In this document: in pieces, positions 1 to 17,046 of the stretch
Layout: every line of letters starts with the position of its first letter
How positions within the stretch are numbered: position 1 is the stretch's first letter
Origin: a virus
Taxonomy: Duplodnaviria > Heunggongvirae > Uroviricota > Caudoviricetes
Reading direction: 5' to 3' (one strand)
IMG/VR virus record: IMGVR_UViG_2651869780_000020
Coordinates: 1-17,046 of that record
Length of the DNA stretch: 17,046 nucleotides
Program-made: the position numbers and the translations under genes
The notes under the pieces: generated by a model
Told to the model about the DNA's origin: nothing
The model's input: only the letters and a program-made list of their open reading frames with translations
Databases searched by the model: none

Positions 1-948
1 GGGCTATTGCAGTACACCGGAACGGCTATTCAGCAAATTACAGGTGCGTCGCAGCTTGAGAACATGCCGAGCAACGTCGCTACCGATACCGTTGATAGCA
101 TCTTTAACCGGATGGACACGCAGTCCTATATCTACATGGACAACATGGCTAAATCCATGCGCCGTGCTGGCGTCGTGTGGCTTTCTATGGCTCGTGAAGT
201 CTATGGCAGCGATACGCCAATGCGCATCGTTAATGAGGATGGCAGCGATGACGTGGCGCTGATGAATGGTGAAGTGGTTGACCGTCAGACAGGGAAGGTT
301 ATCGCGCTTAACGACCTTTCGCAGGGTAACTATGAAGTGACTGTCGATGTCGGTCAGTCGTTCGCTACTCGCCGTGATGCAACGGTTAAGTCGTTGCTTT
401 CCATGCTGTCACTTATCCCGCCAGGAACGCCGAAGCATGACCTTGTATCGTCGATGATTCTCGACAATATGGACGGCGAAGGGATGGGCGACCTTAAAGA
501 ATACAACCGCAATCAGTTGCTTCTGTCTGGCGTTATTAAGCCGAGAACACCAGAAGAACAGCAAATGGTTGAGCAGGCGAAACAACAACAGGCCAGTCAG
601 CCAGATCCGGCTATGGTTGCTGCGCAAGGTCAGCTTCTTGCTGGTCAGGCTGAATTGCAGAAAGCGCAGAACGAACAGGCAGCCATTCAGGTTAAAGCAT
701 TCCAGGCACAGACTGATGCTCAGGTTGCAGCGGCAAACGTTGTGAAAATCCTCGCATCTGCCGATAGCCAGCAGAAATCTGATATCCGCGAGGCTCTGAA
801 ACTGCTCGGACAGTTCCAGCAACAGCAAGGAGACAATGCCCGTGCTGATGCAGAGCTTGTCCTGAAAAGTCAGGCACAGGGTCATGCGCAGCGCATGGAC
901 ATCAGCAGCATCCTGCAAAAATCAACTCAGCAACAACCACAGCAGTAA
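1..948 (+). CDS. Portal protein, C-terminal part (5' end lies upstream of the window)
   Basis: The reading frame is open from base 1; the TTG at 7 in the ORF track is not a real start. Sits immediately upstream of scaffold and coat. Long Gln/Ala-rich helical C-terminus (..QQQASQ..AELQKAQNEQAAIQ..QQQPQQ) fits the extended C-terminal helix of P22-type portals. Stop TAA at 946-948. Confidence 0.8.
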   Translation, partial: GLLQYTGTAIQQITGASQLENMPSNVATDTVDSIFNRMDTQSYIYMDNMAKSMRRAGVVWLSMAREVYGSDTPMRIVNEDGSDDVALMNGEVVDRQTGKVIALNDLSQGNYEVTVDVGQSFATRRDATVKSLLSMLSLIPPGTPKHDLVSSMILDNMDGEGMGDLKEYNRNQLLLSGVIKPRTPEEQQMVEQAKQQQASQPDPAMVAAQGQLLAGQAELQKAQNEQAAIQVKAFQAQTDAQVAAANVVKILASADSQQKSDIREALKLLGQFQQQQGDNARADAELVLKSQAQGHAQRMDISSILQKSTQQQPQQ

Positions 949-1038
949 TTAACCCATAACGTGCAATGGCTGTCTTTATGAGGCCTGGCACCCTATTGCC
1001 TTCCGATGGGCTGAACATCGAGTAAACAGGGGTAACAA

Positions 1039-1932
1039 ATGGACCAGATGGCAGAAAACACACCAGAAGTTGAAATCGAAACCGATGCGTCAGAGCAGAT
1101 TCCTGATGATGTCGAACTGGCTGAAGAAGTCGAAACAGAAGATGGCAGTGAGTCCTCCGGCAATGATGCAGAGGAAGCTACTGAAACTGATGGCGACGAA
1201 TCAGAACAGGAATTCTACTTTGGTGACGAAAAGCTGGATTCGCCAACCAGCGAAGATGGCGCAGAGCATGGACTGGTAAAACACCTGCGCAAGACGATTA
1301 AAGAGAAAGACCGCGAGCTGAAAGAGCTGATGCGTCAGTCTCAGAAACCCGTCGAGCAGCAGCCGGTAATAACTCAACCACCGCGAATGCCAAAACTGGA
1401 TGATGAGGACATCGGTTTCGATGAAGAAATCTACCAGCAACGCATGGCTAAGTGGGCAGAGGATAACGGCAAGTACCAGCAACAGGAGATGGCTCGCAAG
1501 CAGAAGGAGCAGGAGCTTCAGGCTGCCTATCAAGAGCGATTATCCAAATATCAGCAACGTGTTAAGGCTCTCAAAGTTCCTGGCTATCAGGAAGCAGAAC
1601 AGGCCGTACTCGAGGAAATCCCCATCGAGACACAAAACGCGATCCTGTTTGAGTCAGAGAAGCCGGAAATCGTTGTTCTGGCGCTCGGTCGCAACGCTGA
1701 ACTGCGCAAGCAACTGGCAGAAGCTACCAACCCCGTAGCAATTGGTCGTCTGCTGGAACGTATCGAATCGAAGGCCAGAGTCATGCCAAAAGCAAAAACC
1801 ACGGCAGCCACAACCCCGACAGTTAAGGGGAGCAACGGCGCAGTAATCAACAACCTCGGCAAATTGAAAGCCAAGGCGCTGGAAACTGGTGACTGGACGC
1901 CGTATTTCGCCGCTAAAAAGGCAAAAAAATAA
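1039..1932 (+). CDS. Scaffolding protein
   Basis: 297 aa, located between portal and coat. Very acidic N-terminus, central charged helical region, basic C-terminal tail (..LGKLKAKALETGDWTPYFAAKKAKK) resembling the coat-binding helix-turn-helix end of P22 gp8. RBS cagggg at 1027-1032. Confidence 0.85.
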   Translation: MDQMAENTPEVEIETDASEQIPDDVELAEEVETEDGSESSGNDAEEATETDGDESEQEFYFGDEKLDSPTSEDGAEHGLVKHLRKTIKEKDRELKELMRQSQKPVEQQPVITQPPRMPKLDDEDIGFDEEIYQQRMAKWAEDNGKYQQQEMARKQKEQELQAAYQERLSKYQQRVKALKVPGYQEAEQAVLEEIPIETQNAILFESEKPEIVVLALGRNAELRKQLAEATNPVAIGRLLERIESKARVMPKAKTTAATTPTVKGSNGAVINNLGKLKAKALETGDWTPYFAAKKAKK

Positions 1933-1950
1933 CCTATCGGAGCATTAAAC

Positions 1951-3204
1951 ATGGCTAACCAATTAGCAAAAGACCTTGAAATCATGTTCGAAAACTACGT
2001 TGAAGGCTTTGAGGCCGCCTGCGTAGTTTCCCGTAACGCTAAAAAATTCCGTCCCGGTGATACAGCAATGCAGCGAGCAGGTGATGTTCTGTATCGTCCG
2101 CAGCATTACCACATGAACATTGAGGAAGGCCTAGACCTCAGCGGCAAAACGCCAACAGCACTGGTTCAGCGCCTTGTTCCTTCTGTGTTCAAGGAGCCGA
2201 AAAACATTCTGTACACTCTGGATGCGCGTGAAATGCGTGACCCGGAACATAAAACTGAAGCTGGTCGCGCCGCAGGTATGCGCCTTGCTGCACAGATTGA
2301 CTCTGACCTGATTTCCATGGTCACGCAGCGTGCTACTAACGTGATCACAATGGCTGACTCAACCACTGGTTCACAGGGTCGTGATTTGTGGAACTGTGCG
2401 GCAGGTATTGATGCCACCATGACGGCGATTGGTGTACCACAGGGTATCAACCGCCGCTCTTTCTGGAACCCCTTCAACTACAAAGACCTTGCTGGCGAGC
2501 TTGGTCACCGTGCCTATGCTCAGGGCGCAACCCTGACAGCATACGAAAAAGCGCAGATCCCTCCGGTTGCGTCCTTCGATAGCTACAAGACCGATATTTC
2601 TGGTCGTGTTCCGAAGGGTACAGCAACTTCCATTACGCTGGCAGCAGCACCTGCGCACAAGGTTGAAGCGAAAGATGCTAACGAAATGCCAGTGGATAAC
2701 CGACAGGGGACCATTACGGTATCTGCTGAAGGTTTGCAGGTTGGCGATGCGTTTACCATCGCAGGGGTGAATTCCGTACACCAGATCACCAAAGATACCA
2801 CCGGGCAGCCGCAGGTATTCCGCGTTCTGGCAGTTAGCGGAACGACAGTAACTATCTCCCCGAAAATTCTGCCGCCTGACAACGCGGATGTCGCCAGCCG
2901 TCCATATGCAAACGTTGATGCTAATGCGGCAAGTAGCGCAGCAATCACCATTCTCAACAAAAATGCCGCACCGGCTAACCTGTTCTGGGCTGATGGTTCT
3001 GTTGAACTGATGTACGGCAAACTGGCGTTCCCGACTGGTCAGGGTCCACAGGTAATGACAGCAACCACCGAGCAGGGCGCTACACTGATCATGTCTTACG
3101 CCTTCGACCACATCAAAGGCGTAACCACTGCGCGTTTCACCACTCTGTACGGTTGCTCTGTACTGGTTCCTGAATATACGGGCATCGTTATTGCCGGGCA
3201 GTAA
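1951..3204 (+). CDS. Major capsid (coat) protein, P22 gp5 family
   Basis: 417 aa. Recognisable similarity to P22 coat as recalled (e.g. RPYANVDANAASSAAITILN and FWADGSVELMYGKLAFP versus P22 RAYANVN...AVNILN and FWADDAIRIV). Position directly after scaffold; followed by a hairpin terminator. Confidence 0.9.
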   Translation: MANQLAKDLEIMFENYVEGFEAACVVSRNAKKFRPGDTAMQRAGDVLYRPQHYHMNIEEGLDLSGKTPTALVQRLVPSVFKEPKNILYTLDAREMRDPEHKTEAGRAAGMRLAAQIDSDLISMVTQRATNVITMADSTTGSQGRDLWNCAAGIDATMTAIGVPQGINRRSFWNPFNYKDLAGELGHRAYAQGATLTAYEKAQIPPVASFDSYKTDISGRVPKGTATSITLAAAPAHKVEAKDANEMPVDNRQGTITVSAEGLQVGDAFTIAGVNSVHQITKDTTGQPQVFRVLAVSGTTVTISPKILPPDNADVASRPYANVDANAASSAAITILNKNAAPANLFWADGSVELMYGKLAFPTGQGPQVMTATTEQGATLIMSYAFDHIKGVTTARFTTLYGCSVLVPEYTGIVIAGQ

Positions 3205-3210
3205 TTTAGG

Positions 3211-3234
3211 TGGGGCTTCGGCCCCATTTTTATT
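3211..3234 (+). terminator. Intrinsic terminator/attenuator immediately after the coat gene
   Basis: Stem tggggc (3211-3216), loop ttcg, stem gcccca (3221-3226), then T-rich run ttttatt, starting 7 nt after the coat stop codon. Likely partial, since downstream late genes must still be expressed. Confidence 0.6.
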
Positions 3235-3245
3235 GGGAGAAGACA

Positions 3246-3434
3246 ATGGCACGAACAATGCTCTATAAGCCGGGCAACATGATCACCTGTGGTCAGTTTG
3301 CTGTCGATTACATCATTGTTGATGACGAAGAAGTTAAATCTCACCTGAAAAAAGGCTGGGTAAAAACTCCTGAAGAAACCGCAACGAAGCAAAAAGTGGC
3401 TAAGGCGGAAGAAGATGGCGAAAACGAAGGGTGA
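3246..3434 (+). CDS. Small hypothetical protein (62 aa) between coat and gp4
   Basis: ATG at 3246 preceded by GGGAGA (3235-3240) at 5-nt spacing. The GTG at 3210 in the ORF track lies inside the terminator stem and is rejected. The 3' end overlaps the gp4 start by 20 nt. Acidic C-terminus. No family recognised. Confidence 0.45.
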   Translation: MARTMLYKPGNMITCGQFAVDYIIVDDEEVKSHLKKGWVKTPEETATKQKVAKAEEDGENEG

Positions 3435-3876
3435 TCTCGTTCTTAAGGCTTTACGAAAAGCCGGGCTGTATTCCAATGCCACGTTGACAGATGCTGACCC
3501 TCAGGCAATTGAAGATGCCATTAATGACCTCGAAGACATGATGGCAGCATGGCAGGCAAAAGGTATCGAGCTTGGGTATCAGTTTGCTGATACAGAAAAC
3601 GGCATCATGCCGTTACCTGACGATGATTCAGGTATCCCTGCATGGGCAAATGATGGCGTCGCTTTGAAACTCGCTGTGCAAGTGTGCATGGATAACGTCA
3701 TTCAGCCGTCAGACGCTCTCCTTACCGCTGCTGACAGTGCATATCAGACAATCTGTATCGCTTTAACCAAAATACCACCACTTGAGCGGAGAAATGACAT
3801 GCCTCGCGGTAGTGGTAACAAAAGCGCGTTTACGTGGAATCGGTTTTACATCGAGAAAGATGATCCGAGTACGTGA
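3415..3876 (+). CDS. Head-to-tail adaptor / tail accessory factor, P22 gp4-like
   Basis: 153 aa. N-terminus [33 protein letters not shown] closely resembles P22 gp4 as recalled ([33 protein letters not shown]). Position after coat. Confidence 0.85.
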   Translation: [153 protein letters not shown]

Positions 3877-3885
3877 GGTGAATAA

Positions 3886-5304
3886 ATGCCGATTCAGCAA
3901 CTTCCGCTTATGAAAGGTGTCGGCAAAGACTTTCGAAACGCCGACTATATCGACTATCTGCCAGTGAATATGTTGGCAACCCCCAAAGAAATCCTGAACA
4001 GCAGCGGATATCTTCGCTCATTCCCGGGCATTGCCAAACGCTCTGATGTGAACGGTGTATCGCGCGGCGTCGAGTACAACATGGCGCAGAATGCTGTTTA
4101 TCGTGTCTGTGGCGGCAAGCTCTACAAAGGCGAAAGCGAAGTCGGTGACGTCGCCGGAAGTGGTCGCGTATCAATGGCCCATGATCGGACATCACAGGCG
4201 GTAGGTGTTAACGGGAAACTGGTCGAGTATCGCTATGATGGCACGGTTAAAACAGTCTCAAACTGGCCAACAGACAGCGGATTCACGCAGTATGAATTAG
4301 GTTCGGTCCGTGACATTACGCGCTTACGTGGGCGTTATGCGTGGTCAAAAGACGGAACTGATTCATGGTTTATCACTGACCTTGAAGACGAATCGCATCC
4401 TGACCGCTACAGCGCACAATATCGCGCAGAATCGCAGCCGGACGGAATCATCGGTATCGGCACATGGCGAGACTTCATAGTCTGCTTTGGTTCATCAACG
4501 ATTGAATATTTCTCCCTGACTGGTGCAACCACAGTTGGTGCCGCTTTGTATGTCGCACAACCATCACTGATGGTGCAAAAAGGCATTGCCGGAACTTACT
4601 GCAAAACGCCGTTTGCTGACTCGTATGCGTTCATCAGCAATCCGGCAACAGGTGCGCCGTCTGTATACATCATCGGCTCCGGTCAGGTATCACCAATCGC
4701 CAGCGCGAGCATTGAGAAAATCCTCCGCTCCTACACTGCTGATGAACTGGCTGATGGCGTGATGGAATCGCTGAGATTTGATGCGCATGAACTGCTGATT
4801 ATCCATCTTACGCGCCACGTCCTCGTGTACGACGCATCTTCAAGCGCCAATGGTCCGCAATGGTGTGTACTGAAAACAGGCCTGTATGACGATGTGTACC
4901 GCGCTATCGACTTCATTTACGAAGGCAATCAGATAACGTGCGGCGATAAGCTGGAATCCATGACAGGGAAATTGCAATTCGACATCAGCAGCCAGTACGA
5001 CAAGCAACAGGAACATCTGCTGTTTACTCCTCTGTTCAAAGCGGATAACGCCAGAGTGTTCGACCTTGAAGTTGAATCGTCAACTGGAGTTGCGCAGTAC
5101 GCTGACCGCCTTTTTCTCTCTGCAACCACTGACGGCATCAATTACGGGCGTGAGCAGATGATTGAGCAGAATGAACCGTTCGTTTACGACAAACGCGTTT
5201 TGTGGAAGCGTGTCGGGCGAATAAGGAAAAATGTCGGCTTCAAATTGCGCGTTATCACTAAGTCACCTGTCACTCTCTCAGGCTGCCAGATAAGGATTGA
5301 GTAA
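3886..5304 (+). CDS. Tail hub / head completion protein, P22 gp10-like
   Basis: 472 aa, the same length as P22 gp10 as recalled, in the syntenic position between gp4 and the tail needle. RBS gaggtg at 3876-3881. Confidence 0.8.
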
Positions 5305-6005
5305 TGGCGGATTCGAATCTCAATGTGCCGGTAATCATTCAGGCTACACGGCTCGACACATCAGTCCTTCCACGCAATATCTTCTCGCAGTCGTATCTGC
5401 TTTACGTTATCGCACAGGGCACTGATGTTGGTAACGTGGCTAACAAGGCCAACGAGGCCGGACAGGGCGCTTACGATGCTCAGGTGAAAAACGATGAACA
5501 GGATGTCGAACTGGCTGACCACGATGCAAGAATCACCGCAAACACAAAAGCGATAAATCTCCTTGAGGTCAGGTTAACAACCGCCGAAGGGAAGATAGTC
5601 GTACTGCGTAGCGATGTTGATTACTTGCTGGATGAGGTTATCGATATTCAGGCGCATCTGGTCACTGTTGACCAAAGACTGGATGGCGTAGAAAGCGATG
5701 TATCTGACATTAAGAGTGATTACGTATCGAAAACCGTAACCGAATCGCAGTCTCTTGCGTCACCGCTGGATGTAAAAACATCATATTCAGTTGATGGAAT
5801 TCAGGTTGTTGGAGCAAGAAATACCGGATGGACTGCAGCCACAGGTACACCTCTTCTTGGCTCATTCAACGCTAACCAGTCATACACGGTCGGCACTACG
5901 TACACACAATCCGAAGTCGCGGCTCTCGCTACAGGTTTGCAGCAGGCGCGGCAGCGTATTCTGGCGCTTGAAACAGCACTTAGATTACATGGGCTGATTG
6001 ACTGA
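5304..6005 (+). CDS. Tail needle protein, P22 gp26-like
   Basis: 233 aa. N-terminus [43 protein letters not shown] and C-terminus ..ALRLHGLID are highly similar to P22 gp26 as recalled; coiled-coil heptads in between. Start overlaps the gp10 stop (TAATG). Confidence 0.9.
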
Positions 6006-6460
6006 TGATTACATTCAAACCAACGCGAAACATCGACCTGATCGAAGCAGTCGGAAATCACCCTGACATTATTGCCGGGAGCAACAACGGTGATGGATAC
6101 GACTACAAACCTGAATGCCGTTACTTTGAGGTGAACGTGCACGGGCAGTTCGGCGGCATTGTTTACTATCAGGAGATTCAGCCGCTGACATTCGATTGCC
6201 ACGCCATGTACCTGCCAGAGATTCGCGGCTTCAGCAAGGAAATCGGTCTGGCGTTCTGGCGATACATTCTGACTAACACCACCGTTCAGTGCGTCACATC
6301 GTTCGCTGCACGTAAATTCCGCCACGGTCAGATGTACTGCGCAATGATTGGCCTTAAGCGTGTAGGAACCATCAAGAAATACTTCAAAGGCGTGGATGAC
6401 GTGACGTTTTACAGCGCAACACGCGAAGAACTAATCGACTTCCTGAATCACGGGAGATAG
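6005..6460 (+). CDS. gp14-like protein (head assembly / ejection-associated)
   Basis: 151 aa in the P22 gene-14 position between the tail needle and gp7. Start overlaps the gp26 stop (TGATG). Assignment is by synteny and size only. Confidence 0.65.
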   Translation: MITFKPTRNIDLIEAVGNHPDIIAGSNNGDGYDYKPECRYFEVNVHGQFGGIVYYQEIQPLTFDCHAMYLPEIRGFSKEIGLAFWRYILTNTTVQCVTSFAARKFRHGQMYCAMIGLKRVGTIKKYFKGVDDVTFYSATREELIDFLNHGR

Positions 6461-6462
6461 CC

Positions 6463-7158
6463 ATGTTATATGCATTTAAGCTGGGCAGAAAACTGCGCGG
6501 CGAGGAACCTTATTGCCCTGAAAAAGGCGGGAAAGGTGGCAGTTCTGATAAAAGCGCAAAGTATGCAGCAGAAGCTCAGAAGTATGCCGCAGACCTGCAA
6601 AATCAGCAGTGGCAGACGATCATGAAAAACCTTGCTCCGTTCACGCCACTCGCTCAGCAGTACGTATCACAATTGCAGAATCTTTCCTCTCTTCAGGGAC
6701 AAGGTCAGGCACTTAACCAGTATTACAACTCTCAGCAGTACAAAGATCTTGCTGGTCAGGCTCGCTATCAGAGTCTGGCTGCAGCGGAAGCAACAGGTGG
6801 ATTGGGTTCCACTGCAACCGGTAATCAGTTAGCAACAATCGCACCAACGCTTGGTCAGCAGTGGCTGTCTGGTCAGATGAACAACTACCAGAATCTGGCA
6901 AATATTGGTCTTGGCGCACTGCAAGGTCAGGCAAACGCCGGGCAGACATATGCCAACAACATGAGTCAGATTTCGCAGCAAAGTGCGGCTCTTGCCGCTG
7001 CTAATGCCAATAAACCATCAGGTCTTCAGACAGCAATTAGCGGCGGAGCTTCAGGGGCTATGACTGGCGCTGCTCTTGGCTCTATTGTTCCCGGACTTGG
7101 CACTGGATTAGGTGCGGCAATTGGCGGCGGACTTGGCCTGCTTGGATCGTTGTTTTAA
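6463..7158 (+). CDS. Ejection (injection) protein, P22 gp7-like
   Basis: 231 aa versus about 229 aa for P22 gp7. Gln-rich low-complexity middle and a Gly/Ala-rich hydrophobic C-terminus (GAALGSIVPGLGTGLGAAIGGGLGLLGSLF) consistent with a membrane-inserting ejection protein. RBS gggaga at 6452-6457. Confidence 0.8.
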   Translation: MLYAFKLGRKLRGEEPYCPEKGGKGGSSDKSAKYAAEAQKYAADLQNQQWQTIMKNLAPFTPLAQQYVSQLQNLSSLQGQGQALNQYYNSQQYKDLAGQARYQSLAAAEATGGLGSTATGNQLATIAPTLGQQWLSGQMNNYQNLANIGLGALQGQANAGQTYANNMSQISQQSAALAAANANKPSGLQTAISGGASGAMTGAALGSIVPGLGTGLGAAIGGGLGLLGSLF

Positions 7159-7167
7159 GGGGTAATC

Positions 7168-8574
7168 ATGGCTACTTGGCAAGGAACAAATGGCGGATTG
7201 TTGGCTGGTATCGGTGGTGTCAACTCAAACGCTCCGAGCGTAAATGACATCGGCAATACGCTTCAGCTTATCAGACAGAACAATGATATTGAGCGTTCAG
7301 GCGCTAACAATGTTGGGCTGACTGCTTTGCAAGGTCTTTCAGGTATTGCGGGGGTGTTTCAGCAGGAAAAGCAGGCTCAGCGGCAGAAAGAATTTCAGCA
7401 GGCATACGCTAATGCTTATGCGTCTGGTGATCGCGGTGCTTTGCGTCAGTTGGCTACTCAATATCCAGACCAGATTGAATCCGTTCGTAAAGGCATGGGA
7501 TTCATTGACGAAGACCAGCGCAATTCTATCGGCACCTTAGCGGCTGGCGCACGCCTTGCGGCCTCGTCTCCAGAAGCAATGCAATCATGGCTGCAAAACA
7601 ACGCCAAGGAACTGGCGCGCGTCGGTGTTGACCCTAATAACGTTGCTCAGATGTATCAGCAGAATCCTTCAGGATTTGGTGAGTTTGTTGATCACCTTGG
7701 GATGGCTGCGCTTGGTCCGATTGATTACTTCAATGTTCAGGACAAGATGGCTGGTCGTGAGATTGACCGAGGCAGACTGGCAGAGACAATCCGCAGCAAT
7801 CAGGCTGGAGAAGCACTTCAGGCGAGAGGGCAAAACCTTTCCTATCAGTCAGCAATGACTGGGCACAATATCGCAGCACAACGCTTGGCTCTGGATCAGC
7901 AAGAGTTCGGGTTTAAGATGCAGCAAGCGCAGGAAAAGGCTCAGCAGTTGATTAGCGAAGCACCTAAGCTGTCAGTAAACATGGAAAAAGGCATCGAGAC
8001 GGCTGTAAACAATGCTACAGCATCATCAAACTCAGCCAATTCTATGAGTGCGCTTGCTCAACAGTTCAGAGCAGAAAAACCAACGACAGGTTTGTTCGGT
8101 AACGCACAGAACATGTTCGCAAAACTTACCGGAAGCGATACAACATTGCGTGATTTGCGCATCCGCCAAAATGCCCTTGTTAACAGTCAGGTTCTTAAAT
8201 TCCTACCTCCAGGCCCCGCAACGGATAAAGACGTTGAGATCGTTCGGCAGGGTGCACCAACTGACATGGATAACCCTGAGACGGTCGCAAGATGGCTTGA
8301 TGCGATGGCAAACCTTGAGCGACGAAACGCGCAGTTTAATGAGTTTAAAGCCGAGTGGATGAGCGCGAATGGCAATCCAGGACAATCGCGTAATGGCGGT
8401 CAGATATTGGGGTTGGATGTTAAAAAAGGTGAATCATTGGGGAGTGCCGTTAAGCGGTATATGTCAATGAATACTGACGCAGCGCCAGCACAAGATTCGA
8501 CACCTTCAGGAGAACCACGGAATCAGGTTGGATCATATACCTCAAAATCAGGCATTCAATTTACGGTGGAATGA
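7168..8574 (+). CDS. Ejection (injection) protein, P22 gp20-like
   Basis: 468 aa versus about 471 aa for P22 gp20; syntenic; RBS aagggg. Stop overlaps the next start (ATGA at 8571-8574). Confidence 0.8.
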
Positions 8575-10697
8575 TGAAAGTAACTGCAAACGGTAAGACA
8601 TTTACCTTCCCTGATGGTACGAGCACGGAAGATATTGGCACCGCCATTGATGAGTATTTTGCTGGTCAGGCTGTTCAGCAACAAACAGTTAATCAGGCCA
8701 ATAATGAACCAGCACGTGAAGAACCATCATTGATGCAACAAGCTGGCGATTGGCTCACAGGTGGTCAAAGTGCAGGGCAAATTGCAGAGCAGGCTGGTCG
8801 TGGTCTGGTAAACATACCATTTGACGTATTGCAGGGTGGCGCAAGTCTGATTAATGCAATCAGCCAGGGGCTTGGTGGCCCCAAGGTTTTGGATGATGTT
8901 TATCGCCCTGTCGATCGACCGACAGACCGTTGGGCGCAAGCCGGTGAAACATTTGGTGGGTATCTCCTGCCAATTGGCACAGCGGCAAAAGCTGCTGGAG
9001 CGACAGCAAAGCTCGCAGGAGACATCGGTTCCGCAGGAAACATGATTGCAGGTTCTCTTGCTGATGCTGCAAATCAGAAGGGTGATTTTGCACAAAATGC
9101 TGCCATTAACGGTGGTATCAATATTGGTGCTCAAGGCGTTCTTTCAGGTGTCGGGCGCGTTATTGCGCCAAGGGTTTCACAGGCTCTTGGTGGTGCAGCA
9201 CTGAATTCTGCTAATGATGTTTCCAGGATGGCAAAGTCAGGTGCTGGGCGTCAGTCAATTGCCAGTCAGGCCGCTAATGTGTCCGAAGATGTAGCAAAAG
9301 CGGCTGAGTCTGCTGGAATTGATATAAACGCATTAACACCAGGAATGCGATCTGGAAGTCGTGGAATTGCACAAGCCGAAGGCGCATTGGCATCAACACC
9401 AGGAATTGTTCAGGACGCCCATCAGGCAGCATTTAACGAAATATCATCAAAGTTAAGTCGAAACCTTGATGAATTTGGGGCCGCATCTGGAACGGCATCA
9501 GAAAAAAGTGCGGCTATAAAACAAAGGATTCTTCAAAATCTTGAACAGATGAAGGATGCCGAGCGCGCGGCATGGGATGACGTGCGGTCAACAATGCCAA
9601 ATCAAAAAGCAAGAATGCTAAATGGTAATGCCGTTATTCAGGCAGAGCGATCTGCTGGCATACCGCTTACTCCTGAAATGAAACAGTTTGTTCAGGCAAA
9701 CAATCAAGGTGGAGTAACATTTGATGGCATGAAAGCATGGAGAGCGAAATTTGCTGATGCGGAGCAAAAATATAAGCGTAGCGGAGAGGCAAATGCGGCA
9801 AGGAGAGCAGGGGAAATACGCCGGGCAATTACTGATGATATGCGCACAATGGCGGAAAACGGCGGATTTCTTGATGACTGGCAGAAAGCTAATGATCTGT
9901 CTAAAGCGAGGTTATCAGCACAAGAGAGTGCAGAGTCTGTTTTCGGGCGTGATTTGGCAACAGATGCACTGATTACGAATGGAGTAAAATCCCTTCAATC
10001 ATCGTCAGCTAAAGGTCTTAATGGCCCTGCTGGGTTCCATTCTATGATCCGCGCGCTGCCAGAATCAGAGCGTGTTCCTGCTATATCATCAATGTTGCAA
10101 GACGCTATCTCGCATGGTGTACGTGGTGGCAAAGCTGATGCAGCAGGAATTAACCATATCGCAGGGATACTTACCCCACAAAATGTAAAAGCCATTAGCA
10201 GATATTCCTCAGAACTCGGAAGAATTGCTGATGCATATGGCACTCTTGCAAGAGCAGCAGTGAAACCTCAGCAGTATATTGAAAGAACAGGGAGAACTGC
10301 CAATGTACTACGCGATCTGGATGCTGGTTTATCCAACGTCACATCAACAGTGTTAAATGCAATTGCCAACTCAACATCAGGTGCCATTGTTGGTGGCGCT
10401 GGAGGGGGTATTGCAGGCGCTGCCGCGGGTGCTTTAGTTGGCGCTGGGTTAAAAGGCGCTGTATCTAAAATTGCCACCACACGTAGTGGCCGATATGCGA
10501 TAGAGAAAGCTGTTCAGGAAGCCACCAAAGCAGTAAGAGCAGGCGGAAGTAAAGAAGCATTAGCGGCTGCGGAACGCAGATTTATGGCAAATAAGGCCGC
10601 CGTAAAAGCAATACGCGAGGCACTAGGAAACGAAGAGTTCCAGCGTTTAGCAAGAGCTGGAATTGTGGCATCGCTAAGCGGAATGGCACAGGAGTAA
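8571..10697 (+). CDS. Ejection (injection) protein, P22 gp16-like
   Basis: 708 aa, last and largest of the three ejection proteins. Gly/Ala-rich segments. Translationally coupled to gp20. Longer than P22 gp16 (about 609 aa as recalled). Confidence 0.8.
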
Positions 10698-11102
10698 TTA
10701 GTCATCCATGGATGGATTGAGCTTATCTCGTGTTGATGTGGCAATTTTCCCAACATTTTTCAACCAAGATTTTAAGAAGGATATGTCGTCCTTAATATCA
10801 TGAATATCCTCATTCTTTATACGATCAACCTTATCCTCTAAGCTCTCTATAGAACGCTCAATGCTAGACAGAGAGATTTTTAAGTCCCCTTGCTCACGTT
10901 CCAGTGAGGATTTGAGAGCACAATATTCGTTTTCTAGAATTCCTATTTTTTTTGTTAGAGAGTGCATTCGATACTCATACACCAAACCAGAAACGACTAA
11001 TGCAGCCAACAGAAACCATTCAAGCACACCAACCTCCTTAGTTTTGAGCAGGATACCAGATGATAATGTGTAGTTGGAGTAGCGCGGTTGTAATGCAAGC
11101 AT
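10698..11102 (-). CDS. Hypothetical membrane-anchored coiled-coil protein (candidate superinfection-exclusion function, P22 sieA position)
   Basis: 134 aa. One predicted transmembrane helix (LEWFLLAALVVSGLVYEY) followed by a heptad-rich charged segment (LENEYCALKSSLEREQGDLKISLSSIERSIESLEDKVDRIKNEDIHDIKDDISFLKSW). AT-rich. Convergent with gp16 with abutting stop codons (TAATTA at 10695-10700). No obvious SD sequence. No family recognised. Confidence 0.55.
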   Translation of the reverse strand: MLALQPRYSNYTLSSGILLKTKEVGVLEWFLLAALVVSGLVYEYRMHSLTKKIGILENEYCALKSSLEREQGDLKISLSSIERSIESLEDKVDRIKNEDIHDIKDDISFLKSWLKNVGKIATSTRDKLNPSMDD

Positions 11103-11182
11103 TTTGTTTTAGTTTTATGCTTGCTTGTATGTGTGTACAGTGTATATAATGCAAGCATACATCACAACAAAGGTGCTTGCAT
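11093..11182. repeat. Four copies of a 9-10 bp near-palindromic motif in alternating orientation: ATGCAAGCAT (11093-11102), ATGCTTGC (11117-11124), ATGCAAGCAT (11149-11158), TGCTTGCAT (11174-11182)
   Basis: Read directly from the sequence. The copies form two imperfect inverted-repeat units of about 32 bp, spaced about 56 bp apart. Copy 1 overlaps the start codon of the - strand membrane protein; copy 2 overlaps the -35; copy 3 abuts the -10; copy 4 lies between the RBS and the ATG of the 322-aa gene. Confidence 0.6.
11121..11150 (+). promoter_or_regulatory. Sigma70-like promoter for the 322-aa accessory gene
   Basis: TTGCTT (11121-11126), 18-bp spacer, TATAAT (11145-11150); RBS aggtg at 11171-11175; ATG at 11184. 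Confidence 0.55.
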
Positions 11183-11183
11183 T

Positions 11184-12152
11184 ATGACTGAAAAGAAAAG
11201 TGGCGAAGGGAAAGCTAAGGGCGGGATCGCTCGCGCAAAGTCGCTGACTAAAGAGCAGCGTTCTGAAATAGCAAAGAAAGCAGCTGCTGCAAGATGGAAA
11301 AGTAAGATTCTCAGGGCAACTCATCGTGGTAACTTTTTAGATGATTTTGGCATTGATGCTGAATGTTATGTACTGGATGACGAGTCGAAAACTGTCGTTG
11401 TTACGAAAACTGGATTATCTCAGTTGCTAGGGATTGGTGAACATGCCAGGGATTTAGATCAACTGCTTGGCGCTCAGTATATGAGCAAATACCGAGATCT
11501 AGAATTGCAGCGAAAAATGGAAAATCCCTATAAATTTCAACTTACTTCGAAGTCTAAAACCGTTCATCAAGCGTTAGGTTATGACATTACAGCAATTGTT
11601 GATATTGGTAGGGCACTAATAGAAGCCAAAGATAATGACGATCTACCACAATCACGGTTAAAGGCAGCCGCCGCAGCACAGAGACTTATTAATGCCTCCG
11701 CTAAGGCGGGAATTAAGGGGGTTGCGTATGCGCTTGCTGGTTATCGTCCAGAAGTTCAGGCTGTCATTGACGAGTTCAAAGCGTTTGTTCGTGAAGAGGC
11801 TCGTCAATATGAAAAGGAATTTCCAGATGAGCTATACGAGGAGTGGTATCGACTGTACGGCCTGAATAGGCCAGAGAAAGGACGGCCTATTCGTTTTGGG
11901 CAGCTAACCAACATGCAGATATACACCCCGCTAGCAAAGAGTAAAGGTAAAATCCTTGAACAGATTCGAGCCAGCCGAGACGAGAACGGAAAACAATCTG
12001 ATAAGTTGCATCTGTTCCTTTCTGAAATTGGTGTCAAGGCTTTGCGTCAGCATATCGGTAAGCTTCTTGGTGTCGCAGCGATGAGTGAGACAAGAGAAGA
12101 ATACGAAAAAGGAATAGAAAAGGTTTTCGGAAGAATGAAACCAGAAATCTAA
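11184..12152 (+). CDS. Hypothetical 322-aa accessory (moron) protein with a basic N-terminal helix-turn-helix-like motif; function unknown
   Basis: Long ORF with its own promoter and a strong terminator. The TTG start at 11121 in the ORF track is rejected in favour of ATG 11184 (MTEKKSGEGKAKGGIARAKSLTKEQRSEIAKKAAAARW..). The remainder is a charged, helical-looking domain. Not part of the conserved P22 structural set. Confidence 0.75.
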   Translation: MTEKKSGEGKAKGGIARAKSLTKEQRSEIAKKAAAARWKSKILRATHRGNFLDDFGIDAECYVLDDESKTVVVTKTGLSQLLGIGEHARDLDQLLGAQYMSKYRDLELQRKMENPYKFQLTSKSKTVHQALGYDITAIVDIGRALIEAKDNDDLPQSRLKAAAAAQRLINASAKAGIKGVAYALAGYRPEVQAVIDEFKAFVREEARQYEKEFPDELYEEWYRLYGLNRPEKGRPIRFGQLTNMQIYTPLAKSKGKILEQIRASRDENGKQSDKLHLFLSEIGVKALRQHIGKLLGVAAMSETREEYEKGIEKVFGRMKPEI

Positions 12153-12157
12153 TTATG

Positions 12158-12183
12158 AAACCCACCGTCAGGTGGGTTTTTTG
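12158..12183. terminator. Intrinsic terminator, probably bidirectional
   Basis: aaacccacc (12158-12166), loop gtca, ggtgggttt (12171-12179), T-run to 12183; A-rich on the upstream side. Lies between the convergent 322-aa gene (+) and the 67-aa gene (-). Confidence 0.8.
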
Positions 12184-12198
12184 TTGGAGATAAAATGG

Positions 12199-12402
12199 TT
12201 AACCAAATCGATCCTTAAAGCGCCTATCGCTGTTGCGTCTCTCCATTTTACTGTTGCAGTACGGACAAAGATGCTGTTTCTTTCCATCGATAGTCCATGT
12301 GAAGTACTTTTTCTTAAATCCAGCACCACAGATATCGCAACTTCTTGGTTTAAACATACTGGCTATGAAGATAAGAACAACAAATCCTATGATCCATTCC
12401 AT
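12199..12402 (-). CDS. Small membrane-anchored zinc-ribbon protein (67 aa)
   Basis: N-terminal hydrophobic helix (EWIIGFVVLIFIASMF) followed by CDIC..(19 aa)..CPYC, i.e. four Cys in a C-x2-C...C-x2-C arrangement, and a basic tail. Ends just before the bidirectional terminator. Confidence 0.5.
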   Translation of the reverse strand: MEWIIGFVVLIFIASMFKPRSCDICGAGFKKKYFTWTIDGKKQHLCPYCNSKMERRNSDRRFKDRFG

Positions 12403-12543
12403 ATCATGTACCTGTTTTAACTTTATTTTTTGATTTTTAGGGATTAATCAGAAACTTTATCTTGCGATTAAGCAAAGCTACTAGCTAACAAAAGAGTGCG
12501 TATACAATCAATCGTTTCACATCAACCTCAACAAGGAGAAATC

Positions 12544-12729
12544 ATGACCATAGAAGAACGCCTGAACAACATTGAGTTGAACCAAACCCTGCTTGACCAG
12601 CGACTTTCAGATCTTGAGCTTAAAGATCTTGATGCGCAAATATCAGAAGCAGAAGCCAAGCTCTCCAGCTTAAACCACCGCAAGAAGCAAATCCGCAACA
12701 GAATTACTCAGGGACGCGGAAGCTGTTGA
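12544..12729 (+). CDS. Small coiled-coil protein (61 aa)
   Basis: ATG 12544 preceded by a strong SD AAGGAG (12533-12538) at 5-nt spacing; the GTG at 12496 in the ORF track is rejected. Sequence MTIEERLNNIELNQTLLDQRLSDLELKDLDAQISEAEAKL.. is heptad-like. The 3' end overlaps the convergent 69-aa ORF by 26 nt. Confidence 0.5.
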   Translation: MTIEERLNNIELNQTLLDQRLSDLELKDLDAQISEAEAKLSSLNHRKKQIRNRITQGRGSC

Positions 12730-12913
12730 GGTGGGATGCTAGGTCTCTATCGTTAAAATCAAGGCTGCTAATCATTTCATTGTAAATGGCGTTTTTATCT
12801 TCCATTGGCAGTCTTGAGTAAACCAGACACAGAGCATATTTCAGGGAGTTTAGCTCTTTCTCTAGCTCTTCCTTGCTTGACGTTGTTGACTTAATAAACT
12901 GTTTTTTATTCAT
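12704..12913 (-). CDS. Hypothetical 69-aa protein, translationally coupled downstream of mnt
   Basis: On the - strand its ATG overlaps the mnt TGA stop (ATGA at 12910-12913). No recognisable family. Confidence 0.45.
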   Translation of the reverse strand: MNKKQFIKSTTSSKEELEKELNSLKYALCLVYSRLPMEDKNAIYNEMISSLDFNDRDLASHLNSFRVPE

Positions 12914-13161
12914 TTTGCATCCTTACCATACATGGTCTTTAGCGTCTCAACATCGTGTTCAAGATCTATCAATCGTGATGCTATAGTTGCAAGGTCTAGT
13001 GCTTGAATGTGTTTATTTTTTTCGGTCCACGCTTCAAGTGCCGCGACCATCTCAGCATTTAATGAACGAGAATTAGCCTCAGCCAGTTCAATAAGACGTT
13101 CCTTTATCTCTACAGGAAGCCTCAGATTCACTTGAGGGTTTTTGTACTTACGATCAGACAT
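12910..13161 (-). CDS. mnt: Mnt-like ribbon-helix-helix repressor (Arc/MetJ superfamily)
   Basis: 83 aa, the same length as P22 Mnt as recalled. N-terminus ..NLRLPVEIKERLIELAEANSRSLNAEMVAALEAW matches the RHH beta-strand/helix pattern of P22 Mnt (..FRMPMEVREKLKFRAEANGRSMNSELLQIV..). Divergent from arc. Confidence 0.8.
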   Translation of the reverse strand: MSDRKYKNPQVNLRLPVEIKERLIELAEANSRSLNAEMVAALEAWTEKNKHIQALDLATIASRLIDLEHDVETLKTMYGKDAK

Positions 13162-13266
13162 CGGCGCATCCTGAATAATTTTTTACCACAGGATATGTAG
13201 GTATCTATTGACTATCAATGCGTACCTAAATGCTATGTATGCGTACCACGTACAACGGAGGATGCA
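13162..13266. promoter_or_regulatory. Divergent promoter/operator region between mnt and arc (Pmnt/Pant-like)
   Basis: 105-bp intergenic region. Palindrome ATTGA-cta-TCAAT (13207-13219) contains back-to-back -35-like hexamers (TTGACT on +, TTGATA on -). Direct repeat ATGCGTACC at 13218-13226 and 13239-13247, 21 bp apart. Inverted ATCCTG/CAGGAT (13168-13173 / 13189-13194). AGGATGC precedes both start codons. Exact -10 elements are ambiguous. Confidence 0.55.
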
Positions 13267-13407
13267 ATGAAGGTAAAAACACTGCGTATGCCAGAGAAGC
13301 TAGAAAAAATTCTTGAAGAAAAAGCAAAGGAAGAGTGTCGCTCATTCAGCGCAGAAGTAATTAAACGGGTGCTGGACAGCCTGAGGAGAGAGGGGATAAC
13401 GGTGTGA
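13267..13407 (+). CDS. arc: Arc-like ribbon-helix-helix repressor (46 aa; below the ORF-track size cutoff)
   Basis: Own translation: MKVKTLRMPEKLEKILEEKAKEECRSFSAEVIKRVLDSLRREGITV. The segment RSFSAEVIKRVLDSLRREG resembles P22 Arc RSVNSEIYQRVMESFKKEG as recalled. SD GGAGG at 13256-13260. Sits between mnt and ant as in P22 immI. Confidence 0.75.
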   Translation: MKVKTLRMPEKLEKILEEKAKEECRSFSAEVIKRVLDSLRREGITV

Positions 13408-13423
13408 TTCGCTTGGATGCGGC

Positions 13424-13472
13424 AAAGAAATCAAAACAGTGAAGCCCCAACTGCGGGAACAGTCAGGGCTTC
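13424..13472 (-). terminator. Intrinsic terminator oriented for leftward (- strand) transcription in the arc-ant spacer
   Basis: Stem GAAGCCC (13441-13447) / GGGCTTC (13466-13472) with an inner ACTG/CAGT helix. On the - strand it is followed by ACUGUUUUGAUUUCUUU (complement of 13424-13440). No U-run follows it on the + strand. Confidence 0.55.
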
Positions 13473-13505
13473 GGTATCGTAAAACCACGCATAGGAATTA
13501 ACGAC
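13424..13505 (-). ncRNA. Predicted sar-like small antisense RNA, complementary to the ant ribosome-binding site
   Basis: Inferred from a - strand promoter inside the ant 5' end (see 13512-13540) plus the - strand terminator at 13424-13472. The predicted transcript of about 80 nt is antisense to the ant SD (agga 13493-13496) and start region, analogous to the P22 Sar RNA. Ends are approximate. Confidence 0.4.
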
Positions 13506-14429
13506 ATGAAAAGTATAGCAACAGCAGTATCTACTATCAATGTACCATTCCACGGCGCAGAGCTTTATGTTGTCAATCACAACGGCGAACCGTATACCCC
13601 AATGAAACCTATCGTTGAGGGAATGGGGCTAGACTGGAAATCTCAACATAAGAAGATTTCTCAACGCTTCTCGAAGGGTATGGTGGAAATCACCATACCT
13701 TCTGCCGGTGGGGTGCAAGCCATGATTTGTATGGCTTTACGAAAATTGGCAGCTTGGTTGAACAGCATCAGTCCTAACAAAGTCCGCCCTGAAATCCGCG
13801 ACAAGGAAATCCAGTATCAGGAAGAGTGTGACGATGTGCTCTACGAGTACTGGACTAAAGGCCATGTAGTTAACCCACGCAAAGCTAAAAAGGCGTTGCC
13901 GGGTAAAATCACCACTGAACAGCAGGAAGCCATTAAACAACTCGTCATGAGTCGCGGTCAGTCTCTGCCAAAAGAAAAACAGGCTAAGGCGATGATCACC
14001 ATGTGGTCGTCACTGAAATCTCATTTTGGGTGTTCATACAAAGAAATCAGCGATGAGCAGTTTACCGAAGCTCTGTCACTTGCAGCTCGCGTTCCGCTTG
14101 AAGGCGAGTTAATCGGCAAACAAGAGAAGAAAGCAAACGAGCTTTCTGCAAAAGAAGCAAACAGCCTTGTATGGTTATGGGATTATGCCAACCGCTCACA
14201 GGCATTATTCCGCGAACTGTATCCGGCGCTAAAACAAATTCAATCGAACTATTCCGGCAGATGTCATGACTGCGGTTATGAGTTCTCCCGTATTATCGAT
14301 ATGGCGAGAGATGTTTTAATCAACCATACACGAGATGTTGATATTAATGAGCCAGACGGACCAACGAATCTTTCCGCATGGATGAGACTTAAGAATAAAG
14401 AATTACCTCCTTCAGTACATAACTACTGA
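13506..14429 (+). CDS. ant: Antirepressor (Ant-like)
   Basis: 307 aa versus about 300 aa for P22 Ant. Located directly downstream of arc. N-terminal pattern (..VPFHGAELYVV..GEPYTPMKPIVEGMGLDWKSQHKKI..) is reminiscent of phage antirepressor N-terminal domains. Followed by a terminator. Confidence 0.7.
   Translation: MKSIATAVSTINVPFHGAELYVVNHNGEPYTPMKPIVEGMGLDWKSQHKKISQRFSKGMVEITIPSAGGVQAMICMALRKLAAWLNSISPNKVRPEIRDKEIQYQEECDDVLYEYWTKGHVVNPRKAKKALPGKITTEQQEAIKQLVMSRGQSLPKEKQAKAMITMWSSLKSHFGCSYKEISDEQFTEALSLAARVPLEGELIGKQEKKANELSAKEANSLVWLWDYANRSQALFRELYPALKQIQSNYSGRCHDCGYEFSRIIDMARDVLINHTRDVDINEPDGPTNLSAWMRLKNKELPPSVHNY
13512..13540 (-). promoter_or_regulatory. Psar-like leftward promoter inside the first codons of ant
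   Basis: On the - strand: TTGATA (complement of 13535-13540), 17-bp spacer, TATACT (complement of 13512-13517); the predicted start is near the ant ATG. Confidence 0.5.
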
Positions 14430-14446
14430 CAGATAACCAACGCAAC

Positions 14447-14472
14447 GACCCAGCTTCGGCTGGGTTTTTTTA
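14447..14472 (+). terminator. Intrinsic terminator between ant and the tailspike
   Basis: acccagc (14448-14454), loop ttcg, gctgggt (14459-14465), then a run of 7 T. Confidence 0.8.
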
Positions 14473-14529
14473 TGCCCAAAATTCACCGTAGCCACGCTGC
14501 GGCGATTCCTTGCATCTGGAGCAAATTAA

Positions 14530-17046: not shown

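What the first reader, a model, noticed from the sequence alone, without database searches (positions are those of the whole stretch)
10698..12450. Uncharacterised accessory cassette occupying the P22 sieA position between the ejection genes and immI
In P22 the interval between gene 16 and mnt carries the superinfection-exclusion gene sieA. Here the same slot holds an AT-rich cassette whose products I cannot place in any characterised family. It contains a convergent membrane/coiled-coil protein (134 aa), a 322-aa protein with its own sigma70-like promoter and strong terminator, and a membrane zinc-ribbon microprotein (67 aa). Self-contained promoter and terminator, foreign base composition and placement at a known exclusion locus are hallmarks of prophage morons that protect the lysogen, so this is the most likely place for a new superinfection-exclusion or anti-phage function.
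Basis: partly seen in the sequence, partly recalled or inferred. Interest (0 to 1): 0.8.

Follow-up and report, generated by a model that had tools for sequence, protein, structure and literature searches.

The report
Three independent prophage accessory genes
The stretch is not one defence cassette but three separately exchangeable accessory genes of a P22-like E. coli prophage. One sits exactly where the exclusion gene sieA sits in P22, and another belongs to a widespread family that carries its own conserved DNA-site array and travels on transposons and phages.

Summary
The window is a P22-like (Lederbergvirus) E. coli prophage. Positions 10698-12450 are the start of the known, fast-changing "ant moron" between gene 16 and immI.

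The three ORFs are real, but they are not one cassette.

1. **ORF1 is HkcB**, 109 aa from GTG 11027, not 134 aa. It is a single-pass membrane coiled-coil protein. It lies behind the same 29-nt leader and ribosome-binding site that precedes P22 sieA. At least 11 other unrelated small genes, most with an N-terminal hydrophobic segment, use that leader in other phages.

2. **ORF2 is a P63C-domain protein** (Pfam PF10546), from a family of more than 1,600 proteins in many phyla. Its gene always travels with four ATGCAAGCAT palindromes. These cover its -35, its +1 and its start codon. In other phyla it is the passenger of an IS1-family transposon with 8-bp target duplications. I infer an autoregulated DNA-binding protein of unknown downstream function.

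3. **ORF3 (67 aa)** is a conserved membrane-anchored zinc ribbon. RefSeq does not annotate it.

The three modules assort independently among E. coli prophages. No known defence family matches any of them. A superinfection-exclusion role is plausible only for HkcB, and only from its position.

The parts
8571..10697 (+). Gene 16 homologue (DNA transfer / ejection protein). This is the left boundary of the moron.
   Evidence: ORF. Annotated as DNA transfer protein in HK620, vB_EcoP-611R6 and E. coli EC28.
10698..11027 (-). hkcB: 109 aa with a GTG start. It has an N-terminal transmembrane helix (residues 2-18), a coiled coil, and a conserved C-terminal stretch of about 45 aa. It occupies the sieA slot.
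   Evidence: phrog_5962, E 2.8e-61 over residues 26-134 of the long ORF. 98% nucleotide identity to HK620 hkcB. RefSeq CDS WP_000895335.1. Hydrophobic segment and following charges. Conservation.
11029..11057 (-). Conserved 29-nt leader GGTATCCTGCnnAAAACTAAGGAGGTTGG, with the Shine-Dalgarno sequence at 11033-11039. It precedes every gene found in the sieA slot.
   Evidence: Identical block upstream of P22 sieA, HK620 hkcB and three other slot genes. At least 12 unrelated proteins follow it.
11093..11182 (.). Array of four 10-bp palindromes ATGCAAGCAT / ATGCTTGCAT at 11093-11102, 11117-11126, 11149-11158 and 11173-11182. Start-to-start spacing is 24, 32 and 24 bp.
   Evidence: The same array, order and spacing is seen upstream of P63C genes in 40 of 81 loci with exact cores and in 60 of 80 loci with three or more sites, across phyla. 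These four are the only such cluster in the 49-kb stretch that holds the prophage and its flanks.
11121..11150 (+). Promoter of the P63C gene: -35 TTGCTT (inside site 2), an 18-nt spacer, and -10 TATAAT abutting site 3.
   Evidence: The layout (-35 inside site 2, a TAnnAT hexamer directly before site 3) recurs in other phyla.
11184..12152 (+). P63C-domain protein, 322 aa. It has an N-terminal basic helix (GGIARAKSLTKEQRSEIAKKAAAARW), an alpha/beta domain (about residues 43-150), and the helical P63C domain (about residues 200-318).
   Evidence: PF10546, E 7e-14. phrog_2384, E 2e-104. WP_000136767.1. 1,682 homologues. AlphaFold2 model with pLDDT 73. The P63C part aligns to a KilA-N-P63C protein.
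12157..12180 (+). Intrinsic terminator of the P63C gene. It marks the right edge of the P63C module (about 12184).
   Evidence: -20.9 kcal/mol, z = -4.7. Matches in other E. coli prophages end at 12184.
12199..12402 (-). orf67: an N-terminal transmembrane helix followed by a CxxC...CxxC zinc ribbon. RefSeq does not annotate it. It occupies the place of P22 orf59a but is unrelated to it.
   Evidence: 18 homologues at 65-97% identity with the Cys residues conserved: C22, C46 and C49 are invariant and C25 is nearly so. Homologues in Klebsiella phage KP12 and Edwardsiella phage Edno5; in Edno5 it lies directly downstream of mnt. No CDS is called at this position in EC28.

Best explanation
The interval is the gene-16-proximal part of the 'ant moron' of a P22-like E. 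coli prophage. It is a mosaic of three independently exchangeable modules.

(1) hkcB.
- It is one of at least 12 unrelated small genes that can occupy the sieA slot. All are translated from the same conserved leader and ribosome-binding site, on the strand opposite to the late operon (shown). Most have an N-terminal hydrophobic segment.
- I infer that it is made in the lysogen as a bitopic inner-membrane protein with its coiled coil in the cytoplasm.
- I infer that, like SieA, it interferes with genome entry of related phages.

(2) The 322-aa P63C protein.
- It is a self-contained gene unit with its own promoter and terminator. Four ATGCAAGCAT palindromes cover the -35, the +1 and the start codon (shown).
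- The unit is conserved across phyla. It moves as a solitary phage moron or as the passenger of an IS1-family transposon (shown).
- I infer that the protein binds these palindromes through its N-terminal basic helix and alpha/beta domain and represses its own promoter.
- What the C-terminal P63C domain then does is unknown.

(3) orf67.
- It is a conserved membrane-anchored zinc-ribbon microprotein in the place of P22 orf59a, at the tail of the leftward mnt transcription unit (shown).
- Its function is unknown.
For: Context:
- The window matches E. coli EC28 at 100% and P22-like phages at 92-96%.
- immI is confirmed by Arc/Mnt, sar and Ant matches.

Mosaicism:
- The identical P63C protein lies next to sieA (strain elppa4), a 75-aa gene (A2), a 122-aa RefSeq CDS (129 aa when read from the conserved GTG, cluster 0; strain N9) and hkcB (EC28).
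- Phage vB_EcoP-611R6 has hkcB and P63C but no orf67.
- Among 129 loci holding the leader, 12 slot families and at least 8 families in the divergent position combine freely.

hkcB:
- It has the same leader as P22 sieA.
- It has a transmembrane helix followed by R/K residues.
- SieA is an inner-membrane blocker of DNA entry (PMC10883804).

P63C:
- The site array appears in 60 of 80 non-redundant genomes, at 9.3 sites per kb against 0.98 per kb in the rest of the loci.
- Start-to-start spacing is fixed at 23-24, 31-32 and 23-24 bp, and site 4 ends 0-2 nt before the ATG.
- An Acidobacteria subgroup has a different 20-bp inverted repeat. Its consensus protein differs from the main group mainly in the N-terminal basic helix.
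- A KilA-N domain replaces residues 1-200 in a P63C fusion protein.
- BFVD Foldseek gives weak hits to Ant-N and Bro-N domains.
- Transposon ends GGTAGTGnnTCAGTTTGAA occur in 7 loci, and 6 of these have perfect 8-bp target duplications.

orf67.
Against: - No experiment or expression data exist for any of the three genes in this prophage.
- HkcB shares no sequence, motif or topology with SieA. Its role rests on position alone.
- I found only a weak leftward promoter for hkcB (TTGTGA-17-TACACT, 8 of 12 matches).
- DNA binding by the P63C protein is inferred. No Pfam DNA-binding domain is detected in residues 1-187.
- A host factor could bind the palindromes instead, or sites 3 and 4 could act as an RNA hairpin (-15.8 kcal/mol). 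However, with this -10 the left arm lies upstream of the expected +1. Variants in L135 and L136 are also not compensatory.
Confidence: 0.55

Rival explanations
1. One reading: hkcB, the P63C gene and orf67 form one co-functional anti-phage or superinfection-exclusion cassette.
For: - The three genes are adjacent.
- The stretch is AT-rich.
- It lies at a locus that holds sieA in P22.
Against: - The three genes occur in many other combinations, and each occurs without the others.
- Recombination boundaries fall between them, at 11025 and 12184.
- There are no PADLOC matches.
Confidence: 0.05
2. The P63C protein works like BstA. It would be a prophage-made protein of about 300 aa with an N-terminal DNA-binding domain that aborts replication of invading phages. 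The palindrome array overlapping its start would act like the aba element. When the array is amplified on the replicating home phage, it would titrate the protein and give self-immunity.
For: [quoted passage not shown]
- The P63C protein has similar size and domain order, and has DNA sites overlapping its start.
- A 303-aa full-length paralogue (26% identity) sits in the same prophage directly downstream of the cI-type repressor, overlapping it by 8 nt. That is BstA's position.
- The array is the only such cluster in the 49-kb stretch that holds the prophage and its flanks.
Against: - No sequence homology to BstA: hhalign probability 6%, BLASTP E 1.6. There are no PADLOC hits.
- This copy is not downstream of the repressor.
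- aba has terminal direct repeats, not four palindromes.
- The sites also coincide with -35 and +1, which plain autorepression explains.
- Carriage on IS1-family transposons in non-phage contexts is not expected for a prophage self-immunity device.
Confidence: 0.2
3. The P63C protein is mainly an accessory regulator of its own mobile element. In the transposon form it would control the divergent IS1-family transposase from the shared intergenic site array. The phage copies would be selfish hitch-hikers that give the lysogen no benefit.
For: - 22-30 of 72 loci have a divergent IS1-like transposase gene.
- The site array lies between the two genes.
- The elements have intact inverted repeats and 8-bp duplications.
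Against: - Solitary copies keep the full array and an intact, highly conserved ORF in phages with no transposase. No inverted-repeat remnant is present in the window.
- The protein is identical in many E. coli prophages, which implies selection independent of transposition.
Confidence: 0.15
4. The leftward hkcB transcript acts, wholly or partly, as an antisense RNA against the 3' end of gene 16 of incoming related phages. STnc6030 of prophage BTP1 is reported to work this way.
For: - hkcB's stop codon abuts gene 16's stop codon (10698 and 10697).
- No significant terminator follows. The 10473-10490 hairpin has z = -0.9.
- STnc6030 is antisense to the gene 16 homologue and excludes BTP1 (PMC7067206).
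Against: - hkcB is a conserved protein with 22 invariant residues in a 9-sequence alignment reaching down to 46% identity, and it has a strong ribosome-binding site.
- The extent of antisense transcription is unknown.
Confidence: 0.1

Closest known systems
P22 SieA (superinfection exclusion protein A)
   Same: - HkcB occupies the same position immediately after gene 16, on the same strand, behind the same 29-nt leader and Shine-Dalgarno sequence.
- Both are small membrane proteins.
   Different: - There is no sequence similarity. The two fall in separate BLAST clusters.
- By inspection, HkcB lacks SieA's conserved FxRYPxEAxxFNK motif.
- HkcB has one transmembrane helix plus a coiled coil. SieA has several hydrophobic segments.
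- No exclusion phenotype has been tested for HkcB.
HK620 HkcB / epsilon34 gp14 / CUS-3 HkcB (phrog_5962)
   Same: - 98% nucleotide identity to HK620 hkcB and 50% protein identity to the epsilon34, CUS-3 and SEN22 proteins.
- Same location in each phage.
   Different: Nothing material. ORF1 is a member of this family, and the family has no known function (PMC2629481).
P63C domain family (Pfam PF10546; named after the C-terminus of Myxococcus phage Mx8 p63)
   Same: - The HMM score is above the gathering threshold.
- The protein matches phrog_2384 over its full length.
- The C-terminal 120 aa align to a KilA-N-P63C fusion protein.
   Different: - This subfamily carries its own N-terminal module: a basic 'ARW' helix plus an alpha/beta domain.
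- It also carries a conserved four-palindrome array.
- I found neither feature described in the held literature. Only three papers mention the domain, and none addresses its function.
BstA-aba abortive-infection system of prophage BTP1
   Same: - Prophage-borne protein of about 300 aa.
- Putative DNA-binding N-terminal domain plus a second domain.
- A cognate DNA element overlaps the gene's start.
- A P63C paralogue occupies the slot downstream of cI in this same prophage.
   Different: - No detectable homology.
- The DNA element has a different architecture.
- This copy has its own promoter in the late region.
- The function is untested.
P22 orf59a / HK620 HkcD
   Same: orf67 is also a small ORF on the leftward strand, between mnt and the terminator that ends the divergent gene.
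   Different: - The sequences are unrelated. orf59a is a hydrophilic, Gly/Lys-rich 59-aa protein.
- A tblastn search with orf67 finds no P22 match.

Membership tests
SieA superinfection-exclusion family (types A-C) | Sequence homology to SieA, including the conserved cytoplasmic motif FxRYPxEAxxFNK (PMC10883804) | tested here: not met
   HkcB and SieA fall in separate clusters at BLASTP E 1e-5. The motif is absent from the HkcB sequence.
SieA superinfection-exclusion family (types A-C) | Gene lies between the homologues of genes 16 and 9, antisense to the late operon, behind the sieA leader | tested here: met
   The 29-nt leader is identical and the GTG start is in the same register.
SieA superinfection-exclusion family (types A-C) | Blocks DNA entry of P22-like phages when expressed alone | not testable with these tools
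   This needs plating and potassium-efflux assays.
HkcB family (phrog_5962) | Full-length profile match and synteny with HK620 hkcB | tested here: met
   E 2.8e-61 over profile positions 1-109 of 109. 98% identity to HK620 hkcB at the same position.
P63C domain proteins (PF10546) | Pfam HMM score above the gathering threshold | tested here: met
   52.7 bits against a cut-off of 26.1, over residues 199-286. RefSeq names the protein 'P63C domain-containing protein'.
BstA abortive-infection family | Sequence homology to BstA of BTP1 | tested here: not met
   hhalign probability 5.9% over 22 columns. BLASTP of the paralogue against BstA gives E 1.6. BstA has no Pfam match at all.
BstA abortive-infection family | Gene lies directly downstream of the prophage repressor and shares its promoter | tested here: not met
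   This copy lies in the late region with its own promoter. Only the 303-aa paralogue, at L214 11655-12566, has that position.
BstA abortive-infection family | Cognate DNA element overlapping the gene start that suppresses the protein | tested here: inconclusive
   A conserved site array overlaps the start codon. Whether it suppresses the protein cannot be computed.
Bro-N / KilA-N / Ant-N DNA-binding domains | Profile match of the N-terminal region | tested here: not met
   No Pfam hit for residues 1-187 even at E 10. hhalign against Ant and against a Bro-N protein gives probabilities of 2% or less. Only weak structural hits exist: BFVD Ant-N with probability 0.97 and TM 0.51, and Bro-N with TM 0.47-0.50.
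Known anti-phage defence systems (PADLOC-DB 2.0) | Match to any defence protein model | tested here: not met
   No hits for the P63C protein or orf67. HkcB and the neighbouring orf61 give only weak partial coiled-coil hits: DpdH at E 0.0033 for HkcB, and PbeC at E 7e-4 and JetC at E 0.0075 for orf61.
IS1-family transposon carrying a P63C passenger | Terminal inverted repeats GGTAGTGnnTCAGTTTGAA, a divergent IS1-like transposase and an 8-bp target duplication | tested here: not met
   The window has no inverted repeat even with 3 mismatches allowed, and it has no transposase. Relatives L140, L144, L155, L161, L170 and L185 meet all features; L164 has the repeats but no duplication.
P22 orf59a | Sequence similarity of orf67 to orf59a | tested here: not met
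   The orf59a sequence is unrelated. A tblastn search with orf67 finds only Klebsiella and Edwardsiella phages.

The most novel reading that the evidence does not exclude
P63C-type proteins would be a family spanning many phyla of sequence-specific DNA-binding proteins, each locked to an invariant four-palindrome array at its own start codon. They spread both as IS1-family transposon passengers and as phage morons. They would act as BstA-like inhibitors of foreign replicons, with the array serving as both autoregulator and copy-number-sensing self-immunity decoy. In parallel, the sieA slot would be a plug-in site where a dozen unrelated membrane proteins, HkcB included, each block entry of a different set of P22-like phages.
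Probability: 0.15. Interest if true: 0.8.

Novelty: new variant of a known kind. Interest (0 to 1): 0.5.

Why it matters
- **Locus.** It is a known moron hot spot and two of the three families already have names, so the basic finding is ordinary.
- **A plug-in exclusion slot.** One invariant leader and ribosome-binding site drives at least 12 unrelated small genes, most with an N-terminal hydrophobic segment, in the sieA slot. This gives a ready-made list of candidate exclusion proteins. All can be tested in the genetic system already built for SieA.
- **A handle on P63C.** This uncharacterised family has about 3,100 clusters at 50% identity. It now has a defined DNA motif (ATGCAAGCAT, four copies, fixed spacing), a candidate recognition helix, and a link to an active IS1-family transposon. 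The function of a widespread mobile-element gene becomes directly testable.
- **A possible defence hint.** A paralogue sits in the repressor-adjacent defence slot of the same prophage. If the family turns out to be anti-phage, it would be missing from current defence catalogues.

Tried and rejected
- **N-terminal half of the P63C protein.** Pfam finds nothing. Profile comparison with Ant and with a Bro-N protein finds nothing.
- **Homology to BstA.** Rejected.
- **orf67 as a P22 orf59a homologue.** Rejected.
- **RNA-hairpin reading of sites 3 and 4.** It folds well. I rate it below the DNA-operator reading for three reasons. The left arm overlaps the -10 and lies upstream of the expected +1. 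Each site is itself a palindrome. Natural variants are not compensatory.
- **Other targets of the palindrome in the prophage.** There are none.
- **IS remnants in the window.** There are none.
- **Rfam.** Only sar passes the threshold.
- **Literature.** Searches for hkcB, P63C and PF10546 found no functional studies. The 2002 Iyer, Koonin and Aravind paper that defined P63C is not in the held library, so its content is cited from memory only.
- **LexA-like box.** The sequence TTGT-N8-ACAG in the promoter spacer is conserved in enterobacterial copies. It lacks the canonical CTG, and I could not score it.
Full report
**Context**

The window matches the chromosome of E. coli EC28 at 100% identity. 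It matches P22-like phages (CUS-3, Huey, Sf101, Kapi1, vB_EcoP-611R6) at 92-96% over the virion genes. Gene 16 ends at 10697.

Downstream lie mnt (12910-13161, -), arc (13267-13407), sar RNA (13438-13504, Rfam 76.6 bits), ant (13506-14429) and the tailspike. The finding therefore covers the gene-16-proximal part of what Villafane et al. called the 'ant moron'. They described that region as being 'in a state of rapid flux' among P22-like phages (PMC2629481).

**The observation**

The three ORFs exist. GC is 0.38-0.44 against about 0.45-0.55 in the structural genes. The low GC continues through immI and the tailspike.

The terminator after ORF2 is convincing: hairpin 12157-12180, -20.9 kcal/mol, z = -4.7. 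ORF2 has a TTGCTT-18-TATAAT promoter at 11121-11150. The generic scan shows no excess of promoter-like sites in the region.

Two statements need correcting.
- The 134-aa ORF is over-extended. Its ATG has no Shine-Dalgarno sequence and lies inside a palindromic site. GTG 11025-11027 follows AAGGAGG and gives the 109-aa protein annotated in HK620 and RefSeq.
- Two of the proteins do belong to named families. ORF1 is HkcB (phrog_5962, E 3e-61). ORF2 is a P63C-domain protein (PF10546, 52.7 bits against a cut-off of 26.1; phrog_2384, E 2e-104). Both families have no known function.

**Not one cassette**

In 5,426 complete E. coli genomes, 299 match part of the stretch and only 20 match 80% or more of it. 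Match boundaries fall at 11025 (the hkcB start codon) and 12184 (the terminator).

The identical P63C protein (WP_000136767.1) is found in four settings:
- next to hkcB in EC28;
- next to sieA itself in strain elppa4;
- next to a 75-aa gene in strain A2;
- next to a 122-aa RefSeq CDS in strain N9, which reads as 129 aa from the conserved GTG (cluster 0).

Phage vB_EcoP-611R6 has hkcB and P63C followed directly by a small regulator gene at the mnt position, with no orf67.

**The sieA slot**

A 29-nt block, GGTATCCTGCnnAAAACTAAGGAGGTTGG, followed by T and GTG, precedes four kinds of gene. These are P22 sieA, HK620 hkcB, the window's hkcB and the other slot genes. In P22 it abuts the annotated sieA promoter.

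I translated from the conserved GTG in 129 loci. This gave 12 unrelated families of 62 to 164 aa. Most begin with a hydrophobic segment. They include SieA, HkcB and a second, unrelated family with a transmembrane helix and a coiled coil.

The divergent neighbouring position holds at least 8 families (hkcC, a 143-aa putative lipoprotein, P63C and others). The two positions combine freely. HkcB, not the whole stretch, is therefore the positional counterpart of SieA.

HkcB has one N-terminal transmembrane helix followed by R/K residues, so the coiled coil should be cytoplasmic. Its most conserved part is the C-terminal 45 residues. The family is confined to Enterobacteriaceae. No study of its function was found.

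SieA is an inner-membrane protein that blocks DNA transport by acting on the ejection proteins (PMC10883804). A similar role for HkcB is a reasonable inference, but it rests on position alone.

**The P63C gene: family and fold**

The family is large. There are 1,682 hits in the 90%-identity clustered database. In the 50%-identity library there are 3,133 clusters at E ≤ 1e-3 and 238 at E ≤ 1e-30. Full-length relatives at 45-52% identity occur in several phyla: Proteobacteria, Acidobacteriota, Myxococcota, Firmicutes, Chloroflexi and Abditibacteriaceae.

The AlphaFold2 model has pLDDT 73. It shows three parts: an N-terminal helix, an alpha/beta domain (residues 43-150) and a helical C-terminal half.

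No solved structure resembles it. BFVD gives weak hits to Ant-N and Bro-N domains for the alpha/beta part. Sequence profiles do not confirm this.

The Pfam P63C domain corresponds to residues 200-318. It aligns to the C-terminus of a KilA-N-P63C fusion protein at 90.6% probability. In that fusion a DNA-binding domain takes the place of residues 1-200.

**The P63C gene: the conserved site array**

Four copies of the 10-bp palindrome ATGCAAGCAT / ATGCTTGCAT lie at 11093, 11117, 11149 and 11173. Site 2 contains the -35, site 3 abuts the -10, and site 4 runs into the ATG.

The same array appears in three kinds of relative:
- a 53%-identical allele at the same locus of another prophage;
- a siphophage-like prophage of Leminorella;
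- an unrelated metagenomic contig.

Across the non-redundant genomes the numbers are:
- 60 of 80 loci have three or more sites;
- site density is 9.3 per kb around the start against 0.98 per kb elsewhere;
- in 40 loci with exact cores, the central AA/TT order is always AA-TT-AA-TT;
- start-to-start spacing in those loci is 22-25, 30-33 and 22-25 bp;
- site 4 ends 0-2 nt before the start codon.

The array is the only such cluster in the 49-kb stretch that holds the prophage and its flanks.

An Acidobacteria subgroup has a different 20-bp inverted repeat instead. Its consensus protein differs from the main group essentially only in the N-terminal basic helix: GGEARAKKLSAERRREIARAAIQARWEKAGK against GGIARAEALSPEERKEIAKKAAAARWG.

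The simplest reading is that the protein binds its own promoter through this helix and the adjacent domain, and so limits its own synthesis. This is inference. No binding has been shown.

**The P63C gene: a transposon passenger**

In 22-30 of 72 loci the gene is divergently paired with an IS1-family-like DDE transposase (Pfam DDE_Tnp_IS1, E about 1e-6 to 1e-7; NCBIfam transpos_IS1, E 1e-16, below its cut-off).

In seven loci the pair is bounded by inverted repeats GGTAGTGnnTCAGTTTGAA. Six of these have perfect 8-bp target duplications. The elements are 2.3-2.76 kb long. The P63C unit is therefore the passenger of an active transposon in many phyla, and a solitary moron in phages. The window holds no remnant of the transposon ends.

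**A paralogue in the repressor-adjacent slot**

The same prophage, outside the window, encodes a second full-length P63C protein of 303 aa. It is 26% identical to the first and lacks the basic helix. Its gene overlaps the 3' end of the cI-type repressor gene by 8 nt.

That is the position of rexAB in lambda and of bstA in BTP1. [quoted passage not shown] The resemblance in size, domain order, location of the paralogue and a start-overlapping DNA element is suggestive. However, BstA and P63C proteins share no detectable sequence similarity. PADLOC has no match for either P63C protein. I therefore keep 'works like BstA' as a rival at about 0.2.

**orf67**

The ORF at 12199-12402 (-) is not annotated in EC28. 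It has 18 homologues at 65-97% identity. C22, C46 and C49 are invariant, C25 is nearly so, and there is a conserved FKKKYFTW...GKKQHLCP.CN core.

Homologues occur in Klebsiella phage KP12 and Edwardsiella phage Edno5. In Edno5 the gene follows mnt directly. That is the place of orf59a in P22, but the two proteins are unrelated. It is a real gene of unknown function: a transmembrane helix followed by a cytoplasmic zinc ribbon.

**Verdict**

The region is a known hot spot. The genes are a mosaic rather than a cassette, and two of the three belong to named but uncharacterised families.

The defence interpretation is supported by position only, and only for hkcB. The most interesting results go beyond the finding:
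- the plug-in architecture of the sieA slot;
- the conserved palindrome array, transposon carriage and repressor-adjacent paralogue of the P63C family.

These make both sets of genes directly testable.

Noticed in passing
L214 11655-12566 (-), which is NZ_CP049101.1 1539654-1540565. Same prophage, outside the window.: A second, full-length P63C paralogue of 303 aa, 26% identical to ORF2. It overlaps the 3' end of the cI-type repressor gene by 8 nt. This is the rexAB / bstA position. Homologues occur in Salmonella P22-like phages (ST104 orf23) and in Stx phages (933W).
   Followed up: partly
L140, L144, L155, L161, L164, L170 and L185 (genome loci): A 2.3-2.76-kb IS1-family transposon. It has terminal repeats GGTAGTGnnTCAGTTTGAA, and six of the seven loci show 8-bp target duplications. 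It carries a divergent transposase, the P63C gene with its site array, and often a small convergent ORF.
   Followed up: partly
Downstream of P63C genes in L137, L141, L146, L155, L156, L161 and L164: Small convergent ORFs of 70-113 aa end in the same GGxARAxxLSxxxRxxIAxKAAxARW motif that forms the N-terminus of the P63C protein. They could be competitors or co-regulators for the same DNA sites. No Pfam family matches them.
   Followed up: no
window 11125-11140: The sequence TTGT-N8-ACAG lies in the spacer of the P63C promoter. It is conserved in four of the five Enterobacterales loci (L133-L136; L132 lacks it) but not in other phyla. It resembles a LexA box except for T in place of the canonical C. 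It has not been scored or tested.
   Followed up: no
window 12199-12402 (-): orf67 is missing from the RefSeq annotation of E. coli EC28 and its relatives, although it is conserved and is annotated in Yersinia and in two phages.
   Followed up: yes
window 12544-12729 (+) and 12704-12913 (-): Two further moron genes lie between orf67 and mnt. One is a 61-aa coiled-coil protein (phrog_7586). The other is a 69-aa protein (phrog_16466) whose start overlaps the mnt stop. The two converge, and their 3' ends overlap by 26 nt.
   Followed up: no
viral loci L012-L131: The sieA slot holds 12 unrelated families, including a second 109-aa family with a transmembrane helix and a coiled coil but no similarity to HkcB. 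The divergent position holds a 147-149-aa family that, from memory, resembles SocA/DUF4065 antitoxin-type domains. I did not check this.
   Followed up: partly
window 10455-10700 (-): hkcB's stop codon directly abuts the gene 16 stop codon, and no significant terminator follows. Leftward transcripts should therefore run antisense into gene 16. The STnc6030 antisense RNA of BTP1 is a possible parallel (PMC7067206).
   Followed up: partly
proteins P0142 and P0143: These are chimeric relatives of HkcB. The conserved C-terminal 45 residues are joined to an unrelated, non-membrane N-terminus, so the C-terminal segment may be a separable module.
   Followed up: no
L008 7047-7583 (-): In another P22-like prophage, the position between the P63C gene and mnt holds a 178-aa ClpP-family protease gene instead of orf67, orf61 and orf69.
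   Followed up: no

Follow-up and report, generated by a model that had tools for sequence, protein, structure and literature searches.

The P63C cassette and its surroundings

The stretch of DNA analysed here, hereafter the window (17,046 nucleotides at its full length), covers the late region of an E. coli prophage of the P22-like (Lederbergvirus) type. Homologs of the P22 genes 10, 26, 14, 7, 20 and 16 occupy positions 3886-10697 on the plus strand. Beyond them lie a divergent hkcB-like gene on the minus strand (10698-11027), a gene for a 322-aa P63C-domain protein on the plus strand (11184-12152), an Arc/Mnt-type (mnt-like) gene (12910-13161, minus strand), the sar RNA (13438-13504, minus strand), ant (13506-14429) and the tailspike gene (14530-16569). 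The nearest phage record, vB_EcoP-611R6, is 99% identical to the window over 10600-12182, its homology ending at ~12182, and the homology to HK620, which comprises gene 16 and hkcB, ends at ~11058. The 'ant moron' stretch in which the P63C gene is found is highly variable among P22-like phages (PMC2629481).

The hkcB-like gene, named from the HK620 annotation and assigned to phrog_5962, encodes a 109-aa protein with an N-terminal membrane helix. Its start is most likely, judging from the sequence, the GTG at 11027, which follows the Shine-Dalgarno (SD) sequence AAGGAGG. HK620 annotates 110 codons for this gene, the 109-position PHROG profile aligns with residues 2-109 of this shorter product, and the longest minus-strand open reading frame (10698-11102) exceeds it by 25 codons, which fall past the HK620 homology break; all of this argues for the GTG start. 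The gene is a neighbour of the cassette described below and lies outside it.

The 322-aa protein was assigned to the P63C family by its matches to Pfam PF10546 (E = 7e-14; 52.7 bits against a gathering cut-off of 26.1) and to phrog_2384, a family of unknown function whose members are common in prophages of Proteobacteria; the protein collection holds 1682 homologs. It consists of three modules. At the N terminus lies a basic two-helix module (residues 9-39, GKAKGGIARAKSLTKEQRSEIAKKAAAARWK, encoded at 11208-11300 on the plus strand), which we regard as the candidate DNA-binding part; its pattern, GKAKGGxARAxxLTxEQRxEIAxKAAxARW, includes several of the best-conserved columns of the family, and AF2 models place its helices at residues 10-20 and 23-39. 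A profile match of this module in the PDB to the N-terminal tail of histone H2A was dismissed as chance-level (E = 0.41). The middle domain gives many weak Foldseek matches to Bro-N models, antirepressor-N models and Mx8 p63, faintly hinting at a DNA-binding domain of the Bro-N or antirepressor-N kind, and the P63C domain forms the C terminus. An earlier note on this DNA, made from the sequence alone, had described the protein as bearing a helix-turn-helix; the Pfam search of the protein returned P63C as its sole domain, with no recognisable helix-turn-helix and with no match to Bro-N or KilA-N even at E <= 1. The literature searched contains no description of the array reported below, of a P63C function or of a specific operator for the P63C family.

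Downstream of the P63C gene, an intrinsic terminator, AAACCCACC-GTCA-GGTGGGTTTTTTG, occupies 12158-12183 on the plus strand (-20.9 kcal/mol, z = -3.5). Because the identity with 611R6 also ends there, we regard 11059-12182 (plus strand) as a promoter-gene-terminator cassette, bounded by the HK620 break at ~11058 and the 611R6 break at ~12182. With its own promoter and terminator, its homology breaks and its occurrence in several slots and phages, the cassette has the attributes of a mobile moron. In another E. coli P22-like prophage the P63C gene sits in the same slot as in the window, and elsewhere it is found beside IS elements or, in lambdoid prophages of Klebsiella, immediately after the cI-type repressor gene. 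We take the sieA position of P22-like phages and the slot behind cI in lambdoid ones to be exclusion-gene slots. The cassette therefore resembles the morons of lambdoid late operons both in its architecture and in its occupation of exclusion/conversion slots. Morons have been described with simple promoters; the P63C cassette differs from them in having a putative four-site operator array as an integral and deeply conserved part.

The four-site array and its conservation

The earlier note had placed four alternating copies of one motif between the two divergent genes, and re-reading of the sequence confirmed all four. The motif is a near-palindrome of 8-10 bp, ATGC-WW-GCAT, and the array spans 90 bp. 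Site 1, ATGCAAGCAT, lies at 11093-11102 (about -64 to -55 relative to the predicted transcription start) and contains the core TGCAAGCA. Site 2, ATGCTTGCTT (ATGCTTGCtT), lies at 11117-11126 (-40 to -31), has the core TGCTTGC and matches the consensus ATGCWWGCAT at 8 of 10 positions, with ATGCTTGC (11117-11124) as the exact stretch within it. Site 3, at 11149-11158 (-8 to +2), is again ATGCAAGCAT, and site 4, GTGCTTGCAT (gTGCTTGCAT), lies at 11173-11182 (about +17 to +26). The sites are given without a strand, and the copies alternate only in their central dinucleotide, AA or TT. A distance of 56 bp separates copies 1 and 3, and likewise copies 2 and 4, in agreement with the earlier description of two inverted-repeat units about 56 bp apart, and the whole array has two-fold symmetry around position 11137.5.

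The number of motif matches in the whole window is unremarkable (8 with at most one mismatch, against 4.7 expected), and the significance of the array therefore rests on its clustering and its conservation. Four matches within 100 bp were seen in none of 2000 dinucleotide shuffles of the window, and four matches were seen in none of 20000 shuffles of the 156-bp intergenic region. In the complete genome of vB_EcoP-611R6 (45.9 kb), the only cluster is the array of the P63C gene, which also holds the sole exact copies, and a scan of the mnt and ant promoters of the window and of 611R6 found no copy of the motif. As the 611R6 genome holds no further copies, the array is not a regulon-wide operator.

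The sites are interlaced with the predicted expression signals of the P63C gene. A predicted -35 element, TTGCTT (11121-11126, plus strand), lies within site 2 and is separated by an 18-bp spacer from a predicted -10 element, TATAAT (11145-11150, plus strand), which overlaps the beginning of site 3 by two bases; site 3 also takes in the predicted transcription start (about 11157). Site 4 fills the interval between the SD sequence AAAGG (11169-11173, plus strand), which it adjoins, and the ATG at 11184, ending 1 nt short of it. This arrangement bears out the earlier placement of the copies over the -35, next to the -10 and between the SD and the ATG. The further claim that copy 1 covers the start codon of the divergent gene probably does not hold, since copy 1 overlaps no more than the initial ATG of the longest minus-strand frame and the likelier GTG start lies outside it; the overlap is probably an artefact of ORF calling.

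Only 3 of the 6 bases of the -35 element agree with the consensus, which explains why a consensus promoter scan with a threshold of 4/6 missed the cassette promoter. The promoter was instead read from conservation across homologs, and its start is a predicted position. We collected the loci of homologs from genomes, viral contigs and metagenome assemblies, read the DNA 5' of each start codon and aligned 36 diverse upstream regions. In this alignment, the TTG of the -35 element is invariant, and T-12, A-11, A-8 and T-7 of the -10 element are at least 90% conserved. The betaproteobacterial loci (L008-L010) have TTGCWT in site 2, a 17-bp spacer and TAnAAT ending in site 3, and a purine-rich AAGG or AGAG stands at the SD position in the homologs. 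The best explanation of this pattern is a sigma-70-type promoter, as yet a prediction, into which the putative operator sites are built.

In the same alignment, four blocks are invariant or nearly so and the spacers between them vary freely. The blocks recur in the order GCAAGCAT, ~14 nt, ATGCTTGC, ~22 nt, (TATA)ATGCAAGCA, ~15 nt, TGCTTGCA, 0-3 nt and ATG. GCAAGCA of site 1 is invariant or nearly so and GCTTGC of site 2 is invariant, as is TG.A.GCA of site 3, the two remaining core positions of which are at least 90% conserved. Among 93 distinct upstream regions, all 90 that precede homologs with the N-terminal module contain at least two sites, and 83 contain at least four; the core TGCAAGCA/TGCTTGCA is present in every one of the 90. 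The start-to-start spacings of the sites in these distinct regions are 22-24, 31-32 and 23-24 bp. At the 44 four-site loci, the core of site 4 ends -1 to +3 nt from the ATG, and the central dinucleotides follow the series AA, TT, AA, TT in 36. Deviations include a rare core variant, TGCAGGCA, at a Mixta locus (L007), and two variants (L042 and L087) with a 56-bp deletion between direct copies.

The array is retained where the proteins are only 30-35% identical (P0166, P0177 and P0140), and it also occurs at loci of Gallionella, an Alcaligenaceae MAG and a Burkholderiales MAG, all of them Betaproteobacteria. Conservation of the motif spacing was a check set beforehand, and from E. coli to Betaproteobacteria both order and spacing proved to be kept. 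When viral contigs were scanned without bias for TGCAAGCA-N12-18-TGCTTGCA, 120 loci emerged; 65 have an adjoining P63C ORF and 2 more are cut by contig ends, and the gap lengths of these peak at 15-16 nt. The remaining loci have flat gap lengths, lie mostly inside unrelated genes and look like chance matches. Such deep conservation of sequence, order and spacing 5' of the homologs indicates that the sites are functional. Together with the operator-like layout over the -35, the -10/+1 region and the leader, it upholds the earlier suggestion that they are dedicated control sites of the cassette.

Recognition of the array

Inverted repeats around a ribosome-binding site could in principle act as RNA. 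In transcripts entering from upstream, for instance by read-through of the late operon, hairpins between sites 1 and 2 and between 3 and 4 (or between 1 and 4 together with 2 and 3) would sequester the SD and AUG, so that only transcripts from the cassette's own promoter would be translated. RNA of the 116-nt region is indeed predicted to fold very stably (-46.2 kcal/mol, z = -6.5), every homolog has site 4 in the interval from SD to AUG, and late transcription in P22-like phages must cross this region to reach the tailspike gene. However, a strong fold is an automatic consequence of inverted repeats, and the helices 1:2 and 3:4 do not covary more than shuffled controls, of which 157 in 500 score at least as high as the alignment. 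Core changes in site 4 lack compensation (TGCTTACA occurs six times, TACTTGCA three times), and an Rfam scan of 11086-11191 gave sub-threshold noise only, with no matching family. Moreover, the transcript is predicted to start inside site 3, and the leader from that position is unstructured (z = +1.25), and in most other contexts a terminator stands 10-20 nt upstream of site 1, so that read-through is not general. The hairpins that the earlier note had offered as a second possibility, and for which it had pointed to folding of the 5' untranslated region, are thus not supported; control through RNA is very improbable, and the hairpins could at most be a side effect.

As sequence rather than pairing is conserved, recognition by a protein is indicated. 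The four copies are almost certainly protein-binding control sites, to judge from their sequence and conservation, and the narrower claim that the array is a protein-recognised promoter element appears highly likely. The array accompanies the gene in unrelated contexts (the ant moron of P22-like phages, behind cI and beside IS elements), which implies a binder that is universal or else comes from the cassette. Mnt and Arc, which the earlier note had also considered as regulators, are improbable binders: the array follows the gene into lambdoid and IS-adjacent elements that have no mnt or arc, and the P22-like 611R6 has no further copies. CI, Cro and other phage repressors were likewise set aside, given the single cluster in 611R6 and the presence of the cassette in phages with differing immunity regions.

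A universal binder could be a conserved transcription factor or nucleoid protein of the host, such as a counter-silencer of the MarR/SlyA kind, through which the moron would be coupled to host physiology. No DNA-binding domain is recognised in the cassette protein, the sites share with the proposed SlyA/RovA site TTAGCAAGCTAA the identical central hexamer GCAAGC and a palindromic character, and SlyA/H-NS typically target AT-rich promoters gained by horizontal transfer (PMC5797941). However, the specificity of SlyA resides in TTA-N6-TAA (PMC5797941), whereas the sites of the P63C array read AAT-GCAAGC-ATA and match only 1 of the 6 flank positions. Their invariant outer bases are T and A (TGCAAGCA), as against A and T for SlyA (AGCAAGCT), and SlyA was rejected as the binder on these flanking bases. 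In addition, the motif pair occurs almost only beside P63C genes, whereas further targets would be expected of a host regulator, and the occurrence of sites follows that of a module in the cassette's own protein. SlyA and RovA belong to the enterobacterial lineage, whereas the array is kept beyond Enterobacterales, in Betaproteobacteria. We therefore consider a host binder of any kind unlikely.

Several observations point to the cassette product instead. Its N-terminal module is conserved, and five homolog families that lack this module (P0127, P0141, P0200, P0148 and P0181) have zero sites. These module-less homologs belong to operons and require no separate promoter; this alone could account for the missing sites. 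At one locus (L094), identity to the window is 98-100% across the operators and the first ~36 codons and falls to ~50% in the rest of the gene, which suggests that operators and N-terminal module were inherited as one block. Taken together, the conserved module, the siteless module-less families and this block inheritance make the gene's own protein the most economical binder, and we infer that it is probably the binder of the array.

Binding by the cassette protein would not by itself mean autorepression. The protein might act as an activator or architectural factor, or the sites might be iteron-like and serve replication or recombination. Activators typically bind at positions such as those of sites 1 and 2 (about -60 and -36), and the -35 element is weak, with 3 of 6 consensus positions matched; the symmetric four-site layout resembles iteron or recombination-site arrays, and there are the variants with 56 bp deleted between direct copies. 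Against this, sites 3 and 4 lie on the -10/+1 region and at +17 to +26, a repressing geometry, the host elements carry replication and integration modules of their own, and 56-bp deletions are the expected product of homologous slippage between 10-bp direct repeats. Roles of this kind strike us as improbable, somewhat more so than a host binder, and we infer repression rather than activation from the position of the sites.

On balance, we favour the reading that the array consists of operator sites in the sigma-70 promoter of the moron through which the P63C-family product represses its own promoter. Site 2 would supply the -35, site 3 would begin in the -10 and cover the start, site 4 would fall in the early transcribed stretch right in front of the ATG and site 1 would lie ~60 bp upstream, and a sequence-specific DNA-binding protein on these sites would block RNA polymerase. 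That protein would most likely be the cassette product, binding as an oligomer via its N-terminal basic two-helix module, possibly joined by the Bro-N-like domain. The outcome would be low, self-limited expression wherever the cassette inserts. In kind, such a circuit is an ordinary autoregulated promoter; the motif, the symmetric four-site geometry and the regulator family are new.

Comparison with known systems and other module-bearing proteins

The closest parallel by neighbourhood is immI of P22, where Mnt and Arc act at Pant and Pmnt. Short palindrome-like operators, putative ones in the P63C array, lie on divergent or compact promoters in both systems; small oligomeric repressors regulate their own synthesis in immI, as is proposed for the P63C protein, and the 'ant moron' setting is the same (PMC2629481). 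They differ in the motif itself, in the number of sites (one operator per repressor in immI and four sites here) and in the proteins, as Mnt and Arc are ribbon-helix-helix repressors whereas the putative binder here is a 322-aa protein of three modules; moreover, the array travels without mnt and arc.

In its geometry, the array also recalls NikR. NikR is a multi-domain oligomer that acts on widely spaced inverted half-sites, GTATGA-N16-TCATAC, and each unit of the P63C array is similarly an inverted pair, GCAAGCAT-N14-ATGCTTGC, ~23-24 bp from centre to centre. Here, however, two such units stand symmetrically around a promoter, and no homology of the 322-aa protein to NikR or to other ribbon-helix-helix proteins was found. 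As to the domain, P63C was reportedly first described by Iyer, Koonin and Aravind in 2002 among viral proteins with Bro-N, KilA-N and antirepressor-N domains. The 322-aa protein is like these in its modular build, its C-terminal P63C domain and the weak Foldseek matches of its middle domain, but differs in that Pfam detects neither Bro-N nor KilA-N in it.

A control region of ~90 bp that has hardly changed over a divergence of the protein to 30% identity offers a first concrete and testable handle on the P63C family: it supplies a defined target on the DNA, a promoter prediction and a module that is a candidate for DNA binding. Should the protein bind its own array, a biochemical activity can be assigned to the family, and a compact, portable and autoregulated expression unit is defined. 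If it does not, the array marks a host factor that controls horizontally acquired genes in two proteobacterial classes.

Binding of its own array would also point to a new small DNA-recognition module common to many other proteins. The same basic module forms the C terminus of a large family of ~78-aa proteins that are apparently leaderless. The four-site array was not found upstream of these ~78-aa proteins, which means that the module by itself may not set specificity. We tentatively suggest, as a possibility that we hold with much less confidence than autoregulation of the P63C gene, that KGGxARAxxLTxEQRxEIAxKAAxARW is an undescribed DNA-binding element reading CAAGCAT/ATGCTTG half-sites, that it may serve autoregulation in both P63C and ~78-aa proteins, and that the P63C cassette would accordingly be a widely travelling, self-limiting accessory gene in the exclusion/defence slots of P22-like and lambdoid prophages, its expression insulated by the array from whatever surrounds it. 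ATGCTTG or CAAGCAT occurs 5' of the ~78-aa proteins 10 times against 1.1 expected, in related sequences and partly overlapping -35 elements; this enrichment is modest and non-independent, and we treat it as a lead only. In three cases of the ~78-aa family, a -10 element is followed by GCAAGC or GCTTGC and then by the ATG.

Variants of the probable operator array and a mosaic P63C gene

Three viral contigs (L042, L087 and L089) retain only two sites of the four-copy motif array that spans the P63C promoter in the window (11093-11182), and these are found 45 nt before the P63C start codon. The two-site variants look like 56-bp deletions between direct copies of the motif (sites 1 and 3, or sites 2 and 4), and the apparent deletions take out both the predicted -35 and the predicted -10 elements. 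The three cassettes immediately adjoin a sequence resembling the 3' end of a tRNA (GGTTCGAATCC), which is possibly the prophage attachment site.

A mosaic joint was found within the P63C gene of another prophage, L094, on comparison of L094:3845-4993 with window 11028-12152; identity to the window is 98-100% across the putative operators and roughly 36 codons at the start of the gene, and ~50% thereafter. This prophage carries a ClpP-like protease gene between the P63C gene and mnt.

The N-terminal module and P63C homologs lacking it

The basic module of the P63C protein also occurs in a group of ~78-aa proteins, whose genes (L232-L311, metagenome loci) appear to be leaderless; TAnnnT is found 6-7 nt 5' of their ATG, and a strongly conserved element, GGTAGTG(G/T)(G/C)TCAGTTTGAA, is located 70-80 nt upstream of the genes. 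For the basic module itself (11208-11300, residues 9-39), resemblance to the N-terminal tail of histone H2A (GKQGGKARAKAKTRSSRA) was considered and rejected, as the match in a PDB profile search was at chance level (E = 0.41).

In L312:103-2005, the gene for a P63C homolog without the N-terminal module overlaps the end of the gene immediately before it, which Pfam identifies as an IS1595-type transposase, and the upstream ORFs in L103 and L105, which have no Pfam call, resemble similar transposases by sequence reading. These neighbours suggest a second, IS-associated lifestyle of the P63C family.

Flanks of the cassette and the immunity I region

The 134-aa ORF on the minus strand at 10698-11102, annotated in this long form in the record of the nearest phage, vB_EcoP-611R6, is probably over-extended; the most likely start codon of the hkcB-like gene is a GTG at 11027, preceded by AAGGAGG. 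The resulting short form is 109 aa long and has a membrane helix at its N terminus as well as a coiled coil. Just upstream of this start is a ~56-bp segment (11025-11080), inside which homology to phage HK620 breaks off. With 91-100% identity, this segment, which has no annotated gene, is also present in E212, phiv205-1, JEP4 and EC.P3, E. coli phages that are otherwise unrelated, and in many E. coli genomes; it may represent a recombination joint or the promoter region of hkcB.

On the other side, an intrinsic terminator (12158-12183) directly follows the P63C stop codon, and identity between 611R6 and the window stops there. The ~750 bp beyond the terminator, absent from 611R6, include a minus-strand 69-aa ORF downstream of mnt (phrog_16466, 12704-12913). 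The sar antisense RNA was detected on the minus strand at 13438-13504 (Rfam RF00262, 76.6 bits, E = 1.5e-15); because it is found together with mnt-like and ant genes, the immunity I region is apparently complete.

What the first reader, a model, noticed from the sequence alone, without database searches (positions are those of the whole stretch)
10698..11102. Membrane-anchored coiled-coil protein convergent on the ejection operon with abutting stop codons
The 134-aa ORF has one transmembrane helix followed by a heptad-rich charged domain, and its stop codon directly abuts the stop of ejection gene gp16 (TAATTA), with no intergenic terminator. P22 SieA is an inner-membrane protein that blocks DNA entry of superinfecting phage; a structurally unrelated membrane protein at the same locus is a plausible functional analogue. 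Convergent transcription with no spacer also implies transcriptional interference with the late operon.
Basis: partly seen in the sequence, partly recalled or inferred. Interest (0 to 1): 0.55.

Follow-up and report, generated by a model that had tools for sequence, protein, structure and literature searches.

The report
HkcB fills phage P22's sieA slot
This is hkcB, a small membrane-anchored coiled-coil gene of P22-like prophages whose function has never been tested; it sits behind the same ribosome-binding block as the P22 exclusion gene sieA, so it is a good but unproven candidate for a new way of blocking incoming phage.

Summary
The ORF, its hydrophobic helix, its coiled coil and the abutting stop codons (TAATTA, 10695-10700) are real. 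The 134-aa reading is too long. The gene is 109 aa (10698-11027, minus strand), starting at a GTG five bases after an AAGGAGG. It is 98-99% identical to HK620 HkcB (phrog_5962, function unknown) and is under purifying selection (dN/dS 0.1-0.4).

It is not homologous to SieA, but it occupies the same slot. The 35 nt before its GTG match the block before P22 sieA. In HK620 and about ten other loci, all 85 nt upstream are 98-99% identical to the P22 fragment that expresses sieA. An exact-match scan for this block found 117 ORFs in 12 unrelated families. Eleven look like membrane or secreted proteins, and only SieA has been characterised. HkcB and SieA never co-occur in these loci. HkcB always abuts an HK620/epsilon34-type gene 16, and SieA a P22-type one.

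The SieA-analogue idea is therefore plausible and testable, but no exclusion function is shown. The positive-inside rule puts the coiled coil in the cytoplasm. Convergent transcription is a known general property of this region.

The parts
10698..11027 (-). hkcB coding sequence: 109 aa, GTG start, TAA stop. Residues about 1-19 form an N-terminal transmembrane helix, about 20-75 a heptad coiled coil, and 66-109 the most conserved C-terminal module, with the motif W-L-K-N-V-G-x-I-A-x-S-T-R.
11028..11102 (-).
   Evidence: the profile and the homologues start at the GTG, and the extension varies with the upstream context
11028..11062 (-). Conserved 35-nt block CATCTGGTATCCTGCTCAAAACTAAGGAGGTTGGT. 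It is shared with P22 sieA and with 10 other unrelated cassettes. It contains the Shine-Dalgarno AAGGAGG (11039-11033) and an extended -10-like TGGTATCCT (11058-11050).
   Evidence: the promoter reading is inference
10695..10700 (.). Abutting convergent stop codons TAA/TTA of gene 16 and hkcB, with no intergenic base. This holds in all 55 HkcB junctions measured.
8571..10697 (+). Gene 16-type ejection (DNA transfer) protein, 708 aa, of the HK620/CUS-3/epsilon34 family, ending ...[12 protein letters not shown]. It is the invariable neighbour of hkcB.
11091..11185 (.). Divergent control region between hkcB and the P63C gene. It holds four ATGCAAGCAT/ATGCTTGCAT elements in two inverted pairs. This region, rather than the P22-type PsieA sequence, lies upstream of the conserved block in this window.
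11184..12152 (+). Divergent neighbour: a P63C-domain protein of 322 aa and unknown function. It is one of at least six alternative upstream contexts of hkcB.

Best explanation
The feature is hkcB, a real 109-aa gene of the 'ant moron' of a P22-like (Lederbergvirus) prophage of E. coli. Its product is a bitopic inner-membrane protein. The N-terminal transmembrane helix starts at residue 1 and continues into a long coiled-coil stalk. By the positive-inside rule the stalk most probably lies in the cytoplasm. It ends in a strongly conserved C-terminal module.

hkcB is one of at least 12 unrelated single-gene cassettes that replace each other in the slot next to ejection gene 16. All sit behind one conserved 33-35-nt block carrying a Shine-Dalgarno sequence, a GTG start and possibly an extended -10 element. 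P22 sieA is the only characterised occupant.

The most likely function is therefore expression from the prophage and protection of the lysogen against superinfecting P22-like phages at the inner-membrane step of DNA delivery. The likeliest route is interference with the gp16/gp20 conduit of phages that carry the HK620/epsilon34-type gp16.

Shown: the gene is real; the start codon; the architecture; the shared expression block; cassette exchange; mutual exclusivity with sieA; linkage to one gp16 family. Inferred: prophage expression in this window; topology; the exclusion function and its target.
For: Real gene:
- dN/dS is 0.11-0.40, and 0.09-0.19 in the C-terminal 45 aa.
- Distant members P0030 and P0032 keep the transmembrane helix, the coiled coil and the W-x-x-N-V-G motif.
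- GC is 0.38-0.42, against 0.45-0.52 across gene 16, which is typical of a moron.

Start codon.

Same slot as sieA:
- P22 sieA has the same strand and position and an identical block up to the GTG.
- HK620, L009, L018, L021, L023, L026-L028 and L031 have 98-99% identity to the 85 nt upstream of P22 sieA. That fragment drove functional sieA at galK (PMC10883804).
- In CUS-3, hkcB ends a co-directional mnt-mnt-orf-orf-hkcB string, consistent with prophage transcription from Pmnt.

Cassette census:
- Ten families have a hydrophobic segment that passes the Kyte-Doolittle threshold, and one more has a signal-peptide-like N-terminus.
- A second family, unrelated in sequence, has the same architecture of one transmembrane helix plus a coiled coil.

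Linkage:
- No locus holds both the HkcB and the SieA motif: 73 versus 12.
- HkcB abuts the ...[12 protein letters not shown] gp16 tail in 55 of 55 junctions. SieA lies next to the ...PAYERAL...NEATRQ tail in 12 of 12.
- SieA escape mutations map to gp16 and gp20, and HK620 ejection proteins partly resist SieA (PMC10883804).

Topology: there is no K or R before the helix and 2-3 after it in all 7 family members examined.
Against: - There is no experimental datum on HkcB anywhere in the searchable literature.
- There is no homology to SieA or to any defence model. PADLOC gives only a weak DpdH hit at E 0.002, and NCBIfam and Pfam give coiled-coil noise.
- Sharing a slot and an expression block does not prove a shared function. 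One cassette family is a soluble 140-aa protein.
- In this window the P22-type PsieA sequence is absent (identity 0.55 over 85 nt) and no good sigma-70 site was found upstream of hkcB. The best candidates are TTGTGA-17-TACACT and the -35-less TGGTATCCT.
- The gp16 linkage may be trivial, because with no spacer there is no place to recombine between the two genes.
- A cytoplasmic coiled coil is not an obvious way to block a periplasm-spanning conduit.
- CUS-3, which carries hkcB and this gp16 family, is fully excluded by SieA, so cassettes are not strictly matched to gp16 type.
Confidence: 0.5

Rival explanations
1. HkcB is a prophage-expressed envelope moron with some other role, not a block to DNA entry by P22-like phages. 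Examples are an abortive-infection or defence component aimed at unrelated phages, or a modulator of host membrane, stress or division physiology. The latter would resemble host bitopic proteins with cytoplasmic coiled coils such as YhcB/ZapG or PspB (architecture recalled from general knowledge).
For: All the evidence for membrane location and prophage-type expression applies equally. The predicted cytoplasmic location of the coiled coil fits an intracellular partner at least as well as a periplasmic conduit. The cassette slot also holds a soluble protein and probable periplasmic proteins, so its occupants need not share one mechanism.
Against: The only characterised occupant of the slot is an exclusion protein. 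HkcB is strictly exclusive with sieA, strictly linked to one gp16 family and restricted to P22-like phages. These points favour a function tied to this phage group. No defence model matches.
Confidence: 0.3
2. HkcB serves the phage's own lytic cycle or its own ejection protein. It might, for example, neutralise newly made gp16 at the cytoplasmic face of the producer cell's membrane, which would explain why hkcB and the 3' end of gene 16 are inherited as one block.
For: There is a zero-base junction with gene 16 in 55 of 55 loci, and the C-terminal tail of gp16 is conserved alongside hkcB. sieA is reported to be upregulated on induction (PMC10883804), so slot genes can be expressed during lytic growth.
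Against: hkcB is antisense to the late operon, so it competes with late transcription instead of being part of it. Phages with the same gp16 tail exist without hkcB: Dewey, Huey and Louie, and the 149-aa and 140-aa cassettes. gp16 therefore does not need HkcB. There is no detectable similarity or mimicry between HkcB and gp16.
Confidence: 0.1
3. What matters is the antisense arrangement, not the protein. In this reading, leftward transcription across the abutting stops into gene 16 exists to interfere with late-operon expression.
For: There is no spacer and no terminator at the junction. The only terminator-like site on the minus strand is weak and lies 210 nt inside gene 16, at 10490-10473.
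Against: Strong purifying selection acts on the protein frame, and the protein architecture is conserved at about 30% identity. Unrelated cassettes with spacers from -4 to 63 nt occupy the same place. Read-through of the whole moron by late transcription is a general, already described property of the region.
Confidence: 0.05
4. The ORF is a chance open frame, or a better gene lies on the other strand.
For: A 70-aa plus-strand ORF lies at 10861..11073.
Against: dN/dS is well below 1 in the minus-strand frame. The gene matches a full-length PHROG family. It is annotated or called as 107-109 aa in many independent genomes.
Confidence: 0.01

Closest known systems
HkcB of coliphage HK620 (AAK28903), gp14 of Salmonella phage epsilon34 and hkcB of CUS-3; PHROG phrog_5962
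   Same: It is the same gene family. It is 98-99% identical to HK620 HkcB and about 50% identical to the epsilon34, CUS-3 and SEN22 proteins. Length, transmembrane helix, coiled coil, C-terminal motif and position abutting gene 16 all match.
   Different: Nothing essential differs. In this window the upstream neighbour is a P63C-domain gene instead of hkcC, so the P22-type PsieA sequence found in HK620 is missing. The family has no known function.
SieA of Salmonella phage P22 (inner-membrane superinfection exclusion protein; Leavitt et al. 2024, PMC10883804)
   Same: It has the same genomic slot, strand and convergent orientation to gene 16. It shares the Shine-Dalgarno/GTG block, and in many hkcB phages the same 85-nt upstream region. 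Both are small inner-membrane proteins, they are mutually exclusive, and both are confined to P22-like phages.
   Different: There is no sequence or profile similarity. HkcB has one transmembrane helix plus a coiled coil, against three or four transmembrane helices in SieA. It lacks the FxRYPxEAxxFNK motif. It is linked to a different gp16 family. It has a 0-nt spacer, against 22 nt. No exclusion phenotype has been tested.
Other single-pass membrane or lipoprotein exclusion proteins that block DNA entry: HK97 gp15, lactococcal Sie2009, T4 Imm and Sp, TP-J34 Ltp (recalled from general knowledge; HK97 gp15, the lactococcal prophage exclusion proteins and TP-J34 Ltp appear in the reference list seen)
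   Same: They are small, prophage- or phage-encoded, membrane-anchored proteins carried as morons, and they act on the injection machinery rather than on the receptor.
   Different: No homology was found. Their functional domains are, as far as I recall, mostly extracytoplasmic, whereas the HkcB stalk is predicted to be cytoplasmic. None is known to me as a long coiled coil.
The 109-aa cassette family phrog_8100 (MLEIIVLALG...) found in the same slot
   Same: It has the same length and the same architecture, an N-terminal transmembrane helix followed by a coiled coil. It sits behind the same expression block and also begins M-L-E.
   Different: There is no significant homology (hhalign probability 7.8%). 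It lies next to P22-type gp16 tails with a 17-19-nt spacer.

Membership tests
HkcB family (phrog_5962) | Full-length sequence match to the family profile | tested here: met
   E 2.8e-61, residues 26-134 of the long ORF against profile positions 1-109 of 109. 98-99% identical to HK620 HkcB.
HkcB family (phrog_5962) | N-terminal transmembrane helix, a coiled coil, and the conserved C-terminal W-x-x-N-V-G...S-T-R module | tested here: met
   Invariant columns include W88, N91, V92, G93, S98, T99 and R100.
HkcB family (phrog_5962) | Position convergent on, and abutting, ejection gene 16 in a P22-like phage | tested here: met
   Gap of 0 nt in 55 of 55 junctions, including the window.
SieA family (P22 types A-C) | Sequence homology to SieA | tested here: not met
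   hhalign probability 0.1%. tblastn with P22 SieA found it in none of the hkcB loci.
SieA family (P22 types A-C) | Three to four transmembrane helices and the cytoplasmic motif FxRYPxEAxxFNK (PMC10883804) | tested here: not met
   One hydrophobic segment only. The motif is absent from all HkcB loci.
SieA family (P22 types A-C) | Location between genes 16 and 9, leftward, directly after gene 16 | tested here: met
SieA family (P22 types A-C) | Expression from the putative PsieA region, the 85 nt upstream | tested here: inconclusive
   Met for HK620-type loci (98-99% identity). In this window only the proximal 35 nt are shared (identity 0.55 over 85 nt). No transcript data are available.
SieA family (P22 types A-C) | Blocks DNA injection by P22-like phages, with escape mutations in genes 16 and 20 | not testable with these tools
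   Needs plating, K+ efflux and escape-mutant experiments.
Spanin (Rz-like i-spanin) | Type II membrane protein with a periplasmic coiled coil, encoded in the lysis cassette together with an o-spanin | tested here: not met
   The gene lies in the ant moron, antisense to the late operon. There are no positive charges before the helix. The only lysis-related match is a sub-threshold NCBIfam hit to P2 Rz1 (13.7 bits against a cutoff of 27).

The most novel reading that the evidence does not exclude
The position next to gene 16 in P22-like phages is a dedicated plug-in site. A conserved 33-35-nt unit (possibly an extended -10 element, plus a Shine-Dalgarno sequence and a GTG) drives whichever of at least 12 unrelated envelope proteins is inserted. 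Each would be a distinct superinfection-exclusion determinant co-inherited with the gp16 type it acts on. In this reading HkcB is a new mechanistic class: a membrane-tethered cytoplasmic coiled coil that stops the gp16 conduit, or the entering DNA, at the inner face of the membrane.
Probability: 0.25. Interest if true: 0.75.

Novelty: new variant of a known kind. Interest (0 to 1): 0.5.

Why it matters
Only about a third of sequenced P22-like phages carry sieA (22 of 66, PMC10883804). What the others use has not been addressed in the literature I could search.

The analysis shows that hkcB and ten other uncharacterised families replace sieA precisely, start codon for start codon, behind the same expression block. 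All but one of these families look like envelope proteins.

This turns a hypothetical protein annotated since the HK620 genome was deposited into a concrete, cheaply testable candidate. The strains, hybrid phages and assays already exist from the SieA work.

If HkcB excludes phages, it would be a structurally new inhibitor of the podovirus ejection-protein conduit and a new probe of gp16 function. The slot would also become a source of further such inhibitors. If it does not, the slot is a general envelope-moron site, and the SieA analogy should not be extended by position alone.

Tried and rejected
1. The 134-aa reading was rejected in favour of the 109-aa GTG start.
2. Homology to any known family was sought in Pfam, NCBIfam, PADLOC, PDB sequence profiles and a Foldseek search of BFVD. 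These gave only coiled-coil noise or nothing. A model that is one long helix makes fold searches uninformative, so I did not run further libraries.
3. I noticed KIATSTR in HkcB and KIATTRS in gp16 and tested whether the HkcB C-terminus mimics gp16. The similarity is not significant: 250 of 2000 shuffles score as well, and BLASTP gives E above 4.
4. Remote homology between HkcB and the second family with one transmembrane helix plus a coiled coil was rejected (probability 7.8%).
5. I first read hkcB as occurring with four or more gp16 types, based on best-hit labels. The alignment shows these are one family, 60-100% identical beyond the first 80 aa, so I withdrew that reading.
6. A scan of one genome per species found no locus. 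The family is too narrow and strain-specific for that collection, so I used IMG/VR instead.
7. A sigma-70 consensus scan found no convincing hkcB promoter in the window. The promoter remains unresolved.
8. The HK620 genome paper (PMID 11518522) is not held, so I could not check what its authors said about hkcB.

Full report
**What is in the sequence**

The window is the late-operon end of a P22-like (Lederbergvirus) prophage of E. coli. It holds ejection genes of the 7/20/16 type, then the 'ant moron', then the tailspike gene. The moron contains mnt at 12910..13161 (minus), sar RNA at 13438-13504 (minus), and ant at 13506..14429.

The reported ORF exists at 10698..11102 on the minus strand. 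The TAA of the gp16-type gene (8571..10697) is followed directly by the reverse-complement TAA of this ORF. This gives TAATTA at 10695-10700 with no intergenic base.

**The gene is real, but shorter than reported**

PHROG family phrog_5962 is a 109-position profile. It matches residues 26-134 end to end (E 2.8e-61). Almost all homologues in a 5.8-billion-protein collection are 107-109 aa.

Residue 26 is a GTG at 11027-11025. It lies five bases after a perfect AAGGAGG at 11039-11033. The upstream ATG at 11102 has no Shine-Dalgarno sequence. The 25-codon extension changes with whatever lies upstream in other phages. The product is therefore 109 aa, at 10698..11027.

Against homologues about 50% identical in protein (epsilon34, SEN22, and IMG/VR loci L042, L043 and L045), Nei-Gojobori dN/dS is 0.11-0.40 with synonymous sites near saturation. 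In the C-terminal 45 residues it falls to 0.09-0.19. The protein frame on the minus strand is under purifying selection. Chance and an opposite-strand gene are excluded.

GC is 0.38-0.42 here, against 0.45-0.52 across gene 16, as expected for a moron.

**What the protein looks like**

- Residues 1 to about 19 are hydrophobic: Kyte-Doolittle 1.94 over 17 aa and 1.61 over 19 aa.
- AlphaFold2 models residues 2-103 as one uninterrupted helix, mean pLDDT 84.
- A family profile finds only generic coiled coils in the PDB.
- Pfam, NCBIfam and PADLOC give nothing above noise. A Foldseek search of viral models gives nothing.

The family is very small. It comprises 26 clusters at 90% identity. A profile search of 1.84 billion representatives returned 12 proteins at E up to 0.001. 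Seven of them are short proteins of the family, including two truncated forms. The other five are long proteins of 302-3472 aa matched in several stretches, which I take to be coiled-coil noise.

The most distant members, P0030 and P0032, keep the same plan: a transmembrane helix from residue 1, heptads, and the C-terminal motif W-x-x-N-V-G.

In all seven members examined there is no Lys or Arg before the helix and two or three within the 15 residues after it. By the positive-inside rule this predicts N-out, C-in, which puts the coiled coil in the cytoplasm. The 134-aa reading would have predicted the opposite. Topology is a prediction, not a result.

**It is a known gene of unknown function**

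The gene is 95% identical in DNA to hkcB of HK620, whose product is annotated 'unknown' in the HK620 genome record. The protein is 98-99% identical to HK620 HkcB. It is also related to gp14 of epsilon34 and to hkcB of CUS-3 and SEN22.

The epsilon34 genome paper lists it among the ant-moron genes of unknown function (PMC2629481). I found no functional study.

Of 5426 complete E. coli genomes, 82 carry at least 80% of the 405-nt stretch.

**The link to SieA**

In P22, sieA lies at the same place and on the same strand, 22 nt after gene 16.

Reading the P22 sequence shows that the block GGTATCCTGcaCAAAACTAAGGAGGTTGGTGTG before sieA is the same block that precedes hkcB in the window at 11062-11025.

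In HK620 and in L009, L018, L021, L023, L026-L028 and L031, the whole 85 nt upstream of hkcB are 98-99% identical to the 85 nt upstream of P22 sieA. Leavitt et al. showed that a fragment with exactly those 85 nt gave full exclusion when sieA was placed at galK (PMC10883804). In those phages hkcB is a precise start-codon-to-stop replacement of sieA behind the same expression signals.

In CUS-3, hkcB instead ends a co-directional mnt-mnt-orf-orf-hkcB string. That is consistent with transcription from the prophage-active Pmnt.

In this window only the proximal 35 nt are shared. Further upstream lies the control region of a divergent P63C-domain gene.

I found no convincing sigma-70 promoter there. 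The conserved block itself contains TGGTATCCT at 11058-11050. This resembles an extended -10 element and could make the block a portable promoter plus ribosome-binding unit. That is my inference only.

**A census of the slot**

The 117 complete ORFs that start at its GTG fall into 12 families with no detectable similarity to each other.

| Family | ORFs |
|---|---|
| HkcB | 28 |
| 129-aa protein with a signal-peptide-like start | 24 |
| SieA | 11 |
| 62-aa protein, two transmembrane helices | 10 |
| 75-aa protein, two transmembrane helices | 9 |
| second 109-aa protein, one transmembrane helix plus coiled coil | 8 |
| 116-aa protein, three transmembrane helices | 6 |
| 149-aa protein, one transmembrane helix | 5 |
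| 140-aa soluble protein | 5 |
| 99-aa protein with a signal-peptide-like start | 4 |
| 103-106-aa protein, one transmembrane helix | 4 |
| 68-aa YobH-like protein | 3 |

Eleven of the twelve look like membrane or exported proteins. Apart from SieA, none has a known function.

Cassettes and upstream contexts are shuffled combinatorially around the block.

No locus holds both the HkcB and the SieA signature motifs: 73 against 12, with some contigs counted twice.

On the other side the linkage is tight. HkcB abuts a gp16 ending ...[12 protein letters not shown] in 55 of 55 junctions. SieA lies next to ...PAYERAL...NEATRQ in 12 of 12. The gp16 proteins of the window, HK620, CUS-3, epsilon34 and SEN22 are one family.

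SieA acts on gp16 and gp20, and HK620 ejection proteins partly escape it. A cassette co-inherited with its own gp16 type is therefore what one would expect of a matched exclusion factor. The zero-base junction also offers a trivial explanation, since there is nowhere to recombine between the two genes. In addition, CUS-3, which carries hkcB, is fully sensitive to SieA.

**Mechanism and verdict**

I rate it near certain that this is a real 109-aa hkcB gene encoding an inner-membrane-anchored coiled coil in the sieA slot.

I rate at about 0.5 that it is a prophage-expressed exclusion factor acting on DNA delivery by P22-like phages. About 0.3 goes to a different envelope or defence role. About 0.1 goes to a role tied to the phage's own gp16. 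About 0.05 goes to a function carried by the antisense transcript rather than the protein.

The gene family is not new. What is new is the evidence that it replaces sieA precisely, and that the slot holds many unrelated envelope proteins behind one conserved expression block. I score interest at 0.5. The claim is directly testable with existing strains, but the function is not shown here.

Noticed in passing
window 11091-11185: The divergent region between hkcB and the P63C gene holds four ATGCAAGCAT/ATGCTTGCAT elements in two inverted pairs: 11091-11102 with 11117-11124, and 11146-11157 with 11174-11185. The second pair folds as an RNA hairpin (-17.5 kcal/mol, z -4.5) that buries the P63C start codon at 11184. 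It also overlaps a TTGCTT-18-TATAAT promoter-like site at 11121-11150 on the plus strand, which I read by eye from the sequence. Whether these are operators or a translational hairpin is unresolved.
   Followed up: partly
window 11184-12152 (+): A P63C-domain protein of 322 aa (PF10546, E 7e-14; phrog_2384) of unknown function. It is one of at least six alternative genes found directly upstream of hkcB in different phages.
   Followed up: partly
window 12199-12913: Three small ORFs of unknown function lie between the P63C gene and mnt. One is a 67-aa zinc-ribbon-like protein with an N-terminal hydrophobic segment (12199..12402, minus). One is a 61-aa coiled-coil protein, phrog_7586 (about 12544..12729, plus). 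One is a 69-aa protein, phrog_16466 (12704..12913, minus), whose start overlaps the mnt stop by 4 nt.
   Followed up: no
window 12910-14429: The immunity-I region has mnt, sar RNA (RF00262, 76.6 bits, 13438-13504, minus) and ant. tblastn with P22 Arc found no arc gene in the window, as was noted for CUS-3 in the epsilon34 paper.
   Followed up: no
L116 (IMGVR_UViG_2545824644_000015) 2340-2372 and 4105-4137: One phage carries two copies of the sieA-type expression block 1.7 kb apart. The first drives the 129-aa signal-peptide cassette and the second lies beyond a P63C gene. A phage can therefore have two cassette slots.
   Followed up: partly
L047 (E. coli NZ_CM151382.1) 3315-3503 (-): An unannotated 62-aa ORF with two transmembrane helices starts at the conserved GTG, in a 363-nt stretch that RefSeq leaves without a gene. 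The same family occurs 10 times in the census.
   Followed up: yes
L048 (E. coli 55989, NC_011748.1) 3276-3503 (-): The 75-aa cassette with two transmembrane helices overlaps the end of gene 16 by 4 nt in convergent orientation. Spacers between cassettes and gene 16 range from -4 to 63 nt in intact cassettes.
   Followed up: yes
gene 16 of the window (8571-10697), L001 and L004: In my alignment the gp16 proteins of HK620 and CUS-3 are about 43-100% identical per 40-column window. This does not fit the 'only 26% identical' figure quoted for this pair in PMC10883804 section 20. Different sequences or methods may have been compared.
   Followed up: no
proteins P0022 and P0023 (metagenomic): Two proteins carry the conserved HkcB C-terminal 46 aa fused to an unrelated, non-hydrophobic N-terminal part. 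This suggests that the C-terminal module can be recombined on its own.
   Followed up: no

What the first reader, a model, noticed from the sequence alone, without database searches (positions are those of the whole stretch)
11184..12152. 322-aa protein with a basic N-terminal HTH-like motif and a self-contained transcription unit
The N-terminus (KGGIARAKSLTKEQRSEIAKKAAAARW) looks like a short basic helix-turn-helix nucleic-acid-binding module, a type I recall recurring at the N-termini of diverse phage accessory proteins. It is followed by a helical, charged domain of about 280 aa with no motif I can assign (no Walker A, no obvious nuclease or toxin signature). The gene has a near-consensus promoter (TTGCTT-18-TATAAT), a 5' UTR carrying repeated motifs, and a textbook terminator, so it is probably expressed from the prophage independently of the late operon.
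Basis: partly seen in the sequence, partly recalled or inferred. Interest (0 to 1): 0.7.

Follow-up and report, generated by a model that had tools for sequence, protein, structure and literature searches.

The report
Self-repressing BstA-related prophage cargo gene
This is a real, self-contained gene in a P22-like E. coli prophage whose protein appears to switch off its own promoter through four conserved DNA sites, and whose core is distantly related to BstA, a known prophage anti-phage protein, though its own function has never been tested.

Summary
The 322-aa ORF (11184-12152), its promoter-like hexamers, repeats and terminator are all present. The window is a P22-like (Lederbergvirus) prophage. 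The gene sits between ejection gene 16 and the immI region, where P22 carries sieA.

The protein is not motif-free. It is a P63C-domain protein (PF10546, PHROG 2384, no tested function).

The repeats are four copies of TGCAAGCA/TGCTTGCA covering the -35, the -10/+1 and the start codon. The same four-site layout precedes homologues from many phyla that are only 43-52% identical. Homologues without the basic N-terminal motif lack the sites. Variant motifs come with variant palindromes.

I infer that the N-terminal two-helix module is a DNA-binding domain that autorepresses a portable one-gene cassette.

Residues 47-201 are remotely homologous to the KilA-N-like domain of BstA, an abortive-infection protein with a cognate DNA element at its gene start (hhalign 94%). 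The C-terminal halves differ, and the BstA model does not match this protein.

Homologues lie just downstream of prophage repressors or inside IS1/IS1595-type insertion sequences.

Best reading: a lysogen-expressed, self-repressed, BstA-like conflict protein. Autoregulation is well supported by comparison. The defence role is inferred only.

The parts
11059..12182 (+). Whole portable cassette: operators and promoter, gene, terminator.
   Evidence: Similarity to HK620 stops at 11058 and similarity to phage 611R6 stops at 12182. The module occurs as a unit in 74 of 5426 E. coli genomes. Against a second E. coli prophage (L005), 11059-11258 and 12159-12182 are 96-99% identical while the core is only 45-56% identical.
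11093..11102 (+). Operator-like site 1, ATGCAAGCAT (core TGCAAGCA).
   Evidence: The same site at the same relative position occurs in distant loci.
11117..11126 (+). Operator-like site 2, ATGCTTGCTT (core TGCTTGCT, one mismatch). It contains the -35 hexamer TTGCTT (11121-11126).
   Evidence: TGCTTGCT is the commonest variant of site 2 (9 of 51 distinct loci).
11145..11150 (+). -10 hexamer TATAAT. Its last T is the first base of site 3.
   Evidence: The consensus tA.aaT fused to site 3 holds across 57 distinct loci.
11149..11158 (+). Operator-like site 3, ATGCAAGCAT. It covers the -10 / +1 junction.
11170..11173 (+). Shine-Dalgarno AAGG, between sites 3 and 4.
   Evidence: Read from the sequence. 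A GGAG/AAGG element lies at this place in relatives.
11173..11182 (+). Operator-like site 4, GTGCTTGCAT (core TGCTTGCA). It abuts the start codon.
   Evidence: In most relatives the start codon overlaps this site (tgcttgcATG).
11184..12152 (+). CDS, 322 aa: P63C-domain protein, PHROG 2384.
11211..11297 (+). N-terminal basic two-helix module (aa 10-38, GG-x-ARA...L-T-x-E-x-R-x-E-I-A...ARW). Inferred to be the operator-binding domain.
   Evidence: G13, G14, R17, A30, R37 and W38 are invariant in 61 homologues. AF2 predicts helices 11-20 and 23-39. Association with the operators.
11322..11786 (+). [quoted passage not shown]
   Evidence: hhalign probability 94.1%, E 1.3e-7, controls 0.1-0.4%. Weak Foldseek hits to Ant-N and Bro-N proteins.
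11778..12041 (+). P63C domain (aa 199-286).
   Evidence: Pfam PF10546: E 6.8e-14, 52.7 bits against a cut-off of 26.1.
12157..12186 (+). Intrinsic terminator: stem 12157-12166 / 12171-12180, loop GUCA, U run.
   Evidence: (I21).

Best explanation
The locus is a portable, single-gene cassette carried as cargo by the prophage.

**Regulation.** The protein's first ~40 residues form a small basic two-helix module. I infer that this module binds four TGCAAGCA/TGCTTGCA sites lying over the gene's own -35, -10/+1 and start codon. The gene would then repress itself and be held at a steady low level whatever element carries it, which in this window is the sieA slot of a P22-like prophage.

**Payload.** The rest of the protein has two parts. 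Residues 47-201 form a domain related to the KilA-N-like N-domain of BstA. The C-terminal part is a P63C helical domain. I infer that the payload works like BstA. It would be made in the lysogen and act on incoming or competing mobile DNA (abortive infection or exclusion). The operator array may double as a cognate 'self' DNA element, analogous to aba.

**Status of each step.**
- Shown: gene anatomy, family membership, conservation of the sites, the association between sites and N-terminal module, remote homology to the BstA N-domain, and the genomic contexts.
- Inferred: DNA binding by the N-terminal module and autorepression.
- Speculative: the defence phenotype and any self-immunity role of the sites.
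For: 1. **The sites are strongly enriched upstream of homologues.** In 80 genome loci whose proteins are only 43-72% identical to this one, from many phyla, the 8-mer occurs at 17.1 per kb in the 152 bp before the gene against 0.033 per kb elsewhere. The order +,-,+,- and the spacings of about 23, 31 and 24 bp are kept. The -10 is fused to site 3 and the start codon to site 4.
2. **The sites persist without other candidate binders.** They are kept in prophage copies that lack the IS transposase and the small motif protein. The only component common to all loci is this protein itself.
3. **Sites track the N-terminal motif.** 0 of 37 distinct upstream regions of motif-less homologues have an exact site, against 19 of 31 motif-bearing ones. 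Most of the rest have variant palindromes.
4. **Variant motifs pair with variant palindromes on unrelated cores.** The N-terminal form (...RW.KAGK with an N-extension) goes with ATACTTGCyCGGGCAAGTAT in Acidobacteria and in Gordonia phage Kuwabara, whose cores share only about 27% identity. The 933W homologue has a third motif type with ACGTGCA/TGCACGT repeats.
5. **Operators and module recombine as one block.** They are 98-99% identical to L005 while the core is about 50% identical. An E. coli hit covers only nt 1-241 of the module.
6. **A bona fide DNA-binding domain can replace the motif.** An XRE HTH takes its place in P0268.
7. **No sign of base pairing.** Deviations in the sites are not compensated: 13 of 17 and 19 of 25 break the putative pairs. 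This argues for protein-bound DNA rather than RNA stems.
8. **BstA link.** hhalign of the P63C family against the BstA family gives 94.1% probability, E 1.3e-7, aligning aa 47-201 with BstA 11-162. Controls give 0.1-0.4%.
9. **Shared genomic position.** ST104 orf23 and relatives lie directly downstream of cI, the position of bstA in BTP1. In Gordonia phage Kuwabara the gene follows the immunity repressor. BstA is an Abi protein with a cognate DNA element made of 29 bp upstream plus the first 34 bp of its gene (PMC8585504).
Against: - No binding, expression or phenotype data exist for any member.
- The motif-operator association could partly reflect physical linkage, because the two are adjacent, and shared ancestry.
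- The N-terminal module is predicted at only pLDDT 57-71 and matches no known DNA-binding model.
- The PADLOC BstA model does not match this protein even at E<=10. The C-terminal halves belong to different families, P63C against BstA_C PF26567.
- The repeats differ in form from aba, which has terminal direct CCCGCC repeats.
- Many homologues are cargo of IS1-like or IS1595 insertion sequences. That could point to a role in transposition rather than defence.
- Neighbours outside those ISs show no defence-island enrichment.
- Broad-family conservation is mostly hydrophobic or glycine, so no catalytic site is evident.
Confidence: 0.45

Rival explanations
1. It is a Bro/KilA/Ant-type phage regulator, either a transcription factor or an antirepressor. 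Its main job would be to control other phage or host genes, or to inactivate repressors of competing prophages. It would not be an abortive-infection protein.
For: - P63C was defined among the shuffled domains of viral regulatory proteins (Pfam PF10546 description; my own knowledge of Iyer et al. 2002, not retrieved here).
- Weak Foldseek hits go to Ant-N, Bro-N and 'regulatory protein' models.
- The gene lies beside the mnt-arc-ant immunity region.
- In 933W it neighbours roi.
Against: - In a complete related phage genome the 8-mer is clustered only at the gene's own promoter: 3 sites plus one stray in 45.9 kb.
- There is no profile similarity to the Ant N-domain (0.3-0.7%).
- There is no Pfam Bro-N or KilA-N match.
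- An antirepressor that is constitutively self-expressed in a lysogen would destabilise lysogeny.
Confidence: 0.2
2. It is primarily an accessory or regulatory factor of IS1/IS1595-family insertion sequences, for example controlling transposase expression or target choice. The prophage copies would be hitch-hikers or domesticated relics.
For: - An IS1-like DDE transposase lies divergently upstream in 37 of 80 genome loci.
- One Kaistiaceae genome holds three 99.9%-identical 2.5-kb copies bounded by 21-bp inverted repeats.
- An IS1595 transposase lies directly upstream of motif-less homologues in 11 viral-contig loci.
- In the IS1-like elements the operators sit between the transposase gene and this gene.
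Against: - The prophage copies keep an intact gene, all four sites and a terminator with no transposase and no IS ends. There is no IR match in the window.
- The gene recurs at lysogeny-expressed moron slots of unrelated phages, from E. coli to Gordonia.
- Most IS1/IS1595 elements need no such protein (general knowledge).
Confidence: 0.15
3. The repeats act in RNA, not DNA. Hairpins 1:2 and 3:4, or the alternative 2:3, would form a leader that controls translation or termination. The basic N-terminal peptide would be an RNA-binding arm.
For: - Sites 1/2 and 3/4 are inverted repeats, with 12-nt perfect arms at 11146-11157 and 11174-11185.
- Site 4 abuts the start codon, and the Shine-Dalgarno sequence lies in the would-be loop.
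Against: - The conserved -10 is fused to site 3. Transcription should therefore start inside or after site 3, and sites 1-3 would not be in the mRNA.
- Deviations from the consensus break pairing far more often than they are compensated.
- No Rfam family matches the region.
Confidence: 0.07
4. It is the toxic or effector half of an addiction (toxin-antitoxin-like) pair. The partner would be the small protein that carries the same motif at its C-terminus.
For: - A 73-100-aa convergent gene ending in GGKARA..L(T/S)..R.EIA.KAA..RW follows the gene in about 23-31 of 80 loci.
- One relative is fused to a RelB antitoxin domain.
Against: - No such partner is present in the window or in any prophage copy examined.
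- The downstream ORFs here are unrelated.
- A lone toxin gene would not persist in 74 E. coli genomes.
Confidence: 0.1

Closest known systems
BstA (prophage BTP1 abortive-infection protein with its aba self-immunity element; Owen et al. 2021, PMC8585504)
   Same: - Similar size, 307 against 322 aa.
[quoted passage not shown]
- Both are single-gene, prophage-borne, terminator-bounded units.
- Homologues of this protein occupy the very position of bstA, just downstream of cI in P22-like and lambdoid prophages.
- Both have a short cognate DNA element that overlaps the start of the gene and exists in specificity variants.
   Different: - The C-terminal half is P63C, not BstA_C (PF26567).
- The PADLOC BstA model does not match.
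- This protein has an extra N-terminal basic module that BstA lacks.
- Its DNA element is four alternating 8-mers over its own promoter, not two terminal CCCGCC direct repeats.
- bstA is thought to share the cI promoter, whereas this gene has its own.
- In this window the gene is in the sieA slot.
- No phenotype is known.
P63C domain family (Pfam PF10546, named after Myxococcus phage Mx8 p63; PHROG 2384)
   Same: It is a full member. The Pfam hit is above the gathering score, the PHROG 2384 match is full-length at E 1.7e-104, and PGAP names it 'P63C domain-containing protein'.
   Different: The family has no tested function and no solved structure. Nothing found in the searched literature mentions its operators, its N-terminal module, its link to BstA or its IS association.
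Bro-N / KilA-N / Ant-type modular regulatory proteins of phages
   Same: The layout is modular: a small beta/alpha N-domain followed by a helical C-domain. Both classes are shuffled among temperate phages. There are weak fold hits to Ant-N and Bro-N models.
   Different: No Pfam match to Bro-N, KilA-N or P22_AR_N. hhalign against the window's own Ant N-domain gives 0.3-0.7%.
Lysogeny-expressed exclusion genes in the same prophage slots (P22 sieA; lambda rexAB and BTP1 bstA downstream of cI)
   Same: It occupies the same variable 'moron' positions: between gene 16 and mnt here, and downstream of the repressor in relatives.
   Different: No sequence relationship to SieA or Rex. The protein is soluble, with no membrane segments noted in the sequence or the model. 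A shared position is only circumstantial evidence of function.
Autorepressed defence or TA regulators with operators over their own promoter (for example AbiEi, Arc/Mnt-type repressors)
   Same: Inverted repeats cover the -35, the -10 and the start of the regulator's own gene. The DNA-binding part is a small N-terminal module fused to a larger functional body.
   Different: The binding module matches no wHTH, RHH or XRE model. The operator sequence is kept across phyla, which is unusual for such systems.
Passenger genes of IS1595/IS1-family insertion sequences
   Same: Close and distant homologues lie inside such ISs, between the inverted repeats.
   Different: The window copy has no transposase or IS ends. 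I could not check in ISfinder whether this particular passenger has been described.

Membership tests
P63C domain family (PF10546 / PHROG 2384) | Match to the Pfam P63C model above its gathering score. | tested here: met
   52.7 bits against a cut-off of 26.1, E 6.8e-14, aa 199-286.
P63C domain family (PF10546 / PHROG 2384) | Full-length similarity to family members. | tested here: met
   PHROG 2384 covers aa 6-321 at E 1.7e-104. 1682 homologues were found, most of them 320-340 aa.
BstA abortive-infection family | Match to the BstA family model (PADLOC PDLC02356) and to the BstA_C domain (PF26567). | tested here: not met
   The model scores BstA(BTP1) at 1.9e-124 but gives no hit for the window protein at E<=10. 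Pfam finds only P63C. BstA relatives carry PF26567.
BstA abortive-infection family | [quoted passage not shown] | tested here: met
   Profile-profile comparison gives 94.1% probability, E 1.3e-7, aligning aa 47-201 with BstA 11-162. Reversed-sequence and Ant-N controls give 0.1-0.4%.
BstA abortive-infection family | Position directly downstream of the prophage repressor. | tested here: not met
   In the window the gene lies between gene 16 and mnt. The feature is met by homologues: ST104 orf23, L006, L009, L010, L086-094 and Kuwabara gp48.
BstA abortive-infection family | A cognate DNA element at the gene start that suppresses the protein (aba). | tested here: inconclusive
   A cognate, co-varying DNA element overlapping the start is present. 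Its form differs from aba, and its effect on the protein cannot be tested in silico.
BstA abortive-infection family | Abortive-infection phenotype and block of phage DNA replication. | not testable with these tools
   This needs phage challenge experiments.
Helix-turn-helix DNA-binding domains | Match to an HTH model, or a tri-helical HTH fold, in the N-terminus. | tested here: inconclusive
   No Pfam hit for aa 1-172 even at E<=10. AF2 predicts only two helices, 11-20 and 23-39, at pLDDT 57-71. An XRE HTH occupies the same position in P0268.
Bro-N / KilA-N / P22_AR_N (Pfam) | Sequence or profile match to these domains. | tested here: not met
   No Pfam match. hhalign against the Ant-N alignment gives 0.3-0.7%. 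Only weak fold hits, E 0.06-1.
Autorepressed single-gene cassette | Repeated operator sites overlapping the gene's own promoter, conserved together with the gene. | tested here: met
   Four sites cover the -35, the -10/+1 and the start codon. Density is 17.1 per kb against 0.033 per kb in 80 loci. 60 loci show the four-site layout.
Autorepressed single-gene cassette | The gene product binds those sites and lowers transcription. | not testable with these tools
   This is inferred from co-occurrence and co-variation only.
Type II toxin-antitoxin pair | An adjacent cognate partner gene. | tested here: not met
   No motif-bearing small gene lies beside it in the window or in the prophage copies.
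IS1/IS1595 passenger gene | Location between IS inverted repeats, next to the transposase. | tested here: not met
   The window has no IR match at <=3 mismatches and no transposase gene. The feature is met by many homologues.

The most novel reading that the evidence does not exclude
Two linked claims make up the most novel reading that the evidence does not exclude.

1. The ~28-aa GG-x-ARA...RW peptide is a previously undescribed minimal sequence-specific DNA-binding module. It has a readable code: TGCAAGCA, GGCAAGTA and TGCACGT types. Together with its four-site operator it forms a host-independent autoregulatory 'expression plug' that works from Actinobacteria to Proteobacteria.
2. The P63C proteins it drives are a very large sister family of BstA. 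They would be abortive-infection or exclusion proteins spread by prophages and by IS1/IS1595 elements, with the operator array doubling as a cognate self-immunity DNA element.
Probability: 0.3. Interest if true: 0.8.

Novelty: new variant of a known kind. Interest (0 to 1): 0.62.

Why it matters
- **A testable role for an uncharacterised family.** P63C proteins number in the thousands: 1682 clusters at 90% identity and 1363 representatives at 50%. They occur in well-known phages (933W, ST104, BP-4795) and in about 1.4% of complete E. coli genomes, yet no function has been tested. The remote link to BstA, together with a shared genomic position, gives the family its first concrete hypothesis.
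- **An unusually well-defined regulatory pair.** The same 8-bp operator, in the same four-site promoter layout, accompanies one short peptide across phyla. If that peptide binds the sites, it is among the smallest sequence-specific DNA-binding modules. The cassette would be a natural promoter unit that works in many hosts.
- **Insertion sequences as carriers.** The IS1/IS1595 association suggests that small insertion sequences spread this gene. That is relevant to how conflict genes move between genomes.

Tried and rejected
**Family and structure searches**
- PADLOC and NCBIfam scans of the protein found nothing.
- hhalign of the beta/alpha and helical parts against the window's Ant N-domain family was negative. 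I dropped 'paralogue of Ant'.
- Invariant polar residues were sought as a possible catalytic site in the 70-sequence divergent alignment. Only hydrophobic, Gly and Cys columns reach 90%. I did not pursue an enzyme reading.

**The repeats**
- RNA-structure reading: no Rfam match and no compensatory changes.
- sigma-54 or another universal host box: I considered this from memory. TTGCA resembles a -12 element, but there is no -24 GG. I rejected it without a test.
- Other targets in a related phage genome: none.
- Operator-first scan of viral contigs, meant to find unrelated motif-bearing proteins behind the same sites. It recovered only P63C genes plus roughly the number of matches I estimate chance would give. 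It therefore gave no independent test.

**Context**
- Conserved partner gene, or defence-island enrichment, outside the ISs: none.
- IS remnants in the window: none.

**Literature**
- Searches for P63C, PF10546, Mx8 p63, ISNwi1 and ISPna2 gave no functional information.
Full report
**1. What is in the window.** The window is part of a P22-like (Lederbergvirus) prophage of E. coli.
- It runs from head genes through the ejection genes: gp16 at 8571-10697.
- Next comes a small divergent hkcB-like gene at 10698-11027 (-).
- The flagged ORF follows.
- Three small ORFs follow it.
- Then comes an immI region: Mnt-like 12910-13161 (-), Arc 13267-13407, Ant 13506-14429, and sar RNA 13438-13504 (-).
- The tailspike gene lies at 14530-16569.

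The flagged ORF therefore sits where P22 carries sieA (my recollection of the P22 map, not checked here) and where HK620 carries hkcC. This is a variable accessory slot. Phage vB_EcoP-611R6 has the same gene at 99% identity in the same place, annotated 'hypothetical protein'.

**2. Checking the observation.**
- The ORF (11184-12152, 322 aa) and the quoted N-terminus are correct.
- The hexamers TTGCTT-18-TATAAT are at 11121-11150. The -10 is perfect, but the -35 is only 3/6, and the generic scan did not report the site.
- The terminator is a 10-bp stem with a U run (dG -16.4, z -4.0).
- The repeated motifs are four copies of the quasi-palindrome ATGCWWGCAT, at 11093, 11117, 11149 and 11173. They cover the -35, the -10/+1 and the start-codon region, so they are not simply in the 5' UTR.

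**3. What the protein is.**
- Pfam finds a P63C domain at aa 199-286 (E 7e-14). PHROG 2384 (function unknown) matches the full length at E 1.7e-104.
- PADLOC and NCBIfam find nothing.
- The family is very large: 1682 clusters and 1363 representatives at 50% identity.
- An AlphaFold2 model (pLDDT 79.6) shows three parts: two N-terminal helices (11-20, 23-39; lower confidence), a beta/alpha domain (43-134) and a helical region (137-315).
- No solved structure resembles it.
- Against predicted viral structures only weak hits appear. They recur on Ant-N, Bro-N and 'regulatory protein' models.
- The literature held here mentions P63C only as a label on hypothetical proteins.

**4. The repeats are a conserved operator architecture.** I fetched 80 loci encoding homologues that are 43-72% identical. 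They come from Proteobacteria, Acidobacteriota, Myxococcota, Firmicutes, Verrucomicrobiota and others.
- The same 8-mers precede the gene almost everywhere, in the same order: TGCAAGCA, TGCTTGCA, TGCAAGCA, TGCTTGCA.
- The spacings are 22-25, 31-32 and 23-25 bp.
- A TAnnAT -10 has its last T as the first base of site 3. A TTGCA -35 lies inside site 2.
- The Shine-Dalgarno sequence sits between sites 3 and 4, and the start codon overlaps site 4.
- The 8-mer density is 17.1 per kb in the 152 bp before the gene against 0.033 per kb in the rest of those loci.
- Sixty loci show the full four-site layout.
- Where a site deviates, the partner site does not compensate. Pairing is broken in 13 of 17 cases for sites 1:2 and 19 of 25 for sites 3:4.

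The conserved -10 also implies that transcription starts within or after site 3. Together these points argue for protein-bound DNA sites, not RNA stems. No Rfam family matches.

**5. Who binds the sites.** Nothing else is common to all loci. Prophage copies lack the transposase and the small protein found in the IS copies, yet keep all four sites. A universal host factor for this sequence is not known to me. The parsimonious binder is the protein itself, and several observations point to its N-terminal module.
- *Presence and absence.* Among more distant homologues from viral contigs, 0 of 37 distinct upstream regions of motif-less proteins have an exact site. 19 of 31 motif-bearing ones do, and most of the others carry variant palindromes such as TGCACGCA, TGCAAGTA or TGTTAGCA.
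- *A second specificity type.* An N-terminal variant (extra AAxxLSxxGA, then GG.ARA...RW.KAGK) goes with a contiguous palindrome, ATACTTGCyCGGGCAAGTAT. This pairing occurs in Acidobacteria, where the core is about 47% identical to the window protein. It also occurs in Gordonia phage Kuwabara gp48, whose core shares only about 27% with those and is closest to a different sub-family.
- *A third type.* The 933W homologue has another motif form with ACGTGCA/TGCACGT repeats.
- *Block exchange.* Against a second E. coli prophage, 11059-11258 is 98-99% identical, the core is 45-56% identical, and the terminator is 96-100% identical. One E. coli genome shares only nt 1-241 of the module, which ends right after W38.
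- *Domain replacement.* One relative has an XRE helix-turn-helix exactly in place of the motif.

In the complete 611R6 genome the 8-mer clusters nowhere else. The sites therefore look autoregulatory rather than part of a regulon. All of this is comparative inference, and adjacency and shared ancestry could inflate the association.

**6. Link to a characterised system.** tblastn showed homologues in well-known phages.
- ST104 orf23, together with nine IMG/VR prophages and three genome loci, lies directly downstream of cI. A terminator, the four sites and its own promoter lie between cI and the gene. The annotated start of orf23 runs through sites 3-4 and is probably 36 nt too far upstream.
- That is the position of bstA in BTP1.
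[quoted passage not shown] It has a cognate DNA self-immunity element, aba, made of 29 bp upstream plus the first 34 bp of the gene (PMC8585504).
- A profile-profile comparison of a merged P63C alignment with a BstA family alignment gives 94.1% probability (E 1.3e-7) over window aa 47-201 and BstA aa 11-162. Shared motifs include CYVLxDGTRVLSxRGxxxALG against GVLNDGTPYLTGRGLAEMCG.
- Smaller P63C alignments give 38-78%. Reversed-sequence and Ant-N controls give 0.1-0.4%.
- The C-terminal halves are different families, P63C against BstA_C PF26567, and the PADLOC BstA model does not match this protein.

The protein is therefore not a BstA family member, but it shares BstA's N-domain, size, genomic niche and the idea of a cognate DNA element at the gene start.

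**7. Other contexts.**
- In 37 of 80 genome loci an IS1-like DDE transposase lies divergently upstream.
- In one Kaistiaceae genome three 99.9%-identical 2.52-kb copies are bounded by 21-bp inverted repeats. Each contains the transposase, the P63C gene and two small genes. One of the small genes ends in the same GG-ARA...RW motif.
- Motif-less homologues follow an IS1595 transposase in 11 viral-contig loci.
- Genes outside these ISs are unrelated housekeeping genes, with no defence-island signal.
- The window copy has no IS ends.

**8. Interpretation.**
- *Best supported (about 0.7):* the locus is a portable, self-repressed one-gene cassette. Its N-terminal module reads its own four operators.
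- *Less certain (about 0.35-0.4):* the payload acts like BstA in conflicts between mobile elements, and the operators may serve as a self-recognition element.
- *Rivals:* a Bro/Ant-like regulator, an IS accessory factor, an RNA-level leader, and a toxin-antitoxin-like pair. They are weighed in their own section.

**9. Verdict.** The gene is a member of a known but uncharacterised family. New here, as far as the libraries and literature at hand show, are three things: the operator/N-module pairing conserved across phyla, the remote homology to BstA, and the IS1/IS1595 cargo status.

Noticed in passing
window 13438-13504 (-): A strong match to sar RNA (RF00262, 76.6 bits, E 1.5e-15), the antisense RNA of the P22 immI region. 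It lies between the Arc-like gene (13267-13407) and ant (13506-14429). The window therefore carries a complete mnt-arc-sar-ant immunity I region.
   Followed up: partly
window 10698-11102 (-): The hkcB-like ORF is annotated from the ATG at 11102 in phage 611R6 (405 nt). PHROG 5962 and HK620 hkcB align only from residue 26. A GTG at 11027 is preceded by a strong GGAGG. The true gene is probably 10698-11027 (109 aa, N-terminal membrane helix plus coiled coil), which would leave a 156-bp intergenic region holding the operators.
   Followed up: partly
window 11025-11080: A 56-bp stretch just upstream of hkcB is conserved (91-100%) in otherwise unrelated places of phages EC.P3, E212, phiv205-1 and JEP4. 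It coincides with the left boundary of the cassette, so it may be a recombination junction.
   Followed up: no
window 12199-12402 (-), 12541-12729 (+), 12704-12913 (-): Three small ORFs of unknown function lie between the cassette and mnt. One is a 67-aa protein with a membrane helix and a CxxC...CxxC zinc ribbon. One is a 62-aa coiled-coil protein (PHROG 7586). One is a 69-aa protein (PHROG 16466). This stretch differs from 611R6, where mnt follows the cassette directly.
   Followed up: partly
L076 2975-5493 (also L077, L079): A 2.52-kb insertion sequence is present in three 99.9%-identical copies in one Kaistiaceae genome, bounded by 21-bp inverted repeats. It carries an IS1-like transposase, a P63C gene and two small genes. 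A related right end, GGTAGTGnnTCAGTTTGAA, recurs in many phyla just upstream of the small motif-bearing gene.
   Followed up: partly
L013, L016, L021, L059, L073 and others (IS copies): A second conserved element, CTTGAGCGGT(n)A(n)GC, appears near the transposase start in one orientation and in front of the small motif-bearing gene in the other. It may be a shared promoter or a binding site of the IS.
   Followed up: no
L167 1777-2145 (Rhodobacter phage RcFrancesLouise gp45): A 122-aa protein with a C-terminal cysteine-rich (zinc-ribbon-like) part carries the same GG-ARA...ARW motif at its N-terminus. It is otherwise unrelated to P63C proteins and lies inside an operon without its own promoter region.
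   Followed up: no
L291 3417-4496 (phage ST104 orf23): The deposited start codon of orf23 (MQAHFTTKSACIM...) reads through operator sites 3 and 4. The family-consistent start is the ATG at L291 3453. The same over-extension occurs in many automatic ORF calls, which show N-termini such as ...DACM or ...SACM.
   Followed up: partly
L005 9047-9583 (-): In a second E. coli P22-like prophage, a ClpP-like protease gene (PF00574, 178 aa) sits between the P63C cassette and mnt. It is another cargo gene in the same slot.
   Followed up: no
E. coli NZ_AP027850.1 (hit H45): In this genome the module is matched in two short pieces around an IS1A transposase. The cassette appears to be interrupted by an IS1 insertion.
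   Followed up: no
P0157 (382 aa, metagenomic representative): An ABC/AAA_21-type ATPase domain (aa 41-174) is fused to a P63C domain (aa 260-343). This is either a real fusion of P63C to a defence-type ATPase or an assembly artefact.
   Followed up: no
window 16626-17000 (-): This ORF matches only the C-terminal 124 positions of PHROGs 21145 and 14022 (profiles of 201 and 441 positions). The gene probably continues beyond the right end of the window. Related phages carry O-antigen modification genes downstream of the tailspike.
   Followed up: no

Follow-up and report, generated by a model that had tools for sequence, protein, structure and literature searches.

A predicted membrane-anchored Cys4 finger protein from the lysogenic-conversion slot of a P22-like prophage and its possible role in superinfection exclusion

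The interval between gene 16 and immI is a classical lysogenic-conversion slot, because in phage P22 the mnt transcript carries orf59a, and the gene next to it is sieA. SieA belongs to a small group of proteins known to halt the entry of phage DNA at the inner membrane. In the Escherichia coli prophage analysed here, sieA's place holds an open reading frame of 67 codons whose product is so far only a ‘hypothetical protein’ in databases, and which would fall among the prophage-encoded small inner-membrane accessory or exclusion proteins. This raises the question of whether the frame is a real gene, what kind of protein it encodes, and whether that protein could act on incoming phage from the same slot as SieA. 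The window, that is, the whole stretch of DNA analysed, comprises 17,046 nucleotides (IMG/VR record IMGVR_UViG_2651869780_000020, positions 1 to 17,046) and is the late-operon/immI end of a P22-like (Lederbergvirus) prophage of E. coli. DNA identical to the locus adjoins tRNA-Arg/intS in E. coli chromosomes, and an 851-bp stretch around the open reading frame is matched in 224 of 5,426 complete E. coli genomes. The putative zinc-finger gene (hereafter the finger gene) lies in the accessory region between the ejection-protein genes and immI, which agrees with the prophage accessory cassette proposed in a preliminary description of this DNA. The features of the locus are as follows.

8571-10697, gene-16 homologue, the last of the coat and ejection-protein genes with which the feature order of the window starts
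10698-11102, minus strand, hkcB-like transmembrane/coiled-coil open reading frame
11181-12152, plus strand, P63C-domain gene, convergent with the finger gene
12157..12185, no strand assigned, hairpin plus T-run common to the P63C gene and the finger gene, identified by folding; left edge of the putative mobile cassette
12199-12402, minus strand, finger gene of 67 codons (ATG start, stop codon TAA at 12199-12201), coding for the 67-aa protein MEWIIGFVVLIFIASMFKPRSCDICGAGFKKKYFTWTIDGKKQHLCPYCNSKMERRNSDRRFKDRFG; supported by purifying selection and by the exact protein in databases
12403..12533, minus strand, upstream region of 131 bp travelling with the finger gene, with a presumed promoter; its far end is the boundary of the sequence shared with Kapi1 and Emek
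12544-12729, plus strand, orf61, a coiled-coil protein (phrog_7586), divergent from the finger gene; antisense, listed for context only
12704-12913, minus strand, orf69
12910-13161, minus strand, Mnt-like Arc-family repressor gene (Arc domain in Pfam, E = 3e-10), first gene of the leftward operon, which in most other phages immediately precedes the finger gene
13267-13407, plus strand, arc
13438-13504, minus strand, sar antisense RNA (Rfam)
13506-14429, plus strand, ant
14530-16569, plus strand, tailspike gene

Full-length homologues with 61–97% protein identity were found by tblastn and protein searches in prophages of Escherichia, Salmonella, Yersinia, Klebsiella, Edwardsiella and Serratia, as well as in Pantoea, Citrobacter and others, and the Klebsiella phages KP12, klb_E and KpnBHU6 and the Edwardsiella phage Edno5 also carry full-length homologues. 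Over the 54 pairs for which dS can be measured, dN/dS has a median of 0.056, and between clades synonymous sites are saturated at a dN of 0.14–0.26 (32 distinct DNA alleles from 45 copies). Because full-length homologues combine saturated synonymous sites with a dN/dS of about 0.06, the open reading frame is, judged by these substitution patterns, a genuine gene under purifying selection, and the frame, ATG and TAA given in the preliminary description are all borne out. The exact 67-aa protein is present on 425 contigs in GenBank/UniProt as ‘hypothetical protein’ (UniProt A0A4Q9CEK0). A chance open reading frame, or a decayed remnant in an intergenic spacer, would fit two observations: PGAP omits the gene and leaves a gap of about 390 bp in all four RefSeq E. 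coli genomes inspected, and the Shine-Dalgarno match of the E. coli allele is weak (AGG 10–12 nt before the ATG). This reading is set against the full-length identity across genera with its synonymous saturation and low dN/dS, the presence of just one frameshifted copy and one Cys-to-Ser copy (C25S; P0007/L025) among the 32 alleles, and the hundreds of relatives recovered by profile search. It is extremely improbable, and the selection analysis, as we read it, already refutes it. A GGAG/AAGG motif stands at the right distance in 16 of 19 distinct homologue upstream regions, the E. coli allele being without it. That such proteins are poorly annotated, as proposed at the outset, is evident from PGAP's omission of the gene in these four genomes and from the lack of an assigned function in Pfam, NCBIfam, PADLOC or PHROG, and the skipping of the gene by PGAP flags a systematic annotation gap.

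The protein appears to consist of two parts, which map to the window as follows.

12352..12396, minus strand, transmembrane anchor, residues 3-17 (WIIGFVVLIFIASMF), predicted from hydropathy, an AlphaFold2 helix and family architecture
12202..12348, minus strand, basic Cys4 finger, residues 19-67, predicted from the AlphaFold2 model and conservation in relatives
12328-12339, minus strand, first knuckle, C22-x2-C25
12256-12267, minus strand, C46-P-Y-C49, opening helix 47-66

Residues 3–17 have a mean Kyte-Doolittle hydropathy of 2.68 and coincide with a helix at residues 2–16 in the AlphaFold2 model (mean pLDDT 82.6, with an 18-sequence alignment as input), in line with the N-terminal transmembrane helix described initially. 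A basic tail had also been described, and the 50 residues that follow the anchor part hold 14 K/R versus 5 D/E. The cysteine pairs, C22/C25 and C46/C49, are separated by 20 residues, where a spacing of 19 had been given. The window has 196 stop-free segments of 40 aa or more, among which the pattern C..C-x(10-30)-C..C occurs once; shuffled sequence yields it 0.1 times on average. Beyond the anchor, the model has a knuckle at C22–C25, a beta-hairpin at 34–38/41–45 and a helix at 47–66, and the second CxxC (C46-P-Y-C49) sits at the N-terminus of this helix, after the single hairpin 34–45. The elements of a treble clef, namely a knuckle, a hairpin and a helix with the last two ligands in its first turn, are thus all predicted, and the two-hairpin arrangement of a zinc ribbon, with both CxxC motifs in beta-hairpin turns and a three-stranded sheet, is absent from the AlphaFold2 model. 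As modelled, the fold is treble-clef-like rather than that of a classical zinc ribbon; the ‘zinc ribbon’ of the preliminary description therefore stands as a small membrane-tethered Cys4 finger and falls as a ribbon fold. The four cysteines would be expected to bind Zn(II). The predicted topology leaves two N-terminal residues outside, and an aromatic/basic belt, FKKKYFTW, adjoins the membrane. Ahead of the anchor, some relatives have a signal peptide and domains of periplasmic type (LprI-like, SH3_3 or Sel1). Together with the positive-inside rule, this places the finger in the cytoplasm, and the protein is probably a bitopic inner-membrane protein with N-out/C-in topology.

No Pfam, NCBIfam, PADLOC or PDB family claims the 67-aa protein, and generic zinc-finger matches are below threshold. 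The best Pfam match, Zn_ribbon_8 (PF09723), scores 16.8 bits versus a cut-off of 34.4, and DZR_2 (PF18912) scores 15.4 bits versus 27. One close homologue (P0015) reaches 26.9 bits versus the 27-bit cut-off of zf_Tbcl_Rhp7, and the first 37–51 positions of TIGR00270, the N-terminal finger of archaeal MBF1, are weakly matched in seven of the eight finger-family proteins scanned (E 1.5e-6 to 2e-3); full-length archaeal MBF1, including its C-terminal helix-turn-helix, is not matched (22.8 bits versus 110, positions 1–37 of 159). These generic Cys4 fingers share with our protein two CxxC pairs around a short beta-hairpin, but lack both the membrane anchor and the W-x-I-x-G-K-K ... C-P-x-C-N ... 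E-R-x-x-S signature. The PADLOC defence models gave no match, and PHROG gave no function. Fold searches returned nothing significant: they listed FYVE, LIM and ZZ fingers, the Lsr2 dimerisation domain and the HNH of ZRANB3, Cap5 and GVE2, and the BFVD search also listed endonuclease VII, again non-significantly. These weak fold matches are mostly of treble-clef type (FYVE, LIM, ZZ, ArfGAP, L24e). Sequence profile matches in the PDB were confined to eukaryotic C2H2 arrays, an artefact of the C..C/K-rich composition. We also rejected an identity as HNH/His-Me nuclease, because the hairpin lacks a conserved catalytic His; H44 is kept in the close clade only, and N50 is conserved. Pfam HNH_5 matches the C-terminal part only (E = 0.079), and, unlike in the beta-beta-alpha-metal fingers of HNH nucleases and endonuclease VII, the stretch from hairpin to second knuckle is shorter in our protein, with non-significant scores.

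A profile search of 1.84 billion representatives recovered 303 clusters at E <= 1e-3, 76 of them at E <= 1e-10; the tail of the list includes eukaryotic C2H2 artefacts of C..C/K-rich composition, such as P0144 and P0162. A genome-collection scan with a narrower alignment found only 13 loci. The family signature is C-x2-C-x3-[IL]-[KR]-[KR]-x2-Y-x-W-x-[IV]-x-G-K-K-x3-C-P-x-C-N-x3-E-[RK]-x2-S. The alignment of 70 diverse relatives shows no variation at C25, C46, C49 and S58 and conservation of at least 90% at C22, W36, P47 and N50, and in close relatives the four cysteines, P19, K30, T35, W36, I38, G40, K41 and K42 are invariant or nearly so. The preliminary description had named unconserved cysteines as grounds for abandoning it; the four are kept in homologues, and the cysteines together with many basic residues are retained in 21 close and 70 distant relatives. 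A hydrophobic segment ending a median of 6 residues before the first Cys is present in 150 of 159 motif-bearing members, whose finger region has a median net charge of +9. Conservation is thus a property of the finger and is lowest in the anchor sequence.

Eleven cluster representatives, at 40–57% identity, join the anchor and finger to a bona fide HNH nuclease; one of these adjoins DndB-like and D12 methylase genes, and a HIRAN domain is present in one relative. Members fused to a nuclease form a minority within the family, and a diverged one. Relatives of about 100 aa with two helices lie on phage-like or integrase-bearing contigs, and the family reaches Planctomycetota and Methylotenera. 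It is enriched on phage and mobile DNA, and about 4% of complete E. coli genomes have it, as do prophages of several pathogens. We disregarded the labels that JGI attaches to relatives (‘phage Mu Com’, ‘ribosome-binding protein’, ‘pyruvate formate-lyase activating enzyme-like’), which look automatically generated. Literature searches on membrane zinc-finger exclusion proteins and on mnt-linked zinc proteins found no description of the family, and these proteins define a domain family that is absent from curated databases.

E. coli prophages with differing flanks have a block of sequence in common that spans 12155 to about 12741. In phages Kapi1 and Emek the shared sequence starts only at 12533/12534 and continues to the right (orf61 onward), with other small secreted proteins in the slot left of orf61, and in vB_EcoP-611R6, the closest sequenced phage, P63C is followed directly by mnt, without a finger gene. 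Because the block starts at 12155 elsewhere and the sharing with Kapi1 and Emek starts at 12533/12534, the stretch 12155–12533 can be regarded as a unit of its own, and by these boundaries it is a self-contained mobile cassette made up of the hairpin, the open reading frame and 131 bp of upstream DNA.

The hairpin (12157–12180) lies 18 nt past the stop codon and has a 10-bp stem in which CCCACC/GGTGGG is extended by A-U and G-U pairs. It folds on both strands (z = -3.8 and -3.3), and its U-run is canonical only for the plus-strand (P63C) transcript (UUUUUUGUU versus UUUCAUAAUU on the strand of the finger gene). Of the ‘bidirectional terminator’ first described, a hairpin that folds on both strands just past the frame is thus retained, but its U-run suits the P63C strand only and is weak for the strand of the finger gene. 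A terminator scan did not list this hairpin, and an sroH fragment placed on it by Rfam is spurious. Homologues in Serratia (L059) and Yersinia (L020, L024) have a similar hairpin, CCCACC-N4-GGTGGG, behind them, and in Serratia this hairpin is followed by a better U-run. Upstream of the gene, a sigma-70 scan gave no convincing minus-strand promoter in 12403–12533, and folding of the region gave structure no better than chance. Rfam found no antisense or toxin-associated RNA at 12100–12550, and only sar in 10600–14600.

The neighbours of the cassette vary among E. coli prophages: on the left it is flanked by P63C, by a Panacea-domain protein or by an unrelated 139-aa protein, and on the right by orf69, a ClpP-like gene or a 105-aa protein. 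The gene orf61 is present without the finger gene in Kapi1 and Emek, which rules out an obligate pair of the two. Solo copies of the finger gene lie inside tail operons and at chromosomal sites of Lelliottia and Photorhabdus, and some homologues are found in ordinary chromosomal contexts with no phage genes nearby. The earlier suggestion of a sensor or effector partner of the neighbouring proteins is not upheld by these arrangements; since no neighbour is constant and the conserved part is the finger, we take the protein to be autonomous rather than an obligate partner. The one recurrent neighbour, unnoticed in the preliminary description, is a repressor gene of the Mnt/Arc family that directly precedes the finger gene on the same strand. 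From the end of this repressor gene to the start of the finger gene there are 0–37 bp in about 30 of 42 IMG/VR loci and in the phages KP12 and Edno5. This Mnt-repressor operon is divergent from arc-ant and is the commonest arrangement outside E. coli. In the window, mnt ends at 12910 and the finger gene starts at 12402, with orf69 and the antisense orf61 between them. In Budvicia the gene ahead of the finger gene encodes a CI-like repressor, and in Rosenbergiella a RelE-like toxin. The P22 gene orf59a, in the same operon position, was considered as a homologue and is unrelated. Taken together, the structural description (a real gene, an N-out/C-in anchor, a Cys4 finger and an autonomous cassette) is very probably correct.

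For function, we propose a bitopic protein in which the non-conserved helix would merely anchor, holding the basic Cys4 finger about six residues further on against the cytoplasmic face of the membrane, so that the function would reside in the finger and the helix would serve for placement only. The gene would be expressed in the lysogen, either as part of the Mnt-repressor operon or by way of the region upstream of it. Linkage to mnt is no guarantee of lysogenic expression, because in a Kapi1 lysogen mnt itself has no detectable transcription (PMC12922286). Placed in this way, the finger would act at the point where phage DNA and ejection proteins enter the cytoplasm, and by binding nucleic acid or the injection machinery it would exclude the superinfecting phage. 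Nucleic acid or the injection apparatus is suggested as the target because of the high and conserved positive charge, the beta-beta-alpha zinc-finger fold and the HNH and HIRAN fusions, although anionic lipids or a protein would be equally suitable ligands for a basic finger next to the membrane. The full statement, function included, is that a self-contained ‘moron’ cassette encodes a membrane-held finger that excludes superinfecting phage; we put this forward tentatively, as a plausible reading that may well prove wrong in its functional part.

Three other functions have to be weighed against exclusion at injection. The protein might be an abortive-infection or membrane-toxin effector, in which the finger senses a phage product or nucleic acid, the anchors oligomerise and the membrane is depolarised, killing the infected cell. 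Its architecture is as in AbiP and PdpSau, where the membrane is permeabilised on infection (PMC10127798), and some homologues adjoin RelE/ParE-like or SymE toxin genes. Yet conservation of the finger and not of the anchor is the opposite of what is seen in pore-forming small toxins, Rfam detects no antisense RNA or toxin family in 10600–14600 apart from sar, which lies away from the gene, and the gene is stably carried in the 224 complete E. coli genomes with no dedicated antidote gene, so that we consider such an effector unlikely. The features of a type I toxin (Hok/Ldr/TisB-like) are likewise missing, given that the anchor is the least conserved part and that Rfam places no antisense RNA around the gene. 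About as unlikely, in our estimate, is a modulator of host physiology, whose finger would change the fitness of the lysogen by binding to anionic phospholipid or to an inner-membrane protein of the host, be it a transporter or the machinery of division or secretion. Many small bacterial membrane proteins are established to work in this way, small membrane proteins in general being covered in PMC12719787, and the FKKKYFTW belt next to the membrane, the FYVE, LIM and ArfGAP fingers among the weak fold matches and the chromosomal solo copies would all suit such a role. It is harder to reconcile with the lack of a conserved host-gene neighbour, with the enrichment of the family on phage and mobile DNA, and with the HNH and HIRAN fusions, which point to DNA.

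The position directly downstream of mnt, often overlapping or at most 37 bp away in about 30 of 42 viral loci from several phage types, and the divergence of the Mnt operon from arc-ant suggest instead a component of the immI (mnt-arc-ant) switch, which might, for example, hold Ant or another regulator at the membrane and so stabilise lysogeny. However, copies without mnt, arc or ant nearby occur in tail operons and at chromosomal sites, CI-type repressor or toxin genes can also precede the finger gene, Planctomycetota and Methylotenera have members of the family as well, and P22 and vB_EcoP-611R6 run immI without the gene. A part in the switch is therefore very unlikely. A nuclease-free exclusion factor is the reading that we favour, because of the precedents of SNIPE and AbiP/PdpSau and because of the SieA slot.

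P22 SieA, which blocks DNA injection by P22-like phages (PMC10883804), is a precedent in position. Like the finger protein it is a prophage inner-membrane protein, and its gene lies between gene 16 and mnt on the same strand as mnt; by the positional definition of sieA (between the gene-16 homologue and immI/gene 9 on the P22 map; PMC10883804), the finger gene occupies the same place. In contrast to the finger protein, SieA has about 162 aa and three transmembrane helices and lacks a Cys4 finger, and a tblastn search with P22 SieA (type A) against the window and all loci compared here matched only P22 itself, none of the loci with the finger gene having a SieA homologue. The finger gene is hence a different and much smaller occupant of the sieA slot. 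AbiP of Lactococcus and PdpSau of a Staphylococcus aureus prophage have an N-terminal anchor and a basic nucleic-acid-binding cytoplasmic domain and confer phage resistance (PMC10127798). They resemble our protein in the N-terminal anchor, the basic cytoplasmic domain and carriage on prophages or mobile elements, but have an OB fold of about 250 aa, act by abortive infection and show no homology to it.

A parallel in layout is offered by SNIPE (PD-lambda-1), a membrane-bound GIY-YIG nuclease that cleaves the DNA of a phage while it is being injected; its nuclease and a basic DNA-binding domain are joined to an N-out single-pass anchor of poorly conserved sequence (PMC13190303). With SNIPE the finger protein shares an N-out anchor of low conservation and a positively charged cytoplasmic module at the membrane, and the relatives with anchor, finger and HNH reproduce the full layout of anchor, binder and nuclease. 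SNIPE itself differs in having about 500 aa, whereas the protein of the window has neither a nuclease nor DUF4041 and ends 50 residues after its anchor, and neither Pfam nor PADLOC matches it to SNIPE. On the reading favoured here, the finger protein would be a nuclease-free counterpart of membrane-anchored defence proteins. A broader and more speculative reading, which we consider rather unlikely as a whole, is that anchor plus basic finger form an undescribed, widespread membrane-proximal module recognising nucleic acid or the injection apparatus, that the 67-aa protein is a minimal, nuclease-free exclusion factor expressed with the repressor, and that the anchor-finger-HNH relatives make up a second family of membrane nucleases acting at injection, independent of SNIPE but analogous to it. 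Should incoming DNA or ejection proteins prove to be what the finger binds, these 67 residues would provide a genetically tractable probe of the injection step, and the recurrent anchor-finger-HNH fusions would be explained as membrane nucleases of the SNIPE type.

In each of the four complete E. coli genomes that were examined (RefSeq loci L002, L005, L006 and L007), PGAP left the 67-codon zinc-finger gene, which encodes a membrane anchor and a Cys4 finger, unannotated, with a gap of approximately 390 bp at its position; GenBank submissions include the gene, named as a hypothetical protein. Inside the 131-bp region upstream of it lies a perfect 11-bp palindrome, AGCTACTAGCT (12476-12486), which, judged from the sequence, could be an operator, although its size is not rare by chance (roughly estimated at about 0.14 for an 11-bp palindrome within 140 bp).

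Two convergent genes, overlapping by 26 bp, are located between the finger gene and mnt, and the immI (mnt-arc-ant) region carries a sar antisense RNA:
12544-12729, + strand, orf61, coiled coil (phrog_7586)
12704-12913, - strand, orf69 (phrog_16466)
13438-13504, - strand, sar antisense RNA (Rfam RF00262)
The gene orf61 has a strong ribosome-binding site, AAGGAGA, and is found without the finger gene in phages Kapi1 and Emek. Relative to any transcript that reads through from the mnt promoter in the direction of the finger gene, orf61 would lie in antisense orientation. The sar match is clear, scoring 76.6 bits where the gathering threshold is 43, and it falls in the arc-ant interval, as sar likewise does in the immI region of P22.

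A second position at which the cargo varies lies to the left of the cassette: the slot holds a P63C-domain protein gene here, but in other E. coli prophages (for example, locus L007, 4124-4573) its occupant is either a Panacea-domain protein or an unrelated ORF of 139 aa. This P63C gene and two further ORFs of the window are placed as follows:
11181-12152, + strand, P63C-domain protein gene
10698-11102, - strand, hkcB-like ORF (phrog_5962)
16626-17000, - strand, 124-aa ORF, downstream of the tailspike gene
The hkcB-like ORF encodes a single hydrophobic segment and, after it, a coiled coil; the stop of this ORF directly adjoins that of gene 16. Records disagree on its annotated length (75, 100 or 134 aa), which leaves the start codon uncertain. 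The 124-aa ORF, which has several hydrophobic segments and no match in Pfam, may encode all or part of a membrane protein that serves lysogenic conversion.

Among the relatives of the finger protein, one subfamily has the anchor and finger fused to an HNH nuclease. It is represented by metagenomic proteins (P0124, P0216-P0222, P0224, P0234 and P0243) and at locus L075 (6001-6486); DndB-like and D12 methylase genes adjoin one copy. This layout resembles that of SNIPE, a membrane-anchored phage-defence nuclease composed of anchor, DNA-binding domain and nuclease, but both the binder and the nuclease differ.

What the first reader, a model, noticed from the sequence alone, without database searches (positions are those of the whole stretch)
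12496..12913. Convergent, 3'-overlapping small genes (61-aa coiled coil on + versus 69-aa on -)
The + strand ORF has one of the strongest Shine-Dalgarno sequences in the window (AAGGAG at 5-nt spacing), yet its last 26 nt overlap the 3' end of the - strand 69-aa ORF that is coupled to mnt. If both are real their transcripts are mutually antisense, which can couple their expression; if only one is real, the other signal needs explaining.
Basis: seen in the sequence. Interest (0 to 1): 0.4.

Follow-up and report, generated by a model that had tools for sequence, protein, structure and literature searches.

The report
Two real overlapping small prophage genes
Two tiny genes that face each other and share 26 bases in a P22-like prophage are both genuine protein-coding genes of unknown function, sitting where the lysogenic mnt operon and the lytic late operon run into each other, which is an ordinary arrangement for this variable phage region.

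Summary
A 61-aa ORF lies on the + strand (ATG 12544, stop 12729, AAGGAG 5 nt upstream). A 69-aa ORF lies on the - strand (12913 to 12704) and is joined to mnt by an ATGA stop/start overlap. The two share 26 nt.

Both are real genes. dN/dS is 0.12 and 0.11 in their own frames; the other frames give ratios near or above 1, carry stop codons, or both. Twenty-five distinct DNA sequences encode the identical ORF61 protein.

ORF61 is a discrete cassette. Homology breaks at its ribosome-binding site/ATG and at its stop. It occurs with at least 5 upstream and 4 downstream contexts, and about 40% of loci lack ORF69.

ORF69 always follows an Arc/Mnt-family gene, directly or after one intervening ORF. 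I never saw it without ORF61.

Providencia prophages keep the same convergent pair at 40-50% protein identity, with a 10-nt overlap.

Within the overlap the DNA evolves as ORF69 coding sequence (pN/pS 0.14, against 18 in the ORF61 frame). The overlap therefore uses ORF61's unconstrained tail.

No terminator separates the genes, so antisense transcription follows from the layout, but it is not shown to regulate anything.

Neither protein matches a characterised family. The region is the known 'ant moron' of P22-like phages. Interest is low to moderate.

The parts
12533..12538 (+). Shine-Dalgarno AAGGAG of ORF61, 5 nt before the ATG
   Evidence: Read from the sequence. Other upstream contexts in related loci also place a purine-rich SD-like motif a few nt before the same ATG.
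12544..12729 (+). ORF61: 61-aa protein predicted as a single long helix (coiled-coil type); phrog_7586; function unknown
   Evidence: ORF list. PHROG match 3e-44 over the full length. dN/dS 0.117 across 50 distinct sequences; 25 distinct DNA sequences encode the identical protein. AlphaFold2 helix 3-60, pLDDT 94. Homology to other loci breaks at the SD/ATG and at the stop.
12704..12913 (-). ORF69: 69-aa protein predicted as three helices; phrog_16466; function unknown; distal cistron of the mnt operon
   Evidence: ORF list. PHROG match 5.5e-51. dN/dS 0.114. Follows an Arc/Mnt-family gene in every locus examined, directly in most and after one intervening ORF in two Providencia loci. Remote homologues P0090, P0091 and P0093. 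AlphaFold2 pLDDT 76.
12704..12729 (.). 26-nt dual-coding 3' overlap (ORF61 ...TQGRGSC*, ORF69 ...NSFRVPE*)
   Evidence: Coordinates. In ORF69-bearing loci pN/pS is 0.14 in the ORF69 frame and 18 in the ORF61 frame. In ORF69-lacking loci it is 0.78 in both frames.
12910..12913 (-). ATGA: the mnt stop codon overlaps the ORF69 start codon (translational coupling signal)
   Evidence: Read from the sequence. The same 4-nt overlap is seen in divergent loci L104-L111, L114 and L120-L122.
12920..12924 (-). AAGGA Shine-Dalgarno for ORF69, inside the last codons of mnt, 6 nt before the ATG
   Evidence: Read from the sequence.
12908..12950 (.). Conserved 43-nt junction (mnt 3' end, SD and ATGA), shared by different mnt alleles and different downstream cargo genes
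   Evidence: Short 95% matches to query positions 506-548 in many E. coli genomes, next to a ClpP-like gene. Similar short matches in phages.
12910..13161 (-). mnt-like Arc-family repressor gene (83 aa), first cistron of the leftward operon
   Evidence: Pfam Arc PF03869, 3.2e-10. 96% DNA identity to the CUS-3 mnt gene.
12199..12402 (-). 67-aa membrane-anchored zinc-ribbon ORF. It is the next - strand gene after ORF69, so it may be reached by read-through across antisense ORF61.
   Evidence: ORF list. Only weak zinc-ribbon hits. No convincing sigma-70 promoter of its own in 12403-12760. The link to the mnt operon is inference.
12157..12182 (.). Strong hairpin with a T-run; intrinsic terminator after the P63C gene and the only terminator-like structure to the left of the pair
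   Evidence: Fold energy -24 kcal/mol, z = -4.2 on +; -18.6 kcal/mol, z = -3.7 on -. In 16 of 63 related loci this hairpin lies 13 nt before the ORF61 ATG.

Best explanation
Both ORFs are genuine small protein-coding genes, each under its own selection. They lie in the variable 'ant moron' (the region between gene 16 and the tailspike gene) of a P22-like prophage.

ORF69 is the distal cistron of the leftward mnt operon. It is translated by coupling to mnt (ATGA overlap plus an AAGGA inside mnt). It occupies a slot that other relatives fill with different cargo genes.

ORF61 is a rightward gene in the late-operon direction. It is inherited as a discrete cassette bounded by its own start and stop codons. 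In many relatives only 13 nt separate it from an intrinsic terminator, so there it can only be transcribed by polymerases that read through that terminator. The likely source is antiterminated late transcription.

The two genes abut with no terminator between them. The 26-nt overlap is tolerated because it falls on the last seven residues of ORF61, which evolve almost neutrally, while the same bases are constrained as the ORF69 C-terminus.

A necessary consequence of this layout is that mnt-operon transcripts run antisense through ORF61, and late transcripts run antisense through ORF69 and mnt. This probably restricts ORF69 to lysogeny and ORF61 to late lytic growth.

Shown: the gene status of both ORFs, the cassette structure, the asymmetric constraint in the overlap, and the absence of a terminator. 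Inferred: the sources of transcription, mutual exclusion of expression, and any function. The functions of both proteins remain unknown.
For: - Coordinates and translation signals.
- Purifying selection in the annotated frames: ORF61 dN/dS 0.117, ORF69 0.114. Variable sites by codon position are 28/17/47 and 14/9/40. Most other frames give ratios near or above 1. The antisense frame whose third positions coincide gives lower ratios (0.33 and 0.16) but carries stop codons.
- 25 distinct DNA sequences encode the same ORF61 protein.
- Cassette behaviour of ORF61: 5 upstream classes and at least 4 downstream classes, with homology breaking 0-6 nt before the ATG in most contexts (19 nt in one) and 0-3 nt after the stop in loci with other downstream partners. 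E. coli genome matches end exactly at query position 327, which is 12729.
- ORF69 follows an Arc/Mnt-family gene in every locus, directly in most.
- Alternative cargo sits downstream of mnt in other loci.
- The pair is conserved in Providencia at 40% and 50% identity with a 10-nt overlap.
- Constraint within the overlap is asymmetric.
- There is no hairpin or terminator in the overlap: z = +0.9 and -0.7.
- A terminator lies 13 nt before the ORF61 ATG in 16 of 63 loci.
- There is no good sigma-70 promoter upstream of ORF61.
- Stranded RNA-seq of a Kapi1 lysogen reports + strand 'antisense' signal over the last third of the genome. Kapi1_061 and Kapi1_062 are not among the undetected genes (PMC12922286).
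Against: - There is no direct transcript, ribosome-profiling or peptide evidence for either protein in this window.
- The Kapi1 paper gives no per-gene values for 061 and 062, and it reports that mnt itself was undetected in lysogens. That weakens the assumption that the mnt operon is active in every lysogen.
- Weak promoter-like sites exist upstream of ORF61 (TAGCTA-15-TACAAT), so an own promoter is not excluded in the window's context.
- The families are narrow (Escherichia, Salmonella, Serratia, Providencia). Many sequences are closely related and not independent, so the dN/dS values rest mainly on about 10 divergent lineages.
- The overlap analysis uses only 21 nt.
Confidence: 0.65

Rival explanations
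1. ORF61 and ORF69 are a functional pair. For example, ORF69 could be a prophage-expressed effector and ORF61 a late-expressed antagonist or partner. In that case the terminator-less convergent layout has been selected to make their expression mutually exclusive.
For: The convergent, 3'-overlapping pair is retained from Escherichia, Salmonella and Serratia to Providencia, although protein identity has fallen to 40-50% and the surrounding cargo differs. ORF69 was never seen without ORF61. No lineage has a terminator between them, whereas P22 has one between the genes at the equivalent positions.
Against: ORF61 occurs without ORF69 in 26 of 63 viral loci and in roughly 56 of 130 E. coli genomes, still intact and conserved. 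In L113 ORF69 is deleted to a remnant while ORF61 is intact. The dependence of ORF69 on ORF61 can be explained physically, because the ORF69 stop codon lies inside ORF61. Shared position in one ancestral moron explains the synteny. There is no similarity to any known paired system.
Confidence: 0.12
2. Only one of the two ORFs is a real gene. The other is a by-product open frame on the opposite strand.
For: Both are short ORFans with no family assignment. Antisense frames of real genes can stay open by chance: the - strand 56-aa ORF at 12528-12698 inside ORF61 is an example.
Against: 184 of the 210 nt of ORF69 and 160 of the 186 nt of ORF61 do not overlap the other gene, and those parts show dN/dS of 0.11-0.12 in their own frames. 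Each has remote homologues. Each has its own SD. The ORF69 C-terminal constraint disappears when ORF69 is absent. The 56-aa antisense frame carries stops in some homologues (mean 0.5 stops per sequence).
Confidence: 0.03
3. ORF61 is conserved mainly as DNA or RNA rather than as a protein. It could be a recombination linker ('boundary sequence') between two cargo slots, or it could hold the promoter or leader for the - strand cargo gene that starts 15-45 nt from its ATG.
For: ORF61 is the constant element between two highly variable slots. In several loci the - strand neighbour (sieA and others) starts only 15-45 nt from the ORF61 ATG, so its promoter must lie inside ORF61 or further upstream. 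In P22 the annotated sieA promoter overlaps the start of the + strand ORF at the equivalent position.
Against: Variation is concentrated at third codon positions and is synonymous in the ORF61 frame (pS 0.31, pN 0.045). A purely cis-acting element would not produce that pattern. No promoter-like site was found on the - strand inside ORF61 in the window. The Providencia homologue keeps the protein features (MTIEERL start, same length) at only about 40% identity.
Confidence: 0.05

Closest known systems
The 'ant moron' / immI region of P22-like phages (Villafane et al. 2008, PMC2629481; P22 record NC_002371)
   Same: Same location, between the gene 16 homologue and the tailspike gene. Same core genes: mnt, arc, sar RNA and ant. 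Same layout as P22: a - strand exclusion-type gene, then a + strand small ORF, then a - strand small ORF that follows mnt. Same high turnover of gene content.
   Different: ORF61 and ORF69 are unrelated in sequence to the P22 genes at the equivalent positions, namely the unannotated + strand 121-aa ORF and orf59a. I take the 121-aa ORF to be the gene Villafane et al. call hkcC, but I did not verify that. P22 has an annotated terminator between its convergent pair. Here the genes overlap by 26 nt and no terminator is present.
sar antisense RNA control of ant in P22 (Rfam RF00262)
   Same: It is cis-antisense transcription within the same region of the same kind of phage. A sar homologue is present in this window at 13438-13504.
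   Different: sar is a dedicated 68-nt non-coding RNA with its own promoter and terminator and a defined target, the ant ribosome-binding site. Here the antisense RNA would simply be the untranslated continuation of two mRNAs, with no evidence of a dedicated regulatory RNA.
Convergent (tail-to-tail) overlapping gene pairs in bacterial and phage genomes, and transcriptional interference between face-to-face promoters in temperate phages such as coliphage 186 pR/pL (my own knowledge, not looked up)
   Same: There is a short 3' overlap with dual coding. Opposing lysogenic and lytic transcription units face each other.
   Different: In 186 the interference between two promoters has been shown and forms the switch itself. 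Here the promoters are distant, the genes are accessory, and interference is only inferred.
Kapi1_061/Kapi1_062 of Escherichia phage Kapi1 and orf61/orf69 of Salmonella phage Emek
   Same: These are the same two genes at 97-100% protein identity in the same arrangement.
   Different: The upstream modules differ, as do the mnt alleles (78-aa and 77-aa Arc-family genes). Kapi1_061 is annotated with an N-terminus extended by 31 codons that overlaps Kapi1_060.

Membership tests
'ant moron' of P22-like phages | Lies between the gene 16 (ejection protein) homologue and the tailspike gene | tested here: met
   The gp20 homologue is at 7168-8574 (PF16928). The next ORF, 8571-10697, sits at the gp16 position, though Pfam did not hit it. 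The tailspike head-binding domain is at 14530-16569. Related loci carry PF26808 Phage_P22_gp16 immediately upstream.
'ant moron' of P22-like phages | Carries immI genes (mnt, arc, sar, ant) and non-morphogenetic genes that differ between relatives | tested here: met
   Arc-family genes at 12910-13161 and 13267-13407 and ant at 13506-14429. sar at 13438-13504. Gene content is variable across loci.
P22 orf59a-type gene (distal gene of the mnt operon) | Immediately downstream of mnt on the same strand | tested here: met
   ATGA overlap at 12910-12913. The same holds in most divergent homologous loci.
P22 orf59a-type gene (distal gene of the mnt operon) | Sequence homology to P22 orf59a | tested here: not met
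   BLASTP E = 0.53, 7 of 28 identities.
P22 orf59a-type gene (distal gene of the mnt operon) | Followed by the mnt-operon terminator | tested here: not met
   No terminator-like site and no stable fold (z = -0.7) downstream of the ORF69 stop.
Haemolysin XhlA family (PF10779), the name given to longer versions of ORF61 in RefSeq and Kapi1 | Score at or above the Pfam gathering threshold (34.7 bits) | tested here: not met
   14.1 bits for the 61-aa protein. 12.5-12.9 bits for the 89-92-aa versions.
Haemolysin XhlA family (PF10779) | Membrane-associated protein with a hydrophobic segment (my own knowledge of XhlA) | tested here: not met
   The ORF61 sequence is highly charged with no hydrophobic stretch. 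It is predicted as one continuous amphipathic helix, residues 3-60. The hydrophobic N-terminal extension in the 92-aa annotation exists in only one upstream context.
PHROG families phrog_7586 (ORF61) and phrog_16466 (ORF69) | Full-length significant match to the family profile | tested here: met
   3.3e-44 over 1-61 of 61 and 5.5e-51 over 1-69 of 69. Both families are of unknown function.
Known anti-phage defence proteins (PADLOC) | Significant match to a defence-system model | tested here: not met
   ORF69 has no hit. ORF61 has only coiled-coil noise (PbeC 16 bits, JetC 12 bits).
Cis-antisense regulated convergent gene pair | Overlapping transcripts from both strands that change each other's level | not testable with these tools
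   I could only show the precondition, which is the absence of a terminator between the genes. The published stranded RNA-seq of the Kapi1 lysogen gives no per-gene values for these genes in the text held.

The most novel reading that the evidence does not exclude
ORF61 and ORF69 form a previously unrecognised two-protein module that is tied to the lysis-lysogeny state. ORF69 would be made with Mnt in the prophage, and ORF61 would be made only from antiterminated late transcripts. The terminator-less convergent overlap, kept from Providencia to Escherichia, would be the device that makes the two mutually exclusive. One possibility is that ORF61, a single long predicted coiled-coil helix, neutralises ORF69 or the coiled-coil tetramerisation domain of Mnt once the phage commits to lysis.
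Probability: 0.1. Interest if true: 0.55.

Novelty: new member of a known kind. Interest (0 to 1): 0.27.

Why it matters
The analysis settles the annotation question: both small ORFs should be kept as genes. It fixes the ORF61 start at ATG 12544 and shows that the 'hemolysin XhlA family' label on longer versions is unsupported.

It also gives a clean small example of how a convergent dual-coding overlap is tolerated: one gene's unconstrained tail is laid over the other gene's constrained C-terminus.

It identifies ORF61 as a conserved anchor between two fast-changing cargo slots of the P22-like 'ant moron'. About 2% of complete E. coli genomes carry ORF61.

If the pair turned out to act together, it would add a new accessory layer to the immI region. 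Nothing here shows that, and as it stands the finding is ordinary for this region.

Tried and rejected
- **Exhaustive HMM search with the ORF69 alignment**. It returned 8 proteins, of which three small ones (P0090, P0091, P0093) look like true remote relatives. P0089, P0092 and P0094 are repetitive proteins that I discarded as spurious.
- **Genome-contig scan with the ORF61 alignment.** It found nothing.
- **Rfam, gathering and permissive thresholds**. Nothing lies in 12496-12913. The only hits are sar, plus a sub-threshold sroH-like hit on the terminator hairpin.
- **RNA folding of the overlap on both strands**. No structure beyond shuffled controls, so the idea of a shared bidirectional terminator as in P22 was rejected.
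- **Promoter scans**. There is no convincing sigma-70 promoter for ORF61, nor one on the - strand inside ORF61. Aligning the regions upstream of sieA in P22, L105 and L113 showed no conserved promoter.
- **C-over-G skew of the - strand RNA after the ORF69 stop**. It is G-rich, so there is no obvious Rho loading site. This is weak evidence only.
- **Homology to the P22 genes at equivalent positions.** None with orf59a or the 121-aa + strand ORF.
- **Per-gene expression of Kapi1_061 and Kapi1_062.** No supplementary files are held for the Kapi1 transcriptome paper, and the second Kapi1 paper has no transcript data.
- **The Kapi1 'hyp19' toxicity report.** I tried to map it to this region, but the numbering cannot be resolved with certainty.

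Full report

**Observation.**
- The + strand ORF opens mechanically at GTG 12496. Its conserved start is ATG 12544, which gives 61 aa.
- AAGGAG lies at 12533-12538, 5 nt upstream of that ATG.
- The - strand ORF runs from 12913 to 12704 (69 aa). Its ATG overlaps the mnt stop as ATGA, and an AAGGA lies 6 nt upstream within mnt.
- The shared stretch is 12704-12729 (26 nt).
- AAGGAG as a hexamer is not enriched in the window (10 matches against 7.5 expected). Its weight comes from its position, not its rarity.

**Are both genes real?** Both match PHROG families end to end. Both are annotated as hypothetical proteins in phages Kapi1 and Emek and in RefSeq.

I collected homologous loci from viral contigs, assemblies and metagenomes. 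That gave 53 distinct ORF61 DNA sequences and 22 distinct ORF69 DNA sequences. Twenty-five different DNA sequences encode the identical ORF61 protein.

| Gene (part outside the overlap) | dN/dS (Nei-Gojobori) | Variable sites at codon positions 1/2/3 |
|---|---|---|
| ORF61 | 0.117 | 28/17/47 |
| ORF69 | 0.114 | 14/9/40 |

Most other frames give ratios near or above 1. The antisense frame whose third positions coincide gives lower ratios (0.33 and 0.16) but carries stop codons.

**ORF61 is a cassette.** Across 63 viral loci, homology to the window breaks 0-6 nt before the ORF61 ATG in most contexts (19 nt in one). In loci with other downstream partners it breaks 0-3 nt after the stop. E. coli genome matches likewise end at 12729 or begin at about 12533.

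Five upstream contexts occur among the 63 loci:

| Upstream context | Loci |
|---|---|
| A - strand membrane gene | 17 |
| A terminator hairpin 13 nt before the ATG | 16 |
| A - strand gene for a 60-aa secreted protein | 13 |
| The window's 67-aa gene module | 11 |
| A terminator 35 nt before the ATG | 4 |
| ORF61 truncated by the contig end | 2 |

Downstream partners, counted over 69 loci (the viral loci, the window and divergent loci), also vary:

| Downstream partner | Spacing from ORF61 | Loci |
|---|---|---|
| ORF69 | 26-nt overlap | 44 |
| 105-aa secreted protein | 9-nt gap | 11 |
| Module carrying a ClpP-like gene | not overlapping | 9 |
| 122/201-aa genes | 21-nt gap | 4 |
| mnt directly, with a deleted ORF69 remnant | 68-nt gap | 1 |

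These upstream and downstream contexts combine freely. By a separate count, 26 of the 63 viral loci have ORF61 without ORF69. Among complete E. coli genomes, 130 of 5426 carry ORF61 and 74 carry ORF69.

**ORF69 is mnt-operon cargo.** In every locus ORF69 follows an Arc/Mnt-family gene. In most loci it follows directly, usually with the same ATGA overlap. In two Providencia loci a 92-aa ORF intervenes. The upstream Arc-family gene comes in several different alleles. Other relatives carry unrelated genes in the same slot. A 43-nt junction (12908-12950) is shared among these alternatives. I never saw ORF69 without ORF61. That is expected physically, because the ORF69 stop codon lies inside ORF61.

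**Deep conservation of the pair.** An exhaustive profile search with ORF69 found few relatives. One of them (P0090, 50% identity) lies in Providencia P22-like prophages. There it again follows mnt and again converges on a 60-aa ORF that begins MTIEERL and is 40% identical to ORF61 over 43 aligned residues. In those loci the overlap is 10 nt, and both genes again show low dN/dS (0.18 and 0.12). The convergent arrangement is therefore old, but the length and sequence of the overlap are not conserved.

**The overlap itself.** In ORF69-bearing loci the 21 shared coding bases vary almost only in ways that are synonymous or conservative for ORF69 (HLN[S/T]FR[V/I][P/H]E) and non-synonymous for ORF61 (QGRGS, RGCES, QGREN and others). 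pN/pS is 0.14 in the ORF69 frame and 18 in the ORF61 frame. In loci without ORF69 both frames give 0.78. The AlphaFold2 model of ORF61 is a single helix (residues 3-60, mean pLDDT 94) whose confidence falls at the C-terminal end. The remote ORF69 relatives keep the C-terminal LN.[YF]R motif. I conclude that the overlap costs little: it uses an unconstrained tail of ORF61. The sample is small (21 nt, 9-10 sequences), so these numbers are indicative only.

**Transcription (inferred).**
- No terminator-like site or stable fold lies at or near the overlap: z = +0.9 on the + strand and -0.7 on the - strand.
- The nearest strong hairpin is at 12157-12182 (z = -4.2).
- There is no convincing sigma-70 promoter upstream of ORF61. 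In 16 related loci only 13 nt separate a terminator from the ORF61 ATG. In those loci ORF61 must be transcribed by terminator read-through, most plausibly by antiterminated late transcription.
- It follows that late transcripts run antisense across ORF69 and mnt. Transcripts from the mnt promoter run antisense across ORF61 and may reach the 67-aa - strand gene.
- In other loci the - strand neighbour starts 15-45 nt from the ORF61 ATG. Its promoter must therefore lie within or beyond ORF61.
- P22 has the same layout: sieA, a + strand 121-aa ORF, then orf59a and mnt. There, however, an annotated terminator lies between the convergent genes.
- The only expression data I could reach come from stranded RNA-seq of a Kapi1 lysogen. 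[quoted passage not shown] This is compatible with late-direction read-through but is not specific.

**Function.** Neither protein matches a characterised family or fold. The 'hemolysin XhlA family' name attached to 89-92-aa versions of ORF61 rests on a sub-threshold coiled-coil match (12.5-14.1 bits against a cut-off of 34.7) and on an N-terminal extension that exists in only one upstream context. ORF69 and ORF61 have no homology to P22 orf59a or to the 121-aa ORF.

**Verdict.** These are two genuine ORFan accessory genes at the meeting point of the prophage-expressed mnt operon and the late transcription direction, within a region already known for rapid gene turnover. The antisense relation is real as architecture and unproven as regulation. 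A dedicated paired function remains possible at about 10%, because the arrangement is conserved in Providencia. Against it, ORF61 survives intact without ORF69 in about 40% of loci.

Noticed in passing
window 13438-13504 (-), with 13540-13512 and 13472-13441: A full-length homologue of the P22 sar antisense RNA (Rfam RF00262, 76.6 bits) lies between arc and ant. It has a promoter-like site (TTGATA-17-TATACT with TG) inside the start of ant and a terminator hairpin.
   Followed up: partly
window 12157-12182 and 12199-12543: A strong hairpin terminator follows the P63C-domain gene. In 16 of 63 related loci the same hairpin sits 13 nt before the ORF61 ATG. In the window, a - strand 67-aa membrane-anchored zinc-ribbon gene plus a 141-nt AT-rich spacer appears to have been inserted between the terminator and ORF61.
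   Followed up: partly
window 12908-12950: A 43-nt stretch at the 3' end of mnt (the last codons ...TMYGKDAK, the SD and the ATGA) recurs at about 95% identity in many E. coli genomes. There it lies next to different mnt alleles and different downstream genes, for example a ClpP-like protease subunit. It looks like a recombination junction between mosaic modules.
   Followed up: partly
protein P0040 (E. coli, 58 aa); compare window 12544-12627 and 14340-14429: One database protein joins ORF61 residues 1-28 to the last ~30 residues of Ant. This implies a prophage in which a deletion removed the rest of ORF61, ORF69, mnt, arc and most of ant.
   Followed up: no
L001 2420-2698 (Kapi1_061) and RefSeq proteins P0001-P0004: ORF61 is annotated as 89-92 aa in Kapi1 and several RefSeq genomes, sometimes as 'hemolysin XhlA family protein'. 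The extra N-terminus overlaps the neighbouring - strand gene and exists in only one upstream context. The XhlA score is far below threshold.
   Followed up: yes
window 11184-12152 (+) and 10698-11102 (-): A 322-aa P63C-domain protein (PF10546, phrog_2384) and a divergent 134-aa ORF with no family lie between the gp16-position gene and the finding. They are further cargo genes of the same variable region.
   Followed up: no
L005 3196-3513 (-) and L116 3316-3648 (+): The 105-aa signal-peptide protein that replaces ORF69 directly downstream of mnt in 11 loci has a homologue in Providencia locus L116. There it lies beyond the ORF61-like gene, not next to mnt. The same cargo gene therefore occupies different slots of the moron.
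   Followed up: no
L041 and L063, 3600-4600: In some ORF61-bearing loci the mnt position is taken by a 213-aa repressor-like gene that, from the sequence alone, looks like an HTH-type repressor (not checked against any family), next to an Arc-like gene. ORF61 is therefore not tied to Mnt itself.
   Followed up: no
L117 1519-1731, L118 3001-3213: A remote ORF69-like protein (P0093, 71 aa) occurs in GC-rich contigs on the strand opposite to apparent tail genes. This would fit a moron-type gene outside P22-like phages.
   Followed up: partly
Literature on phage Kapi1 (PMC12922286, PMC8787464): In Kapi1 lysogens mnt (Kapi1_063) was below detection in stranded RNA-seq. A construct for deleting 'hyp19' was toxic in non-lysogens, and the authors blamed flanking hypothetical genes. 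hyp19 is probably Kapi1_058, so the flank could include Kapi1_059-061. The numbering could not be resolved.
   Followed up: partly

What the first reader, a model, noticed from the sequence alone, without database searches (positions are those of the whole stretch)
12704..13161. mnt is translationally coupled to a 69-aa unknown ORF (RHH repressor plus small partner)
The mnt stop and the next ORF's start overlap as ATGA on the - strand, indicating co-translation. A ribbon-helix-helix DNA-binding protein followed by a small coupled protein is the layout of many type II toxin-antitoxin and addiction modules, although the 69-aa sequence shows no RelE/ParE-like signature I recognise. It could instead be a new immI accessory factor.
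Basis: partly seen in the sequence, partly recalled or inferred. Interest (0 to 1): 0.55.

Follow-up and report, generated by a model that had tools for sequence, protein, structure and literature searches.

The report
Small passenger gene riding on mnt
The 69-codon ORF overlapping the end of the prophage repressor gene mnt is a real, conserved small-protein gene, but it behaves as an exchangeable passenger gene of the variable P22-like "ant moron" region, not as the toxin half of a toxin-antitoxin pair.

Summary
On the minus strand an 83-aa Arc/Mnt-type repressor gene (12910-13161) and a 69-aa ORF (12704-12913) share ATGA, with an AAGGA Shine-Dalgarno 6 nt upstream. The region is a genuine P22-type immI locus (mnt, arc, sar RNA, ant).

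orf69 is a real gene. dN/dS is 0.06-0.13, and homologs at 33-50% identity occur in Providencia, Proteus, Rahnella and Enterobacter prophages. The family is PHROG 16466, function unknown.

The toxin-antitoxin reading fails.
- Nearly identical orf69 copies sit behind at least five different upstream genes, including a non-RHH membrane protein.
- The same mnt allele is coupled elsewhere to unrelated ORFs.
- Two homolog groups stand alone with no RHH gene nearby.
- No toxin family or fold matches.

The model is a soluble three-helix protein (pLDDT 82).

Best reading: orf69 is one of several alternative cargo genes in the slot between mnt and a conserved convergent 61-aa gene, translated from the mnt transcript through a portable SD-ATGA junction. 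Its biochemical role is unknown; I infer a Mnt-independent protein-binding role in lysogens. This is ordinary phage mosaicism and of low to moderate interest.

The parts
12910..13161 (-). mnt-like gene: 83-aa Arc/Mnt-family ribbon-helix-helix repressor
   Evidence: Pfam Arc E=3.2e-10. phrog_795 E=6e-27. 32% identity to P22 Mnt over 79 aa, E=1e-10. Position is divergent from arc-sar-ant, as in P22.
12704..12913 (-). orf69: 69-aa soluble three-helix protein of unknown function (PHROG 16466)
   Evidence: phrog_16466 E=5.5e-51. dN/dS 0.06-0.13. 46-56 protein clusters, all in Enterobacterales. AF2 pLDDT 82 with helices 14-33, 37-48 and 53-63.
12910..12924 (-). Coupling junction AAGGATGCAAAATGA: Shine-Dalgarno inside the last mnt codons, plus overlapping stop and start
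   Evidence: Sequence read directly. The same 17-nt junction GTAAGGATGCAAAATGA follows the unrelated upstream gene orf77 in Emek-type loci.
12908..12950 (-). 43-bp conserved 3' end of mnt; this is where homology breaks between mosaics, so it is a likely recombination boundary
   Evidence: Megablast alignments start or stop at query positions corresponding to 12908-12950 (H30-H49, H55-H60; H13-H15).
13190..13218 (-). Candidate Pmnt promoter (TTGATA-17-TATCCT)
   Evidence: Consensus scan only, 9 of 12 positions. It overlaps the inverted repeat 13195-13231.
13195..13231 (.). Imperfect 17-nt-arm inverted repeat in the mnt/arc intergenic region; operator-like
   Evidence: the repeat finder I1, 76% complementary. 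Its role as an operator is inferred by analogy with the P22 Oarc/Omnt sites.
13267..13407 (+). arc-like gene (46 aa)
   Evidence: Pfam Arc E=1.2e-7.
13438..13504 (-). sar antisense RNA
   Evidence: Rfam RF00262, 76.6 bits against a gathering score of 43, E=1e-15. Terminator-like hairpin at 13472-13441 and promoter-like site at 13540-13512.
13506..14429 (+). ant antirepressor gene (307 aa)
   Evidence: Pfam P22_AR_N E=2e-43 and P22_AR_C E=1e-27.
12544..12729 (+). orf61: convergent 61-aa coiled-coil gene whose 3' end overlaps orf69 by 26 nt; it forms the other border of the cargo slot
   Evidence: phrog_7586 E=3.5e-44. dN/dS 0.06-0.19. AAGGAG Shine-Dalgarno 5 nt upstream. Present in 37 of 37 orf69 loci. 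Present in 129-130 E. coli genomes against 74-76 for orf69.

Best explanation
orf69 is a genuine small-protein gene. It occupies an exchangeable cargo slot of the P22-like 'ant moron', between the 3' end of the mnt operon and the convergent gene orf61.

Expression (inferred). It has no promoter of its own in this window. It is transcribed from Pmnt as the second cistron. It is translated through a portable junction: an AAGGA Shine-Dalgarno built into the last codons of whichever gene lies upstream, plus an ATGA stop/start overlap. Its synthesis should therefore follow mnt: low and constitutive in the lysogen, and shut off when Arc or Pant and late antisense transcription take over.

Protein (inferred). 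The product is a soluble, slightly acidic three-helix protein with no membrane segment and no enzyme or toxin signature. It works independently of Mnt. It most probably acts by binding another protein, phage or host, as a lysogen-phase accessory factor.

Shown here: the gene is real, the junction and the slot are conserved, the partners are interchangeable, and there is no toxin similarity. Inferred: the Pmnt transcript, the coupling mechanism, and the protein-binding role.
For: Real gene. dN/dS is 0.06-0.13 at dS 0.8-1.6. Homologs at 33-50% identity hit phrog_16466 independently, E=1e-8 to 4e-13.

Conserved junction. All 37 IMG/VR loci have an intact orf69 and the ATGA overlap. The AAGGA-N5/6-ATGA junction is also present in the L013 Providencia, the Proteus and the Rahnella loci.

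Interchangeable partners. orf69 copies at least 97% identical lie behind Mnt83 (11 loci), Arc78 (12), two further RHH variants (5) and the two-transmembrane non-RHH protein orf77 (9). In 5426 complete E. coli genomes, orf69 is in 74-76, this mnt allele is in 142, and both are together in only 24. The same mnt allele is coupled to orf121 (L008), to the signal-peptide protein orf105 (L009) and, in a lambdoid prophage, a related mnt-like gene is coupled to a ClpP-like gene.

Standalone homologs. One group sits on the opposite strand between the tail chaperone and tape-measure genes of an Enterobacter siphovirus-type prophage. Another sits next to a tailspike gene with no mnt, arc or ant, with its own AT-rich leader and a TAAGGAG Shine-Dalgarno.

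Location. The slot lies between the third injection-protein gene (8571-10697, in the position of P22 gene 16; no Pfam match) and the tailspike gene. Villafane et al. 2008 describe this region as a highly variable 'ant moron' holding genes of unknown function (PMC2629481). P22 itself carries an unrelated small ORF (orf59a) between mnt and the mnt terminator.

Structure. AF2 gives a three-helix model at pLDDT 82.
Against: No transcript, ribosome-profiling or proteomic data for orf69 were available. In Kapi1 lysogens, mnt (Kapi1_063, immediately upstream of the 98.6%-identical Kapi1_062) was below the RNA-seq detection threshold in LB and simulated intestinal fluid (PMC12922286). Expression from Pmnt may therefore be very low or conditional.

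Within P22-like prophages the gene is almost always in the mnt operon, across three Mnt lineages and several genera. That could reflect a functional tie to immI rather than mere hitch-hiking.

Confidence: 0.62

Rival explanations
1. immI accessory regulator. orf69 is made in fixed ratio with Mnt and modulates the secondary-immunity circuit. For example, it could neutralise leaky or incoming antirepressor (Ant), or tune Mnt or Arc activity.
For: In P22-like prophages of Escherichia, Salmonella, Providencia, Proteus and Rahnella the homolog lies in the mnt operon, usually with the ATGA overlap, next to arc and ant. This holds across three Mnt lineages that are only 31-53% identical. Every mnt-linked locus examined also has an ant gene.
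Against: Homologs exist without any immI genes nearby. L024/L025 lie next to a tailspike gene with no mnt, arc or ant. The Enterobacter L017-L019/L023 homolog lies in a siphovirus-type tail module with no Arc or Ant domain within 10 kb on either side. Most genomes with this mnt allele lack orf69, 118 of 142. In Emek-type loci it is coupled to a membrane-protein gene, not to mnt.
Confidence: 0.17
2. Functional pair with the convergent gene orf61. The lysogeny-strand product (orf69) antagonises or is regulated by the late-strand coiled-coil protein orf61, possibly also through antisense overlap of their 3' ends.
For: orf61 is present and tail-to-tail overlapping in 37 of 37 orf69 loci. A homologous or similar convergent small ORF also overlaps the orf69 homolog in Providencia, Proteus and L024. 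Both genes are under purifying selection.
Against: orf61 occurs without orf69 in about 55 E. coli genomes (129-130 against 74-76), for example L009 where orf105 fills the slot. The Rahnella and Enterobacter orf69 homologs lack orf61. The adjacency can be explained by shared ancestry of the region, with orf61 simply forming the slot's border.
Confidence: 0.1
3. Type II toxin-antitoxin module, with Mnt as the RHH antitoxin and autorepressor and orf69 as the toxin.
For: The gene order is RHH first and small ORF second, with a 4-nt overlap. This slot can hold toxin-like genes: CUS-3 has a YafO-like ORF there, Pfam E=3e-11.
Confidence: 0.04
4. orf69 is not a gene: a chance ORF in the 3' untranslated part of the mnt transcript.
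For: It is small, has no functional annotation, and PGAP left it unannotated in one genome (L026).
Against: dN/dS is 0.06-0.13. Length and frame are kept from 33% to 100% identity across genera. A Shine-Dalgarno is conserved. The ORF is intact in 37 of 37 loci and also in L026.
Confidence: 0.02

Closest known systems
Variable genes of the 'ant moron' of P22-like phages (Villafane et al. 2008, PMC2629481), e.g. P22 orf59a between mnt and the mnt terminator
   Same: Same genomic slot, between the gene-16 homolog and the tailspike gene. Same strand and operon as mnt. Small, of unknown function, and present in only some relatives.
   Different: There is no sequence similarity to orf59a (BLASTP E=0.53). 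orf69 overlaps the upstream gene by 4 nt, whereas orf59a lies 99 nt after mnt.
Accessory genes co-transcribed with a maintenance repressor, e.g. lambda rexA/rexB behind cI (my own knowledge; the same analogy is drawn for epsilon34 genes 44/45 in PMC2629481)
   Same: A passenger gene rides on the transcript of a repressor that is made in the lysogen.
   Different: Rex is a two-protein abortive-infection system with a membrane component. orf69 is a single soluble 69-aa protein, and no phenotype is known.
Type II toxin-antitoxin operons with an RHH antitoxin (ParD/ParE, CopG-RelE type); also omega-epsilon-zeta, where an RHH regulator precedes a small three-helix protein (my own knowledge)
   Same: RHH gene first, small overlapping ORF second.
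   Different: No toxin family or fold is matched. The partners are interchangeable. Some homologs stand alone. No zeta-like third gene follows.
PHROG 16466 (Emek orf69, Kapi1_062; RefSeq WP_001036008.1)
   Same: The window protein is a full-length member, E=5.5e-51, and is 97-99% identical to the Emek and Kapi1 proteins.
   Different: Nothing differs. The family has no assigned function.

Membership tests
Type II toxin-antitoxin module (RHH antitoxin plus toxin) | The downstream protein belongs to, or has the fold of, a known toxin family | tested here: not met
Type II toxin-antitoxin module (RHH antitoxin plus toxin) | Toxin and cognate antitoxin are inherited together; the toxin is never found without its neutraliser | tested here: not met
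   At least five upstream partner types occur for orf69 copies at least 97% identical, including the non-RHH orf77. Standalone homologs exist. Only 24 of 74-76 orf69-bearing E. coli genomes have this mnt allele.
Type II toxin-antitoxin module (RHH antitoxin plus toxin) | Antitoxin gene upstream of and overlapping the toxin gene in one operon | tested here: met
   ATGA overlap. This is not discriminating: other phage genes in the window overlap the same way.
Type II toxin-antitoxin module (RHH antitoxin plus toxin) | Growth inhibition by the toxin that the antitoxin relieves | not testable with these tools
   Needs inducible expression of orf69 with and without mnt.
P22-type immI region (mnt / arc / sar / ant) | RHH Mnt gene divergent from arc-ant, with a sar antisense RNA between arc and ant, and Ant carrying the P22_AR domains | tested here: met
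   Arc domain in both small repressors and P22_AR_N/C in Ant. sar RF00262 scores 76.6 bits. The layout is as in P22.
P22-type immI region (mnt / arc / sar / ant) | Mnt C-terminal tetramerisation domain (Pfam Repressor_Mnt, PF11423) | tested here: inconclusive
   PF11423 is not among the Pfam hits for the window protein at E<=1, although it is listed for the P22-type Mnt of L013, L016 and L020. BLASTP still aligns residues 8-80 with P22 Mnt 5-81 at 32% identity.
Moron / 'ant moron' cargo gene | Lies between the gene-16 and gene-9 homologs, is not a morphogenetic or lysis gene, and is present in only some related phages | tested here: met
   gp7 and gp20 domains lie upstream and the tailspike Head_binding domain lies downstream. 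The gene-16 homolog itself (8571-10697) is assigned by position only; it has no Pfam match. Presence is variable. The concept is from PMC2629481.
Moron / 'ant moron' cargo gene | Own promoter and terminator (an autonomous transcription unit) | tested here: not met
   In the window orf69 has no room for a promoter, because it overlaps mnt, and no intrinsic terminator follows it. It is a passenger of the mnt unit. The standalone homologs L024 and L017 do have an AT-rich leader with their own Shine-Dalgarno.
PHROG 16466 | Full-length match to the family profile | tested here: met
   E=5.5e-51, residues 1-69 on profile positions 1-69.

The most novel reading that the evidence does not exclude
orf69, possibly together with the convergent late-strand gene orf61, is a new lysogen-phase effector. 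One form would be a soluble anti-antirepressor that neutralises Ant made by the resident or by superinfecting phages. Another would be an antagonist of the late protein orf61. In either case it would be kept at a fixed ratio to the gene upstream by a portable translational-coupling junction.
Probability: 0.13. Interest if true: 0.55.

Novelty: new member of a known kind. Interest (0 to 1): 0.25.

Why it matters
It removes a tempting false positive. An RHH gene followed by a small overlapping ORF looks like a toxin-antitoxin module, but here that layout comes from cargo genes being spliced onto the 3' end of mnt. It also defines a small protein family conserved across Enterobacterales, and a precise exchangeable slot (mnt 3' end / cargo / orf61 3' end) with a portable SD-ATGA junction. 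That slot is a convenient place to look for prophage-expressed accessory or defence genes. It does not open a long-standing question.

Tried and rejected
- P22 orf59a as a homolog: unrelated.
- The afdb50 library was not available.
- PDB profile search: nothing below E=0.01.
- Exhaustive HMMER over 1.84 billion representatives: only three true remote homologs (P0048, P0049, P0051). The longer hits P0047, P0050 and P0052 are repetitive sequences that I judged false.
- The search for related loci with the mixed alignment failed because no stretch was conserved enough.
- The Proteus query found nothing in IMG/VR.
- I checked whether the window is the LF82 prophage Gally, whose mnt is induced 40-fold in macrophages. 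It is not. Gally has mnt but no ant and no orf69, so those data do not transfer.
- NRG 857C has identical mnt and orf69 but different flanks.
- No intrinsic terminator lies directly after orf69.
- A DNA-binding (HTH-like) reading of the three-helix model was considered and set aside. The third helix is acidic and the basic N-terminal tail is not conserved.

Full report
**Observation.** On the minus strand an 83-aa ORF (12910-13161) ends ...AAG GAT GCA AAA TGA. A 69-aa ORF (12704-12913) begins at the ATG of that same ATGA. An AAGGA Shine-Dalgarno lies 6 nt upstream of the ATG, inside the last codons of the upstream gene. The pattern AAGGA-N6-ATGA occurs twice in the window against 0.15 expected.

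**What the region is.** The window is the late region of a P22-like (Lederbergvirus-type) prophage.
- gp7 and gp20 injection-protein domains lie at 6463-8574. A third injection-protein gene follows at 8571-10697; it has no Pfam match and is taken as the gene-16 homolog by position. A Head_binding tailspike gene lies at 14530-16569.
- Between them lies a complete immI locus. The 83-aa protein has an Arc-type RHH domain (E=3e-10) and aligns with P22 Mnt over 79 residues (32% identity, E=1e-10).
- Divergent from it are a 46-aa Arc-like gene, a sar antisense RNA (Rfam RF00262, 76.6 bits against a gathering score of 43), and a 307-aa Ant with both P22_AR domains.
- The layout matches annotated P22. 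Calling the gene 'mnt' is therefore justified by homology and position, although Pfam's Repressor_Mnt C-terminal model does not detect this allele.

**orf69 is a real gene.**
- It matches PHROG 16466 (unknown function) end to end, E=5.5e-51.
- It is annotated as a hypothetical protein in phages Emek (orf69) and Kapi1 (Kapi1_062) and in RefSeq genomes.
- A search of 5.8 billion proteins gave 46 clusters, all from E. coli or Salmonella, at 74-99% identity.
- Profile searches added homologs at 33-50% identity from Providencia, Proteus, Rahnella, Enterobacter and unassigned contigs. These hit phrog_16466 independently, E=1e-8 to 4e-13.
- Nei-Gojobori estimates for the informative pairs give dN/dS 0.06-0.13 at dS 0.8-1.6.

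**Contexts of the family.**
- In P22-like prophages of E. coli (L004, L005), Providencia (L013), Proteus (L014-L016) and Rahnella (L020), the homolog follows an Arc/Mnt gene with a 4-nt overlap and an AAGGA-N5/6-ATGA junction. This holds across three Mnt lineages that are only 31-53% identical to one another.
- In Emek-type loci and in Providencia L011/L012, another ORF sits between mnt and the homolog. These are orf77, a two-transmembrane protein, and orf92.
- Two groups are standalone. The Enterobacter homolog lies on the opposite strand in the 366-nt gap between a tail-chaperone-like gene and the tape-measure gene of a siphovirus-type prophage. No Arc or Ant domain lies within 10 kb on either side.
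- The L024/L025 homolog lies directly beside a tailspike gene with no mnt, arc or ant. It has its own leader and a TAAGGAG Shine-Dalgarno.

**Independent assortment.**
- In 37 IMG/VR loci whose orf69 is at least 97% identical to the window copy, every copy is intact and every one has the ATGA overlap.
- The upstream gene is Mnt83 in 11 loci, Arc78 (40% identical to Mnt83) in 12, two other RHH variants in 5, and the membrane protein orf77 in 9.
- The last 15-17 nt before the start codon are the same in all of them. As a result, unrelated upstream proteins all end in ...KDAK.
- Among 5426 complete E. coli genomes, orf69 is in 74-76, this mnt allele is in 142, and the two are contiguous in 24.
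- The same mnt allele is elsewhere overlapped by a 121-aa Cys-rich ORF (L008) and by a 105-aa signal-peptide protein (L009). In a lambdoid prophage a related mnt-like gene is overlapped by a ClpP-like gene.
- Megablast homology breaks fall at window 12908-12950, the 3' end of mnt.
- On the other side, the convergent 61-aa gene orf61 (12544-12729; phrog_7586; dN/dS 0.06-0.19) overlaps the orf69 3' end in all 37 loci. It is more widespread than orf69: 129-130 genomes, for example L009 where orf105 fills the slot.
- The picture is a slot bounded by the mnt 3' end and the orf61 3' end, into which alternative cargo genes are recombined.

**Test of the toxin-antitoxin idea.**
- No toxin or defence family matches orf69 in Pfam, PADLOC, NCBIfam or PDB sequences.
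- AlphaFold2 with a 17-sequence alignment gives a three-helix protein: pLDDT 82, helices 14-33, 37-48 and 53-63, with a disordered N-terminal tail.
- Together with the interchangeable partners and the partnerless homologs, two defining features of a TA pair are tested and not met. Only the uninformative gene order is met; other genes in this window overlap by 4 nt too.
- The slot can hold TA-like genes. CUS-3 has a YafO-like ORF there. That says something about the slot, not about orf69.

**Expression evidence from the literature.**
- P22 carries a small unrelated ORF, orf59a, between mnt and the annotated mnt terminator. A passenger ORF in the mnt operon therefore has precedent.
- Villafane et al. 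[quoted passage not shown]
- In Kapi1 lysogens, mnt (Kapi1_063) was below the RNA-seq detection threshold in LB and simulated intestinal fluid. Kapi1_062 is not on the list of undetected genes (PMC12922286). This is weak and ambiguous evidence, and it warns that Pmnt output can be very low.
- LF82 prophage Gally shows 40-fold induction of mnt in macrophages, but Gally lacks orf69 and ant. That result cannot be transferred to this window.

**Most likely mechanism.**
- Shown: the gene is real, the SD-ATGA junction is conserved and portable, the slot has defined borders, orf69 is independent of a particular upstream protein, and there is no toxin signature.
- Inferred: orf69 is transcribed from the candidate Pmnt (13218-13190) on the mnt mRNA. 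It is translated by ribosomes that terminate at the mnt stop or load at the embedded AAGGA. Its level therefore tracks mnt in the lysogen.
- No intrinsic terminator follows orf69. The next clear hairpin on that strand is at about 12157-12180, after a 67-aa ORF.
- The protein is soluble and slightly acidic, with no metal-binding or catalytic motif. I infer a protein-binding accessory factor that acts independently of Mnt. I put 0.62 on this overall reading, 0.17 on a true immI regulatory role, 0.10 on a functional pairing with orf61, 0.04 on a TA module, and 0.02 on a non-gene.

**Novelty and interest.** The ORF and its family are already catalogued as hypothetical. The region is a known mosaic hotspot. 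What is added here is the negative result on the TA idea, the extension of the family to four more genera, and the definition of the slot and its portable coupling junction. This is a new member of a known kind and of low to moderate interest.

Noticed in passing
window 12544-12729 (+): orf61 is a 61-aa coiled-coil gene (phrog_7586; PGAP sometimes calls it 'hemolysin XhlA family'), convergent with orf69 and overlapping it by 26 nt. It has a strong AAGGAG Shine-Dalgarno and dN/dS of 0.06-0.19. It is present in 129-130 E. coli genomes and has homologs in Providencia and Proteus. Its function is unknown.
   Followed up: partly
window 12908-12950 (-); L022 2501-2542: The 43-bp 3' end of mnt is about 95% conserved in otherwise unrelated prophages. 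One is a lambdoid prophage where an mnt-like gene inside an immI-like insert in the tail operon overlaps a ClpP-like protease gene. This looks like a recombination boundary for swapping downstream cargo.
   Followed up: partly
window 12199-12402 (-) and 12157-12180: A 67-aa ORF has an N-terminal hydrophobic segment and a CxxC...CxxC zinc-ribbon motif (weak Pfam and PHROG hits only). It is followed by a strong bidirectional hairpin terminator (z about -4 to -5) that also ends the P63C gene.
   Followed up: partly
window 11121-12152 (+): A 322-343-aa protein with a P63C domain (Pfam E=7e-14; phrog_2384, unknown function) occupies the left part of the ant moron. A 134-aa ORF on the opposite strand (10698-11102) has no family match.
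   Followed up: no
L001 (CUS-3) 1164-1580 and 1565-2164: In CUS-3 the same slot downstream of two tandem mnt-like genes holds a 139-aa YafO-toxin-like ORF (Pfam E=3e-11), preceded by an overlapping 199-aa ORF. This is a more credible TA candidate than orf69.
   Followed up: no
P22 NC_002371 mnt (L010 14519-14770); phrog_795 and phrog_2685: The RefSeq P22 record and two PHROGs label Mnt as 'partition protein ATPase'. This is an evident annotation error that propagates to homologs such as Emek mnt in NC_018275.
   Followed up: no
L026 2501-2710 (E. coli 20AR0300): An intact orf69 (69 codons) is left unannotated by PGAP in this RefSeq genome.
   Followed up: yes
L013 2354-2701; L005 4398-5036; L009 1282-1731: Other cargo in the same ant-moron region of related prophages includes a Rap1a-like (T6SS immunity) protein, SieA and a Panacea-domain protein. 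This fits a defence and competition hotspot.
   Followed up: no
window 13267-13407 (+): The arc-like gene encodes only 46 aa, against 53 aa in P22. It is 98 nt from ant, with the sar RNA in between.
   Followed up: no

Follow-up and report, generated by a model that had tools for sequence, protein, structure and literature searches.

Genes and Features of the Region

The window (the whole stretch of DNA analyzed, 17,046 nucleotides) contains a region that, from its genes and their order, is a P22-type immI module of the CUS-3/SEN22 kind. Its open reading frames and its Pfam and Rfam matches give the order mnt-like gene, divergent promoters Pant and Pmnt, arc-like gene, sar antisense RNA and ant, in agreement with an initial annotation that had placed ant, with an antisense RNA, behind an mnt/arc control region. 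The protein-coding genes are as follows:

12910-13161, minus strand: mnt-like ribbon-helix-helix (RHH) repressor gene, 83 aa, with PQVNLRLP as its N-terminal strand (Pfam Arc PF03869, E = 3.2e-10; alignment to P22 Mnt and Arc)
13267-13407, plus strand: arc-like RHH gene, 46 aa (Pfam Arc, E = 1.2e-7; alignment)
13506-14429, plus strand: ant antirepressor gene, 307 aa (Pfam P22_AR_N, E = 2.4e-43; P22_AR_C, E = 1.1e-27)

As in P22, two divergent Arc-family RHH genes lie upstream of an antirepressor gene that has both P22_AR_N and P22_AR_C domains, and in the late region the module comes shortly before the tailspike gene (an ORF with a P22-like N terminus that starts at 14530 in the ORF list); the P22 module has the same genome position, between the ejection-protein genes and the tailspike gene. 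The records closest to the window are Lederbergvirus phages and E. coli prophages, and the closest phage is CUS-3, with 96% identity across mnt, arc, sar and ant; the CUS-3 record does not annotate the arc-like ORF. The mnt-like protein is 88% identical to its SEN22 homologue. Such immI regions are highly mosaic (PMC2629481).

The initial annotation pointed to a repeat shared by the mnt/arc control region and the start of ant. The exact 10-mer ACTATCAATG is indeed present at 13211-13220 and 13533-13542, with no other plus strand occurrence in the window, and direct reading of the sequence finds GTATCT and TACC flanks at both copies, those of copy 1 being set off by insertions of 4 and 2 bp. 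A consensus scan likewise agrees that the complement of each copy is TTGATA, the predicted -35 hexamer of a leftward promoter with a 17-bp spacer. Both copies are also present in CUS-3, where the copy-1 flank is GTGTCT and so already differs from GTATCT.

Copy 1 Is Part of a Periodic Array in the Control Region

Copy 1 and the elements around it are as follows:

13201-13226, plus strand: copy 1, GTATCT (13201-13206), ATTG, ACTATCAATG, CG, TACC (13223-13226), comprising a degenerate box 1, the divergent -35 core and box 2
13190-13252, no strand: putative operator array of three ~21-bp units (U0, 13190-13210; U1, 13211-13231; U2, 13232-13252)
13190-13218, minus strand: predicted Pmnt, -35 TTGATA (13218-13213), 17-bp spacer, -10 TATCCT (13195-13190), consensus match 9/12
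13208-13236, plus strand: predicted Pant, -35 TTGACT (13208-13213), 17-bp spacer, -10 TGCTAT, geometry by analogy with the annotated P22 Pant

Between the mnt-like and arc-like genes lies an array with a period of ~21 bp, of which copy 1 forms unit 1. The box-like hexamers of the array, at 13200, 13211, 13221, 13232 and 13242, are separated by 11, 10, 11 and 10 bp. The sequence ATGCGTACC is present twice, 21 bp apart, and a search of the window with ACTATCAATGCGTACC at up to three mismatches matched only 13211-13226 and 13232-13247; nothing else in the window resembles copy 1 as closely as the latter, which is the adjacent unit. Pant and Pmnt have their -35 hexamers back to back, overlapping by one base (13213), and both hexamers lie in the copy-1 center, TTGACTATCAA. 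The Pmnt -10 retains the form TAnnnT in 42 of 44 distinct relatives while its sequence varies, and the Pant -10 is TACTAT or TAATAT in 41 of the 44, compared with TGCTAT in the window. The copy-1 flank is also variable among relatives (GGTATC, CGTACC, GGTAAC, GGTACC or GGTGTC). A 37-bp imperfect palindrome (13195-13231) is present in this window, and copy 1 was considered as a plain palindromic operator (GGTA...TACC); relatives with a CGTACC box 1 show that it is the direct periodic pattern that is conserved, and the palindrome was rejected as the operator.

The core CTATTGACTATCAATRCGTACC was found in 84 viral contigs with 50 distinct flanks, and the array is conserved in 50 distinct control regions. 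Relaxed scans of viral contigs, with the 14-nt core alone or with two GCGTACC boxes 14 nt apart, gave matches that among those listed were almost all due to chance and included only two additional relatives (L161 and L300), and a protein-based search replaced them. In the resulting protein-ascertained sample the core is present in 14 of 24 loci and a rearranged version in 4 more, and it is shared by at least nine genera (Yersinia, Arsenophonus, Providencia, Xenorhabdus, Photorhabdus, Lonsdalea, Erwinia, Pantoea and Chimaeribacter).

The PQVNLRLP strand is invariant in 80/80 core-bearing loci, and the leftward repressor holds Y(K/R)(N/H)PQVNLRLP while its overall identity drops to 41%; in Proteus relatives, where the strand is a different one, the operators are unrelated. 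RHH arrays are coated cooperatively by dimers, with the ribbon setting the specificity (PMC3413123, PMC2724298), and RHH repressors require at least two dimers on regularly spaced boxes, a 1-bp change in spacing being enough to impair binding (PMC3413123). Copy 1 has the corresponding sequence features, namely co-occurrence with the putative cognate gene across divergent relatives and at least two boxes at regular helical-repeat spacing, which is consistent with its being part of an operator of the Mnt-like repressor. Because the PQVNLRLP recognition strand always accompanies the array, we infer that the binder is the Mnt-like protein, which would use this strand to bind the array cooperatively, on the (G/C)GTA(T/C)C boxes that flank the core and recur once per helical turn, and would thereby occlude the promoters. 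Assignment of the array to the Arc-like protein was also considered and rejected, since the rightward Arc-like strands vary and the core stays fixed, and there may be separate Arc-like contacts within the same region.

Copy 2 Lies in the First Codons of ant and Overlaps Psar

Copy 2 is surrounded by a different set of elements:

13438-13505, minus strand: sar antisense RNA (Rfam RF00262), covering the ant ribosome-binding site, terminator hairpin at 13441-13472 from a terminator scan
13512-13540, minus strand: predicted Psar, -35 TTGATA (13540-13535), 17-bp spacer, extended -10 TGcTATACT (13520-13512), consensus match 10/12 with TG
13527-13546, plus strand: copy 2, GTATCT (13527-13532), ACTATCAATG, TACC (13543-13546), identical to ant codons 8-14 (V-S-T-I-N-V-P)

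The sar match, at 13438-13504 on the minus strand, covers all 68 model positions (1-68) and scores 76.6 bits, above the gathering score of 43 (E = 1e-15). It lies directly upstream of the ant ATG at 13506 and is antisense to the ant ribosome-binding site, with which sar RNA made from Psar would pair. As in P22, the RF00262 match is full length, the terminator hairpin is the same and the 5' end abuts the ant ATG. The predicted leftward promoter is within the first ant codons, at a position homologous to the annotated P22 Psar (statements here about P22 Psar rest on the NC_002371 annotation), and it has the same extended -10, TGcTATACT, in ant codons 3-5. The -35 hexamers differ, GTGTTA in P22 and TTGATA (5/6) in the window, because the Ant N-terminal codons differ (EAVNTSY and STINV, respectively); the T-I-N codons of ant, read on the opposite strand, would provide the window's Psar -35.

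Across 29 distinct ant starts of the STINV type, neither the -35 nor the -10 of Psar varies, and third-codon positions are variable at 4 of 6 sites inside copy 2 compared with 28 of 37 downstream. The copy-2 changes AAT to AAC and GTA to GTG erase the ninth base of the 10-mer and the TACC flank. Natural synonymous variants include GTATCTACTATCAACGTGCC for the copy-2 sequence and, at Psar, ...ACTATCAACGTGCC.

The initial annotation suggested that the two leftward promoters might share a recognition element, and one form of this would be a CA-TTGATA-GT sequence with outer GTA(T/C)C motifs recognized by RNA polymerase or a host factor at both. The two promoters do agree in all 10 bp around the -35 and in the 17-bp length of the spacer, but the spacing between hexamer and outer motifs is not the same in both copies, GTGTTA stands at the -35 position of the annotated P22 Psar, which relies on its extended -10, and the other ant types whose sequences were read carry GTGAAA-like hexamers. 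Psar therefore needs no such sequence, and we regard an element of this kind as highly unlikely. More generally, an element common to both promoters beyond the sigma-70 hexamer finds no support, as the copies assort independently (below) and the indels break the box phasing.

Under another reading, the Mnt-like (or Arc-like) RHH repressor of the array would bind copy 2 as well, over the Psar -35, so that maintenance repression would be coupled to sar levels. Were this so, the classic P22 immI circuit would gain cross-control of an antisense RNA by a protein. Copy 2 contains three box-like hexamers (AGTATC, ACTATC and TGTACC), and its octamer TCTACTAT recurs unchanged as the right half of the Arc operator of P22. 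In the stretch that aligns to the Arc strand PQFNLRWP, the Mnt-like protein carries Q, N and R, and binding at a site that overlaps a promoter element would have an effect. However, the copy-2 boxes are 7 and 8 bp apart rather than 10/11, RHH binding is spacing-critical, as noted above, and the operator-like positions of copy 2 drift synonymously, the promoter hexamers alone being fixed. Ungapped, copy 2 matches the 16-bp unit at just 10/16 positions, which is why the three-mismatch search missed it. From this misphasing, and from its lack of consistent co-occurrence with the Mnt-like gene (below), copy 2 does not qualify as an RHH operator of that repressor, and we infer that neither repressor binds it as an operator.

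The 10-mer codes for T-I-N-V, part of an N-terminal motif that is conserved in Ant, and it is found again in other Ant lineages. This bears on the notion that copy 2 descends from an operator unit, duplicated or moved by recombination into the ant 5' end, that has since decayed and lost 6 bp. Two short indels suffice to align 26 bp, and the mosaicism of immI would offer opportunity for such an event, but copy 2 is in frame within the Ant motif TINVPFH, which is common to several Ant lineages that differ at synonymous sites, P22-type ant starts align with it codon for codon and lack copy 2, and the similarity does not extend beyond 20 bp. Descent from a common operator unit is thus scarcely credible.

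Statistical Weight of the Repeat

The expected count of the 10-mer, if specified in advance, is 0.04. Exact 10-mer direct-repeat pairs of any sequence no more than 400 bp apart number 28 over the whole window, compared with 8.8 ± 4.0 in dinucleotide shuffles. A 10-mer word common to these two particular regions was reached in 17/2000 shuffles, and the gapped local alignment score of 12 between the control region and the ant start was matched by 2/3000; the next-best gapped scores among 830 real 81-bp tiles of the window are 11.5, 11.0 and 10.5. The repeat is thus the best match in the window, yet it is at the edge of the chance distribution and its significance is modest. These shuffle frequencies, unusual for this region pair, speak for a shared repressor site.

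Matches equally long exist between control regions and ant starts of different phages: 8-9-nt words are often common to such pairs, and the Emek control region has an 11-mer in common with this window's ant start. In a 9 x 9 matrix, natural pairings of control region and ant score no higher than cross-phage combinations. The sequence TAGAAGCA, which P22 has both in its Arc operator and at its ant start, prompted consideration of a general rule by which the ant start carries a piece of its cognate operator; this rule was rejected, both on the matrix result and because an 8-mer was reached in 226/2000 shuffles.

The Two Copies Assort Independently among Relatives

Lack of conservation in related phages, which the annotation had named as a sign of chance similarity, is what is seen: many of the ant 5' ends that follow copy-1 control regions are without copy 2. 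Copy-1 control regions are accompanied by an exact copy 2 at 18 loci, a variant at 26, an ant start without copy 2 at 23 and no ant that was found at 15, and other control regions (P22, Emek, EC.P3, PhiR12 and TL-2011b types) by an exact copy 2 at 9, a variant at 18 and none at 8. The exact copy 2 is therefore present with 18/82 copy-1 control regions and 9/35 of the other types, counts that are not phylogenetically independent and that come from two locus sets both ascertained by DNA patterns. At least eight ant starts without copy 2 are paired with the repressor and array, and at least four other control-region types (P22-, Emek-, EC.P3- and PhiR12-type) precede an exact copy 2. SEN22 is an example of the former, with the same control region and repressors as the window but a P22-type ant start without copy 2.

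Contrary to what a dispersed regulatory repeat would show, the two copies are thus not retained together, and constraint beyond local function is not seen. From these comparisons the repeat appears not to be a conserved control feature. The proposal that one repressor, Mnt or Arc, serves both sites and links mnt with the antisense RNA likewise goes unsupported: assortment in these mosaics, box phasing and synonymous drift all speak against it, as does the altered copy-1 flank of CUS-3, and we consider it improbable.

Where the ant start can be read, about two-thirds of the copy-1 loci have a STINV-type ant. Physical linkage suffices to account for this frequency, and selection may also lie behind it.

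Origin of the Similarity

The two copies are very probably parts of two different, separately constrained immI elements, the operator array with its divergent promoters and the ant start with Psar, whose likeness is coincidental. The sigma-70 -35 hexamer makes up 6 of the 10 bases of ACTATCAATG and is present at both copies, and coincidence is made likelier because both hold this near-consensus TTGATA. The sole link between the copies would then be RNA polymerase, which would recognize both -35 hexamers. Two observations sit less comfortably with coincidence: the match is unusual for this pair of regions by either shuffle measure, and both copies lie at the -35 and surroundings of leftward promoters, 322 bp apart. 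On this evidence the two promoters are best annotated separately, and the repeat is unsuitable as a motif for operator prediction.

The Q/N/R match to the Arc strand, the box-like hexamers of copy 2 and the presence there of TCTACTAT together mean that weak binding to a lone or misphased subsite may occur. In mosaics that join a STINV-type ant to this control region, the Mnt-like repressor could conceivably bind the TCTACTAT/ACTATC subsite over the Psar -35 weakly and lower sar RNA in lysogens, which we think very doubtful; if true, the maintenance repressor would be tied to the antisense control of ant by accident and in a lineage-specific way.

Comparison with Known Systems

No experimental study of a CUS-3/SEN22-type control region was found in the literature searched. 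Like P22 immI, the window's module has divergent mnt and arc-ant units under two Arc-family RHH repressors, with operators (putative here) that overlap the promoters. The two differ in that the 29-bp P22 promoters overlap almost completely (14793-14821 and 14798-14826), whereas those of the window are back to back, and in that P22 has one 21-bp Arc operator and a separate Mnt operator, whereas the window has a three-unit ~21-bp array of different sequence. The PQVNLRLP strand of the window's Mnt-like protein resembles that of P22 Arc (PQFNLRWP) and not that of P22 Mnt (PHFNFRMP). The CUS-3/SEN22-type control region is in these respects a variant architecture of a known system, and its description is a by-product of this analysis: a ~21-bp periodic array with back-to-back promoters, conserved together with the PQVNLRLP repressor across many Enterobacterales. 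The array is like those bound by ParG, CopG and MetJ in having short boxes at fixed spacing, with binding here suggested by sequence, and unlike them in its box sequence and in the 10/11-bp alternation, which are peculiar to this family.

Gene content of the immI region

Open reading frames and family searches identify the region as a P22-type immunity I (immI, "ant moron") module; the reference was P22 NC_002371, in which Pant, Pmnt, the Arc and Mnt operators, sar and Psar are annotated. The sar RNA is a full-length Rfam match (76.6 bits; gathering score, 43), and the protein genes come from ORF and family searches.

Genes of the module in the window
13161..12910, leftward: mnt-like gene, Arc-family, 83 aa
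13267–13407, rightward: arc-like gene, Arc-family, 46 aa
13506–14429: ant antirepressor gene, 307 aa, P22_AR_N and P22_AR_C
13504..13438, minus strand: sar antisense RNA
13441–13472: sar terminator hairpin

The tailspike gene comes after ant. Among deposited phages, E. coli K1 phage CUS-3 comes closest (96%), and many E. coli genomes hold near-identical prophages. The epsilon34 genome paper describes CUS-3 as lacking arc (PMC2629481); CUS-3 does hold a 46-aa Arc-family ORF (~1845–1985 of its locus, L001), as does the window (13267–13407), and in the GenBank record of CUS-3 the stretch has only the label "boundary sequence". These parts are of known kinds, a P22 immI control region and Psar/sar, and the initial annotation had correctly recognized the Arc-family genes, ant, sar and a TTGATA -35 at both leftward promoters.

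The repeated 10-mer and chance expectation

It had also been proposed that a 10-mer present in the mnt/arc control region (copy 1) and at the ant start (copy 2) is a recognition element shared by two leftward promoters, or is bound in both places by the same repressor, Mnt or Arc. Re-reading of the sequence bore out the 10-mer, its positions, its GTATCT and TACC flanks and the 4-bp and 2-bp indels; it occurs exactly twice in the 17-kb window, on the + strand both times.

Copies of the 10-mer (sequence reading)
13211–13220, + strand: copy 1, GTATCT (13201–13206)-ATTG-ACTATCAATG-CG-TACC (13223–13226)
13533–13542, + strand: copy 2, GTATCT (13527–13532)-ACTATCAATG-TACC (13543–13546)

Chance alone would offer someone scanning a window about 9 pairs of exact 10-mer repeats ≤400 bp apart. 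For this particular pair of regions, 17 of 2000 shuffles reach a 10-mer word and 2 of 3000 reach the same gapped alignment score, and the control region scores 11.5, 11.0 and 10.5 with other tiles of the window. Part of this excess over chance is accounted for by the fact that both sequences are promoters sharing a -35 hexamer, which makes up 6 of the 10 bases. When control regions were compared with ant starts of different phages in a 9 × 9 matrix, shared words of 8–9 nt were common in the cross-phage combinations, and the Emek-type control region (1349–1370 of L010, the Emek locus) has an 11-mer, TACTATCAATG, in common with the window's ant start, which exceeds the window's own match in length. 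One relative (L019) has an Emek-type control region joined to an exact copy 2. P22 (L011) shares TAGAAGCA between the left half of its Arc operator (2799–2819) and its ant start (~3110–3119), where it falls within the Psar spacer; since 226 of 2000 shuffles reach an 8-mer, this sharing is probably due to chance.

Copy 1 lies in a periodic array that overlaps predicted divergent promoters

Copy 1 is the middle of the mnt/arc intergenic region, where the following features were found.

Features around copy 1
13218..13190, leftward: predicted Pmnt, TTGATA-17-TATCCT (consensus scan)
13208–13213 and 13231–13236, top strand: -35 (TTGACT) and -10 of predicted Pant, 17-bp spacer
13200, 13211, 13221, 13232, 13242: box-like hexamers, (G/C)GTA(T/C)C or NCTAT(C/G)
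13190–13252: array of three ~21-bp units (U0, U1, U2), defined by box spacing

The two -35 hexamers stand back to back with base 13213 common to both, unlike P22, where Pant and Pmnt overlap almost fully. Among 44 distinct relatives the Pant -10 is TACTAT or TAATAT in 41 and the Pmnt -10 is TAnnnT in 42; both keep the TAnnnT form with variable sequence, which supports the two assignments. The window's own Pant -10 is TGCTAT, a variant also seen in two relatives (L050 and L081); this A-to-G change loses the conserved second base and makes an extended -10, TGcTATGTA (13231–13239), 3 bp downstream. In the window prophage this may make Pant weaker or move its start.

The box-like hexamers around the core are spaced 11, 10, 11 and 10 bp, and ATGCGTACC is present exactly twice, with 21 bp between. 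The GTATCT flank of copy 1 is a degenerate box 1 (CGTACC, GGTAAC, GGTACC or GGTGTC in relatives) and its TACC is part of box 2. Searched with ≤3 mismatches, the 16-mer ACTATCAATGCGTACC matches only itself and the adjacent unit at 13232–13247, so that within the window the nearest counterpart of copy 1 is 21 bp off, not 322 bp. An origin of copy 2 as the remnant of an operator unit that was once duplicated is highly improbable.

Eighty-four viral contigs carry a 22-mer core of this region, and its flanks there take 50 distinct forms. Flanks could be read at 80 loci; at every one of them the product of the leftward gene retains Y(K/R)(N/H)PQVNLRLP as its N-terminal arm and strand, in proteins that fall to 41% identity, and the strands of the rightward Arc-like proteins are not uniform (KVKTLRMP, KPSSVRFP, EPVSVRMP). 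A second sample, ascertained from the protein alone with one genome per species, has the core in Yersinia, Arsenophonus, Providencia, Xenorhabdus, Photorhabdus, Lonsdalea, Erwinia, Pantoea and Chimaeribacter. In Providencia and Moellerella the core is rearranged, with TATCAATGCGTACC retained and GGTATC boxes 10–11 bp apart; Proteus relatives have a different strand and unrelated operators. Because the specificity of ribbon-helix-helix (RHH) repressors is set by the ribbon and N-terminal residues (PMC3413123), we infer that the array would be the operator of the Mnt-like repressor, whose strand is similar to that of Arc. This CUS-3/SEN22-type control region, with its back-to-back promoters and 21-bp periodic array in a geometry unlike that of P22, is an uncharacterised architectural variant, for which a literature search found no experimental study; from Yersinia to Photorhabdus and Erwinia, the array geometry and the PQVNLRLP repressor are conserved together.

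Copy 2 is the Psar -35 region and ant coding sequence

Promoter at copy 2
13540..13512, leftward: Psar, TTGATA-17-TATACT with TG extension (consensus scan)

Psar is annotated at the corresponding place in P22, which makes copy 2 the -35 region of Psar. The P22 Psar has the identical extended -10 (TGcTATACT) and differs in its -35 (GTGTTA); it is without the shared sequence, which speaks against a promoter-specific element beyond the hexamer, a highly improbable reading. Copy 2 is also ant codons 8–14 (V-S-T-I-N-V-P), the 10-mer encoding T-I-N-V of the Ant N-terminal motif (S)TINVPFH, which several Ant lineages spell with different synonymous codons. Among 29 distinct sequences from 75 loci with this STINV-type ant start, neither Psar hexamer (-35 or -10) varies, and variable third-codon positions are of the same order within copy 2 (4/6) and downstream (28/37). 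The two commonest changes in copy 2, AAT>AAC and GTA>GTG, alter the 10-mer at its ninth base and destroy the TACC flank. Judged from these comparisons, the constraint on copy 2 is that of coding and promoter hexamers, which leaves outside it the features resembling copy 1.

The two sites are inherited independently

The mosaic structure of immI provides a natural experiment on the proposed link. SEN22 has a window-type control region and repressors with a P22-type ant start lacking copy 2, and TL-2011b has a copy-2-type ant start after an unrelated control region. In the viral-contig survey, copy-1-type control regions were accompanied by an exact copy 2 in 18 loci, a variant in 26, an ant without copy 2 in 23 and no ant found in 15; for other control regions (P22, Emek, EC.P3, PhiR12, TL-2011b) exact, variant and absent copy 2 numbered 9, 18 and 8. 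At these pattern-ascertained, mutually non-independent loci, copy 1 therefore has no association with an exact copy 2 (18/82 versus 9/35).

A real second binding site of the Mnt-like repressor at copy 2 would agree with the pair-specific p-value, with an octamer, TCTACTAT, that equals the right half-site of P22 Arc, and with the presence of Q, N and R in the Mnt-like strand where it aligns with that of Arc. Binding by RHH repressors takes two or more dimers on boxes of regular spacing and is impaired when this spacing changes by 1 bp (PMC3413123); Arc recognises two inverted TAGA boxes (PMC2724298). In copy 2 the box-like hexamers are spaced 7 and 8 bp, versus 10 or 11 in the array. We consider such a site improbable, and the independent mosaics, the survey counts and this spacing leave the regulatory link unsupported. 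Very probably the match is a coincidence between two elements under separate constraint: copy 1 would be an operator plus divergent-promoter core, and copy 2 would be Ant codons doubling as the Psar -35. As far as the comparative evidence tells, the shared "element" appears to be no functional feature.

Other features of the module

A 69-aa ORF (12704–12913, minus strand) overlaps the mnt-like stop codon (ATGA) and had no match in a Pfam search; ORFs of the same size also follow mnt in Emek (orf69) and Kapi1 (Kapi1_062). A terminator-like + strand hairpin with a T run (13120–13137) lies antisense within the 5' part of the mnt-like gene and could affect transcription that runs on rightward out of the late operon. 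EC.P3, phiv205-1, 611R6 and Emek (L005, L006, L007 and L010) have an additional 57–89-aa ORF in the arc–sar interval, missing in the window and in P22, consistent with a distance from control core to ant that varies from 252 to 483 bp.

Follow-up and report, generated by a model that had tools for sequence, protein, structure and literature searches.

The immI region of phage P22 is the textbook system for the recognition of DNA by RHH repressors, and yet it stands as a single example. Dimers on the P22 Arc operator are spaced roughly 11 bp apart. The positions of the operators in lambda OR provide a further point of reference, with CI at OR2 lying near -42 of PRM. The Arc protein of P22 represses mnt and ant, and Mnt represses arc and ant (PMC11016777). 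Villafane et al. (2008) took CUS-3 to lack arc, and the 'ant moron' slot has also been described (both PMC2629481). No description of operators of the CUS-3 type was found in the searchable literature, nor were binding, footprint or transcription-start data for the allele described here or its relatives.

The locus and its flanking repressor genes

We analysed a window of 17,046 nucleotides, by which we mean the whole stretch of DNA at its full length. The spacer of 105 bp at 13162-13266 exactly fills the gap between the start codon of an mnt-like gene (13161, minus strand) and that of an arc-like gene (13267, plus strand). This spacer is a real regulatory region and a variant of a known system; it is likely to control an immI (antirepressor) module, of the CUS-3 type, that belongs to a P22-like E. 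coli prophage. The divergent arrangement of mnt and the arc-ant operon found in immI modules of the P22 type is present here, and the gene order resembles that of P22 immI, with mnt-like divergent from arc-like and ant, the sar RNA between arc-like and ant, and a P22-type tailspike gene just downstream. As in P22-type modules, sar lies opposite the ribosome-binding site of ant and its promoter, Psar, lies inside ant, at a position matching the annotated Psar of P22. The Ant protein is 56% identical to P22 Ant. The module occupies the 'ant moron' slot, having ejection-protein genes on one side (an upstream match to Inj_translocase, an injectosome protein, at 1e-77) and the tailspike gene on the other (P22-type Head_binding domain, 1.5e-64). 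Coordinates of the features are collected in Table 1.

Table 1. Features of the module, in window coordinates
Feature	Position	Strand	Description
mnt-like gene, 83 aa	12910..13161	-	ORF; Arc-family RHH repressor with predicted C-terminal helix; beta-strand KNPQVNLRLP
mnt Shine-Dalgarno site	13167..13172	-	AGGATG, read from sequence; position not conserved in distant relatives
Pmnt	13190..13218	-	-35 TTGATA (13218->13213), 17-bp spacer, -10 TATCCT (13195->13190); predicted start ~13183
Box O1	13198..13207		TAGGTATCTA; in Pmnt spacer; conserved core GTAGGTA (13197-13203); 21-bp unit u1 (13194-13214)
-35/-35 palindrome	13207..13219		ATTGActaTCAAT; two back-to-back -35 hexamers overlapping at 13213, TTGACT on plus strand and TTGATA on minus strand
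Pant	13208..13236	+	-35 TTGACT (13208-13213), 17-bp spacer, -10 TGCTAT (13231-13236); predicted start ~13243
Box O2	13219..13228		TGCGTACCTA; in Pant spacer, adjoining Pmnt -35; holds first ATGCGTACC copy; unit u2 (13215-13235)
O3	13236..13254		19-bp palindrome TGTATGCG-tac-C(A/G)CATACA over Pant +1; contains box TGCGTACCAC (13240-13249) and second ATGCGTACC copy
arc-like Shine-Dalgarno site	13257..13262	+	GGAGGA; in relatives AAGGAG, then other bases
arc-like gene, 46 aa	13267..13407	+	ORF; minimal Arc-family RHH protein; beta-strand KVKTLRMP
sar antisense RNA	13438..13504	-	Rfam RF00262, 76.6 bits (gathering score 43), E=8.4e-15, full model
sar terminator hairpin	13472->13441	-	terminator-like site from scan
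ant, antirepressor, 307 aa	13506..14429	+	Pfam P22_AR_N 2.4e-43, P22_AR_C 1.1e-27
Psar	13512..13540	-	TTGATA-17-TATACT with upstream TG; inside ant 5' end; scan score 10/12

The Mnt-like protein matched the Pfam Arc family (PF03869) at 3.2e-10 and 40.1 bits (cutoff 20.4), and its residues 1-82 were matched by phrog_795, the P22 mnt family, at 6.4e-27. Its identity to P22 Mnt is 32% over 79 aa, in a BLASTP alignment that runs through the C-terminus, and its top match among solved structures was 1MNT (3e-5). In the P22 Mnt subfamily, two dimers are held together as a tetramer by a helical domain at the C-terminus. For the present protein, a low-confidence AlphaFold2 model built from the single sequence placed helices at residues 17-48 and 55-77, the latter with a pLDDT of ~70. 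The Arc-like protein matched Pfam Arc at 1.2e-7 and 31.9 bits (cutoff 20.4), showed 33% identity to P22 Arc over 39 aa and matched the Arc structures 1ARR and 1BAZ at ~4e-3; in E. coli genomes the PGAP label of the gene is 'Arc family DNA-binding protein'. The strand and the two helices were covered by alignments to 1MNT, 1ARR and 1BAZ in both proteins, each of which has an N-terminal beta-strand that ends in R-x-P and carries alternating DNA-facing residues (PQVNLRLP and KVKTLRMP, respectively), followed by two helices. The Mnt-like strand is nearly identical to the strand PQVNLRWP of the Arc F10V mutant, which was crystallised on operator DNA (PDB 1BAZ/1BDV), and its base-contacting role is therefore well founded. 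Within the module the DNA-facing residues differ, being Q-N-R in the Mnt-like and V/P-T/S-R in the Arc-like protein.

The same element is carried by CUS-3 (CP000711) and by E. coli prophages including those of NRG857C, UTI89 and O104:H4, and an immI module of the CUS-3 type was found in 184 of 5426 complete E. coli genomes, among them NRG857C, UTI89 and O104:H4 outbreak lineages. The spacer of the window differs at 6 positions from that of CUS-3 and at 2 from that of NRG857C. In CUS-3 an additional Cys-rich ORF of 67 aa separates arc from sar, and there is also a second, P22-type mnt. In the CUS-3 record arc is unannotated and the spacer stretch is labelled just 'bsq2; boundary sequence'. The published view that modules of the CUS-3 type lack arc is corrected here.

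Promoters and conserved boxes in the spacer

A preliminary description of this DNA had proposed that divergent promoters lie here, flanked by two genes for RHH repressors, and both the identity of the module and the promoters support this proposal. The promoter scan, which recovered the annotated Pant and Pmnt of P22 as a control, called Pmnt in the window and in NRG857C, and the TAnnnT positions of Pmnt (13195, 13194 and 13190) are nearly invariant in 13 lineages. In NRG857C, which carries the consensus allele, Pant was called as TTGACT-17-TACTAT on the plus strand, together with Pmnt as TTGATA-17-TATCCT on the minus strand. Pant was not called by the scan in the window copy, because position 2 of its -10 hexamer is a G; relatives have TACTAT or TAATAT. 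This is one of two rare substitutions in the window copy, which fall in the Pant -10 hexamer and in the third candidate operator (O3). The Pant -10 hexamer is 85% identical across lineages, and the TAnnnT positions are kept in both -10 hexamers. We are confident that both promoters lie as mapped.

On direct reading of the sequence, every motif that had been listed earlier was found in its place, and chance levels were set by dinucleotide-preserving shuffles of the 105 bp. The palindrome ATTGA-cta-TCAAT with its back-to-back -35-like hexamers is ATTGActaTCAAT. As a sign of an operator it lost most of its force, since it is largely explained by the two overlapping -35 hexamers; the -35/-35 palindrome is explicable without any operator, and a hairpin with 5-bp arms and a loop of <=3 had p=0.41. 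ATTGActaTCAAT may also be an operator. Its pairwise identity across lineages is 96%, and it forms the centre of a 31-bp palindrome (13198-13228) that had been overlooked, with 11/15 pairs in the window (p=0.013) and, by inspection, 13/15 in L012. The inverted pair ATCCTG (13168-13173)/CAGGAT (13189-13194) and the AGGATGC copy at 13259-13265 with its reverse complement at 13166-13172 are real as sequences, and the meaning attached to them was not borne out (p=0.53 for a 6-nt inverted repeat within 30 nt, and p=0.30 for a 7-nt inverted repeat at any distance). Both pairs are missing in distant relatives, and the two Shine-Dalgarno sites together with the -10 hexamer of Pmnt account for them: the mnt site is half of either pair, and the arc-like site is the other half of the AGGATGC pair. 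RNA structures were considered for ATCCTG/CAGGAT in the mnt mRNA and for the O3 palindrome, and were rejected because CAGGAT lies upstream of the predicted start and the O3 palindrome is cut by the predicted start of Pant.

The direct repeat ATGCGTACC, at 13218-13226 and 13239-13247 with a start-to-start distance of 21 bp, was confirmed (p=0.013 for a repeat of at least 9 bp). The preliminary description had missed two points: this repeat is part of a three-unit array phased at 21 bp, and a palindrome of 19 bp makes up the unit at Pant +1. Boxes of the form TAGGTACCTA recur exactly every 21 bp, the first in the spacer of Pmnt, the second in that of Pant and the third at Pant +1, and three 7-mers phased 21+21 bp had p=0.005 in shuffles of the window sequence alone. 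The direct repeat and the long palindrome are modestly non-random within the window sequence; the strong evidence is the conservation in relatives, not the within-sequence statistics.

Relative to the predicted starts, the centres of O1, O2 and O3 lie at ~-40, -19 and +2 of Pant and at ~-20, -41 and -62 of Pmnt, respectively. The 21+21 bp phasing is free of gaps in 12 of 12 intact lineages, in each of which the 21-bp units are identical to one another at 7-14 of 21 positions, and the box motifs occur nowhere else in the 17-kb window. Pairwise identity of O1 is 89% over 12 lineages; its equivalent is the perfect palindrome TAGGTACCTA in L012 and L094, and TGCGTACCTA in Photorhabdus loci. The O2 core (13220-13226) is 86% identical across lineages, and in O3 the values are 90% for 13237-13247 and 80% for 13250-13255. 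O3 forms only 6/9 pairs in the window because of the G at 13250, compared with 7/9 in the consensus and 8/9 in ACCGCATACA variants, and the terminator scan on NRG857C flagged its palindrome as a hairpin-like site. The boxes are only partly palindromic and could equally well be called direct repeats, because conservation is far stronger in their left halves (T-R-S-G-T-A-Y) than in the right ones. A register of heptads (8 x 7 bp) over 13199-13254 was also tried, as 21 = 3 x 7, and was rejected: the conserved RTAY cores shift register by 1-2 bp.

Conservation was assessed in 12 lineages, comprising E. coli, Arsenophonus, Phlomobacter, Xenorhabdus, Photorhabdus, Chimaeribacter and IMG/VR contigs. 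These were found by protein search, and the comparison is therefore not biased by the DNA pattern. A core of 60 bp (13196-13255) showed 83% identity, while the first 150 nt of mnt in the same lineages showed 67%, with 45% at third codon positions. Conservation is at background in the mnt leader (13162-13189) and past ~13256. The earlier suggestion that the region is denser than two promoters need was upheld, the promoter spacers and the Pant +1 region being 86-90% identical against the 45% of mnt third codon positions.

Could promoter elements and chance account for the motifs, with the conservation due to recent horizontal spread of a 'boundary sequence'? The label in the CUS-3 record speaks of nothing else, two of the four motif pairs of the preliminary description are at chance level, and the within-sequence p values of the others are just ~0.01. 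Against this, conservation is sharply limited to 13190-13255 with both adjoining sides diverged, a pattern that does not fit the transfer of one larger block; conservation in the spacers of the promoters and in the region from +1 to +12 is as high as in the hexamers; and the core is always tied to the same Mnt strand, whether the host is E. coli or as distant as Arsenophonus. We regard such an origin as very improbable. The sequence comparison makes it very likely that the blocks conserved at Pant +1 and within the two promoter spacers are repressor operators, and there is a reasonable case that they form a phased array of three units.

Possible assignments of the boxes to the two repressors

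The arrangement suggests the following mechanism. Two sigma-70 promoters would diverge from -35 hexamers overlapping by 1 bp, Pant serving arc-like and ant rightwards and Pmnt serving mnt-like leftwards, and this overlap would probably admit one polymerase at a time. The Arc-family RHH repressors encoded on either side would use the boxes as operators. With its invariant PQVNLR(L/I)P strand and predicted C-terminal helix, the Mnt-like protein would bind them as dimers joined into tetramers, filling first O3 and O2, in which the identical ATGCGTACC lies two helical turns apart on the same face of the DNA. With both occupied, Pant would be off in the lysogen while Pmnt stayed accessible, and a weaker O1 could provide negative autoregulation when Mnt is high. 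For the Arc-like protein, made from Pant, feedback on this region may involve the arms of O3 (TGTAT/ATACA), the palindrome ATTGA/TCAAT at the centre or the same boxes. It counts against this mechanism that the spacing of the boxes is about twice the dimer spacing of P22 Arc, which a flexible linker in Mnt would be required to bridge. We put the chance that the Mnt-like protein is the one binding the boxes at about even.

We then looked for natural loci with one protein exchanged. Each locus with the core has an Mnt carrying PQVNLR(L/I)P, all intact, non-orphan loci with such an Mnt have the core or a close variant, and the core was also present in 80 of 80 loci found by a profile of the Arc-like protein. 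No locus with one protein swapped was found by protein search of genome contigs, or by a DNA-pattern search and two protein/profile searches of viral contigs. The sole exceptions to the linkage of Mnt type, Arc-like family and core were orphan mnt copies without operators (L006, L119 and L130). Since no natural swap was found, covariation gave no assignment of the sites to the proteins, and the sequence is compatible with two kinds of operator as well as with one kind shared by both repressors. Operator columns were compared with the class of Arc-like strand (KVKT.R versus PS[ST]VR/PVSVR), and this approach was set aside, as the differences were confined to lineage-specific flanks and base three of the -10 hexamer. 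As recognition-code leads we take the Q-N-R of P22 Arc to go with TAGA, compared with TAGG here, and the K-T-V-R of omega to go with ATCAC, compared with ATCAA here. These point in different directions and are leads only. The 'Gally' delta-mnt experiment in LF82 (PMC9928086) was considered as evidence and discarded, because the published deletion primers mismatch the NRG857C locus that carries the module.

The division of labour may instead follow P22, although we consider this rather unlikely. The Arc-like protein would bind ATTGActaTCAAT and the TAGGTA/TACCTA arms of the 31-bp palindrome, covering both -35 hexamers and repressing both promoters, and the Mnt-like protein would bind only at O3. 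The strand K-T-x-R of the Arc-like protein is presumably similar to the one in the omega repressor. For omega, the heptad reads (T/A)ATCAC(T/A) (PMC4627068), and TATCAAT in the central element matches it at 6/7 positions, which is a lead only. In this division the positions would mirror those of P22, with Oarc inside Pant and Pmnt and Omnt at the Pant start, in line with the roles of the two P22 proteins (PMC11016777). The statistics of the 31-bp palindrome, including its closer pairing in L012, point the same way, and the 8+3+8 geometry of O3 is what would be expected for two RHH dimers ~11 bp apart. However, the identical 9-mer in O2 and O3 and the phased core common to all three units would be unexpected for different proteins. 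The centre of O3 (GCGTACC) is conserved as well as its arms, the three outer left positions of the central element vary by lineage (TCT, CCT, CGT or TAT), and the inner palindrome arises anyway from the overlapping -35 hexamers.

Both repressors could also share the three phased boxes with different orders of affinity, the Mnt-like protein setting Pmnt on and Pant off and the Arc-like protein damping both promoters. The locus would then be an RHH counterpart of lambda OR, in which three operators are read by both repressors and the promoters are mutually exclusive; Mnt at O2 (~-41 of Pmnt) might in addition be an activator of the promoter from which it is made. The centres of the units given above match this layout. 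Support also comes from two other immI types: in that of L006 both RHH proteins carry the strand PLGIRIP, with sites at 2036, 2072 and 2093, in that of L014 both carry Q-K-R strands, with GGACCACGGTGG sites, and each pair faces three copies of one site. Here, however, the Q-N-R and V/P-T/S-R strands differ, and the changes in the Arc-like strand from one lineage to another have no counterpart in the boxes. We find sharing of the boxes doubtful, and the full counterpart of lambda OR similarly so. The O3 arms and the central palindrome overlap the boxes, and several readings fit the same bases.

Comparison with known systems

The present module has the same parts as P22 immI, with another operator sequence, another promoter geometry and a phased layout of three sites. 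As in P22, the candidate operators overlap the Pant spacer and the Pant start. The promoters of P22 are superimposed (4794-4822 on the plus and 4827-4799 on the minus strand), with predicted starts ~37 bp apart, whereas here they stand back to back (13208-13236 on the plus and 13218-13190 on the minus strand), share 1 bp of their -35 hexamers and have starts ~60 bp apart; the P22-type layout, in which the -35 of one promoter adjoins the -10 of the other, is absent. The two palindromes of P22, 21 and 17 bp long, are unrelated to each other, in contrast to the three related units with 21-bp phasing found here. Searches with P22 Oarc (ATGATAGAAGCACTCTACTAT, <=5 mismatches) and Omnt (GGTCCACGGTGGACC, <=3) gave no match in the window or the CUS-3 locus, and a P22 operator search in L006 found nothing. 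The Mnt strand reads Q-N-R, as in P22 Arc, while that of P22 Mnt reads H-N-R. The preliminary description had expected a specificity distinct from that of P22, and the lack of Oarc- or Omnt-like sequence, together with the differing beta-strand residues, suggests that this is so.

The allele is widespread in E. coli and has relatives in insect and nematode symbionts. Nothing here is surprising in kind. Since the parts are kept while the operator, geometry and layout differ, and Mnt carries the DNA-reading strand of P22 Arc, the module is a natural second case for the study of RHH repressors. It could help to show how RHH strands determine which DNA is bound, in what way a tetramer spans sites separated by two helical turns, and how expression of the antirepressor is set, and hence prophage induction and cross-talk between prophages.

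The omega heptads and the MetJ metboxes resemble the present boxes in being short promoter boxes, each presumably taken by one RHH dimer, in mixed direct and inverted orientations. They are contiguous, 7-8 bp apart, whereas the centres here are 21 bp apart, or three heptads, and no contiguous heptad register accommodates all the conserved blocks.

In its layout of three related units at fixed spacing across two divergent promoters, the spacer is like lambda OR, where three tandem related operators (candidates, in our case) lie across two back-to-back promoters. One site coincides with the start of the lytic-side promoter; of the other two, one falls near -41 of the maintenance promoter and one inside it. 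It differs from lambda OR in that the proteins are of the RHH and not the helix-turn-helix class, the spacing is 21 bp instead of 23-24 bp, and what the module controls is an antirepressor and not the primary immunity region. If such a plan, recurring in L006 and L014, were true, it would represent a general design of antirepressor switches, with P22 the odd one out.

The immI module and its conserved spacer

Judged from its sequence, the window locus is a complete immI module, the antirepressor module of P22-like phages, and occupies the 'ant moron' slot of a P22-like prophage (Lederbergvirus). The proteins on either side of the mnt/arc spacer both match the Pfam Arc-like ribbon-helix-helix (RHH) domain, the Mnt-like protein with 40.1 bits and the Arc-like protein with 31.9 bits (curated cutoff, 20.4). 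The PHROG family containing P22 mnt gave a full-length match to the 83-aa protein (6.4e-27), which is 32% identical to P22 Mnt, C-terminal part included; the 46-aa protein and P22 Arc share 33% identity. A Psar-like promoter and a sar terminator were predicted in the window. The locus also includes a tailspike that carries the P22 head-binding domain, and upstream of the module is an injectosome gene. In the part of the slot that separates mnt from the ejection genes, the window has further genes, a content unlike that of CUS-3, Kapi1 or NRG857C. The neighbours include a 69-aa ORF that begins within the end of mnt (start and stop codons overlap in ATGA) and probably shares a transcript with it; this ORF matches phrog_16466 (5.5e-51), a family of unknown function, and is also found in Kapi1 behind a different mnt type.

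Features of the locus (window positions), with pairwise identity over the 12 intact lineages
Feature	Position	Strand	Sequence, match or remark	Pairwise identity
P63C-domain protein	11181-12152	+	6.8e-14	
67-aa ORF	12199-12402	-	weak zinc-ribbon match	
61-aa ORF	12544-12729	+	coiled coil	
69-aa ORF	12704-12913	-		
mnt-like ORF, 83 aa	12910-13161	-	left of spacer	
mnt, first 150 nt				67%
mnt, third codon positions				45%
Spacer	13162-13266		exactly between two divergent small ORFs	
T-tract	13174-13187		AATAATTTTTTACC	
21-bp units	13194-13214, 13215-13235, 13236-13256		mutually 7-14/21 identical in each intact lineage	
Spacer core	13196-13255			83%
O1 core	13197-13203			89%
O1, putative box	13198-13207		TAGGTATCTA	
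Long palindrome	13198-13228		11/15 pairs	
-35/-35 block	13207-13219			96%
O2, putative box	13219-13228		TGCGTACCTA	
O2 core	13220-13226			86%
Pant -10 hexamer				85%
19-bp palindrome	13236-13254		TGTATGCG-tac-CGCATACA	
Segment	13237-13247			90%
O3, putative box	13240-13249		TGCGTACCAC	
Segment	13250-13255			80%
arc-like ORF, 46 aa	13267-13407	+	right of spacer	
sar RNA	13438-13504	-	Rfam RF00262, 76.6 bits vs 43	
ant	13506-14429	+	P22_AR N- and C-terminal domains; 56% identity to P22 Ant	

Relatives were found by protein search with the Mnt-like sequence, independently of DNA motifs, in the genomes of Arsenophonus, Phlomobacter, Xenorhabdus, Photorhabdus and Chimaeribacter, with further loci from IMG/VR. 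Grouping at 85% Mnt identity gave 13 lineages, 12 of them intact. Conservation was at background level in the mnt leader (13162-13189) and past about 13256. Three conserved blocks occupy the promoter spacers and +1 to +12, where fixed sequence is not normally needed; the suggestion in the preliminary description that the region holds more than two promoters need is thus borne out.

The three blocks can be read as boxes, O1 to O3, related to TAGGTACCTA; in two relative loci (L012 and L094) this box is perfectly palindromic. Their centres are exactly 21 bp apart, indels between them are absent in every intact lineage, and their left halves (T-R-S-G-T-A-Y) are more conserved than their right halves. 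Variants centred on CATATG that keep the symmetry occur in two lineages, TACATATGTA at O1 in L070 and TGCATATGTA at O3 in L158. The 19-bp palindrome in which O3 is embedded forms 8/9 pairs in ACCGCATACA variants, 7/9 in the consensus and 6/9 in the window. A second ATACAA lies exactly 10 bp downstream of the O3 right arm (equivalent to window positions about 13259-13266) in L011, L012, L048, L052, L074, L091, L094 and L172; the sequence suggests that ATACA may function as an independent half-site. In L168 (IMG/VR 3300031419_000529) the module is decaying, with an arc-like ORF truncated after 13 codons, RLS in place of RLP in the Mnt strand and a partly deleted O3, while O1, both -35 hexamers and O2 are intact.

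All four sets of motifs previously described in the spacer are present where they had been placed. Chance levels were taken from dinucleotide-preserving shuffles of the 105 bp. The direct repeat held up (at least 9 bp, p=0.013), and three 7-mers phased 21+21 bp had p=0.005; the long palindrome, unnoticed in the first reading, had p=0.013, and a hairpin with 5-bp arms and a loop of at most 3 had p=0.41. The AGGATGC pair (7-nt inverted repeat at any distance, p=0.30) and the ATCCTG/CAGGAT pair (6-nt inverted repeat within 30 nt, p=0.53) did not stand out as signals, and distant relatives lack them. Both sit in, or extend into, unconserved parts of the spacer, and are accounted for, on their sequence, by two Shine-Dalgarno sites and the Pmnt -10 hexamer.

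Divergent promoters and the window allele

The promoter scan, applied to P22 as a control, yielded exactly the annotated Pant and Pmnt and therefore works on such regions. In NRG857C, which carries the consensus allele, it predicted Pant as TTGACT-17-TACTAT on the plus strand and Pmnt as TTGATA-17-TATCCT on the minus strand, and the TAnnnT positions of the Pmnt -10 hexamer (13195, 13194 and 13190, minus strand) are nearly invariant. The palindrome ATTGActaTCAAT of the preliminary description arises because the two -35 hexamers overlap at 13213. Predicted starts lie near 13243 (Pant) and 13183 (Pmnt), about 60 bp apart, whereas the superimposed promoters of P22 have predicted starts separated by about 37 bp; the geometry of the window is therefore different. 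The T-tract is also conserved; it coincides with the predicted mnt mRNA start and, at about -56 to -69 relative to Pant, could act on that promoter as an UP element.

The window differs from NRG857C at 2 positions over 501 bp, both in functional elements. At 13232, G replaces A, so that the Pant -10 hexamer reads TGCTAT instead of TACTAT and lacks the key A at its second position; at 13250, again with G for A, the O3 right arm reads CGTACA instead of CATACA. Of the 145 complete E. coli genomes with the core, none matched the 77 bp of the window exactly, and none had both changes together. Strain 2014EL-1343-2 has only the -10 change, which is also found alone in another arc allele, and both changes occur in two IMG/VR loci, perhaps one contig. 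Pant is thus likely to be weakened in the window prophage, as a promoter-down allele.

Candidate ligands of the boxes and a proposed circuit

The box motifs are confined to this site within the 17-kb window, and no sequence like P22 Oarc or Omnt was found there, in agreement with the earlier view that specificity is probably distinct from that of P22. Every core-bearing locus has a Mnt with PQVNLR(L/I)P, and all intact, non-orphan loci with this strand carry the core or a close variant, as do 80/80 Arc-like profile loci. The Mnt strand nearly equals PQVNLRWP of Arc F10V, a mutant with crystal structures on operator DNA (1BAZ/1BDV); the reading residues of the window Mnt are thus Q-N-R, as in P22 Arc, and not the H-N-R of P22 Mnt. 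We assigned the boxes to the Mnt-like protein because its strand is invariant and orphan mnt copies are kept alone in other prophages, and consider the chance that it binds them to be about even. Alternatively, the Arc-like protein could use the O3 arms, the central palindrome or the same boxes. Its strand occurs as KVKT[LIMV]R.P, PS[ST]VRFP and PVSVRMP, and no matching box changes were seen among the compared lineages. Since no natural swap of either RHH protein was found among the relative loci, sequence alone does not separate these explanations.

Both P22 repressors act on ant, which Mnt represses together with arc and which Arc moderates while repressing mnt; sar RNA, in addition, base-pairs with the ant transcript (PMC11016777). 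We would expect the same logic in the window module, wired differently. O2 and O3 share an identical 9-mer two helical turns apart, an arrangement that would suit a tetramer of two RHH dimers; O3 at the Pant +1 and O2 in the Pant spacer would jointly block Pant. O2 ends where the Pmnt -35 hexamer starts, with its centre at about -41 of Pmnt, and O1 lies within the Pmnt spacer. From these positions, occupation of O3 and O2 would silence ant and free Pmnt from competition with Pant, and occupation of O1 would turn mnt down.

Distribution and comparison with known systems

The Arc/Mnt RHH proteins, sar RNA and P22 antirepressor are members of established families, and the element is already in public genomes, annotated in part at the protein level. 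The module was found in 184/5426 complete E. coli genomes, every time chromosomal, and there PGAP labels both genes 'Arc family DNA-binding protein'. We found no description of the operator sequence, the back-to-back promoter geometry or the three-site phasing in the searchable literature.

The closest phage is CUS-3 (L001), whose spacer differs from the window at 6 positions. The published comment on this phage assumed that arc is absent and that ant must be controlled differently (Villafane et al., 2008; PMC2629481). However, a 46-aa arc-like ORF is present at L001 2842-2982, unannotated inside the 'bsq2; boundary sequence' feature, so the conclusion that CUS-3 lacks arc no longer holds. CUS-3 also has a 67-aa Cys-rich ORF between arc and sar (L001 2979-3182), which the window lacks (a 165-bp alignment gap at 13408-13437).

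Stacked mnt genes of different specificity types were seen in CUS-3 (L001 2207-2455 and 2479-2736), MS196-1 (L006 1499-1750 and 1768-2007), L119 and L130. The CUS-3 stack consists of a window-type and a P22-type mnt, and no P22-type operator was found in that locus; in MS196-1 and two IMG/VR contigs a window-type mnt stands second, behind another mnt type, without window-type operators. Such second copies may be orphan repressors that extend immunity to the antirepressors of other phages.

Other immI specificity types have repeated putative operators around a TTGAC -35 hexamer. In L006 (2008-2115), CACrGTGTAG occurs at 2036, 2072 and 2093 (spacings 36 and 21 bp), and in L014 (reverse complement, around 1709-1760) GGACCACGGTGG sites lie 23 bp apart; the DNA-facing strand is common to both RHH proteins, PLGIRIP in L006 and Q-K-R in L014. 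Proteus loci L015 and L016 have TGTGATATCACA-type palindromes upstream of the mnt-like gene. Since L006 and L014 each have three sites, of which the Pant-side pair is spaced by 21-23 bp, the three-site plan may be common and P22 the exception.

Follow-up and report, generated by a model that had tools for sequence, protein, structure and literature searches.

The 17,046-nucleotide stretch of viral DNA analyzed here (the window) very probably carries, at positions 13433 to 13505 of the minus strand, the sar gene of the immI region of a P22-like (CUS-3-type, Lederbergvirus) Escherichia coli prophage, acting by the mechanism proposed for sar. Judged on its sequence, the element is a homologue and a member of the sar family, not a mere parallel to it, and it is therefore not new; the family of this RNA, where it lies, and how it acts were known already, and what this copy lacks is annotation. 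The initial annotation had pointed to a parallel with the Sar RNA of P22, and this is borne out by a match to Rfam family RF00262 ("sar RNA") at 13438 to 13504 of the minus strand (score, 76.6 bits; gathering score, 43; E value, 8.4e-15; full-length alignment to model positions 1 to 68), by the same immI gene order, and by the same register of the sar promoter (Psar), sar, and the ant ATG.

RF00262 was the sole match when the whole window was scanned against Rfam at gathering thresholds, and a permissive local scan of 13150 to 13650 (E values up to 10) yielded nothing besides sar above threshold. In addition, a purpose-built covariance model matched 13433 to 13505 at 90.9 bits, and the Rfam match, this model, and the predicted fold all support a predicted transcript of approximately 70 to 73 nt. 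The first search with a covariance model had also returned five weak plus-strand matches on the near-palindromic terminator, which were removed by a stricter E-value cutoff. The plasmid copy-control antisense RNA ctRNA_pGA1 (RF00236) was considered as a candidate and rejected: it scored 26.8 bits at 13428 to 13486 (minus strand) against a gathering score of 45, on the same terminator hairpin, and we regard this subthreshold match as a generic similarity of a hairpin plus a U-tract.

The sar locus within the immI region

The gene order of the window, namely, mnt-like (minus strand), arc-like (plus strand), ant (plus strand), and tailspike (plus strand), is that of the P22 immI region. The mnt-like repressor gene (12910 to 13161, minus strand), divergent from arc-ant, encodes an 83-amino-acid ribbon-helix-helix protein (Pfam Arc, PF03869; E value, 3.2e-10), and the arc-like repressor gene (13267 to 13407, plus strand), the upstream cistron of arc-ant, encodes a 46-amino-acid ribbon-helix-helix protein of the same Pfam family (E value, 1.2e-7), whose equivalent is named "Arc family DNA-binding protein" in RefSeq. 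The antirepressor gene ant (13506 to 14429, plus strand) encodes 307 amino acids with the Pfam domains P22_AR_N and P22_AR_C (PF10547 and PF10548), and the alignment of its product to P22 Ant begins at residue 1. These partner proteins are 32 to 56% identical to those of P22 (Ant, 56% over its full length; Arc, 33%; Mnt, 32%). The Pfam domains and the P22 identities show that the labels arc and ant, as well as the divergence of the proteins, were correctly assigned. Thus, the sar match, the register, and the fold, together with the low identities of the proteins to those of P22, support the earlier sar-like interpretation, including its suggestion that the antisense circuit would be conserved here despite the divergence of its proteins.

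A leftward promoter of the form TTGATA-17-TATACT had been noticed in the first codons of ant, and we confirmed it at 13540 to 13512 of the minus strand, inside ant codons 3 to 12. This predicted Psar comprises a -35 element TTGATA (13540 to 13535), a 17-nt spacer, and a -10 element TATACT (13517 to 13512); in a promoter scan, it agreed with the consensus at 10 of 12 positions and, besides, showed a TG-extended -10 element, TGcTATACT. Its offset from the ant ATG equals that of the annotated P22 sar promoter (29-nt span), as compared at the sequence level only. Furthermore, a TG-extended TAnnnT -10 element was present at a fixed position beside the ant ATG in 91 of 91 related loci (80 loci from an IMG/VR scan for Ant relatives, the remainder being phage and E. 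coli loci), which represent 11 Ant N-terminal classes. The residues encoded at the -10 element vary among these loci (SIA, SLA, SVA, IVA, and TIA), and the TG-extended -10 element is kept throughout, its TG being provided by an Ala codon that is invariably GCA. Part of this conservation could reflect protein constraint, since the -10 element lies within coding sequence (Ser-Ile-Ala in the window).

The second signal claimed earlier, a leftward-oriented hairpin with a U-tract in the arc-ant spacer, was likewise found. The spacer is 98 nt long, from the arc stop codon (13405 to 13407) to the ant ATG at 13506, and a terminator scan of the minus strand located in it a hairpin at 13472 to 13441, which corresponds to sar stem-loop II, the predicted intrinsic-terminator hairpin (14 bp including three G·U pairs and a 4-nt loop, UCCC). 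The hairpin is followed by ACTGTTTTGA, the tail runs on as TTTCTTTG, and a downstream U run occurs on the minus strand only. The tail from 13440 to 13424 (minus strand) is ACUGUUUUGAUUUCUUU, and the 3' flank of the hairpin in the spacer reads ACUGUUUUGAUUU / ACTGTTTTGATTTCTTTG on the same strand. Taken alone, neither signal is above chance, because a 1.2-kb stretch contained two promoter-like sites against 2.0 expected and two terminator-like sites against 1.2 expected from shuffled sequence; their combination is far above chance, as judged by the RF00262 score and the z score of the fold.

By homology with P22, the 5' end of sar would be G13505, the seventh base past the -10 element and one base ahead of the ant AUG, and both homology and consensus rules place the 3' end near 13433, in the U run at 13436 to 13433. 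These ends give a probable length of approximately 70 to 73 nt. The target, as read directly from the plus strand, is the ant translation initiation region (13493 to 13508), with an SD-like AGGA at 13493 to 13496 and the ATG at 13506 to 13508. The overlap is cis-antisense: the AGGA falls within the sar span, and stem-loop I carries the anti-SD sequence UCCU in its loop region. Thus, of the antisense RNA of about 80 nt that had been predicted across the ant SD and start codon, the covering of the SD stands, the length must be shortened, and the AUG itself is probably left uncovered. Two minus-strand open reading frames of 48 and 49 amino acids (13342 to 13488 and 13431 to 13580, respectively) overlap ant and sar; they look like opposite-strand by-products, and a protein-coding reading of them was put aside.

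Fold, strand asymmetry, and covariation of sar

The predicted transcript has a minimum free energy (MFE) of -29.8 kcal/mol, compared with -15.2 ± 2.7 kcal/mol for shuffled sequences (z score, -5.45), and none of 200 shuffles was as good. It is predicted to fold into two hairpins, a 5' stem-loop followed by the terminator hairpin, and the architecture of both the MFE and the centroid structures is identical to that of P22 sar. In the MFE fold, stem-loop I comprises RNA nucleotides 1 to 30 (13476 to 13505, minus strand) with the closing stem GUCGU.AA / UU.ACGAU. The same two hairpins were obtained when each of the 32 distinct 72-nt variants found among the related loci was folded singly (32/32). 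Although the variants fall into 10 stem-loop I sequence classes, all of these classes retain a hairpin at, or no more than 3 nt away from, the 5' end, and the anti-SD sequence is always located within the loop region of stem-loop I in the 32 variants.

Each hairpin is less stable on the plus strand than on the minus strand in all 32 variants, because its G·U pairs become A/C mismatches in the complement. For the window, the terminator hairpin reaches -21.9 kcal/mol on the minus strand versus -16.0 kcal/mol on the plus strand, and stem-loop I, a weak hairpin, reaches -5.7 versus -2.2 kcal/mol. This strand asymmetry of the hairpins, together with the presence of the U run on the minus strand only, points to the leftward RNA, rather than the arc-ant mRNA, as the object of selection.

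Compensatory changes point in the same direction as the single-sequence folds. With a plain MAFFT alignment, RNAalifold independently detected such changes in 6 of 12 terminator-stem pairs; it recovered the terminator stem only, since this alignment misregisters stem-loop I, which is displaced by a single column from one sequence class to another. In an alignment fitted to the covariance model, compensatory changes were found in 10 of 21 pairs, stem-loop I contributing 4 of its 7 pairs and the terminator 6 of its 14, and the covariation score was 0.288 versus 0.164 for shuffled alignments, a value reached by none of 500 shuffles, although these counts overstate independence and lean toward structure, given that related sequences were used and that their alignment had itself been fitted to the structure. 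In the same alignment, 91.6% of the cells assigned to pairs were paired, versus 38 to 46% when the partners were slid by one to three columns. For the terminator stem, 98% of the cells were paired. The survey (32 variants, 10 stem-loop I classes) is a modest comparative data set, and its covariation backs the published two-hairpin structure.

Proposed mechanism and alternative explanations

In P22, initiation of ant translation is blocked by base pairing of sar with the ribosome-binding site of the ant mRNA, and sar is required for proper antirepressor control and for the establishment of lysogeny (PMC12197685, PMC7968456, and PMC2629481); its length is 68/69 nt (PMC12197685). The primary work on P22 sar, as cited in PMC2629481, is that of Liao et al. 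(1987), Wu et al. (1987), and Schaefer and McClure (1997), and sar was detected again in P22 infection by a small-RNA sequencing study in 2026. Because the window has the same promoter, register, and fold and perfect cis-complementarity, we infer that the same mechanism applies to it; production of the transcript, its exact ends, and repression of ant translation are here taken from P22 by analogy. According to this model, RNA polymerase would start leftward at Psar, a TG-extended sigma-70 promoter in ant codons 3 to 12, transcription would begin at about G13505 and stop near 13433, at the intrinsic terminator of the arc-ant spacer, and the product would be an RNA of about 70 nt with two hairpins. 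By its full complementarity to the leader of the ant mRNA, this RNA would pair with that leader and occlude the Shine-Dalgarno region, so that translation of ant would be blocked while arc would be left untouched. The antirepressor would thus be kept low by sar together with the Arc and Mnt repressors, which would act on transcription.

Three other explanations were weighed against this sar mechanism, and the strand asymmetry of the hairpins and their compensatory changes disfavor all of them. Psar might work mainly by transcriptional interference, through convergent collision with or occlusion of the polymerases transcribing arc-ant, the RNA itself being of minor importance. Such interference would suit the geometry of the locus, as Psar faces the arc-ant promoter region at a distance of approximately 260 to 300 bp, and it would also suit a promoter that, in the window, is near consensus (10/12 plus TG). 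It needs no RNA structure, however, whereas the hairpins are kept by compensatory changes and are stronger on the minus strand; moreover, the loop region of stem-loop I always contains the anti-SD sequence, and for P22 the mechanism given in reviews is base pairing to the ribosome-binding site of ant. We therefore consider it very improbable that interference is the main activity of Psar.

A second reading assigns the hairpin to the rightward transcript, as a stabilizer of the arc mRNA 3' end or a partial arc-ant attenuator, and treats Psar as a by-product of the conserved Ser-Ile-Ala codons of Ant, so that no functional antisense RNA would exist. The hairpin does form on the plus strand (-16.0 kcal/mol), the -10 element is within coding sequence, and single promoter-like matches are expected by chance; but the plus-strand hairpin is the weaker one in 32 of 32 variants and lacks a U run downstream, the TG-extended -10 element survives the residue changes from SIA to SLA, SVA, IVA, and TIA with the Ala codon always GCA, and transcription of the homologous RNA is established in P22. 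It seems hardly credible, in view of these observations, that the signals serve the rightward transcript alone. To the third reading, that of an inactive relic in a decaying prophage in which the sequence is still recognizable and the regulation lost, we give almost no credence. Its basis is that some related loci have a damaged ant, with an in-frame stop at codon 52 in the IMG/VR locus L073 and a start codon changed from ATG to ATA in L088. In the window, by contrast, ant, arc, and mnt are intact open reading frames, Psar is nearer to the consensus than the promoter of P22 itself, the hairpins are perfect, and the surrounding late operon is whole. The sar region is intact in both L073 and L088.

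The proposed function of sar has a counterpart in the c4 RNA of phages P1 and P7. c4 is processed from a same-strand transcript upstream of its targets and hence is not cis-antisense; it is a functional analogue of sar and not a relative. Like sar, it is a small RNA that blocks translation of an antirepressor (ant) through base pairing around the ribosome-binding site (PMC12197685). The c4 antisense RNA of the P1/P7 immI region was also tried as a candidate for the element, and it gave no Rfam match in the whole window at its gathering score or in 13150 to 13650 at E values up to 10.

Relatives of the locus and the mosaic pattern of sar

The RefSeq annotation of P22 (in locus coordinates) gives sar at 965 to 896 (minus strand), the terminator at 896 to 933, the ant coding sequence from 966, and the sar promoter at 972 to 1000 (minus strand); the counterparts in the window, 13505 onward for sar, 13506 for ant, and 13512 to 13540 for Psar, are in identical register. 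In both, sar is positioned in immI between arc and ant, its promoter, with the same TGcTATACT, is located within the opening codons of ant, and it consists of two hairpins with full complementarity to the ant ribosome-binding site, the terminator hairpin being identical at 31 of 32 nt. The two differ in the sequence of stem-loop I, GUCGUUAAUUCCUAUGCGUGGUUUUACGAU in the window and GUUGGUUUUUCUCCAAGGAUUUACUGAC in P22, with the stem kept, and in the -35 element, which is GTGTTA in P22 and the more consensus-like TTGATA in the window. Furthermore, the U tract is AACUUU in P22 and the longer ACUGUUUU in the window, and the arc-ant spacer is 68 nt in P22 versus 98 nt in the window, as a result of which the sar of the window stays clear of the arc stop codon. 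In phage epsilon34, the sar region is annotated as in P22, by similarity.

A BLAST search with 13440 to 13560 showed that CUS-3, a phage of E. coli K1, is 100% identical to the window over this segment, and that P22 and many relatives are approximately 81% identical. The sar element of CUS-3 (CP000711) scores 84.6 bits with the Rfam model and is unannotated, lying inside a "boundary sequence" feature, and CUS-3 has an extra open reading frame of 67 amino acids between arc and sar. In the RefSeq record of E. coli strain TUM1887, the coding sequences are likewise listed and sar is unannotated. The whole mnt-arc-sar-ant block was found in approximately 100 complete RefSeq E. coli genomes at 94 to 98% identity. 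CUS-3-type E. coli prophages thus keep the complete P22 immI circuit of Mnt, Arc, sar, and Ant, and the significance of the present element is chiefly one of annotation, as the public CUS-3 and RefSeq E. coli records omit sar.

The epsilon34 genome paper stated that CUS-3 apparently has no arc and might control ant differently. The CUS-3 segment equivalent to the part of the window left of 13440 (2776 to 3182 of the CUS-3 locus) is labeled "bsq2 boundary sequence," with no arc annotated; this stretch contains an Arc-like open reading frame nearly identical to the 46-amino-acid Arc of the window and the 67-amino-acid open reading frame, which is Cys rich (2979 to 3182). Since an unannotated Arc-like open reading frame is present, the absence of arc from CUS-3 looks like an annotation gap. 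Besides, in three phages, the annotated Ant coding sequence starts upstream, overlapping arc and running through sar: at 908 rather than 974 in Kapi1, at 890 rather than 971 in GF-2, and at 884 rather than 968 in SPN3UB. In each of them, an SD-preceded ATG homologous to the P22 Ant start follows 66 to 84 nt further downstream; in Kapi1, the distance is 66 nt (22 codons).

The Rfam sar model matched 9 of 10 fetched phage loci, and the tenth, that of Edwardsiella phage GF-2, has a divergent but recognizable copy. The 32 distinct sar variants comprise 10 stem-loop I sequence classes and nine terminator classes, and in the 91 loci at least 10 stem-loop I classes are located between a near-constant Psar and a near-constant terminator hairpin. 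The combinations are mosaic: the Ant N-terminal class MKSIATAVSTIN occurs with four stem-loop I classes, and the terminator-hairpin class GAAGCCCTGACTGTTCCCGCAGTTGGGGCTTC is joined to four stem-loop I classes, five Ant N-terminal classes, and at least nine unrelated arc-side flanks. The sar terminator resembles a conserved joint linking modules that can be exchanged, and we regard this mosaic pattern as the sole mildly new observation of the present analysis. The pattern leaves room for the tentative, and in our estimate rather unlikely, idea that stem-loop I and the matching ant leader form a swappable specificity cassette for which the terminator hairpin serves as a recombination joint. If this were true, and if pairing started in the loop of stem-loop I, the sar of a resident prophage would silence the ant mRNA only in the case of superinfecting phages with the same stem-loop I class, and immI "heteroimmunity" types based on RNA would result, for which c4 of P1 and P7 provides an analogy.

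Several minor features were observed around the locus. In the mnt-arc intergenic region, an imperfect inverted repeat with 17-nt arms that are 76% complementary (13195 to 13231) has at its center two back-to-back -35-like sequences, TTGACT (plus strand, 13208 to 13213) and TTGATA (minus strand, 13218 to 13213), the latter with TATCCT 17 nt further on, and this repeat is probably the divergent Pant/Pmnt operator region. For Pant, the rightward arc-ant promoter, the plus-strand TTGACT had no convincing -10 element at 16 to 18 nt, and the scan gave the leftward, mnt-side site only. The ATG of a 69-amino-acid open reading frame (12704 to 12913, minus strand) overlaps the stop codon of the mnt-like gene (ATGA, 12910 to 12913), which suggests cotranslation with mnt; its product has no Pfam match, and its RefSeq equivalent is hypothetical.

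Downstream of ant, the tailspike-like gene (14530 to 16569, plus strand) encodes 679 amino acids, the N terminus of which resembles, by eye, the head-binding domain of the P22 tailspike. Its equivalent in TUM1887 is a RefSeq "phage head-binding domain-containing protein" and is longer (2,427 nt), and CUS-3 has an endosialidase at this position; accordingly, the receptor-binding part of the 679-amino-acid protein appears to be a swapped module. On the other side of the immI region, a gene at 11181 to 12152 (plus strand) encodes a protein of about 323 amino acids with a P63C domain (Pfam PF10546; E value, 6.8e-14), located in the variable "ant moron" between a DNA-transfer gene and immI.
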